32,000 nt of DNA from assembly GCA_021498095.1 (NCBI GenBank), contig JAIZWK010000001.1, forward strand, positions 1,530,001 through 1,562,000, read 5' to 3'. The notes under the pieces are model-generated. The model saw nothing but the letters and a program-made list of their open reading frames with translations. It had not been told where the DNA came from and searched no databases. This DNA is from Candidatus Harpocratesius repetitus (GTDB lineage Archaea; Asgardarchaeota; Lokiarchaeia; Sigyniarchaeales; Promethearchaeaceae). Within the stretch, counting starts at the first letter, position 1. Each line of letters begins with the position of its first letter. Positions 1 through 32,000 of this stretch are shown piece after piece. A program made the translations under genes and the position numbers.

Positions 1-828
1 AAAAATCTAGCATCTGATATACTTTCGATTCATATCATCCAAGAATGGTTTGATGAATATTATCAACATTTCCTTAATGGTAGCCCTCTAAATGCGGATG
101 ATCTTGATGCTATTCAACTCAAATATGCCCATTCTTATCGGGTGATGAATGAAATGGAAATAATTGCAACATCTTTAGCCAAATCAAATCGAATTAATTC
201 TAATGATCTTGAGCAGGCTAAGATAATTGGATTATTGCATGATGTGGCGCGTTTTTCTCAATACATCAAATATCATACTATGAATGATTCGCTTTCTGAA
301 GATCACGGAGATTTAGGTGCAAACATCATTGAATTTGAGTCTCCTGTGAAAAATTATCCAGAATCCATTCAAAGAGAAATATGCATTGCTGTGAAATATC
401 ACAACAAAATTTCTATTCCCTCGGATTTACATGATAGAGAACTATTTTTTACAAAAATGATTCGAGACGCGGATAAATTAGATGTCTTTCACTTAGCATG
501 TCCTATTTATCGTGATTATCCCCAAGAATTGGGTGAAAGACTGAAATTACATTTACCTTCAACAGGTCAACCATCTTCTACTGTTGTCTCATCATTCTTA
601 CAGCAAATTCCTATTCCATTTTCGGCGATACGGTCGATGACGGATTTTAAAATCCTGCAATTAGCTTGGGTGTTTGATTTTAATTTTGCTGTTTCATTAA
701 AAATGTGCCAAGAAAGAAAGTATTTGGAGATGATTTATGCAACTTTACCAGAATTTTCAGAAAAAAAGGCAATATGGGAACAGATTCAAGAATATATTGC
801 CAACTTTCAAGAAAACTCTCGTCGCTAA
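1..828 (+). CDS. HD-domain metal-dependent phosphohydrolase (5'-truncated by the window edge)
   Basis: The frame of ORF 142..828 is open back to base 1 (KNLASDILSIHIIQEWFDEYYQHF...IQLKYAHSYRV). This supplies the first HD-family His motif (LKxxHxxRV). It is followed by GLLHDVARF, DHG, YHNK and IRDADKLD. The true start lies upstream of the window. Confidence 0.85.
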   Translation, partial: KNLASDILSIHIIQEWFDEYYQHFLNGSPLNADDLDAIQLKYAHSYRVMNEMEIIATSLAKSNRINSNDLEQAKIIGLLHDVARFSQYIKYHTMNDSLSEDHGDLGANIIEFESPVKNYPESIQREICIAVKYHNKISIPSDLHDRELFFTKMIRDADKLDVFHLACPIYRDYPQELGERLKLHLPSTGQPSSTVVSSFLQQIPIPFSAIRSMTDFKILQLAWVFDFNFAVSLKMCQERKYLEMIYATLPEFSEKKAIWEQIQEYIANFQENSRR

Positions 829-1022
829 TCCCAATTTTCAAAAGAATATTTTTTTAACTGTTTTAAAATTTCAAGGATTTCATAGATAATTAAATAAAAT
901 GTGTAGTTGTCTTATCTGTTCACTATCGACAAAAATCAAAGATTGACAAATGAAGCAAAAAATCTTTAGGGTGTGCATTTTCAAATATACGGAGTTTTTA
1001 TATTTTCCTAAGGGAGAAAAAG

Positions 1023-1709
1023 GTGGTAAAGAAAAACGATAAGCTTTCATCAATTTTGATAAATAGTCGTAATTATGAAATATTTTTATTAAGTGAGTGG
1101 CACCAGCTGCATAATCATCAAAGAACTGCTCTGGAAGTGCGTTTTCCAATTAGGGTGTTTGGATCATTTTTGAATGCTGAATCATGGAATTTATCTCGTG
1201 TTCTTCTCGATATTTTTAATTCTCAAGATATACCTGAACTTTCTGAATTGTTTGAATTGTCTAATATACGTATTGCATTCATATTTTTCCCAATTTCCAC
1301 AAATTCTTCCATAAATCTTCAATTCAAGTATAGATTACAAAAATTTTTGGAACTACCTGTTTCTCAAAAATCTGTGCTTTTTCTCTCGCAAATTGACCAA
1401 AATATTGCACTAGCATCTCGTATTGTTTCAACAAAATTCAGAGAAATCGAATGGAAGAGATATAAGTTATCAAATTCAATAAAAAAATACCAGAATTTCT
1501 TTAATCATAATCGTCGTTTTATTCATTGGGAAAATCGTTTACTTTTCGGAGCGTTAGCGGCTAGATATTTAGATGTTATTAAAATTTTTCCCCAACTTTG
1601 GATAGGATCTCGATATTATAGTGGTATCCCGCTTCATGTAGATATTGGAGAATTTGTTTTGAAGTATGTCAAAAATGATCCAAACATCATGAAAAATCAG
1701 AAAACATAA
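1023..1709 (+). CDS. hypothetical protein
   Basis: 228-codon ORF with a GTG start, GGGAG just upstream, filling the space before the tRNA. No motif recognised and the start is uncertain. Confidence 0.55.
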   Translation: MVKKNDKLSSILINSRNYEIFLLSEWHQLHNHQRTALEVRFPIRVFGSFLNAESWNLSRVLLDIFNSQDIPELSELFELSNIRIAFIFFPISTNSSINLQFKYRLQKFLELPVSQKSVLFLSQIDQNIALASRIVSTKFREIEWKRYKLSNSIKKYQNFFNHNRRFIHWENRLLFGALAARYLDVIKIFPQLWIGSRYYSGIPLHVDIGEFVLKYVKNDPNIMKNQKT

Positions 1710-1717
1710 AAGAATTA

Positions 1718-1807
1718 AGCCAGTGAAGGGGATTGAACCCTTGGCCTGCTGATTACAAGTCAGCCGCTTTAGCTACCAAAAGGCAATAGCCACTAAGCCA
1801 CACTGGC
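1718..1807 (-). tRNA. tRNA-Thr(UGU) with a 15-17 nt insert (probable non-canonical intron) in the D-loop
   Basis: Reverse complement reads GCCAGTG TG GCTT AGTGGCTA[TTGCCTTTTGGTAGCTA]AAGC G GCTGA CT-TGT-AA TCAGC AGGCC AAGGG TTCAATC CCCTT CACTGGC T. Acceptor (7 bp), D (GCTT/AAGC), anticodon (5 bp) and T (5 bp) stems all pair. Discriminator is U; no encoded CCA. Confidence 0.93.
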
Positions 1808-1986
1808 ATGCTTAAAATAAATTAGCTAAAATCAAGAATTCATAACATGCCCAACCATTAAAAATTTTCGATATGAATGCTGAATGTGAAAGCGAAATGC
1901 AATAAGATGCCGGTCTTTTTAAAAGCAGAATGTTGATCAGTATAAAGCTTGAACTTATAAGAAAAGAATGAAATGAATTACTTAAG

Positions 1987-4209
1987 ATGATATGGTGGAA
2001 TGAAAGAAATATTAATAGAATAACTGCTGAAAATCGAAAAAAATTAGTGTTTGTCTCTGGATTCGTCTTCTTTTTAATTTTTATGAGTTATATTGCCACT
2101 GTATCAACTGATTCAAATAAAATAATGGAATTTGAAACACCTCAAAGTATTTATAGTGCTTCTTCTCCAATTTCTGCTTCCGAGTTAATTGCCAGTATAA
2201 ATCAATCGACTAATCCATGGGAAACGGTGGATTATGATATGGTTTTTGTCATTCCTCCAGAGCATCCTGAATTTTTACCCATAGTGCAGGAATTTGCGGA
2301 TTGGAAAGCGACTTTAGGATATCATGTATTAATTCTAGATAATTATACTTCTTATCTTGGTCGTGATACTCCAGAGAAGCTTCGTAATGCACTAATTTCA
2401 TTAGCTCAACAGTATTCAATTAAATGGTTGTTGTTGATGGGAGATACAGAGTTGATTCCCATTCGGTATATTTACAATCCTGATGGAATTATAGTTAATG
2501 ATCACGAAGCTGTGGGAAATGCCTATTTAAAACCCACAGATTTTTATTATGCAGATTTAACTGGTGATTGGAATATTGACGGAGATCAATACTGGGGAGA
2601 AGATGGGATACATAATGATTACAATGGTTTACCTGAAGTTGATTATTTTCCTGAATTATATGTTGGGCGATTTCCTGTAGATAATGTCACTGAATTACAA
2701 GATCTTGTTACAAAAACGATGATTTATGAACAATCATTAAATCCTGGAGTTTGGATGCAGAGATATTTGGCAATTTCTGGTATTTCTGATCCCGTCAGTC
2801 AATTTTCAGGAGATAGTGATGGTGAAGATGAAGCAATTTTGAATCAGTATATTTTAGATAATTTTGTTCAGGATCAAATGGATTGGCGCCATTTAGAAGA
2901 GCATACTTCAGCTTATACACCACCCAATGATAGTCGAATTGAACCATTATCAAAAGCAGCAGTGCTTGATGCAGTTAATCAAGGTCAATCGATTATTGCA
3001 TATGCTGGACATGGAAGTCCCACTTCATTCTTTTCCGCTTCAGCACTTACTACAAGTGATATACCATATTTGACGAATTTTAATAAAACATCATTTTTAT
3101 ATGCTGATGCTTGTTCTACAAATGCTTTTGATTTTGATTCGCCATTATCCTTAGGAGAAGCTTTTATTAAAGCACCATCAGCTGGTGGGATCGGATATGT
3201 TGGATCTATGCGAATATCATGGTATTATCCTAACGATACAGCATTAGCACAAGATAATCGCGGTTTACTAAAGTTATTCATGCAGCAGATGTTTGAAAAA
3301 CATATATATCAGCAAGGTAAAGCATTGTATGAATCGAAAGTGGCATATGTAAACAGCGATTGGTTCCAATTAGTGAATAAAACATCTGATTTTGAGTATT
3401 TTGAAATGGAACGGAAATCATTGTTTTCATACATGCTTTTGGGTGATCCATCTGTAGATATTTACACCGACCTTCCACACCACTTTAGTTCACTTATTGA
3501 AACAAATGCTGTTGAGTCTCCTTATGCTGGAGCGGTGTCTCCTATTACTATTACGGATGAAAATGGAGAACCAGTTCCCTATGGGCGGATAATCCTATTT
3601 CAATCCAATGGAATGTATAAAACTTTTATTGCCGATGAAAATGGCACCGCTCAAGTTATTTTTCCTTTTAATACTTCATCTATAGATTATCGCTTAGTTG
3701 GTCATAACATGCAGATGAAGAATGGAACAATTACATTAAAGGTGGATACGAAAATGCCTAAATTAGCATCAAATCTAAGTACAAATTCCAAGAAGGTTGA
3801 ATATGGGAGATCGACTTCCTTTTTTGTAACTCCATCTGATTCAGAATCAGGTGTCCATGAAGTTTGGATTTTTATCAGTTCTGATAATTTTTCTTCTAAA
3901 TCTTGGCAAAGTTATTTAATGCATCAAAATAAAGCGAATTTAAATGAGTATACATTATCTTTAGTTTTTACAAAGATATCTGTTTACCAAGCGGTGATTA
4001 TTATTGTTGATCGTGTGGGAAATTGTTATTGCTCATATCCTGACCTGATTTTTAATATATCTGTGGAGAAACCTGTAATTTGGCAGTTGCTTGAAATATT
4101 AACATATGGAGGATTGTCTATTCCTATAATATTAGGTGTTATAGTATGGTTTAAATTGCATAAAAAACAACCATCTAGTTTGAATGATATCGTTATTTTA
4201 AAATCTTGA
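1987..4209 (+). CDS. Peptidase C25 (gingipain-like) cysteine peptidase, membrane-anchored
   Basis: WLLLMGD, PTDFYYADL-GDWNxDGD, ELYVGRFPV, catalytic His in YAGHGS (about 3001-3018), catalytic Cys in ADACST (Cys at 3112-3114) and LLGDP. There is an N-terminal hydrophobic segment and a C-terminal TM helix followed by KLHKK. Confidence 0.88.
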   Translation: MIWWNERNINRITAENRKKLVFVSGFVFFLIFMSYIATVSTDSNKIMEFETPQSIYSASSPISASELIASINQSTNPWETVDYDMVFVIPPEHPEFLPIVQEFADWKATLGYHVLILDNYTSYLGRDTPEKLRNALISLAQQYSIKWLLLMGDTELIPIRYIYNPDGIIVNDHEAVGNAYLKPTDFYYADLTGDWNIDGDQYWGEDGIHNDYNGLPEVDYFPELYVGRFPVDNVTELQDLVTKTMIYEQSLNPGVWMQRYLAISGISDPVSQFSGDSDGEDEAILNQYILDNFVQDQMDWRHLEEHTSAYTPPNDSRIEPLSKAAVLDAVNQGQSIIAYAGHGSPTSFFSASALTTSDIPYLTNFNKTSFLYADACSTNAFDFDSPLSLGEAFIKAPSAGGIGYVGSMRISWYYPNDTALAQDNRGLLKLFMQQMFEKHIYQQGKALYESKVAYVNSDWFQLVNKTSDFEYFEMERKSLFSYMLLGDPSVDIYTDLPHHFSSLIETNAVESPYAGAVSPITITDENGEPVPYGRIILFQSNGMYKTFIADENGTAQVIFPFNTSSIDYRLVGHNMQMKNGTITLKVDTKMPKLASNLSTNSKKVEYGRSTSFFVTPSDSESGVHEVWIFISSDNFSSKSWQSYLMHQNKANLNEYTLSLVFTKISVYQAVIIIVDRVGNCYCSYPDLIFNISVEKPVIWQLLEILTYGGLSIPIILGVIVWFKLHKKQPSSLNDIVILKS

Positions 4210-4213
4210 TTGA

Positions 4214-4249
4214 TTATTGATAGATTAATTGATAGATTGGTTGATTTAG
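4214..4249. repeat. three imperfect 12-bp tandem units (TTATTGATAGAT / TAATTGATAGAT / TGGTTGATTTAG)
   Basis: Read directly, immediately after the C25 peptidase stop codon. Confidence 0.5.
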
Positions 4250-4359
4250 ATCTCTTTTACTCTTAATCTCTTTGATTTAATTTCAACATTCTTATCTTAA
4301 TCACTAATGTAGATAAAAAGAATAAAGTAGAGTAACACATATTAATTTATTATATACTT

Positions 4360-4364
4360 GAGGT
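4360..4364 (+). promoter_or_regulatory. Shine-Dalgarno-like GAGGT supporting the TTG start at 4372
   Basis: GAGGT lies 7 nt before the TTG, with an AT-rich TTTATTATATA just upstream. Confidence 0.5.
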
Positions 4365-4371
4365 AAATACA

Positions 4372-4908
4372 TTGAATATCAAGAAATCTATTGTTGATTA
4401 TCTTCTTTATGCAGTTGTAGTAGGACTTAGTCTTTATTTATATCTTCTGGTAAGTAATTTTTGGGGTATTTTTACCGTCTTTGCGGGAATTATCCTAATA
4501 TTAGTTTATTTATTATTTACAACGCCTGGGATGCTAGTTAAAATAAAATATAGACGAATAATTCAATTATTAAAAACACAACTTTCAATTACTGAATCAG
4601 AAATTCAAAACAAAATAACCATTGATAAGCTGAAACTTCATAAAGCCTTATATGAGATAGCAAAAGCATGGATGATTTCTCCCCTAGTTTTGTTAATTAA
4701 AAAGCAATATCTTTATGTTTCAGAGAAGGTAATGGATGAAATAGTTTCTATAGTCGAGGAATATAGGAATAATCTTCAACAACAATCAAAATCATCCAGT
4801 AAAATTATGCGTTCTCAGTTAATCTCCGAATTATCGCAGCAATATACTTTCATGACTCGACTGCAGATTGAGACCATAATTTCTCATTTAATTCGACAAT
4901 TGGAATAA
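4372..4908 (+). CDS. membrane protein (two N-terminal TM helices, cytoplasmic helical/possible winged-helix domain)
   Basis: Hydrophobic residues about 9-55, then KIKYRR and a soluble helical region. SD-supported TTG start. Confidence 0.7.
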   Translation: MNIKKSIVDYLLYAVVVGLSLYLYLLVSNFWGIFTVFAGIILILVYLLFTTPGMLVKIKYRRIIQLLKTQLSITESEIQNKITIDKLKLHKALYEIAKAWMISPLVLLIKKQYLYVSEKVMDEIVSIVEEYRNNLQQQSKSSSKIMRSQLISELSQQYTFMTRLQIETIISHLIRQLE

Positions 4909-5041
4909 AGAGAATTAGCTATAATTAGCTAAGAATTAAAAGGGTAATTTTTAAAAAGATTTTATTATAAAATTATGTATTTTTGCTCGCAATATTCATT
5001 AATATTCTTAATATTTAATTTAAAAAAAGAAAATAGAACAT

Positions 5042-6814
5042 TTAATAGAATGATCGCTTAAGAACTGGGATTTTTCTGCCTGATCCGAATGTCTTTTTAT
5101 TTATTTTAATTGTTTGTGCAAGTTGGGCGCGTTTAAATTCTGCTCGGGTGTACATCTCTTCAATTCGGCGAACCAATTCAGGATCTTTTCCCATTGCAAT
5201 TATTTCACGCGGGGAATATCCTTCATCTATTCGAAGTTGCAAAATTTCATCTAATAGAGGATAGGGTGGTAAATTATCTTCATCTTTTTGGTTTTCTTTC
5301 AGCTCTGCAGATGGTGGTTTTGTGATTATCGCTGATGGAATTATTTCTTCTTCACGATTAATCCAACTTACAACTTTGTACAATTGAGTTTTGTACAAGT
5401 CTCCTGGCACATTCTTTCCTCCATTTGTATCACCATATAATGTGCAGTATCCTGTAGCGATTTCTGATTTGTTTCCAGTAGATACTAATAGTGCTTGATA
5501 TTTATTTGCATAGTACATTAAAAAGAGTCCTCTCAGTCGTGATTGAAGATTTTGATCAGCTAAGTCTTCATAATATTCAGTTCCAGGAATTTCTAATATT
5601 TCATCAAATTGTTTGCGAAGAAAAGCGTGTGAATCTGTAATTGGGAGAATATAATATTTGATTCCAAGATTTTGACATAACAAAATAGAATCATCAATCG
5701 AACCTGAAGAAGAATATTTCGATGGCATCAGTAGTGCTGTCACCCGCTCTGATCCTATCGCTTTAGATGCTATATAGGCTGTAAAAGCTGAATCTATTCC
5801 ACCACTAAGTCCAACCACAATCTGAGAAAATACACCAGTCTTTACAAAATAATCTCGTAAATTTAATGTTAAAGCACTACAAATTTCTTCTTCTATTGAA
5901 AATAAATCTGAAATTGCATTTTCAGGTATAAGATCTGAGTTAAGATCTGGAAGAAGTAGATCGTTTAAAGTATTTTTATTAATAGAATTTAACAAAGAAC
6001 GATGTTTGGGTAATTTTGATGCTGGAATATATGAAAAATCTTCTGTTTGAAGATTATAATCTAAAACCATTAAAGACTCCCGACAAAAAGGAGCACGAAG
6101 AATGATTTCACCATTAGAATTGCAAACAAAGGATCTTCCGTCGAATACAAGTTCATCTTGACCTCCAACGGCGTTTAAATAAATGATTGGGATCTTATGT
6201 TTTGCTGCCTTTTCATTAATCAAAGTTTCCCTTGTTTTCTGTTTCTGAATATGATATGGTGATCCATTTATTGAAACGATGAAATTTGCTCCATTTTGAA
6301 CCAATTTCGAAGCCACATCAAGTTGATAGTCATGATCCCATAAATCTTCGCATATTGCGATACCTATATTTAATTTGTGTAGAGTTATTGGAGTAAAATC
6401 TGTACCTGACCAAAAGTAGCGCTTTTCATCGAAAACATCATAAGTAGGTGTAAGACGTTTTGCGATAGATGATTGAATTTTACCATCCGCTAAGATGTAT
6501 GCATTATTTTGATATCTTGGATGATGATTAGGGTTTTTTTCCTGTCCAAATCCACCAAGAATAATTGTAAGATCAGGAAAATTTTGAGCAATATTTGTCA
6601 GACTTTTTAATTCTGATTCTAAAAAATCCCGATCAAAAATTAAATCTTTAATTGGATAACCGGATATCGCCATTTCTGGAAAAATTATGATATCTACATG
6701 AGATTTCTGTGCATAATCACAAACAGAATTTATTTTCTCTTCATTTCCCTTTAAATCTCCCACATTAAAATTCAATTGTGCTAAAAGAAAGCGACAGGAT
6801 AAACCAGCAGTCAT
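5042..6814 (-). CDS. nadE: glutamine-dependent NAD+ synthetase (nitrilase-like glutaminase + synthetase domains)
   Basis: Glutaminase E-K-C triad (IFPEMAISGY; AKRLTPTYDVFDEKRYF; ICEDLW). Synthetase motifs GLSGGIDS, QNLQSRLRG, STGNKSE, GYCTLYGD, KPPSAEL and AEFKR. Confidence 0.95.
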   Translation of the reverse strand: MTAGLSCRFLLAQLNFNVGDLKGNEEKINSVCDYAQKSHVDIIIFPEMAISGYPIKDLIFDRDFLESELKSLTNIAQNFPDLTIILGGFGQEKNPNHHPRYQNNAYILADGKIQSSIAKRLTPTYDVFDEKRYFWSGTDFTPITLHKLNIGIAICEDLWDHDYQLDVASKLVQNGANFIVSINGSPYHIQKQKTRETLINEKAAKHKIPIIYLNAVGGQDELVFDGRSFVCNSNGEIILRAPFCRESLMVLDYNLQTEDFSYIPASKLPKHRSLLNSINKNTLNDLLLPDLNSDLIPENAISDLFSIEEEICSALTLNLRDYFVKTGVFSQIVVGLSGGIDSAFTAYIASKAIGSERVTALLMPSKYSSSGSIDDSILLCQNLGIKYYILPITDSHAFLRKQFDEILEIPGTEYYEDLADQNLQSRLRGLFLMYYANKYQALLVSTGNKSEIATGYCTLYGDTNGGKNVPGDLYKTQLYKVVSWINREEEIIPSAIITKPPSAELKENQKDEDNLPPYPLLDEILQLRIDEGYSPREIIAMGKDPELVRRIEEMYTRAEFKRAQLAQTIKINKKTFGSGRKIPVLKRSFY

Positions 6815-6834
6815 AGATAGTAAAATGAAAAAAA

Positions 6835-9800
6835 TCAGAAAAAACTTTCGAGTTTCTTTATTCCTTGGATTTCTTCATAGTTAATTCCTAAAGGATCAAG
6901 AATTTGTTCAAAAGTGCTTCTGACGAGATCTTTATATTTTGAGATATCTAAATCTTCAATACTTGCTTGGCTTAATGGTTTTACTCCTTCTGAACTGCGA
7001 GTTTTTACATAACTGATAAAACTACCGCGTCCAAGGTTTGCTTGCTCTTTTCCAGTCATCATCTTTGCTGCTTTGACATGTTGCGGGGAAGTTTTTGTAT
7101 AAGTATCGACTTCACGTCTTAAAACTACAGTAATAGCATAATCTTCAATATGAAATCCCCCTTTTTCAGGAGGTTTACCAATCGATTTAAGAGTAGATCG
7201 AACAATTTGAATTATTTTCTTACGTTTTTGCTGAAATGTTTTAAGATCCGTTATGGTAACTAATTCATCTTGCACCTCTTTAAAGCGTTTTTTAATAAAT
7301 TCTGGAGTATTATATTTTTTTACCATTAATCCTTTAATATCTACTTTCTTTCCTCCCGTGCGAACTCCAATATAATTTTTCTTTCGTTCTGATAAAGCCA
7401 AAAATTGATATGTTTTTTCTAGTTCAAGATCAAGATCTAAATCTTTTTTAGACCATTTAATTAAATTCTTAACTTGATCTGAAGAAGGATTTAAGAGAAA
7501 AACCGAATCTGTATCTCCATATAAAACTTTTACTCCCATACTTTCAGATTTTTTGATGGTTTCATGGATCGAATATCGTCCTAAAGCGGTTGTTGCTTCA
7601 GCAACTGGTCGAAAATAGAGATTAAACATGGGGCTACCAAAGACACCATATGCACCATTGATAAATACCTTTAATGCACTCGCCATAACCATCGCGGTTT
7701 GTCGTTCTTTTTGGGAAACTGTTTTATCATTAGAAAGTGGCTTAAAATAATTAACTCGCACGTCCCTTAGATATCCGACCACTGAAGCAAAAATCCCCAT
7801 CTTCTTGGTGCAAATCCAATAACCAATTTCTGGTAATCGGTTGTTTTTGCATTCTGGATGAAGACAATTGATAGTTTCATATGAAAGATTACGAGTCTTA
7901 ATTGTAGTGGGATATAGACTGGAAAAATCTAAAACTGCCACTTGAAAATGAATTCCAGGTATTGGATCAATAACATAGGCTCCCTGAAATTTCTCTGTGT
8001 TTGTTCTATCAAAACCACCTCTTTCTTCTAATTCTGACATTCTGGGGACTAAACAGTTCAATCTACGATGTTCAGCGAGTAACAATGATTTAATCCAAGC
8101 AGATATCTGTAATCTGAACAAATCTTGCATTGGTAATCGAGTAATTCGCATTAAAACTACTAATAAATTCCACATTAAATTATTGTTAAAAGTTGTCAAT
8201 TCTAAAGTAAGTATGGAATCCATTAAATTATAATGAATTAAATTTGCTAAGTTCATATCTCCTATTAGAATCCCTTCGTGTTTGACTTTTCCTTCGCCCA
8301 ATAAGCTGCTGGCGATATCTTCCAAAGAGTTTTTTAAATACGCTCCACCGAAAGCATAGCCTTTAATACTTCTGTTTGCGAAGAATTGGAATATATCCAA
8401 ATGAATCCCTTGTTTATAGTCAGTATTTCTTGTAACCATTCCACCTCCACGAGATGTTAAAATGGGGTTAAGCGTTTCGTCAATTTTAAGTTTTCTGGCT
8501 CTGTGGTAAAGATAGGAATTATCAAAATTATCACCATTAAAGGTAATTATAATTGGATACTGCCAAATTTTCCGAAAGGTTTCCAGAATTAAATCTCTTT
8601 CTGATTGGTAAAAAATCACTTTTGTTTCTTCAGGGAAATTTTCATTATATGCTCCATCTGTTAAATCTTCGCGATTCAAGCAATAAACCTCTTTAATTCC
8701 ATCTGTATCAGCAAACGATACGCTGATTACTTTATATTTCGCTAGTGTAGGGTCAGGTAATCTTCCATCTTCAGATTCTTCTACTTCAATATCATAAGCC
8801 ATCCGTTTCAGTGATGGAACAGAAGAAGAAAAAACTGGATGATAGACTTTTGCCATAGATTGAATTTCTGGGGCTTCTTGCTTAAACACATTGTGTAATT
8901 TTGCATCTAAAGAAGGATCTAATTGAGGATCAAGAGGAATAATGATTCCATCTTTCATTTTATAAAGCATACCCGGAATAAGTTCTCTATCATAAATAAA
9001 ATTATGATGATAACGAATATTTGCTTCCCAAGCTCCTTCAAGGAGTGCTTTAATTCCTTGTGTTCCACCAATATCTGTAGGTGTTTTTCCATATATTTTC
9101 GTTATTTCAATTTCTCTATCATCTAAAAGATCAAATTTCTTGACTGTTTCCATTCCGTCATATCCTGCAAAGGATATTAATTGTTGATTTTGTTCTAAAC
9201 TCGAACGTGAATCTTTGTGATAACAATACGGCCGGTGATTTGTTGTATCAATCCAAATTTTAATCGAATCATCGCTGAAATCATAGAACTTAGCAAAAGC
9301 TTTATTAAGTTGACCATCATACTCTACTGTTAAAAGCATTCCTTTCTCGAAATTTGACACAATTTGATTTTCTTGCTGTAAAATTCTAAGGTGATAAGAC
9401 TTTTGACTTTCATTAGGATTGCGAGGATATTTATCTCTGTAGAGATAATCTCCAAAATCAATTGATTTCTTAGTATAAAAAACTTTACCTAGTTTTCTTT
9501 TGTTTTCAGATGATATTTTATCTTTTTTTTGTTTTTCCTTTTTTTTATGTATTTCCTGCTGCTCTCTTATTGGTTTAATAACTTCTTTAAATTCTTTCAT
9601 TGTTGCTTTAATCATAATTGGGTTTTTTTCTTTAACTTCCTGATTCACAATTATTTTCTTCTTTTTCTCCTTTGATTCTCTTATTGGTATTGATTCAGGC
9701 GTTATTTTATGCGTTGATTTTTTTAATGTTTTATTTATTGGTTTTTTAGATGATTTAGAAGGTAATTTTGATGGTTCTTTCTCTTTAATCTCCTTTTTAA

Positions 9801-9924
9801 TAGAGTTTAATGAACTTTTTTTCATAAAATCTGATAAATTAGAAAATGAAGTTGATGAATTGATCTTTTTTTTTCCTTTTTTCTTAGTATTATTTCCTTT
9901 CCTTTTTTTTGAAGCTGGTGTCAT
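6835..9924 (-). CDS. polB1: family B DNA polymerase, PolB1 (Dpo1-like) with an about 195-aa Lys-rich N-terminal extension
   Basis: ExoI YDIEV, ExoII FNGDNFD, ExoIII YNLMDS; Pol motifs DFSSLYP, KVFINGAYG, YGDTDS. B1-type features: LLTVEYDG..KAFAKFYD, NLSYETINCLHPEC..N...YWIC and a C-terminal LESFF PIP-like motif. Confidence 0.92.
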   Translation of the reverse strand: MTPASKKRKGNNTKKKGKKKINSSTSFSNLSDFMKKSSLNSIKKEIKEKEPSKLPSKSSKKPINKTLKKSTHKITPESIPIRESKEKKKKIIVNQEVKEKNPIMIKATMKEFKEVIKPIREQQEIHKKKEKQKKDKISSENKRKLGKVFYTKKSIDFGDYLYRDKYPRNPNESQKSYHLRILQQENQIVSNFEKGMLLTVEYDGQLNKAFAKFYDFSDDSIKIWIDTTNHRPYCYHKDSRSSLEQNQQLISFAGYDGMETVKKFDLLDDREIEITKIYGKTPTDIGGTQGIKALLEGAWEANIRYHHNFIYDRELIPGMLYKMKDGIIIPLDPQLDPSLDAKLHNVFKQEAPEIQSMAKVYHPVFSSSVPSLKRMAYDIEVEESEDGRLPDPTLAKYKVISVSFADTDGIKEVYCLNREDLTDGAYNENFPEETKVIFYQSERDLILETFRKIWQYPIIITFNGDNFDNSYLYHRARKLKIDETLNPILTSRGGGMVTRNTDYKQGIHLDIFQFFANRSIKGYAFGGAYLKNSLEDIASSLLGEGKVKHEGILIGDMNLANLIHYNLMDSILTLELTTFNNNLMWNLLVVLMRITRLPMQDLFRLQISAWIKSLLLAEHRRLNCLVPRMSELEERGGFDRTNTEKFQGAYVIDPIPGIHFQVAVLDFSSLYPTTIKTRNLSYETINCLHPECKNNRLPEIGYWICTKKMGIFASVVGYLRDVRVNYFKPLSNDKTVSQKERQTAMVMASALKVFINGAYGVFGSPMFNLYFRPVAEATTALGRYSIHETIKKSESMGVKVLYGDTDSVFLLNPSSDQVKNLIKWSKKDLDLDLELEKTYQFLALSERKKNYIGVRTGGKKVDIKGLMVKKYNTPEFIKKRFKEVQDELVTITDLKTFQQKRKKIIQIVRSTLKSIGKPPEKGGFHIEDYAITVVLRREVDTYTKTSPQHVKAAKMMTGKEQANLGRGSFISYVKTRSSEGVKPLSQASIEDLDISKYKDLVRSTFEQILDPLGINYEEIQGIKKLESFF

Positions 9925-10453
9925 TCTTATTTAAAAATAAAATCAATATCTTAAAAAAAGATAAGCATAACACAATTAATAAATCAAATAAGTGTCAAAA
10001 AATTTTATCAAGTTATAAGAGACTCTAGCAATTTTTTTTATCTTAATCAAATTCTATCTTTTGAGCCAATATTTTCGACAATACTCCCACGCATCCAATT
10101 ACTATTTGAGTCGGCATCTTTAAAACATTAAATGCGGTTAAGAATTTCACATTTCCATCATTTTTCTTTGAATTATTGACTTATTTATATGTATTTTTTA
10201 TAAACGATGTTTCGACAAAATTATAATTGGGATAGATTTGGGGATTGTGGATAATTTATACAAGATTTTTGGATTTCCTTCAAATTTTCGAATTCTGCTA
10301 TAACCTCATAACTTAAAAATTATTCACTGAAATTTGAATGATTTTTATATTCAAAAGATTTCTTTAAATATGTTCATTCCCTATTTCAATTACCCTAAAA
10401 TAAGTGAAAGGGTATGTATAAATTTCTCCCAACGTTAGAATACATAACGGGTT

Positions 10454-10501
10454 AATTCACATCTATTTTTCCCACAAATGTGGGAACTCATAATGTGAAT
10501 T
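10454..10501. promoter_or_regulatory. nested inverted repeat (operator-like) upstream of the 10515 gene
   Basis: AATTCACAT-N6-TTCCCACA-AA-TGTGGGAA-N6-ATGTGAATT: perfect 9-bp outer arms and 8-bp inner arms with symmetric spacing. Confidence 0.55.
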
Positions 10502-10514
10502 CCTAAAAAAAATA

Positions 10515-11060
10515 GTGATTAATATGGCATTAAATTCACGTGTAAAATGGTCAATTGCAATTCTCGTAATTGTGGCGTTATCCTTTCCTGTTTTTTTATT
10601 AATGCGAGGAAATTCAATGAATATCTATAAAAGTGGAGATATCAAAGACGCCAATGAGCAAATATATACTTATACTACGTTATATTCCATTAAAACTAGC
10701 GATAACGACATTATATATATGGATATAACTTCCAATGTAACACTTATGTATAGAATTGTGGATACTCCATACAATATTTCTGCAGCACCTATTGAAACTA
10801 CTCTTTTCGAAGATACTATTGAAGCGAATAATACTGCCCATTTAGAATTTCCTGTGGCTGAAATTCACGAGATTTCCATCCAATTTCGTTCATTATATTA
10901 TCCTTTGAAAATTCATATTTCATATTTTCAGCAAACTGAAGTGAAGGGTTTTTATATTTGGTTAATTTTCTTAGGAGTTGTGTTAGTTGTTATTAATCTT
11001 GGATCTTTTCTGATACCAAACCCTGCAGAAGAAATTCCTTCTCATAATAATGAACAATAA
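10515..11060 (+). CDS. hypothetical membrane protein (N- and C-terminal TM helices, beta-rich middle)
   Basis: Hydrophobic WSIAILVIVALSFPVFLLM and FYIWLIFLGVVLVVINLGSFLI flank a polar domain. ATG at 10524 is an equally likely start. Confidence 0.75.
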   Translation: MINMALNSRVKWSIAILVIVALSFPVFLLMRGNSMNIYKSGDIKDANEQIYTYTTLYSIKTSDNDIIYMDITSNVTLMYRIVDTPYNISAAPIETTLFEDTIEANNTAHLEFPVAEIHEISIQFRSLYYPLKIHISYFQQTEVKGFYIWLIFLGVVLVVINLGSFLIPNPAEEIPSHNNEQ

Positions 11061-11324
11061 TATTATTTTATTTTGGAAAACTGGAAAACAAAAGAATATT
11101 TTTTCCTTTTATTTCTAATATGTTTTTTCTTTCAATTTTTATAAATAATATCGATTTATGCATATAATACTATAACATTTTGTTTCATTGAAATTTACAT
11201 TTAAAATAATATATCTCTCTTTCCTTATTTTGAGAAAAATAAAAAAATATTCTTAAAAGTAACAAGAGAAAAATAAATTCATATCGATTAAATAAAATGC
11301 AATAAAATCGATGAGGTGGAAAAT

Positions 11325-12566
11325 ATGAATAAAAATGTTGTTATTGTGAGTGCTTGCCGAACTCCCATAGGGTCTTTTGGTGGTTCTCTGAAAAGTGTTC
11401 CTGCTCCAAAATTGGCAGCTCATGTAATGAAAGAAGCAGTATCAAGAGCAAAAATTGACCCAAAAGAAATAGGTGACATTCGCTTTGGTTGTTGTTTGGA
11501 ACCTGTCGACGCTTTAAACATTTCAAGGGTTGCTCAATTAATGGCTGGTTTACCTGAAACAATACCTGCTGTAACCATAAACCGTGTATGCATTTCAGGC
11601 ATGGAAGCAGTTGTATCAGGTGCTTGGCAAATAATGGCAGGTATGACTGATGTAGTGCTTGCTGGTGGTGTTGAATCAATGTCGAATGTACCTTTTGTAA
11701 GTGAAGAGACACGATGGGGTGCGCGATTGCAAGATAGAACATTTAAAGATGGCTTAATTCATGGTTTGCATGCTGGAAGTCATTTTGTTCCTTTTCCTAT
11801 TGAAGGGACAGGAGATTTTCCTGATGAGTATTATCGGGGAAAACCTTACATTATGGGATTAACTGCGGAATTTTTGGCTCAAAAGCATGGGTTTACAAGA
11901 GAACAGCAAGATGAAGTTGCCTTACGCTCACATAATGAAGCAGAACGTGCTACTAATGAAGGTATATTTATAGACGAAATAGTACCAATTACAGTTAAAA
12001 GTCGTCGAAAGGAAATGATCGTGGATAAGGATGAGCATTTTCGTAAGAATTTAACAATGGATCAATTAGCTGCATTGCGACCCGCTTTTATTCCAAAAAC
12101 TGGAACCGTCACAGCAGGAAATTCATCAGGAATTAATGATGGTGCTGCTGCATTGATAATTATGTCTGAAGAAAAAGCAAAAGAATTGGGGGTAAAACCA
12201 TTAGCTCGAATTGCTGGAATTGGAATGGGTGCGACTGCTCCATATTACATGGGAGAAAGTCCAATTCCTGCCGTAAAAGATCTTATTCGACGAACTGGGG
12301 TTTCTCTTGATCTATTTGAGAGAGTTGAAGTGAATGAAGCCTTTGCATCTCAGTATCTTGCAGTTGAGAAAGAATTGGGATTAAATAGGGAAATCACAAA
12401 TGTTCATGGATCTGGTATTGGATTAGGACATCCAGTTGGATGTACAGGAGCAAGAATTATGGTTACTTTGTTATATGAACTAATTCACAGTCAAAAAACA
12501 CATGGTCTGGCGACACTCTGTGGTGGTGGAGGAGTATCAGAAGCAGTTCATCTTGAAAGAATTTAA
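11325..12566 (+). CDS. atoB: acetyl-CoA C-acyltransferase (thiolase)
   Basis: RTPIGSFGGSL, NRVCISG (catalytic Cys), AGGVESMS, VTAGNSSGINDGAAA, EVNEAFA, GHPVGCTG and TLCGGGG. Start moved from GTG 11316 to ATG 11325 because GAGGTG (11313-11318) sits 6 nt upstream. The symbol is family-level only. Confidence 0.95.
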   Translation: MNKNVVIVSACRTPIGSFGGSLKSVPAPKLAAHVMKEAVSRAKIDPKEIGDIRFGCCLEPVDALNISRVAQLMAGLPETIPAVTINRVCISGMEAVVSGAWQIMAGMTDVVLAGGVESMSNVPFVSEETRWGARLQDRTFKDGLIHGLHAGSHFVPFPIEGTGDFPDEYYRGKPYIMGLTAEFLAQKHGFTREQQDEVALRSHNEAERATNEGIFIDEIVPITVKSRRKEMIVDKDEHFRKNLTMDQLAALRPAFIPKTGTVTAGNSSGINDGAAALIIMSEEKAKELGVKPLARIAGIGMGATAPYYMGESPIPAVKDLIRRTGVSLDLFERVEVNEAFASQYLAVEKELGLNREITNVHGSGIGLGHPVGCTGARIMVTLLYELIHSQKTHGLATLCGGGGVSEAVHLERI

Positions 12567-12657
12567 AATTGAAATTATATTATTGATAGGTTTTTTACTT
12601 TTTTACTCCTTTCTTTGCAAAGAATAATTTATATATGGCTTAATGTGATAAGAATAT

Positions 12658-13584
12658 TTGAACATGGCTCACCCTTTGCAATCTCCAAATGATTTATTCC
12701 TACGGATGTTTGAATCAGAAAAATTTTTACTTATGGGGAAAATGGCTTCTGGAGTGGCTCATGAAATTAATAACCCCATTATGATAATTCAAAACTATGT
12801 TTCTTTAATTCTGGATGAAATTACAGAACATGGACATTTAGATATTGCCCCTAATAATGATTATTATTCTGCTCTTCAAGAAATCATGGAAGAATGTAAA
12901 AGAATTTCTAAAATTACCAAAAATTTGCTTGAATTCACTCGTTCTAAATCAAATATTCCAGAAAAGGCTGATTTGGAGAATATTTTACTTAAGGTAATAA
13001 AACTCATGCAACCTATGATAGTGAGAGCTCAAATTAAATTAAACATTAAAATAAATATTGCAAATTCCCAATGTATTGTTCGATCTGATCAAATTCAACA
13101 AGTATTCGTAAATCTTATTGATAACTCAATATTTGCATTACAAAAGAAATATCCGGGTAATAGCCATTCTTCTAATGAAAAATTTATTGAAATAAGTATT
13201 TATCATAAAGAAATTAATCAGAATGGGCAATCTAAATCATTCATTGCCATTGAGTTTTATGATGATGGAATAGGAATAGAAAAAAACCTTCAATCTCAAT
13301 TATTTAAGCCATTTGTAACTACAAAAAAGAGTAAAGCAAATCAGTTGGAGAGTGAAAAATATCAAGGATTAGGTTTGGGTTTAGCATATTGTAAGGATAT
13401 TATTCAAAACCATAAAGGTTTTATCGAATTTGAATCTGAACCAAATAAATTTGCCCGATTTATTATTTATTTGCCACTAAATGATGAGAATAGTAAAAGT
13501 AAAATCGAATCTTCAGTAAAGCATGTTCCAAAATCAAATATTGTCGGAAATGGAGAAGAGAACGACGATACAATTATTTTTTAA
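12658..13584 (+). CDS. histidine kinase core (HisKA + HATPase_c) without a sensor domain
   Basis: H-box GKMASGVAHEINNP, N-box QVFVNLIDNS, G1 DDGIGI, F-box LFKPFVTTK and G2 GLGLGL. Only about 20 aa precede the H-box helix. Start is TTG 12658 or ATG 12664. Confidence 0.9.
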   Translation: MNMAHPLQSPNDLFLRMFESEKFLLMGKMASGVAHEINNPIMIIQNYVSLILDEITEHGHLDIAPNNDYYSALQEIMEECKRISKITKNLLEFTRSKSNIPEKADLENILLKVIKLMQPMIVRAQIKLNIKINIANSQCIVRSDQIQQVFVNLIDNSIFALQKKYPGNSHSSNEKFIEISIYHKEINQNGQSKSFIAIEFYDDGIGIEKNLQSQLFKPFVTTKKSKANQLESEKYQGLGLGLAYCKDIIQNHKGFIEFESEPNKFARFIIYLPLNDENSKSKIESSVKHVPKSNIVGNGEENDDTIIF

Positions 13585-13586
13585 GA

Positions 13587-14132
13587 TTATCTTTTTATAA
13601 AACAAATTCTTTCAAAATTATCTAAATAATCTCCCTTTTCACCCCAATATTCAATTACATTCTTTGATTCGCTTATTCTATATTTCAAAGATGTGCTTAC
13701 TGTGCTTACTTGAAATTTAGTATCAAATATATAGACTGAAGAGATAGGGTATTCTAATTCTGCTTCATCGATAAAGCTTGTATAAATATTTTCCCCTGAG
13801 GAAAAAATACCTTTGAATTTTATATTCCATTGAACTTGAACTAAATTTTCATGAAGAAGAAAAATAGAACAATTTATTACCTTTGGGAATACTTGATGGT
13901 TATTCACGTAATTTTTTTCTGAATCTAGTATTTTTTGCATATTACTGCAATAAAGTTCAATTTCATTTGAGTAATTTTTTGGATTATTTAAATAAATCCT
14001 GTAGTTTTTCTTTTTTTTTGATGCATTTAAATCTTTATAAAAATAGAAGATAGATTGAAAAAATACTCCAAAATTGGATATATACATAGTTGAAGAAGCT
14101 GAAATTGGCTGTAATTCTGAATATACTCTCAT
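13587..14132 (-). CDS. hypothetical protein (resembles a conserved archaeal uncharacterised family)
   Basis: 181-codon ORF 28 bp downstream of 14161..15009 on the same strand. The pattern NMQKILDSEK...PKV...F.G....GENIY...EAELEY...FERICF is reminiscent, from memory, of TACK hypothetical proteins. Confidence 0.7.
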   Translation of the reverse strand: MRVYSELQPISASSTMYISNFGVFFQSIFYFYKDLNASKKKKNYRIYLNNPKNYSNEIELYCSNMQKILDSEKNYVNNHQVFPKVINCSIFLLHENLVQVQWNIKFKGIFSSGENIYTSFIDEAELEYPISSVYIFDTKFQVSTVSTSLKYRISESKNVIEYWGEKGDYLDNFERICFIKR

Positions 14133-14160
14133 TTCCCACTATCTTTAAATGGAGATGTGA

Positions 14161-15009
14161 TTAATAAAACTTTTGATATGGATCTACGTTTTTGGTTGAG
14201 TATTTTGATCGTTTTGATTTTTGTTCTGTATAAGGTTTTTTCTTTTTTTTGAAATTTTTATGTCTTGTATGTTTTTTTACTGATTTCTTAGTTGTTTTTT
14301 TCTTTTTTTTACTTTTCTTTTGCAGAGTTCTTTTTATTTCTTTATTATTATTTATATTGCTCGTGTTAAAATCGATGTCTTGGATTTTAATTTCTGATTT
14401 TAAATTGATTTTTTTAGTTTTTTCAAAATTTGCATTGACAGTATTATTCTTGTTATTATTGTTAAAATTATTAGCCTCTGAGACCATTTTTTTCATCCAA
14501 AGGGATTCTGCTTCGTTATTCCATTTTGATTGCCATTTCTCAAAACCAGATTTAACAAATATTTTCCTTCTTGGATAATCTTCAGCTACCCAATTAAAAA
14601 TTGTAAAAAATCGTGCCTTTCCACTTTCTATAGATGCTTTATCTCGTGGAAAATCATAATTTTCAATAATATAATTAATATATGTCGATTCCACCTGATT
14701 TTGTAAGTAACCTTCAATTTTTGCATCATGATAATTGTAATTATTTTCTTTTAACCATTTTCGAGCTTCATCAAAACAAGGTCCTGTACATAACCAAATA
14801 TCTTCTGATTGTGGAATTTTCATTTCTTGAAAAGTTGCGATAAATAAATTTCTAATAAAACTTTTAGTGAGATTGTTGAAATTTTTATTCTGGTATAATT
14901 CCAAAGGTACTTCTTTCTTCACAAGGGTATTTGTTTCTCGGCGCCAAAATAAAATAAAGGCTGGACCGATTAAATCACCCGTTCCGCTATCATCTATTTC
15001 AACAGTCAT
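14161..15009 (-). CDS. RNase HII-like fold protein (divergent) with an Asn/Lys-rich C-terminal tail
   Basis: N-terminal VEIDDSGTGDLIGP parallels RNase HII GxDEAGRGPxxGP. Later motifs are CTGPCFD, KIEGYLQ, WV-ED--RR and KSGFEKWQ. The last about 105 aa are low-complexity N/K-rich. Confidence 0.6.
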   Translation of the reverse strand: MTVEIDDSGTGDLIGPAFILFWRRETNTLVKKEVPLELYQNKNFNNLTKSFIRNLFIATFQEMKIPQSEDIWLCTGPCFDEARKWLKENNYNYHDAKIEGYLQNQVESTYINYIIENYDFPRDKASIESGKARFFTIFNWVAEDYPRRKIFVKSGFEKWQSKWNNEAESLWMKKMVSEANNFNNNNKNNTVNANFEKTKKINLKSEIKIQDIDFNTSNINNNKEIKRTLQKKSKKKKKTTKKSVKKHTRHKNFKKKKKPYTEQKSKRSKYSTKNVDPYQKFY

Positions 15010-15104
15010 CGCGTGAGGAGAAAAGCGAAGAACTACCTTTAAGGATTTTCTAGCGATTCTTTGCTGTTCTTAAAAATAAAAATTCTTCAATTCACAGCAT
15101 TTTT

Positions 15105-16007
15105 ATGAATATTCTGCATATAATTACCACGACTAAAATGGAATGCGAAATCATACTTATCGGAAATGAATTACTAATCGGAAAGGTGCAAGATACAAAT
15201 GGGAAATTTATCATTAATCAACTTATTCCTCTTGGAATGAAAATTTCTCAAATCACGATTATACCTGATAATATTAATCGTATAAAAGAAAGCGTTCAAA
15301 ATGCATTATTGCGTAAACCCTTGTTTATTTTTACTTCTGGGGGGTTGGGACCAACATTTGATGATATAACTGTTAATGGGTTAAATCAAGTAATTCAACC
15401 ATTTCAAGAATTAATGGAGCGAGATGACGCATTACAGATGATCTATCAATCATACGCTATGAGATTCAATAAATCCAAAGAAGAGGCTAAAGAAATATTA
15501 GAAAAGAAATATCCTTTACATCATAAAATGGCAAAACTGCCTACATGTGCTGTTCTTCTATTTAATTCTGAAGGAGTCGCACCCGGTGTTTTGATTCCTA
15601 AAGAATTTACAAACGGTATTACAGAAATTATTTCTCTTCCAGGAGTTCCTCAAGAACTCCAAGCAATTTTCATCCAACATGTACTCCCAAGAATTCGAAA
15701 TTTAACAAAAGATCTACATTTTTATCAATGTGGATTTTCTTTTATAAATCTAGGTGAAAGTCGTTTTACTGAATTGATATATTCAATTAAGGATGAATAC
15801 CCTGGAATATGGATAAAGACTCATCCCCGATCAAAAATGATTGATGGAAAACGCCGATATGAAGTTGAGGTACATCTGACTTCATTTTCACAAGATAATT
15901 CTATTCCATCAAACATGAATCAATTATATTATATTCTAAAAGAACATGTGCTTGATTCCGGAGGAGTAATATTAAAAGAAAATCCAATAAGCAAAAATAA
16001 TATTTGA
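15105..16007 (+). CDS. CinA N-terminal / molybdopterin-binding (MoCF_biosynth) domain protein, lacking the PncC deamidase domain
   Basis: EIILIGNELLIGKVQDTN, IIPD, TSGGLGPTFDDIT, NSEGVAPG, LPGVPQE and IKTHP. ATG at 15138 is a likely alternative start. Confidence 0.85.
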   Translation: MNILHIITTTKMECEIILIGNELLIGKVQDTNGKFIINQLIPLGMKISQITIIPDNINRIKESVQNALLRKPLFIFTSGGLGPTFDDITVNGLNQVIQPFQELMERDDALQMIYQSYAMRFNKSKEEAKEILEKKYPLHHKMAKLPTCAVLLFNSEGVAPGVLIPKEFTNGITEIISLPGVPQELQAIFIQHVLPRIRNLTKDLHFYQCGFSFINLGESRFTELIYSIKDEYPGIWIKTHPRSKMIDGKRRYEVEVHLTSFSQDNSIPSNMNQLYYILKEHVLDSGGVILKENPISKNNI

Positions 16008-16210
16008 AGATATTTTGTAATTTAGGCAAAAAAAACCTTAAAAATTGCCCATATGTGGATATTTTTATTGTTTCACTTGGGCTCGTGGATAATTGGCTCA
16101 ATAAATTTAATAATAGACCAAATATTTTTTTACCTTGTTTTTCACCTTACACTGATATTTCTATGAATAATTGTAAATCGTGAAATACAAAATTAAATAG
16201 GTAGCAAAAA

Positions 16211-19111
16211 ATGGAGACTCAAGAAATGACTGAAGTCCAAGAAGTGCAAGAAGAACCCCAAACTCCTTGGTGGGCAATGTCCATACAAGATGTTGAGGCA
16301 AAACTTGATACTTCAGTATCGACTGGGTTATCTGCTGCTGAAGCACAAGCACGCTTAGAGAAATATGGTCCAAATGAATTACAAGCTAAAGAAAAAAGAC
16401 CTCGTTGGAAGGTTTTTTTGGATCAATTTAAAGATGTACTCATTTATATCTTAATTCTTTCAGCAATTGCTTCAGCTGTTTTAAACCTTATTGATAAAGG
16501 CACTTTAGGCGATGATTGGATAGTAATCGCTGTAATTGTAATTTTAAATGCAATTATTGGCTATATTCAAGAAGGGAAAGCAGATTCAGCGATAGAGGCG
16601 CTTATGAACTTTGCAGCTCCCGAAGCTCAAATAATTCGGGATGGAAAAGAAATAACAGTCAAAGCAAGGGATATAGTCCCAGGTGATATTCTTCTAATTC
16701 ATGAAGGTGATATGATCGCAGCAGATGCTCGAATCATTGAAGCTTCTAACTTAAAAGCTGAAGAAGCAGCTCTAACTGGAGAAAGCGTTCCTGTAAATAA
16801 ACATGCAGAGATTTTAGAAGAAGACACTCCTTTGGCTGAACGAAAAAATCTTGTTTTTGCTTCAACTCTCTGTACATATGGACGAGGAAAAGCGATTGTA
16901 ACCCAAACTGGAATGACTACAGAAGTTGGGAAAATAGCAGAAATGATTTCTGAAGTTGAGCAAAAATTAACGCCACTTCAACAAAATCTTGAAAAATTTG
17001 GTGGTTTTCTAGGAAAAATAATTTTAATTATATGTGCTTTAGTTTCAGTTATTTATATTCTTCAAGGTGAGTATTGGGTAGATTCCATTTTATCCGGTGT
17101 AGCTCTTGCGGTAGCTGCAATTCCTGAAGGTTTGCCTGCAGTTGTAACAACTTGCTTAGCAATTGGTGTCACTCGAATGTCAAATCGAAATGCTATTATT
17201 AAGAAATTGCATTCTGTTGAAACACTAGGTTGCACAAGTGTAATCTGCTCTGATAAAACTGGGACACTTACTAAAAATGAAATGACTGTTCGTTCAATTT
17301 GGGCTGGTCAGAAAATTTATGATGTTACTGGGTCTGGTTATGATCCAAATGGTGAATTTTTGCTTAACGAGTCAAAAATCGATCCCCTTTCACTTCCAGA
17401 TTTAGAAATGACATTAAGGATAGGATTACTTTGCAATAATGCGCGTTTAAACCAAAATGAGCAAAATAAAAAATGGAATACATTTGGTGATCCAACAGAA
17501 GGTTGCCTCATTACATCTGCATGGAAAGCTGGATTAGTTCCAGAAGAAATTGCTAAGAAATATCCTCGTATTGATGAGATTCCTTTTGATTCCAGTAGAA
17601 AACGAATGACAACCATCCATAAAGTTGATGGAAAAGAAATGGCTTATATTAAAGGAGCAACAGAGATATTACTTGATTTGTGTGATAATATTCAAGTAAA
17701 TGGTCAAGTTCGTCCAATTACAGAAGAAGATAAGAAGGAGATCTTGAAAGCATATGAAGAAAAAGCCTCTCAAGCTCTACGTGGATTAGGATTTGCTTAT
17801 CGAGAAGCAGATGGAATAGAACATACAATTGAAGATATGGAACAGCATCTAACTTTTGTTGGAATGCAGTTTATGATTGATCCTCCACGAGAAGAAGTAA
17901 AACAAGCTATAAAAGAATGTCGACAAGCCGGAATTGGTGTTAAAATGATTACCGGAGACAATCTTATCACTGCTGTTGCAATTGCAGAAGAATTGGGTAT
18001 TATTAAACCAGGAGATGTTGCTTATCAAGGAAAAGATATTCCGAATTTAAGTGAAGATGAAATTGTAGCATGCAATGTTTTTGCACGAGTTTCTCCTGAA
18101 CATAAAATGAACATTGTTTCTGCTCTCCAAAACAAAGGTGCTGTCGCTGCTATGACCGGTGATGGTGTGAATGATGCACCTGCTTTAAAGAATGCCCATG
18201 TAGGTGTCGCTATGGGTATAACAGGAACCGATGTTTCTAAAGAAGCTGCAGTAATGGTCTTAGCCGACGATAATTTTGCAACAATTGTAAATGCTGTTGA
18301 AGAAGGTCGAGGAATTTATGATAACATCAAGAAATTTATTCAATATTTGTTATCTTCAAACATCATGGAAGTTTTGGTTTTATTATTCGCTTCTATCATT
18401 GGAATTCATCCTCCCTTAGTTGCCACTCAATTGTTATGGATTAATTTAGTCACTGATGGTGCTCCTGCATTAGCTTTAGGATTTGATCCTTATGATCCAA
18501 CATTGATGAAACAAAAGCCACGTCCGTTAGAAGAACCACTCCTAACTAAAAATTTTGTCATTACTATGATATATCGGGGTGTTATTCTAACAATATTGAT
18601 ATTAGGTATATATATAATATATGATACTGTGCCTTTCTTCGAACCAAAATATGTACCTGACGCACATGAAGCATTAGTAATTAATTTTGAAGGTTTTCCA
18701 AATAAAAATGCATGGTTAACCTACATTGGAAATCAATTCCCTGATTTTACAACGGTTCAAATAGAAGCTGAATACCAAAAAGAATTGCTAGATGCTTATA
18801 TCAAATGGTATGCACGTTCTGTGACATTCCTTGCAATGATGTTTGCGGAGATGGCAAATGCTTACAATTGTAGGAGTGAATACCAATCTTTATTCACAAT
18901 TGGTTTGTTTACAAATAAATTTATGTTGTATTCTGTTTCAGCTTCTATTTTATTGACTTTTCTACTCTATTTCTGGCGCGGTTTAGGAAATATCTTTTCA
19001 GTCATTCCAATGCGTTTGATTGATTGGATGTGGATTATACCTACAGTAGTTGTTACAATAGGGGCTGTTGAATTACTTAAAATATATTTCCGTAAACAAA
19101 TGAATCTTTAA
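16211..19111 (+). CDS. P2A-type (SERCA-like) Ca2+-transporting P-type ATPase
   Basis: LTGES, [16 protein letters not shown] (phosphorylated Asp), GDPTE, [37 protein letters not shown] and EMANA. Confidence 0.95.
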   Translation: [966 protein letters not shown]

Positions 19112-19112
19112 G

Positions 19113-19140
19113 TATTTTGCTTTTTTTCTTTATTTTTTTA
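19113..19140 (+). terminator. oligo-T tract, likely archaeal intrinsic terminator of the ATPase gene
   Basis: TATTTTGCTTTTTTTCTTATTTTTTTA directly after the stop codon. Confidence 0.45.
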
Positions 19141-19149
19141 TATTTATCG

Positions 19150-19287
19150 ATCGACTCATAATTAATTTTTCTAAAGTTCATTTCTGCTGACTGAATTATT
19201 ATTTGGATAAATTTGATTAATATCGGAAAATGAAAGATGAAAATGATAATTCTGTCAAAAATAAAGAAGTTGTTAAAACCTCTTAAA
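19150..19287 (-). repeat. 138-bp dispersed intergenic repeat, copy A
   Basis: Ungapped match of 119/138 nt (86%) to the reverse complement of 31733-31870, counted by hand. Confidence 0.9.
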
Positions 19288-19323
19288 TTAAAATTAAAAA
19301 AAAAATTAACAATTGTAATTCTA

Positions 19324-20043
19324 TTATGTAGAATATGCAATAAGATAGGTTCTTGCAGAATCATGAACCTCGCTTGGTGCACAAGCCCAATAATAATCCC
19401 AACCACTCCAACCTGGATCAGCATCAATTGTATTTGTATTTGAATCACTGTTATCATATCTATAATCCCAGGGATTACCAGGAGCACCATCCAATGCCCA
19501 ATCATATGCCTTTGCAGCTAATTCAGAGCAGTACATGGATTTATATGTACTCATACCATACAAATAGTTATAATCATATTCAGTTTTGGCACCCCAAGTC
19601 CAATAATCTCGAAACCATGATGTTTCCCAAGCCCCAGTAGCATATGCATTTGCATATTCCAAAACTTTTGCACGATGCCAGTTGGTAGCTCCATAAACTC
19701 CAAGAATTTCTGCTTCATCTGCTTTATTCAAGCGGGAACAGTCATTAAATACAACACCATCAGGTGTTGCTTCTATTACGAAATATCCCCAATGTGAATA
19801 CCCAGCTTCTGAATCATAGTGGTGTGAATAACCCAAATAAATTGCTACGTGATCCCAATAGCCTGGAATTAGATCTTCATATTTTCCTCCCGCAGTAAGA
19901 ATTAAATCCCCTGGTCGAGCAATTCCTGGAATATCAAGGGCATTTCCATCTCCTTCATCCCCAAAAGCTACTACATTATTAAAATTTGAACACATACCGA
20001 GGATAAAAAGTGCTGCTAGAAGATACTTTTTTTTTAATTTCAT
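19324..20043 (-). CDS. secreted permuted papain-like NlpC/P60 (YiiX/YebB-like) cysteine hydrolase
   Basis: RPGDLIL, WDHVAIY (His), VIEATPDGV, YDY and MYCSELAAKAY (Cys located after His = permuted order). Signal peptide MKLKKKYLLAALFILGM. Start moved to ATG 20043 because GGAGGA (20051-20056, minus strand) lies 7 nt upstream. Confidence 0.82.
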   Translation of the reverse strand: MKLKKKYLLAALFILGMCSNFNNVVAFGDEGDGNALDIPGIARPGDLILTAGGKYEDLIPGYWDHVAIYLGYSHHYDSEAGYSHWGYFVIEATPDGVVFNDCSRLNKADEAEILGVYGATNWHRAKVLEYANAYATGAWETSWFRDYWTWGAKTEYDYNYLYGMSTYKSMYCSELAAKAYDWALDGAPGNPWDYRYDNSDSNTNTIDADPGWSGWDYYWACAPSEVHDSARTYLIAYST

Positions 20044-20086
20044 AATATAATCCTCCAAATTTTTTAAAAAAAAATTTTAAATTTCT

Positions 20087-20110
20087 TGTGAATGATAGAA
20101 AATATTCACA
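20087..20110. promoter_or_regulatory. palindrome TGTGAAT-N10-ATTCACA in the divergent promoter region
   Basis: Perfect 7-bp arms between the divergent NlpC/P60 and GTPase genes. Confidence 0.4.
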
Positions 20111-20293
20111 GTAAACTTGATCAAACATTTGTTTTTGTAATTTATAAAAATTAAGAAATTTCTTCAAATAAAGCAAATTTGTTTGAAAATCTCTTGTTTT
20201 GTCAATTTGCTGGAATTTTAGAAAATCAAAAGTGGATGCAAAAGCTTAATAGAATAAATTGGATCTAATTGATAATAGACTTAAGATTTCAAA

Positions 20294-21370
20294 ATGGGAT
20301 TCAAGTTTATTTCCCAACTCGAGGATATTCCTATGGAAGAGACAGTAAAAAAAATCGAGATATTACTTTATAATTATTTTCAAGCTTGCATTGATATGAT
20401 GGAAGCTGTTTATGTTTTTCATCGTGATGGAGAATTAATTGCAAAAAAATTGTCTGAATCACCTGAAACATTAATATCTGAGGATAATCTCTATAGTGGA
20501 GTTGCTGAAATTGTAGATCAAACTCTCAAACGTATAAAATCTCAATATCCAGGTAGTTTTGGAACAAGTACATTTGAAACAAATGAACATCGATTAGTAT
20601 TTATTGAATGTGGTCAAAATGCCATTATGCTTTCTGTTTTTAAATTAGAGACTCTACTTTCAAAAGTAATACCATATGGTTTTTTAGTTGCTGAAAAAGT
20701 TGCTCGTTTGATAGATGGACCAGAATTAATGGTTGATTTGACAGTTCCAAATTTATTCTTAGGATATGAACTTTCATTCGATCCTTCTGTTGCAAATTAT
20801 CCTTATATTGAATTTAATGTCGATCCCGAGCAAGCTCAGAAAGAAATCCATTTTAAATTATGCGTTATCGGAGAACCTGCTGTAGGAAAAACGACTCTAA
20901 TTTATCAATTTGTTCATGGTAAATTTTTAGAAGATTATAAACCGACCTTAGGAATATCAATAACTAATCAAGTATATAATTTGCAAGGTTTCAAACAAAA
21001 TCAACTAAATTTTATGATTTGGGACGTTGCAGGGCAGAAATTTTTTCAACGTGTTAGAAAATACTATTATCAAGGCGCAAATGTGGCATTTATTTGCTAT
21101 GATGTTACCCGTCGAGAATCATTTGATCGAGTTGAGTTTTGGTATCAAGATATTCGAAGCGTGCTTCCAGGGATTCCATTAGTAATTATAGGGAATAAAA
21201 TTGATCTTTTGGAAGATCGACAAGTCTCTCATATGGAAGGAGAACAATTGGCTCGACGTTTACATTGTTCTTTTATTGAAACAAGTGCTAAGAGTGGTGA
21301 ATATGTAAAAGATGCTTTTTCAATTGTAGGAATTGGTTTGTTTTTCAAATTGTTTACAGCAAAAAGATAA
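20294..21370 (+). CDS. roadblock/LC7 (MglB-like) domain fused to a Rab-like small GTPase
   Basis: N-terminal roadblock-type pattern (VYVFHRDGELIA...FGTSTFETNEHRLVFIECGQNAIMLSVF...AEKVARLI). C-terminal G1 GEPAVGKT, G2 YKPT, G3 WDVAGQ, G4 GNKID and G5 ETSAK; YYYQGA and CYDVT resemble RabF motifs. Confidence 0.88.
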   Translation: MGFKFISQLEDIPMEETVKKIEILLYNYFQACIDMMEAVYVFHRDGELIAKKLSESPETLISEDNLYSGVAEIVDQTLKRIKSQYPGSFGTSTFETNEHRLVFIECGQNAIMLSVFKLETLLSKVIPYGFLVAEKVARLIDGPELMVDLTVPNLFLGYELSFDPSVANYPYIEFNVDPEQAQKEIHFKLCVIGEPAVGKTTLIYQFVHGKFLEDYKPTLGISITNQVYNLQGFKQNQLNFMIWDVAGQKFFQRVRKYYYQGANVAFICYDVTRRESFDRVEFWYQDIRSVLPGIPLVIIGNKIDLLEDRQVSHMEGEQLARRLHCSFIETSAKSGEYVKDAFSIVGIGLFFKLFTAKR

Positions 21371-21441
21371 TAACTAAAGCTGAACTTTTTTACGGAAGAA
21401 GAAAAGAAATTATTTTTTACCATCGCACCTTAATATTCACT

Positions 21442-22149
21442 ATGGCAACCGTGGAAGAAATTCTATCTCGGGCAAAAAATGACAACCGCACCGTTTTAAC
21501 TGAATTTGAATCCAAAGAATTATTAAATATAATTGGAATTCCAATCCCTTCTCAAAAACTAGTTCCAGTCTCTGAAGGACTTGAGAAAATATTGGAAGCA
21601 TGCTCTCAAATCGGGTATCCTGTGGTTATGAAATTAATGAGTGATAAAATTGTACACAAATCTGATTCTGGAGCCGTAAAATTAAACATTCAATCAGAAT
21701 CTGATGCAAAATCTGCATTTAACGATTTGATGAGTATAGAATGTAATGATGATCAAAAAGCGATTTCTATTCAACAAATGGCAAAACCCCCAATTGCTGA
21801 AATTATTATTGGCTCACTGCAAGATCCTCAGTTTGGAGCAACTGTTATGTTTGGAATTGGTGGTATTTTAGTAGAAGTAATGAAGGATGTTGCTTTTAGG
21901 ATTGCACCAATTTCAGATTTCGATGCTGATGAGATGATTCATGATATTAAGGGTTTTAAGATTTTGGATGGATATCGTGGCAATCCTCCTGCTGATTTAG
22001 ATGCAATCAAAGATACTTTAAAAAAAGTGGCACAACTTGCTTATGATCATCCTGAAATTGCTGAAATGGATCTAAATCCTTTATTTACATATGCAGATGG
22101 TATTTTGGCGGTTGATGCGCGTATTATTTTAAAATCTACTAAAGTATAA
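21442..22149 (+). CDS. acdB: ADP-forming acetate/acyl-CoA synthetase beta subunit (ATP-grasp)
   Basis: LTEFESKELL, GYPVVMK, HKSDSGAVKLNI, DPQFG, MFGIGG, EVMKDVAF, GYRG and MDLNP...AVDARI. Confidence 0.92.
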   Translation: MATVEEILSRAKNDNRTVLTEFESKELLNIIGIPIPSQKLVPVSEGLEKILEACSQIGYPVVMKLMSDKIVHKSDSGAVKLNIQSESDAKSAFNDLMSIECNDDQKAISIQQMAKPPIAEIIIGSLQDPQFGATVMFGIGGILVEVMKDVAFRIAPISDFDADEMIHDIKGFKILDGYRGNPPADLDAIKDTLKKVAQLAYDHPEIAEMDLNPLFTYADGILAVDARIILKSTKV

Positions 22150-22159
22150 TTGTATAAAT

Positions 22160-22196
22160 CTTCATTTTTCAATCTTTTTTTGCGATTTTTTTTTTG
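22160..22196 (+). terminator. oligo-T tract after acdB
   Basis: CTTCATTTTTCAATCTTTTTTTGCGATTTTTTTTT in the 90-bp gap before the giant ORF. Confidence 0.4.
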
Positions 22197-22239
22197 AAAT
22201 ACAAAAATTATAAATCTTTTTGCAATGCAATAATTAATT

Positions 22240-25200
22240 ATGGTGAAAAAAGTAAATATGCGAATTAATCTGAAAAATGTTATTTCTATTTTGATTTTAT
22301 TAGCAATTGTTACAATTCAGATTAACATTCTATTCGTTCCAAATTATCTGAGTGAGAACCAAGATACTGGAGAGAGCCCTTTGATTCCGTTCGAATATGA
22401 AAATAAAGAAATTATGAATCCATTATCTTCCGATTATAATAAGAATTTAACTGCTTCAACTAATAATGTAAAAGTTACTCTTCATCAAGCTTATAATTCC
22501 ACTGCTGTTCAATCTTTTGATGAAGTATCTAATACTTTTAATGTTGCAGCTCCAAATGCAACAAATTTTAATGTTTCGTCATCAAATATTGTAATTAATA
22601 ATATTAAATTGAATAATTATACTAAAATAATAGAAGATGTCAATGTTGATTATAAAACTGTTGGAAATTTAGCATACCTTACTTCATTTTCAATTCCTAT
22701 AAGTTGTATGATTTCTAATTTTAGTTTTTATATAAGAGAATATGCTGGTGTAACAGGTGATGTAAATATCGTTCTTTCTCCAGCAAATTCAACTGATCCA
22801 ACAAAACCAAAATTGGATTATAATAAATTAATTGTATTAGATCAATTGACAATTACTGCTAGTAAAATTGGTTGGGTTGTGAAATCAAATATCAATTATT
22901 TTCTGAACAATTCTTTAACTACTAGTAATACTTGGTTTATTGGTGTAAACTTAACATCAGGAAGTAGCATTAATTTGCGTTGGTATTTCAATCCAGACAC
23001 TTCACCTTCAGAAGATAAAACTTTATCTTATGAATGGGCAGGCGGAAAGTGGTCTCTTTTAAAAGATGGAACATATGATCTTGATCTTACTTCTAAAATA
23101 GGACTAGGTTTTTCAAATCCGAATCATACTCCTTCTCAATTTAATTTGCAAATCAATAATTTGACTGTTTATAATAATCTAAATCATCCTGATTCAAATT
23201 CAGGGTTTTGGAACCATACAGGGTTTGGAAGTGATGGAAGTAATTCCATTAGTTATGTTTTTTCTGGAGATTGGTATGATTATTCCTTACAAGTAAATCA
23301 GACAGAAATAAATTATACAAAAACATTTTATACAAATACATCATATACCGTTGAAAGCGGAGTAAATGCATATTGGACATCTCAAGCCAATTTCACTGCG
23401 TTCGACCACCGACTGAATAATAATACCATCAATTTTACCATTCCATTAAGCTGGACTGTAACTTCATTAAAAAGAAATACGACAACAATTTCATATTCCA
23501 CATATACAAATAGTTCTAATAAAATAATAACTGTTTTTGGCTCTGATGCCATCGATGGTAATTGGACTTTGAAATCTCAGTCGTCTAATCTTATTTCTTC
23601 CGTTAAAGTTGGAAGAAGCGGAAAGGAGATAACTTTAGCATATTCTAATGAGACAATCACTTTTAATGCAACTTTCTCCAAGTCTATTAGTGGTACTGTA
23701 AATTTATCGGTATATAACCCTTCAGATCTTGGAAATGAGTTAAATTATACAAAAGAAGTATCAATTAATGATGCTACTTCTGTGGACTTTGGATCATGGA
23801 TTATATCGCAAAATATAACTAATTATGGTGAATTTAGAGTCCAAGTTTACTGGGAAAATTCAACTGATTTAGGGATTCATGATACAACCATTTTCATTGC
23901 AGGTGCAACTGAATATTCTCTTCTTACTACCAATAATACTGAATATCTAAATTCCGGTTCACCATTTAACATATCTCTTTATTACACAGATGTTATGAAA
24001 GGAATAAATGTAACTGGGGCAACATTAGAATATAATCTTAATTTGGGAAATGGCTGGCAAAATGATGCCACTCAATCAAATGCAGATAAAACTTATAATA
24101 TAACTGTTGATCCAACTCAATATTCTGTAGGCTATCATGAAATACCCATTCATCTTAACAAATCCAAGTACATGAATTATTCAATTTCATACGGTTTTTA
24201 TGTTGTAAATAACACTCAACTTTATGAGTATACTCAAGCTAATTCTCTTACTGCCATCCGTGGGCAAAATACAACATATATCTTTAATTTTAATCAGACC
24301 TGGCAAGATACTCCAATCGCTGGTGCAACGATTTCTGTTAACTCTTTACAAACAGGATTAGTTTGGAGTTATTCAGATGATGGAAGTGGAAATTACACAA
24401 TTCGAATTAATTCTTCACAAGTTAATGTAGACACTTATACATGTGATTTTAAGATTTCTAAAACGGACTATAGAACCCAGAATTTCCAATTTGATATTAC
24501 AGTGGTTCAAGCCCAAACTTCGATTGAATTTATTAATCAGACAAATAATATAAAACGAATAAGCGATCTAAATTTTACAACCTATGTAAGAGTTAAAGAT
24601 ACTGATAATAATTGGAATGTGGGAGGAATTACTCCAGGATCTTTAACTGTGTTGAATATTACTGGTACTGAAACCATATGGAATACCGATGAAGCATCAG
24701 ATTGGCGTTTATGGGAAGTGGGTGATGGAATTTATGGAGTTAATATAAGTTTAGGATCAACTGGTGTCAATCGCATTGATTTTGGGAATTATTCGATTAG
24801 ATTGAATATAAGTTATTCTCCAAATTATAATTGGAGTACACTTGATCTATCATTTCATGTTTTAGGTAATTCTACTTCAATTATATTACTTGAAGTAAAC
24901 GATGGCTCTGAGAATTATTACAATGGGAGCGCATTAGCAGAATCACCAGTGAATACTTATCATATTCTTCAAAATCCCACAGGTTCAGTAGAATTTGCAT
25001 TACATTTTGATTATATCGACACTGATAACAGTAATTCTGAAATAAATTTTGCCGGTGTTCGTTATTGGGCTTTATTAAATAGTTCTACTTCATTAGAAAC
25101 AACTACATTTGTTTACTTACAATCGCAATATCATCATGGTCATCTAACTCTACCAGAGTCATTAGCTGTTGGAACATATGAAATCGAAATAATTACAGGA

Positions 25201-28200
25201 TTAAAAAACTATGAGAATGCATCATATACATTTTATTTAATTATCGAACCTATTTCAACTAAGGCTGTTTTAGACAGTATCATTCAAATAGGGAATGATA
25301 ATCATACTAATCCTGAATATAATGCAGGAAATAATACTTATTTTGTTTATGCACAATATGATTTACAGTTGGATTTCTTATTTCAAGATTTAAATAATTC
25401 TGTGAATATTCAAAGTGCTTCTTATGCAAAACTCAATTACAACGGAAATAATCTTACTATAACAGAAACGGATGGGGATGTATATCGCTGGAATATTCAA
25501 TCTTCTTCGCTAATTGTTGGTTCGCATATAATAACTGTCTATTTTGGAAAAACAGATTATGAAAATGCATCCTATTCATTCAATTTAACAATTCTTCTAC
25601 TCCCGACTGATGCTGGAAGAAATCTCGCATTATATCAACCAAGTCATAATGATTCGATGCTTTCTGGAAATCCTTTTATTGTATATCGACCATTTAACTT
25701 ATGGGTTAATTCTTCCTATTTTGATACAAATAATTCCGTTTATTTAGCTGCATCCTATAAAATATTAAACTATAACGGTAAAAATTATACATCGAATTAT
25801 TACCGCGGCAATTTGCATGGGTGGGAAGTACCAGTTGAAGATCTTGTTATTGGTGTCCAAACCATAACTATCTATTTTGGATTGGATAACTACAAAAATG
25901 CTTCTTATAGTTTTGATATAGATTGTCGCTTTAATCCCACTAATGTATCATTTATTGAAATAACTCAACCCGATCATCAACCTGGGATTATGCTTCCATA
26001 TAATTCAACATATCAAAACTACACAGCCTATTCTGCCTATAGTATTACTTTGAATATGTCAACTTATGATACAATTAACAATACATTCCTATCGAGCGCT
26101 ATTGTTCAGCTTTCATTCAATTCACAAATTTATAATCCGAATTTCACTTCAAATGATATGTTTATCTGGGTTTTGCCTGTAATTGATTTAGATTTGGGAA
26201 CATTTAACGTAACTATTACTTTTTCGAAAACTTACTATTTCAATAATACGTATTCGTTCAATATTAGTATATATGATTTACCTACAGATGTGGCGGTTAA
26301 TAGTCAATTTTCTATATCACAACCGGATCACAATTCAACAGTGTTATCCAATGAACCGTTTTTGGTTTATACTGCATATTCACTTGTGATAAACTGTTCT
26401 TATTGGGATACATACAATTCAGAACCTATTTCATTAGCAAATGCTTGGTTATATCTTGATGGTACATTCATATCTACTTCTAACTCATATAATACAACTG
26501 CATATGGATGGATCTTGGATATTTCAGGATTATCACTCGGAGATCATGAAATTTGGTTAAATTTCAGCAAAGATCATTATAGAAATAGTTCAAAAAGTTT
26601 CATAATTTCAGTGGATCATCAAGTAACTACAGCAGAATTGGTTGATATCACTCAAGAAGAGCATAGCAGCGCTACTTTGATAAAGGGTGCAGAACCATTG
26701 AATAATTATACTGTTTATATGAAATATGGTTTAAACCTTTCCCTTTCATTCACAGATCCTACAAATGGTAGCACACCAATTGAAACTGCAACCGTCACAT
26801 TTTGGTTAGATGGTGTGAGTTTTCCTGTTGTATATTCTGGATCTCATTTTCTTGTGAATATTAATGCAAATGATCTTCAAGCGCATCCAGGAGATTTCAT
26901 TCCTGTTTTGATTCACTTTAATGAAACTTTCCACTATAACCAAACTATTGCCTTTAATTTGACAATAGTTGTTCTTCCAACTACTTCGGGTAGCACGTTT
27001 GAAATAACACAGCCACAACATAACAATTCGCAGTTATCTGGAACTCCTTTTGTTGTTTATATCCCTTTTAATCTATATCTTAATTGTTCATATTGGGATA
27101 CTTTTAATAACGAGTCTGTAAACGGAGCATGGGCAATAATTGAATATAATGGAATCAATTATTCCTATTCTGACTATAGTTCTTCTCTATATCGATTTAA
27201 TATAGATTCTTCTTTATTGATTGAAGGAGAAAACCAAATTATTACATTCTATTTTGGTTTAGATAATTATGCGAATTCTTCCTATACAATAACAATATCT
27301 GTGAAAATACTTCCTACTTCTCAAAGTTTAGTTAGTCTAAGGCAACCAAATCATGTGGGATATGAAGATGATGAATTAATTGCAGATCCAACCTTTGGAA
27401 GTTATAGTTTATATCGCGCTTATGATTTCCGATTGGAATTTAGTCTTGTAGATCCAACAAATAGTAACAGTCCAATTTCAACAGCATCTGTTTCTTTCCT
27501 TTACAACGGTGTACCATATAATCTGAGTTATTCATCTGGATCAGGAACATATTTTTATGTTATTCCTGCAGAAAACTTAACTGTTGGGAATGAAATTATT
27601 TCAGTTCACTTCACAGGTGTTGGATTACAAGCACAGACTATTTTATTAAATATATCTGTGTTTAATCTTCCTACAGAATTTCGCAATTTTGAAATTTCTC
27701 AACCAAGTAGTGGAAGACCTGTTGAACTTTCTTCAAATTCAAGTATTGGTTTTGTAATTTATGATTCTTTTGATTTAACACTTAATGGAAGTTTTTATGA
27801 CACAAATAATTCAAAATATCTTGCAAATGCATGGAATCAAGTAATATTTAATAATTCAATATATACAAAAAACTATTTTGCATCAGATAAATATGGTTGG
27901 CTTATTCCAGCAGTTGATTTGATTCCAGGGGTTTATGTGATTGAAATTAAATTTGGGCTTGATACTTATGAAAACGTATCTAAAACATTCAACATTACAA
28001 TAGAAATCCTTGCTACTAGCATTCATTTTAATGAAAATACAAATGATAATGATTTACGACAAGAAGATCGACCGAATTACCTTCTTCATCCTGTAGAATT
28101 TATTGGAGGTGTTTATCATGTTTTTGTGAAATATGATGTAATCATTGATGTAGTTTATTATAATGAAATTGATAATTCTTCTTTGATTTCTGCAGATTAT

Positions 28201-31200
28201 GCATTTTTATCTTATAGAAATTTCAATACTACAGGAGTAGAATTTGAACCCGGCAGTTATCGTTTCACAATTCCAGCATCTGTATTATCTTTAGGATTAT
28301 ATAATGCTACGTTGAATTTCGGGAAATTAACATATGAAAATGCCACCCGTGTGATATATATTCAAGGTCATCTCTTAAGTACGCAATTGCTTGTCAATTC
28401 TCTTGAACAATCTGAACATCAAGGTGTAATTTCACAGAACTTAATAAATTCTTCATCTCATGTCATTTATCTTCCATTTGATACTAGTTTAACAGTAGAG
28501 TTTATAGATTTAAATAATACACTTCCAATAAGTTCAGCAACCGTAGCAGAATTGACATTTAATGGTTCACTTGTAGTATTAGATTCTCAAGCAAATGGAG
28601 TTTATTCATGGTTTATACCAAAATCATTACTTTCAATTGGCTCTATTACAGTTCAAATATCTTTACAATTAGAAGATTATCAATCTCAAGTTTTTATTTG
28701 CTTTTTGAATGTTTCTATCGTAAACATTCAAGGTGAGTTAATTAACTTGCAGCAAGATGATGAAGAACTTACCTTTAATGAAACATCTCAACAATATTCT
28801 GCATTTGCACCTTTTGATATTTTATTGTCATATCGATTTATTGACTCTGTGATTAATTCAACCTTTAATAATGTATCTATGGTAGATCTAACACTTAACG
28901 GGGATCATCACTATAATGCTTTGATAATTTCGGGTAATTTTGTTTTCACGATATCGTCAAGCGATCTTTTACTTGGAACAAATGAAATAATAATTCATTT
29001 TTTTAAATATGGATATGAAAATATCACTGTCTCAATAAATATTAATGTAATTTCAGAATACTCTGTATCTATAACATTATTGAGTAAGCCAACAAGTGTA
29101 ACTCAAGGAGATAAGCTTTCATTGGTTTTCCAAGTTTCTTATTCAATTGGAGATGAAATTTTTCCATTAGAAGGAGAATCGGTAACTCTTCGCGTAGATC
29201 ACCCTGATATTAGCCCAATTACTAATATAACTGATGAAAATGGTAAAGTTTATTTTGAATTCGTTCTTCCAATAGGCGATTATTCTGATTTGAATATATC
29301 AGTAGAGTATAATGGCCAACAATATGGCATTGCTGAAAGTAAAAACTCTATTGAAATTACAGTTGAAGCTCCTCCAGGCATTCCAATTTGGGTTGTCTAT
29401 ATTATCTTAGGATTTGTTGGTTTTATTGCGATTGCTGTTACTGTTCAAAAGAAGGTTATTCAACCACGACGGATGCATTTTACTGATTTGGTGATGTCTT
29501 CCGCTACTATCTTTGAAGATGCAATTAATATTCAACATATTATGGTTATCTACAAAAGCTGGGGGACATCAATCTTTTTCAAGTCATTTGCTGAAGATAC
29601 ATTTGATCCTGACTTGATTAGTGGATTTTTATCGGCCGTCCAATCATTTGGAAAGGAACTTAAATCTCAAAATACACTTAACGAATTATCGTATGGAGAC
29701 AAAATTCTACTCTTTTCAGATGGAGAATTCATTCGTGTAACTTTGGTTTTAAGTAAGACTGCTTCTCCATTTTTAAAACGGAATTTATCAAAATTTGTTA
29801 ATGTTTTTGAAGTTCAGTTCAAAGATCAGTTAGTAAAATGGCATGGACAGCTTAATGTATTCCAAGGTGCTGAAGATTTGGTTGATGAGGTTCTAAAAAC
29901 ATCTGTGATATTACCTCATAGGTTTAATCCAGAAATCAAAAAGCCTAAAGATTTACAACGAGCTTTAACGAAACAAGTTTTATCAATTGCTCAATCTTTA
30001 ATAGGAGAAAACCGCCCATTCTTATTTTTGGCTCAACTCTTGCAACAAGCACTGGATGAAACAGGAAAAGACGCACCTGAAATTATTCTTTCAATTACAG
30101 AATTACTTGATAATAAAATATTAATACCTATCAAGATTGAGCAAATTGAAAGACCAGAATTGACCGAATCACAAAAACAAGAGCTACATGCACGTGTTTG
30201 GGAAATTCCAAATAAAACTAATTTAGAGAAAGAAGAGATTTTTGAACAATTAATCCAACTATCTGAAGCAGAACGTGAGGTTGCATTAAGTTCGTTGTTA
30301 CAGAAAGTAACAATAACTTCTGAATATACCAAAGAAGAATATGAGATTCCTAAATTTACTGATGAAAAAGCTGCCAGAAAGGAAATTAAATCTTTGATTT
30401 CTCAAGCTAAAAAGGCAGCGAAATCACAATTATTTGATGAAGCGTTAAAATTCTATGAAATAGCTGAAATAATTGCAATTCAATGGAATTTCAAAGAAAC
30501 AGTCAAAGAATTAGAAAGTGTAACTTTATCGACTACAGTACTTAAAGAAAACACAATAATGAAAACATCTAAGAAGCGAGCTAAGAAACATGAGAAATCT
30601 AAAGAATATGAACTTGCTCATTCTGAATATCAAAATGCTTTAGATGCTGCTCATAGATTATTCCAATTAGGTTTTCAAGAATATGAAGAAGAGATTAAAT
30701 CTCTCACCCACAAGGTCGTTGAATTAAAGCATGAATGCAAATCTGAACAAAATAATGAAGAGTGTTTAGACGAAAGTATTATGATTAATTCTCGCAAGAA
30801 GCTAATTAAATTCTATAATAAAAATGAACCTAAGTTGACTTATCGCGAAAAAATAGTAACGCTAACACGAATTGCTGTAATTTCAAACTTACTATTTAAA
30901 TCTGGAAATGCTTCTGAAATAAAGAATATACGAACATATCAAAAGAAAATTGAATCCGTGAAAAAATCACTCGCAAAAGAATCTGAAAGTGTTCAAAAAG
31001 AGATCCAAGAAAATAACACTGTTTTACAAGAAATGGCAGAAAACTTAGAAAAATTGATAAAAGAAGCAGAATTGAATGAAAACTGGTTAGAATCTTTATT
31101 ATTATATCAGAAACGTGTTGATATCTCCTATCAGCTTGGAAACATAGATCGCGGTGTCTATTTTATTGGTCAGATTAAGGCAAAATTAGAAAAAGTTCCT

Positions 31201-31335
31201 TATCTATTTGATTTAATTGATGATTATAGCCAAAAACTTTCTATAGCTGAAGAGCAAAATAATCCTGGTGATAAACAGAAATATCATGATTTACTTAAAC
31301 TTTTACATGAAATTATGTTTGAATTTGATTTATAA
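22240..31335 (+). CDS. 3031-aa single-pass surface protein: signal/TM, about 2350-aa beta-rich ectodomain with tandem Ig-like repeats, TM helix, cytoplasmic longin-like + winged-helix-like + TPR/MIT-like region
   Basis: N-terminal hydrophobic ISILILLAIVTIQINILFV; dozens of N-x-S/T sequons only before the TM; TM IPIWVVYIILGFVGFIAIAVTV (29380-29445) followed by QKK; longin-like IMVIYKSWG...DPDLISGFLSAVQSFGKEL...F..F (about 29530-29900); A--A-K---Y--A---Y helical hairpins at about 30373-30672 and 31036-31168. Confidence 0.85.
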   Translation: MVKKVNMRINLKNVISILILLAIVTIQINILFVPNYLSENQDTGESPLIPFEYENKEIMNPLSSDYNKNLTASTNNVKVTLHQAYNSTAVQSFDEVSNTFNVAAPNATNFNVSSSNIVINNIKLNNYTKIIEDVNVDYKTVGNLAYLTSFSIPISCMISNFSFYIREYAGVTGDVNIVLSPANSTDPTKPKLDYNKLIVLDQLTITASKIGWVVKSNINYFLNNSLTTSNTWFIGVNLTSGSSINLRWYFNPDTSPSEDKTLSYEWAGGKWSLLKDGTYDLDLTSKIGLGFSNPNHTPSQFNLQINNLTVYNNLNHPDSNSGFWNHTGFGSDGSNSISYVFSGDWYDYSLQVNQTEINYTKTFYTNTSYTVESGVNAYWTSQANFTAFDHRLNNNTINFTIPLSWTVTSLKRNTTTISYSTYTNSSNKIITVFGSDAIDGNWTLKSQSSNLISSVKVGRSGKEITLAYSNETITFNATFSKSISGTVNLSVYNPSDLGNELNYTKEVSINDATSVDFGSWIISQNITNYGEFRVQVYWENSTDLGIHDTTIFIAGATEYSLLTTNNTEYLNSGSPFNISLYYTDVMKGINVTGATLEYNLNLGNGWQNDATQSNADKTYNITVDPTQYSVGYHEIPIHLNKSKYMNYSISYGFYVVNNTQLYEYTQANSLTAIRGQNTTYIFNFNQTWQDTPIAGATISVNSLQTGLVWSYSDDGSGNYTIRINSSQVNVDTYTCDFKISKTDYRTQNFQFDITVVQAQTSIEFINQTNNIKRISDLNFTTYVRVKDTDNNWNVGGITPGSLTVLNITGTETIWNTDEASDWRLWEVGDGIYGVNISLGSTGVNRIDFGNYSIRLNISYSPNYNWSTLDLSFHVLGNSTSIILLEVNDGSENYYNGSALAESPVNTYHILQNPTGSVEFALHFDYIDTDNSNSEINFAGVRYWALLNSSTSLETTTFVYLQSQYHHGHLTLPESLAVGTYEIEIITGLKNYENASYTFYLIIEPISTKAVLDSIIQIGNDNHTNPEYNAGNNTYFVYAQYDLQLDFLFQDLNNSVNIQSASYAKLNYNGNNLTITETDGDVYRWNIQSSSLIVGSHIITVYFGKTDYENASYSFNLTILLLPTDAGRNLALYQPSHNDSMLSGNPFIVYRPFNLWVNSSYFDTNNSVYLAASYKILNYNGKNYTSNYYRGNLHGWEVPVEDLVIGVQTITIYFGLDNYKNASYSFDIDCRFNPTNVSFIEITQPDHQPGIMLPYNSTYQNYTAYSAYSITLNMSTYDTINNTFLSSAIVQLSFNSQIYNPNFTSNDMFIWVLPVIDLDLGTFNVTITFSKTYYFNNTYSFNISIYDLPTDVAVNSQFSISQPDHNSTVLSNEPFLVYTAYSLVINCSYWDTYNSEPISLANAWLYLDGTFISTSNSYNTTAYGWILDISGLSLGDHEIWLNFSKDHYRNSSKSFIISVDHQVTTAELVDITQEEHSSATLIKGAEPLNNYTVYMKYGLNLSLSFTDPTNGSTPIETATVTFWLDGVSFPVVYSGSHFLVNINANDLQAHPGDFIPVLIHFNETFHYNQTIAFNLTIVVLPTTSGSTFEITQPQHNNSQLSGTPFVVYIPFNLYLNCSYWDTFNNESVNGAWAIIEYNGINYSYSDYSSSLYRFNIDSSLLIEGENQIITFYFGLDNYANSSYTITISVKILPTSQSLVSLRQPNHVGYEDDELIADPTFGSYSLYRAYDFRLEFSLVDPTNSNSPISTASVSFLYNGVPYNLSYSSGSGTYFYVIPAENLTVGNEIISVHFTGVGLQAQTILLNISVFNLPTEFRNFEISQPSSGRPVELSSNSSIGFVIYDSFDLTLNGSFYDTNNSKYLANAWNQVIFNNSIYTKNYFASDKYGWLIPAVDLIPGVYVIEIKFGLDTYENVSKTFNITIEILATSIHFNENTNDNDLRQEDRPNYLLHPVEFIGGVYHVFVKYDVIIDVVYYNEIDNSSLISADYAFLSYRNFNTTGVEFEPGSYRFTIPASVLSLGLYNATLNFGKLTYENATRVIYIQGHLLSTQLLVNSLEQSEHQGVISQNLINSSSHVIYLPFDTSLTVEFIDLNNTLPISSATVAELTFNGSLVVLDSQANGVYSWFIPKSLLSIGSITVQISLQLEDYQSQVFICFLNVSIVNIQGELINLQQDDEELTFNETSQQYSAFAPFDILLSYRFIDSVINSTFNNVSMVDLTLNGDHHYNALIISGNFVFTISSSDLLLGTNEIIIHFFKYGYENITVSININVISEYSVSITLLSKPTSVTQGDKLSLVFQVSYSIGDEIFPLEGESVTLRVDHPDISPITNITDENGKVYFEFVLPIGDYSDLNISVEYNGQQYGIAESKNSIEITVEAPPGIPIWVVYIILGFVGFIAIAVTVQKKVIQPRRMHFTDLVMSSATIFEDAINIQHIMVIYKSWGTSIFFKSFAEDTFDPDLISGFLSAVQSFGKELKSQNTLNELSYGDKILLFSDGEFIRVTLVLSKTASPFLKRNLSKFVNVFEVQFKDQLVKWHGQLNVFQGAEDLVDEVLKTSVILPHRFNPEIKKPKDLQRALTKQVLSIAQSLIGENRPFLFLAQLLQQALDETGKDAPEIILSITELLDNKILIPIKIEQIERPELTESQKQELHARVWEIPNKTNLEKEEIFEQLIQLSEAEREVALSSLLQKVTITSEYTKEEYEIPKFTDEKAARKEIKSLISQAKKAAKSQLFDEALKFYEIAEIIAIQWNFKETVKELESVTLSTTVLKENTIMKTSKKRAKKHEKSKEYELAHSEYQNALDAAHRLFQLGFQEYEEEIKSLTHKVVELKHECKSEQNNEECLDESIMINSRKKLIKFYNKNEPKLTYREKIVTLTRIAVISNLLFKSGNASEIKNIRTYQKKIESVKKSLAKESESVQKEIQENNTVLQEMAENLEKLIKEAELNENWLESLLLYQKRVDISYQLGNIDRGVYFIGQIKAKLEKVPYLFDLIDDYSQKLSIAEEQNNPGDKQKYHDLLKLLHEIMFEFDL
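25261..29064 (+). repeat. about 11 tandem about 110-120-aa protein repeats (Ig-like) within the giant ORF
   Basis: Recurrent pattern I.QPxH...F.VY..F.L...Y.DT.N...I..A....NG......Y.W.I....L..G...I...F....Y.N.S..F.I.V..LPT. The repeats are diverged at the DNA level. Confidence 0.8.
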
Positions 31336-31454
31336 AATGCATTTTTTTAATACTTTTTGTATTTCTATTTATTGACTTTATCAATGTATTTCGATTTTAT
31401 CGCTAGAATCGTCGAAGTAGTGATAATTAATTGCTAAATTTTATTGTACTCACA

Positions 31455-31481
31455 AATATGATTAATAGAATTAATCATATT
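31455..31481. other. perfect 11-bp inverted repeat AATATGATTAA-TAGAA-TTAATCATATT
   Basis: Read directly in the intergenic region 120 bp after the giant gene. Confidence 0.55.
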
Positions 31482-31609
31482 CCTATATTTGCTTAAAAAT
31501 GGATAAATTGGAATGTTTTATTTTCTTCTCTAAGATTATTTTCATTAAATCTAAAGGAAATTCATAGATTGGTCTCAAAAATAGAATTTTCTGATTTTCA
31601 ACACTCAAG

Positions 31610-31740
31610 AAATGATTTTGAATGATGAAAAGAAGGATAATTGCAAAAAGAAAAAAACAAAAAAGAAAATATTTCAGGATTTCCTGTTGAATTGATAACA
31701 ATTTCTTCTTTAATGGCATTAATTTTAATCTCTTTAAGAG
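31610..31740 (+). pseudogene. possible decayed 3' end of a surface-protein gene (charged linker + ISGFP-led TM, Loki-CTERM/PGF-CTERM-like)
   Basis: NDEKKDN (frame 1), then after a frameshift KEKNKKENISGFPVELITISSLMALILISLR. No intact upstream ORF. Confidence 0.3.
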
Positions 31741-31870
31741 GTTCTAGCAACTTCTTTATTTTTGACAGAATTCCCATTTTAATCTTTCGTTTTCCGACAA
31801 TAATCAAACTTATCCAAGAATTATTTCAGTCGGCAAAAATAAACTTTATAAAATATAATTATGAGTCGAT
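31733..31870 (+). repeat. 138-bp dispersed intergenic repeat, copy B (inverted relative to copy A)
   Basis: 86% identical to the reverse complement of 19150-19287; shared blocks include TTCTTTATTTTTGACAGAATT and AATTATGAGTCGAT. Confidence 0.9.
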
Positions 31871-32000
31871 TTTTGACTATTTTTAATCAAATTATAGTTG
31901 AATTTGATAAAAAAAGATCTAAATTTCTGATTGACAAATTTCAAATTTGGATGGAATATTGGTAAATGCATAAATTATGTAGGATTTTTATTTTTTTATT

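Follow-up and report, generated by a model that had tools for sequence, protein, structure and literature searches.

How a cell-surface protein of adhesin size that carries a large folded tail beneath the membrane is to be understood is the question raised by a gene of the Asgard archaeon Candidatus Harpocratesius repetitus (Lokiarchaeia), situated in a 32,000-nucleotide window (the whole stretch of DNA that was analysed; contig JAIZWK010000001.1, positions 1,530,001 to 1,562,000). Its open reading frame contains no internal stops and encodes 3031 aa; the database gene call uses the alternative start given in Table 1. The protein consists of a signal peptide or anchor, a head of ~520 aa, repeats, one transmembrane (TM) helix and a tail of 629 aa. 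Zero Pfam or NCBIfam models reached their cut-off along the whole protein, and a literature search found no paper describing a family of surface giants with longin/MIT-like tails. Only two hydrophobic segments are present. The first has MVKKVNMRINLKN (net charge +4) on its N-terminal side and a net charge of -5 after it; the second, computed where the earlier note had placed a TM helix (aa about 2381-2402), is preceded by a net charge of -3 and directly followed by QKKVIQPRR. These charges obey the positive-inside rule, and the topology is type I. N-x-S/T sequons, previously described as dense in the ectodomain, number 108 there compared with 50.4 +/- 6.2 in shuffles, and the tail has 4 (3.5 expected), so that the enrichment is confined to the ectodomain. 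The sequon bias and the charge pattern support a tail on the inside, against the reversed topology that the earlier note had named as a refuting outcome. The gene product is a type I single-pass surface glycoprotein with a distal head, a repeat stalk and a cytoplasmic tail; the open reading frame, hydrophobicity, repeats and tail models agree with the receptor-like architecture (ectodomain, one TM helix, 630-aa multi-domain tail) proposed earlier.

Table 1. Coordinates in the window of the giant gene, its parts and two upstream genes.
Feature	Residues	Position	Strand	Basis or remark
Ras/Rab-like GTPase gene, ~180-aa N-terminal extension		20294..21370	+	Candidate partner by position only
ATP-grasp_5 gene		21442..22149	+	Directly upstream of giant gene; link positional only
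Whole giant gene, stop included	3031 aa	22240..31335	+	Alternative start Met7 (22258) gives 3025 aa
N-terminal signal peptide or signal anchor	aa 14-32	22279..22335	+	Hydrophobicity, charge
Non-repetitive head	aa 36-557	22345..23910	+	Alignment with orthologues
Divergent repeats	aa 558-660, 658-760, probably one more to 883	23911..24888	+	HMM; sub-threshold Pfam
Twelve tandem ~113-aa repeats, sequon-dense	aa 884-2275	24889..29064	+	HMM, language-model neighbours
Last, membrane-proximal, distinct ectodomain unit	aa 2276-2380	29065..29379	+	HMM analysis
Transmembrane helix, then QKKVIQPRR	aa 2383-2401	29386..29442	+	Hydrophobicity, charge
Juxtamembrane helix	tail 5-28	29458..29529	+	AlphaFold2; leads from membrane into longin domain
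Longin domain	tail 29-156 (aa 2431-2558)	29530..29913	+	AlphaFold2, structure matches
Winged helix 1, net charge -3	tail 173-228	29962..30129	+	AlphaFold2, VIA
Winged helix 2, net charge -7	tail 241-301	30166..30348	+	Topology only
TPR-like helical hairpin	tail 307-346	30364..30483	+	AlphaFold2
MIT-like three-helix bundle	tail 363-433 (aa 2765-2835)	30532..30744	+	VIA, hhalign, Pfam
C-terminal helical repeat, TPR-like	tail 437-623	30754..31314	+	AlphaFold2 (pLDDT about 90), Foldseek, Pfam

The non-repetitive N-terminal region recognized before corresponds to a head that is kept in all orthologues (26-56% identity) and is the fastest-changing part of the protein relative to the closest relative; lectin-like domains provide the only lead to its nature, and a weak one. 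A repeat HMM seeded on nine motif-anchored units of the protein picks up three further units outside the seed (E 3e-12 to 4e-16) and yields the 12 clear tandem units, and the two divergent repeats within aa 558-760 scored E 1e-4 and 1.5e-3 before joining the profile. With two to four divergent units the stalk totals 14-16, in line with the roughly 15-16 estimated previously, and the repeat number differs among relatives. The ~113-aa repeats are probably Ig-like (Big_3_5/MG4-like), judging from a language-model comparison, in which their neighbours are Big_3_5/MG4/CarboxypepD_reg clusters (score 0.91), and from a Pfam CarboxypepD_reg match at aa 689-760 that stays below threshold. An Ig domain typically spans about 4 nm; if every unit does so, a stalk length of about 50-60 nm would follow.

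AlphaFold2 models of the tail (pLDDT 81.2 and 78.9; pTM 0.71 for residues 1-310) predict, in this order, a longin domain, two winged helices, a hairpin, an MIT-like bundle and a TPR-like repeat. The juxtamembrane helix, predicted to be continuous with the TM segment, would keep the tail at the membrane. The modelled longin domain has the topology beta-beta-alpha-beta-beta-beta-alpha-alpha, in which DLISGFLSAVQSFG forms helix alpha1, and a nearly invariant TSxILPH motif lies near its end. The longin-like character suggested earlier is corroborated by AlphaFold2 together with Foldseek, which matched AP2 sigma (E 2.6e-4, TMt 0.63, rmsd 2.9), and VIA, which matched Sec22b (Z 11.4, rmsd 3.3, 126 aa), synbindin (Z 10.9) and 8yqg_B, a Lokiarchaeota Roadblock-Longin protein (Z 10.6); the best ~30 VIA rows are longin domains without exception. 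The likeness to the SNARE longins Sec22b, Ykt6 and VAMP7, to TRAPPC1/2/4, sigma/mu adaptins, zeta-COP, the SRX domain of SR-alpha and 8yqg extends over the whole-domain fold (Z 10-11.4, rmsd about 3 A, 120-130 residues), and, as in SNAREs and the SRP receptor, the domain is situated on the cytoplasmic membrane face, here by predicted topology. In contrast to these longins, it lies C-terminal to a TM helix beneath a giant ectodomain, has an extra N-terminal juxtamembrane helix, carries neither a SNARE motif nor a GTPase fusion, and matches none of the Pfam longin, sybindin, sedlin and adaptor-sigma models (0 matches across 45 family members). The longin fold per se does not imply GTPase binding; the longins of SNAREs and adaptors have other ligands.

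The segment TKQVLSIAQSL...ILIPI, earlier described as winged-helix-like, is the first winged helix of the model, an assignment supported by VIA (TbtB, 6ec8; Z 8.8, rmsd 1.9, 78 aa). The second is modelled as three helices and a hairpin (wing) of low confidence. Of the hairpins that had been called TPR/MIT-like, the first, QAKKAAKSQLFDEALKFYEIA, falls within a modelled helical hairpin, its MIT score being at control level; the other, RAKKHEKSKEYELAHSEYQNA, falls within the three-helix bundle. Their predicted helical folds thus stand, while the MIT assignment is below the Pfam cut-off and inseparable from TPR. By VIA the bundle resembles MITD1 (Z 10.8, rmsd 1.7, 68/73 aa, 19% identity) and the MIT domains of VPS4A (Z 10.6) and Sulfolobus Vps4 (Z 10.3, rmsd 1.4), values of Z 10-11 being attainable by the common arrangement among three-helix bundles and repeats; on these residues MIT is equalled in score by TPR proteins, by SRP68/72 and by designed helical proteins. 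Pfam MIT is the commonest family match (14/34 members, best E 6e-4, below cut-off), and this protein scores 16 bits against a gathering cut-off of 30. When a 34-sequence bundle profile was compared by hhalign with 30 Asgard Vps4 MIT domains, the probability was 87.5% (P 3.6e-6, score 33.7), against scores of 16.1 for the reversed profile, at most 19.6 for 20 column shuffles and at most 22 for other tail helices. The family profile also matches consensus TPR. The bundle is not separable from TPR, and since TPR-type structures score equally and the profile matches consensus TPR, it may be part of a 2.5-repeat TPR stack rather than a free MIT domain. The C-terminal repeat, found only in the closest orthologues, matches the TPR proteins LGN and Rap by Foldseek, and Pfam TPR_2 matches 6/15 orthologous tails.

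The ESCRT-III-binding MIT domains of Vps4/CdvC, MITD1, Vta1, katanin/spastin and calpain-7 share with the bundle a ~70-aa three-helix fold (rmsd 1.4-1.7 A, 17-20% identity), and the helix-1/2 and helix-3 pattern of the family consensus looks MIT-like by eye. Unlike them, the bundle, in which ESCRT-III binding is putative, lies between other helices rather than at a terminus, although it is C-terminal in many shorter relatives; unlike Vps4, it has no attached AAA ATPase.

Longin-tailed membrane proteins, described earlier as apparently common in Asgard genomes, are indeed widespread: the longin and winged-helix cassette occurs in 55/61 sampled Asgard genomes, and 1100 database representatives match the tail at E<=1e-3. 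The tail family forms nested modules (residues 1-230, 1-425 and 1-627), and in every full-length match the tail follows a large ectodomain and a single TM helix. Tail identity in orthologues is 92%, 68% and 33-49%; they include Promethearchaeum syntrophicum DSAG12_03900 and that of Lokiarchaeum ossiferum, both at the syntenic site.

Eukaryotes use longin, winged-helix and MIT-type parts to dock GTPases and ESCRT-III. We favour, with a probability of about 0.4, the reading that the tail is a docking platform fixed at the membrane, not an enzyme, linking the surface to GTPase/ESCRT-type partners. The longin domain would pair with another longin or roadblock domain, or hold a small GTPase, as is the case for longin domains in TRAPP, Mon1-Ccz1, SR-alpha/SR-beta and adaptor complexes; for the MIT-like bundle the proposed ligand is an amphipathic C-terminal helix of ESCRT-III type; and protein-protein scaffolding would fall to the two acidic winged helices and the C-terminal TPR-like repeat. 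A patch of cell surface (adhesion, cell-cell or protrusion contacts) would in this way be tied to the membrane-shaping and switch machinery beneath it. Recruitment of a GTPase or of ESCRT-III is conjectural. The same genome carries a single canonical Vps4 MIT domain as well as four ESCRT-III genes, whose products all end in an L-x3-[LI]-x2-L-[KR] (MIM1-like) motif. Eukaryotic single-pass adhesion receptors combine an ectodomain of Ig-type repeats, one TM helix and a scaffold-binding tail. The likeness to them is one of layout only (head, stalk, one TM helix, non-enzymatic recruiting tail); their tails are short linear-motif regions, whereas here a 630-aa folded longin/winged-helix/MIT-like chain is present. 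L. ossiferum has no ordered S-layer and displays complex surface proteins, some at high membrane curvature (PMC9834061). In the same phylum, Makarova et al. (2024) describe Asgard proteins with a Vps28 C-terminal domain or steadiness box joined to longin, adaptin-appendage, TPR, Ig-like and HTH/PCI (winged-helix-type) domains, and propose longin for GTPases and the remaining domains for partners (PMC11188069). The present protein shares this tendency to combine longin, TPR, Ig-like and winged-helix-type domains, as well as the proposed division of roles. Those proteins are defined by the Vps28 C-terminal domain or the steadiness box, neither of which was detected here by domain searches, and a giant ectodomain, TM helix and MIT-like unit are absent from the descriptions drawn on here (PMC11188069).

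The protein may instead be a structural coat or spacer in place of the missing S-layer, its ectodomain forming a glycocalyx and its tail serving for anchoring and clustering only, through longin homodimers and TPR-like helices that pack or tie to the cytoskeleton, with no part for GTPases, ESCRT or signalling. Such a role is possible but on balance unlikely. An ordered S-layer is missing in Lokiarchaeia, which carry many surface proteins (PMC9834061), the Lokiarchaeota longin domain crystal is a dimer according to the title of entry 8yqg, stalk length is free to vary among relatives, and the gene, single-copy and syntenic across the order, resembles a housekeeping envelope component; however, a 630-aa tail of five modules, 92% identical to that of the closest relative against 78% for the ectodomain, far exceeds the needs of anchoring, and its nested growth across the family suggests added partner-binding functions. 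The two units of winged-helix type might also suggest a ToxR/CadC-like membrane-tethered transcription regulator, binding DNA at the membrane or after proteolytic release. This is highly improbable: both units are acidic (Table 1), the structures closest to the first are winged helices of the peptide-binding RRE type and the MetAP2/Ebp1 type, not DNA binders, and conserved residues are largely hydrophobic.

Another reading makes the protein an outside-in receptor, wired to the roadblock-Rab-like GTPase whose gene stands two positions upstream: a ligand at the head would change the longin domain of the tail, and this domain would then serve the GTPase as platform, GEF or GAP. Longin and roadblock domains are described as GTPase platforms in TRAPP, Mon1-Ccz1, Ragulator and MglB (PMC3747258), and a GTPase gene lies near the giant gene in 4/6 related genomes; P. 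syntrophicum has it at that position, as do genomes G030 and G008 according to best matches. But L. ossiferum and G049 have no such gene at this position, in G030 and G008 its orientation is inverted, each related genome carries 26-36 similar GTPases, and in strain MK-D1 GTPase genes are generally outside operons with roadblock or longin genes (PMC10933270). Moreover, the entire block (histidine kinase, MoCF, Ca-ATPase, the GTPase where present, ATP-grasp, giant gene, RNA polymerase) is syntenic, so the adjacency needs no functional link, and such wiring seems improbable. In the Streptomyces conservon, made up of the membrane sensor kinase CvnA, the roadblock protein CvnB and the GTPase CvnD, and likewise in MglA/MglB, a membrane protein, a platform of the roadblock/longin superfamily and a Ras-like GTPase are proposed to act jointly (PMC4316618); in those systems the platform is a small protein in its own right and a histidine kinase is the membrane component, whereas in the present case a surface glycoprotein carries the platform as a fused domain and the GTPase is a candidate only. 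The neighbouring ATP-grasp_5 gene is directly upstream of, and co-directional with, the giant gene in 6/6 related genomes examined.

The giant gene encodes, as far as its parts are shown or well predicted, a glycoprotein built of head, stalk, transmembrane (TM) helix and a tail of protein-interaction folds with no enzymatic domain. It lies in a window of low GC content (~31%) that also carries typical Asgard genes, namely those for a family B DNA polymerase, a Ras/Rab-like GTPase and a P-type Ca-ATPase, and the nearest database relatives of its product come from Candidatus Harpocratesius, Promethearchaeum syntrophicum and Lokiarchaeum ossiferum. The gene call stored for the same genome starts six residues downstream. 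By hydropathy scan, the protein is hydrophobic at aa 14-32 and aa 2383-2401 and nowhere else, a layout common to every full-length relative. The charges that flank them obey the positive-inside rule, with +4 before and -5 after the first segment, and -3 before and QKKVIQPRR after the second. The ectodomain contains 108 N-x-S/T sequons, where shuffled sequences have 50.4 +/- 6.2, and the tail 4, where they have 3.5. The ectodomain is high in S, N, T and Y, and the tail in L, E and K. Charge pattern, sequon bias and composition together argue against a reversed orientation, so that the type I topology with a cytoplasmic tail, as proposed in the earlier note, is supported as a prediction from sequence. 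Pfam and NCBIfam searches with the whole protein and with the tail gave nothing significant; Pfam matches to Ribosomal_S15, BAH and GSH-S_ATP were at noise level and were rejected. Public runs checked for the tail DNA listed no RNA source. Elsewhere in the window (1987-4209, + strand), a 740-aa ORF contains a strong Peptidase_C25 (gingipain-type) domain (E 3e-61).

The tail is highly conserved, with a mean column identity of 59% over 15 sequences. A profile-free exhaustive search with the tail returned 1100 representatives (E<=1e-3) with a nested pattern of sharing: most align only with residues 1-230, many with residues 1-425, ending there, and all 627 residues are shared only by the nearest relatives. 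AlphaFold2 (AF2), supplied with these alignments, modeled the whole tail with a pLDDT of 81.2, and residues 1-310 with a pLDDT of 78.9 and a pTM of 0.71. In two AF2 models, DSSP assigns to the first folded domain the topology of a longin (E29-36, E41-47, H55-72, E79-83, E86-92, E96-102, H108-131 and short helices to 155). By VIA, a search independent of Foldseek, the best-scoring superpositions are exclusively with longins, including synbindin (Z 10.9), Sec22 (Z 10.6), the Lokiarchaeota Roadblock-Longin protein 8yqg_B (Z 10.6) and Ykt6 (Z 10.5), and a second comparison gave Sec22b with Z 11.4 over 126/128 residues; roadblock proteins score lower than longins (Z 7.2-7.9). AP2 sigma, zeta-COP, Sec22b and VAMP7 head the Foldseek matches for this region (probability 1.00, TM to target 0.6-0.7, rmsd ~3 A). 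The longin-like domain of the earlier note is thereby borne out, and on these models the assignment of tail 29-156 is solid at the level of the fold. Pfam longin, sybindin, sedlin and Clat_adaptor_s gave no match at E<=1 in the giant protein or in 45 family members. A resemblance to NPRL2/NPRL3 (GATOR1) has a Foldseek E of 1.5e-3 (9o5a_H), but with TM 0.27/0.23 and rmsd 26 over 335 columns; in VIA the NPRL2/NPRL3-type comparison gave Z 7.3 and rmsd 11.2 (8fw5_B).

Features of the giant gene, its predicted tail and related loci (tail numbering starts after the TM helix; L-numbers designate loci)
Feature	Location	Strand	Remark
Giant gene	window 22240-31335	+	uninterrupted ORF, 3031 aa
Ectodomain head	window 22345-23910 (aa 36-557)	+	non-repetitive
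Juxtamembrane helix	tail 5-28		AF2 model
Beta-beta-alpha-beta-beta-beta-alpha-alpha domain	tail 29-156		AF2 model
Invariant stretch	tail 132-158, window ~29839-29919		
Three helices and strand	tail 173-228		AF2 model
Three helices and hairpin	tail 241-301		AF2 model
Helical hairpin	tail 307-346		AF2 model
Three long helices	tail 350-431		AF2 model
Nine further helices	to tail 623		AF2 model
Ras/Rab-like GTPase	window 20294-21370	+	~180-aa N-terminal extension
Ras/Rab-like GTPase, related genomes	L038 8735-9826; L039 8490-9665		
ATP-grasp_5, stand-alone	window 21442-22149	+	directly upstream of giant gene
ATP-grasp_5, related loci	L001 7051-7752; L002 6975-7676; L038 7910-8593; L039 7727-8413; L040 11294-11992		
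138-nt inverted pair	window 19150-19287 and 31733-31870		86% complementary; seems to flank 12.4-kb block
ESCRT-III paralogue	L004 1441-2097	+	
ESCRT-III paralogue	L005 1432-1959	-	
ESCRT-III paralogue	L006 1528-2070	+	
ESCRT-III paralogue	L007 1207-1908	-	

The most invariant residues of the family are situated within or just after the longin core (W132, G134, F139, L156-P157-H158 in a TSxILPH motif, G40 and E122), and possibly form a conserved site for binding. The source genome encodes the full tail once, besides about ten weaker longin paralogues. A cassette of longin plus winged helix occurs in 55 of 61 sampled Asgard genomes, often in many copies and in ORFs of 700-2000 aa, and the ESM Atlas clusters with this cassette all belong to Promethearchaeota. 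The abundance of longin domains in Asgard genomes is described in two studies (10.1101/2020.10.19.343400; PMC10933270).

The segment that had been called winged-helix-like proved to superpose on solved winged helices: this first unit (H173-185, H195-206, H210-222, E226-228) has the winged-helix order of elements and matches RRE-type (TbtB, MadB) and MetAP2/Ebp1-type domains (Z 8.8-8.9, rmsd 1.9, 78 aa). A second unit (tail 241-301) is assigned by topology alone, and its wing has a pLDDT of ~46-50. The tandem winged helices of ESCRT-II (Vps25/Vps22/Vps36) are absent among the structural neighbors listed, in a region barely sampled in the model.

Further along the tail, residues 363-433 form a three-helix bundle onto which flanking helices may stack in the AF2 model. 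With the whole tail as query, VIA superposes these residues on MITD1 (Z 10.8, rmsd 1.7, 68/73 aa, 19% identity), the VPS4A MIT domain (Z 10.6, rmsd 1.5) and the Sulfolobus Vps4 MIT domain (Z 10.3, rmsd 1.4, 20% identity), and other structural matches are yeast Vps4, SKD1, Vta1 and katanin; helical bundles, however, attain such Z values by common arrangement, and over this stretch TPR and designed helical proteins (Z 9-10.7) and SRP72-type proteins reach comparable scores. Since non-MIT helical proteins score alike, evidence for an MIT-like bundle was sought in sequence. The giant protein scores 16.3 bits with Pfam MIT, against a cut-off of 30. When 34 family members were scanned one by one, MIT recurred in 14, under the cut-off in each case (best E 6e-4), followed by TPR_2 in 10. 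A profile of the bundle (34 sequences) was then aligned by hhalign with a profile of the Vps4 MIT domains from 30 Asgard genomes, and the two matched through helices 1-3 over 53 aligned columns (probability 87.5%, P 3.6e-6, score 33.7); as controls, the reversed alignment scored 16.1 and none of 20 column shuffles exceeded 19.6. Among PDB sequences, the bundle profile gave ~14 bits per repeat with consensus TPR helices and 16.9 bits with the Sulfolobus Vps4 MIT. We take tail 363-433 to be a genuine three-helix unit of the MIT/TPR class, whose nearest profile is Vps4 MIT. The MIT-like helices of the earlier note stand in this sense, while a specific MIT assignment lies under the Pfam cut-off and the profile also matches TPR; the first hairpin that had been quoted as TPR/MIT-like scored at control level against the MIT profile. 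So did every other helical stretch of the tail when a second MIT domain, as in a calpain-7-like tandem, was looked for. The C-terminal 190 residues are TPR-like: Foldseek matches them to LGN and Rap TPR (E 1e-3 to 1e-2, low TM), and of 15 orthologous tails, six match TPR_2 (best E 3.3e-4) and four match TPR_1, with no Pfam TPR match in the giant protein itself.

In the ectodomain, the motif Y-x-N-x-S/T-x-x-F recurs at a spacing of ~113-117 residues. Self-BLAST found no repeats in the giant protein, and an HMM was needed to reveal them. Seeded with nine motif-anchored units, it also recovered three non-seed units (E 3e-12 to 4e-16), which gives 12 tandem repeats of ~113 aa (aa 884-2275); aa 558-760 hold two divergent units, and a terminal unit distinct from the rest occupies aa 2276-2380. 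The resulting 14-16 units agree with the roughly 15-16 counted earlier. On weaker evidence, the stalk repeats appear to be Ig-like (Big_3_5/MG4/CarboxypepD_reg-type): their language-model neighbors are archaeal Big_3_5/MG4/CarboxypepD_reg clusters (score 0.91, 172-183 shared features), the Pfam CarboxypepD_reg match to the ectodomain has an E of 0.0058, under its cut-off, and NCBI labels partial homologues "Ig-like domain-containing" and "COG1470 family". The number of repeats varies among orthologues, whose ectodomains range from ~1,060 to ~2,600 residues. For the head there is a weak lectin-like lead (score 0.78). Its identity with P. syntrophicum (43%) is close to that of the tail (46%); in comparison with the closest relative it is the part that changes fastest, its identity being 56.5% when the ectodomain as a whole has 78% and the tail 92%. 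This pattern fits a putative exposed distal tip, and it may reflect rapid change at such a tip upon a conserved scaffold.

The giant gene belongs to a block that is syntenic in P. syntrophicum and L. ossiferum and has the order histidine kinase, MoCF, Ca-ATPase, GTPase (where present), ATP-grasp_5 and giant gene, continuing in the direction of RNA polymerase. In each of the six related genomes compared, the ATP-grasp_5 gene (227-235 aa) lies directly upstream of the giant gene and shares its strand, for no apparent functional reason. Between Ca-ATPase and ATP-grasp, the window and P. syntrophicum both have the GTPase, as do two related genomes of the sister family, G030 and G008, which carry it inverted; the slot lacks the GTPase in L. 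ossiferum and in the related genome G049, two further genomes being too fragmented to enter the comparison. The 138-nt inverted pair was rejected as a specific bracket of the block: it is a dispersed repeat with at least 40 genome copies of 78-89% identity (194 first-look candidates), and looks MITE-like.

The source genome has one canonical MIT domain, in Vps4, and four ESCRT-III (Snf7-family) genes. All four paralogues end in an L-x3-[LI]-x2-L-[KR] helix, which we take to be MIM1-like. Two of them are divergently transcribed neighbors. A complex prediction for tail 300-440 (hairpin and bundle) with the last 70 aa of one paralogue (L007) scored 0.00, with an alignment of 15 rows, a poorly folded partner and no controls, and so counts neither for nor against an interaction.

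The reading that we prefer, with a probability of roughly 40%, is that the tail is a membrane-fixed docking platform whose longin, MIT-like, winged-helix and TPR-like parts each bind partners. A small GTPase, or else a partner longin/roadblock domain, would dock on the longin domain and an ESCRT-III-type helix on the MIT-like bundle, with scaffolding left to the acidic winged helices and the TPR-like end. It is unlikely that the tail goes further and is a built-in adaptor, in which a true MIT domain couples a giant adhesin to ESCRT-III and the longin domain couples it to a small GTPase. Were this so, a link from surface receptor to membrane remodeling would already exist in Lokiarchaeia; it would mark sites of protrusions, constrictions or vesicles, or sort the glycoprotein into them, and eukaryotic receptor-coat-ESCRT coupling would have a forerunner in archaea.

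The main rival to a docking platform, possible though on the doubtful side, is that the protein belongs to a structural coat and uses its tail for nothing beyond anchoring and clustering. A cryo-ET study of L. ossiferum describes no ordered S-layer and complex surface proteins, some linking protrusions and some at high curvature (PMC9834061), a picture that fits either of these two readings. A dedicated receptor for the neighboring GTPase is quite unlikely, because the adjacency is accounted for by block synteny and is thus weak evidence for partnership. The winged helices might call to mind a membrane-tethered DNA-binding regulator, but both are acidic (net charge -3 for the first and -7 for the second), so DNA binding is rated unlikely and such a regulator is highly improbable.

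Asgard archaea possess many eukaryote-type switch and remodeling parts, such as longin and roadblock domains, Rab/Rag/Arf-like GTPases and ESCRT. To our knowledge, almost nothing is known about the cellular attachment of these parts. In the present family, a large glycosylated surface protein anchors a longin domain immediately beneath the plasma membrane, and in the giant protein an MIT-like bundle as well. If the tail binds ESCRT-III or a GTPase, this would be the first physical link from the Asgard cell surface to that machinery; should neither be bound, the family would nonetheless seem to be a major part of the S-layer-less Asgard envelope that lacks annotation. The idea is testable, since P. 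syntrophicum MK-D1 and L. ossiferum, the two Lokiarchaeia in culture, have orthologues. Each separate fold is already known. Asgard multidomain proteins in which longin, TPR, Ig-like, HTH or PCI domains are joined to Vps28-C or a steadiness box are described by Makarova et al. (PMC11188069); neither Vps28-C nor a steadiness box is detected in the giant protein, and the accessible portions of that article describe no TM-anchored giant with an MIT-like unit. The literature search found no description of an architecture of head, stalk, TM and longin/MIT-like tail, and no mention of DSAG12_03900, the P. syntrophicum orthologue, in the literature searched.

A 2927-aa ORF in another related genome (G040; L037 8654-10999 on contig G040:C47, running on) was considered as an orthologue and rejected as a different protein, because its MIT domain is N-terminal. 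This giant ORF opens with a canonical MIT domain, whose Pfam score of 30.2 bits is above the cut-off. MIT matches are also present in two ORFs of 1044-1060 aa from other Asgard genomes, and the placing of MIT domains on large proteins other than Vps4 may be a broader pattern among Asgard archaea.
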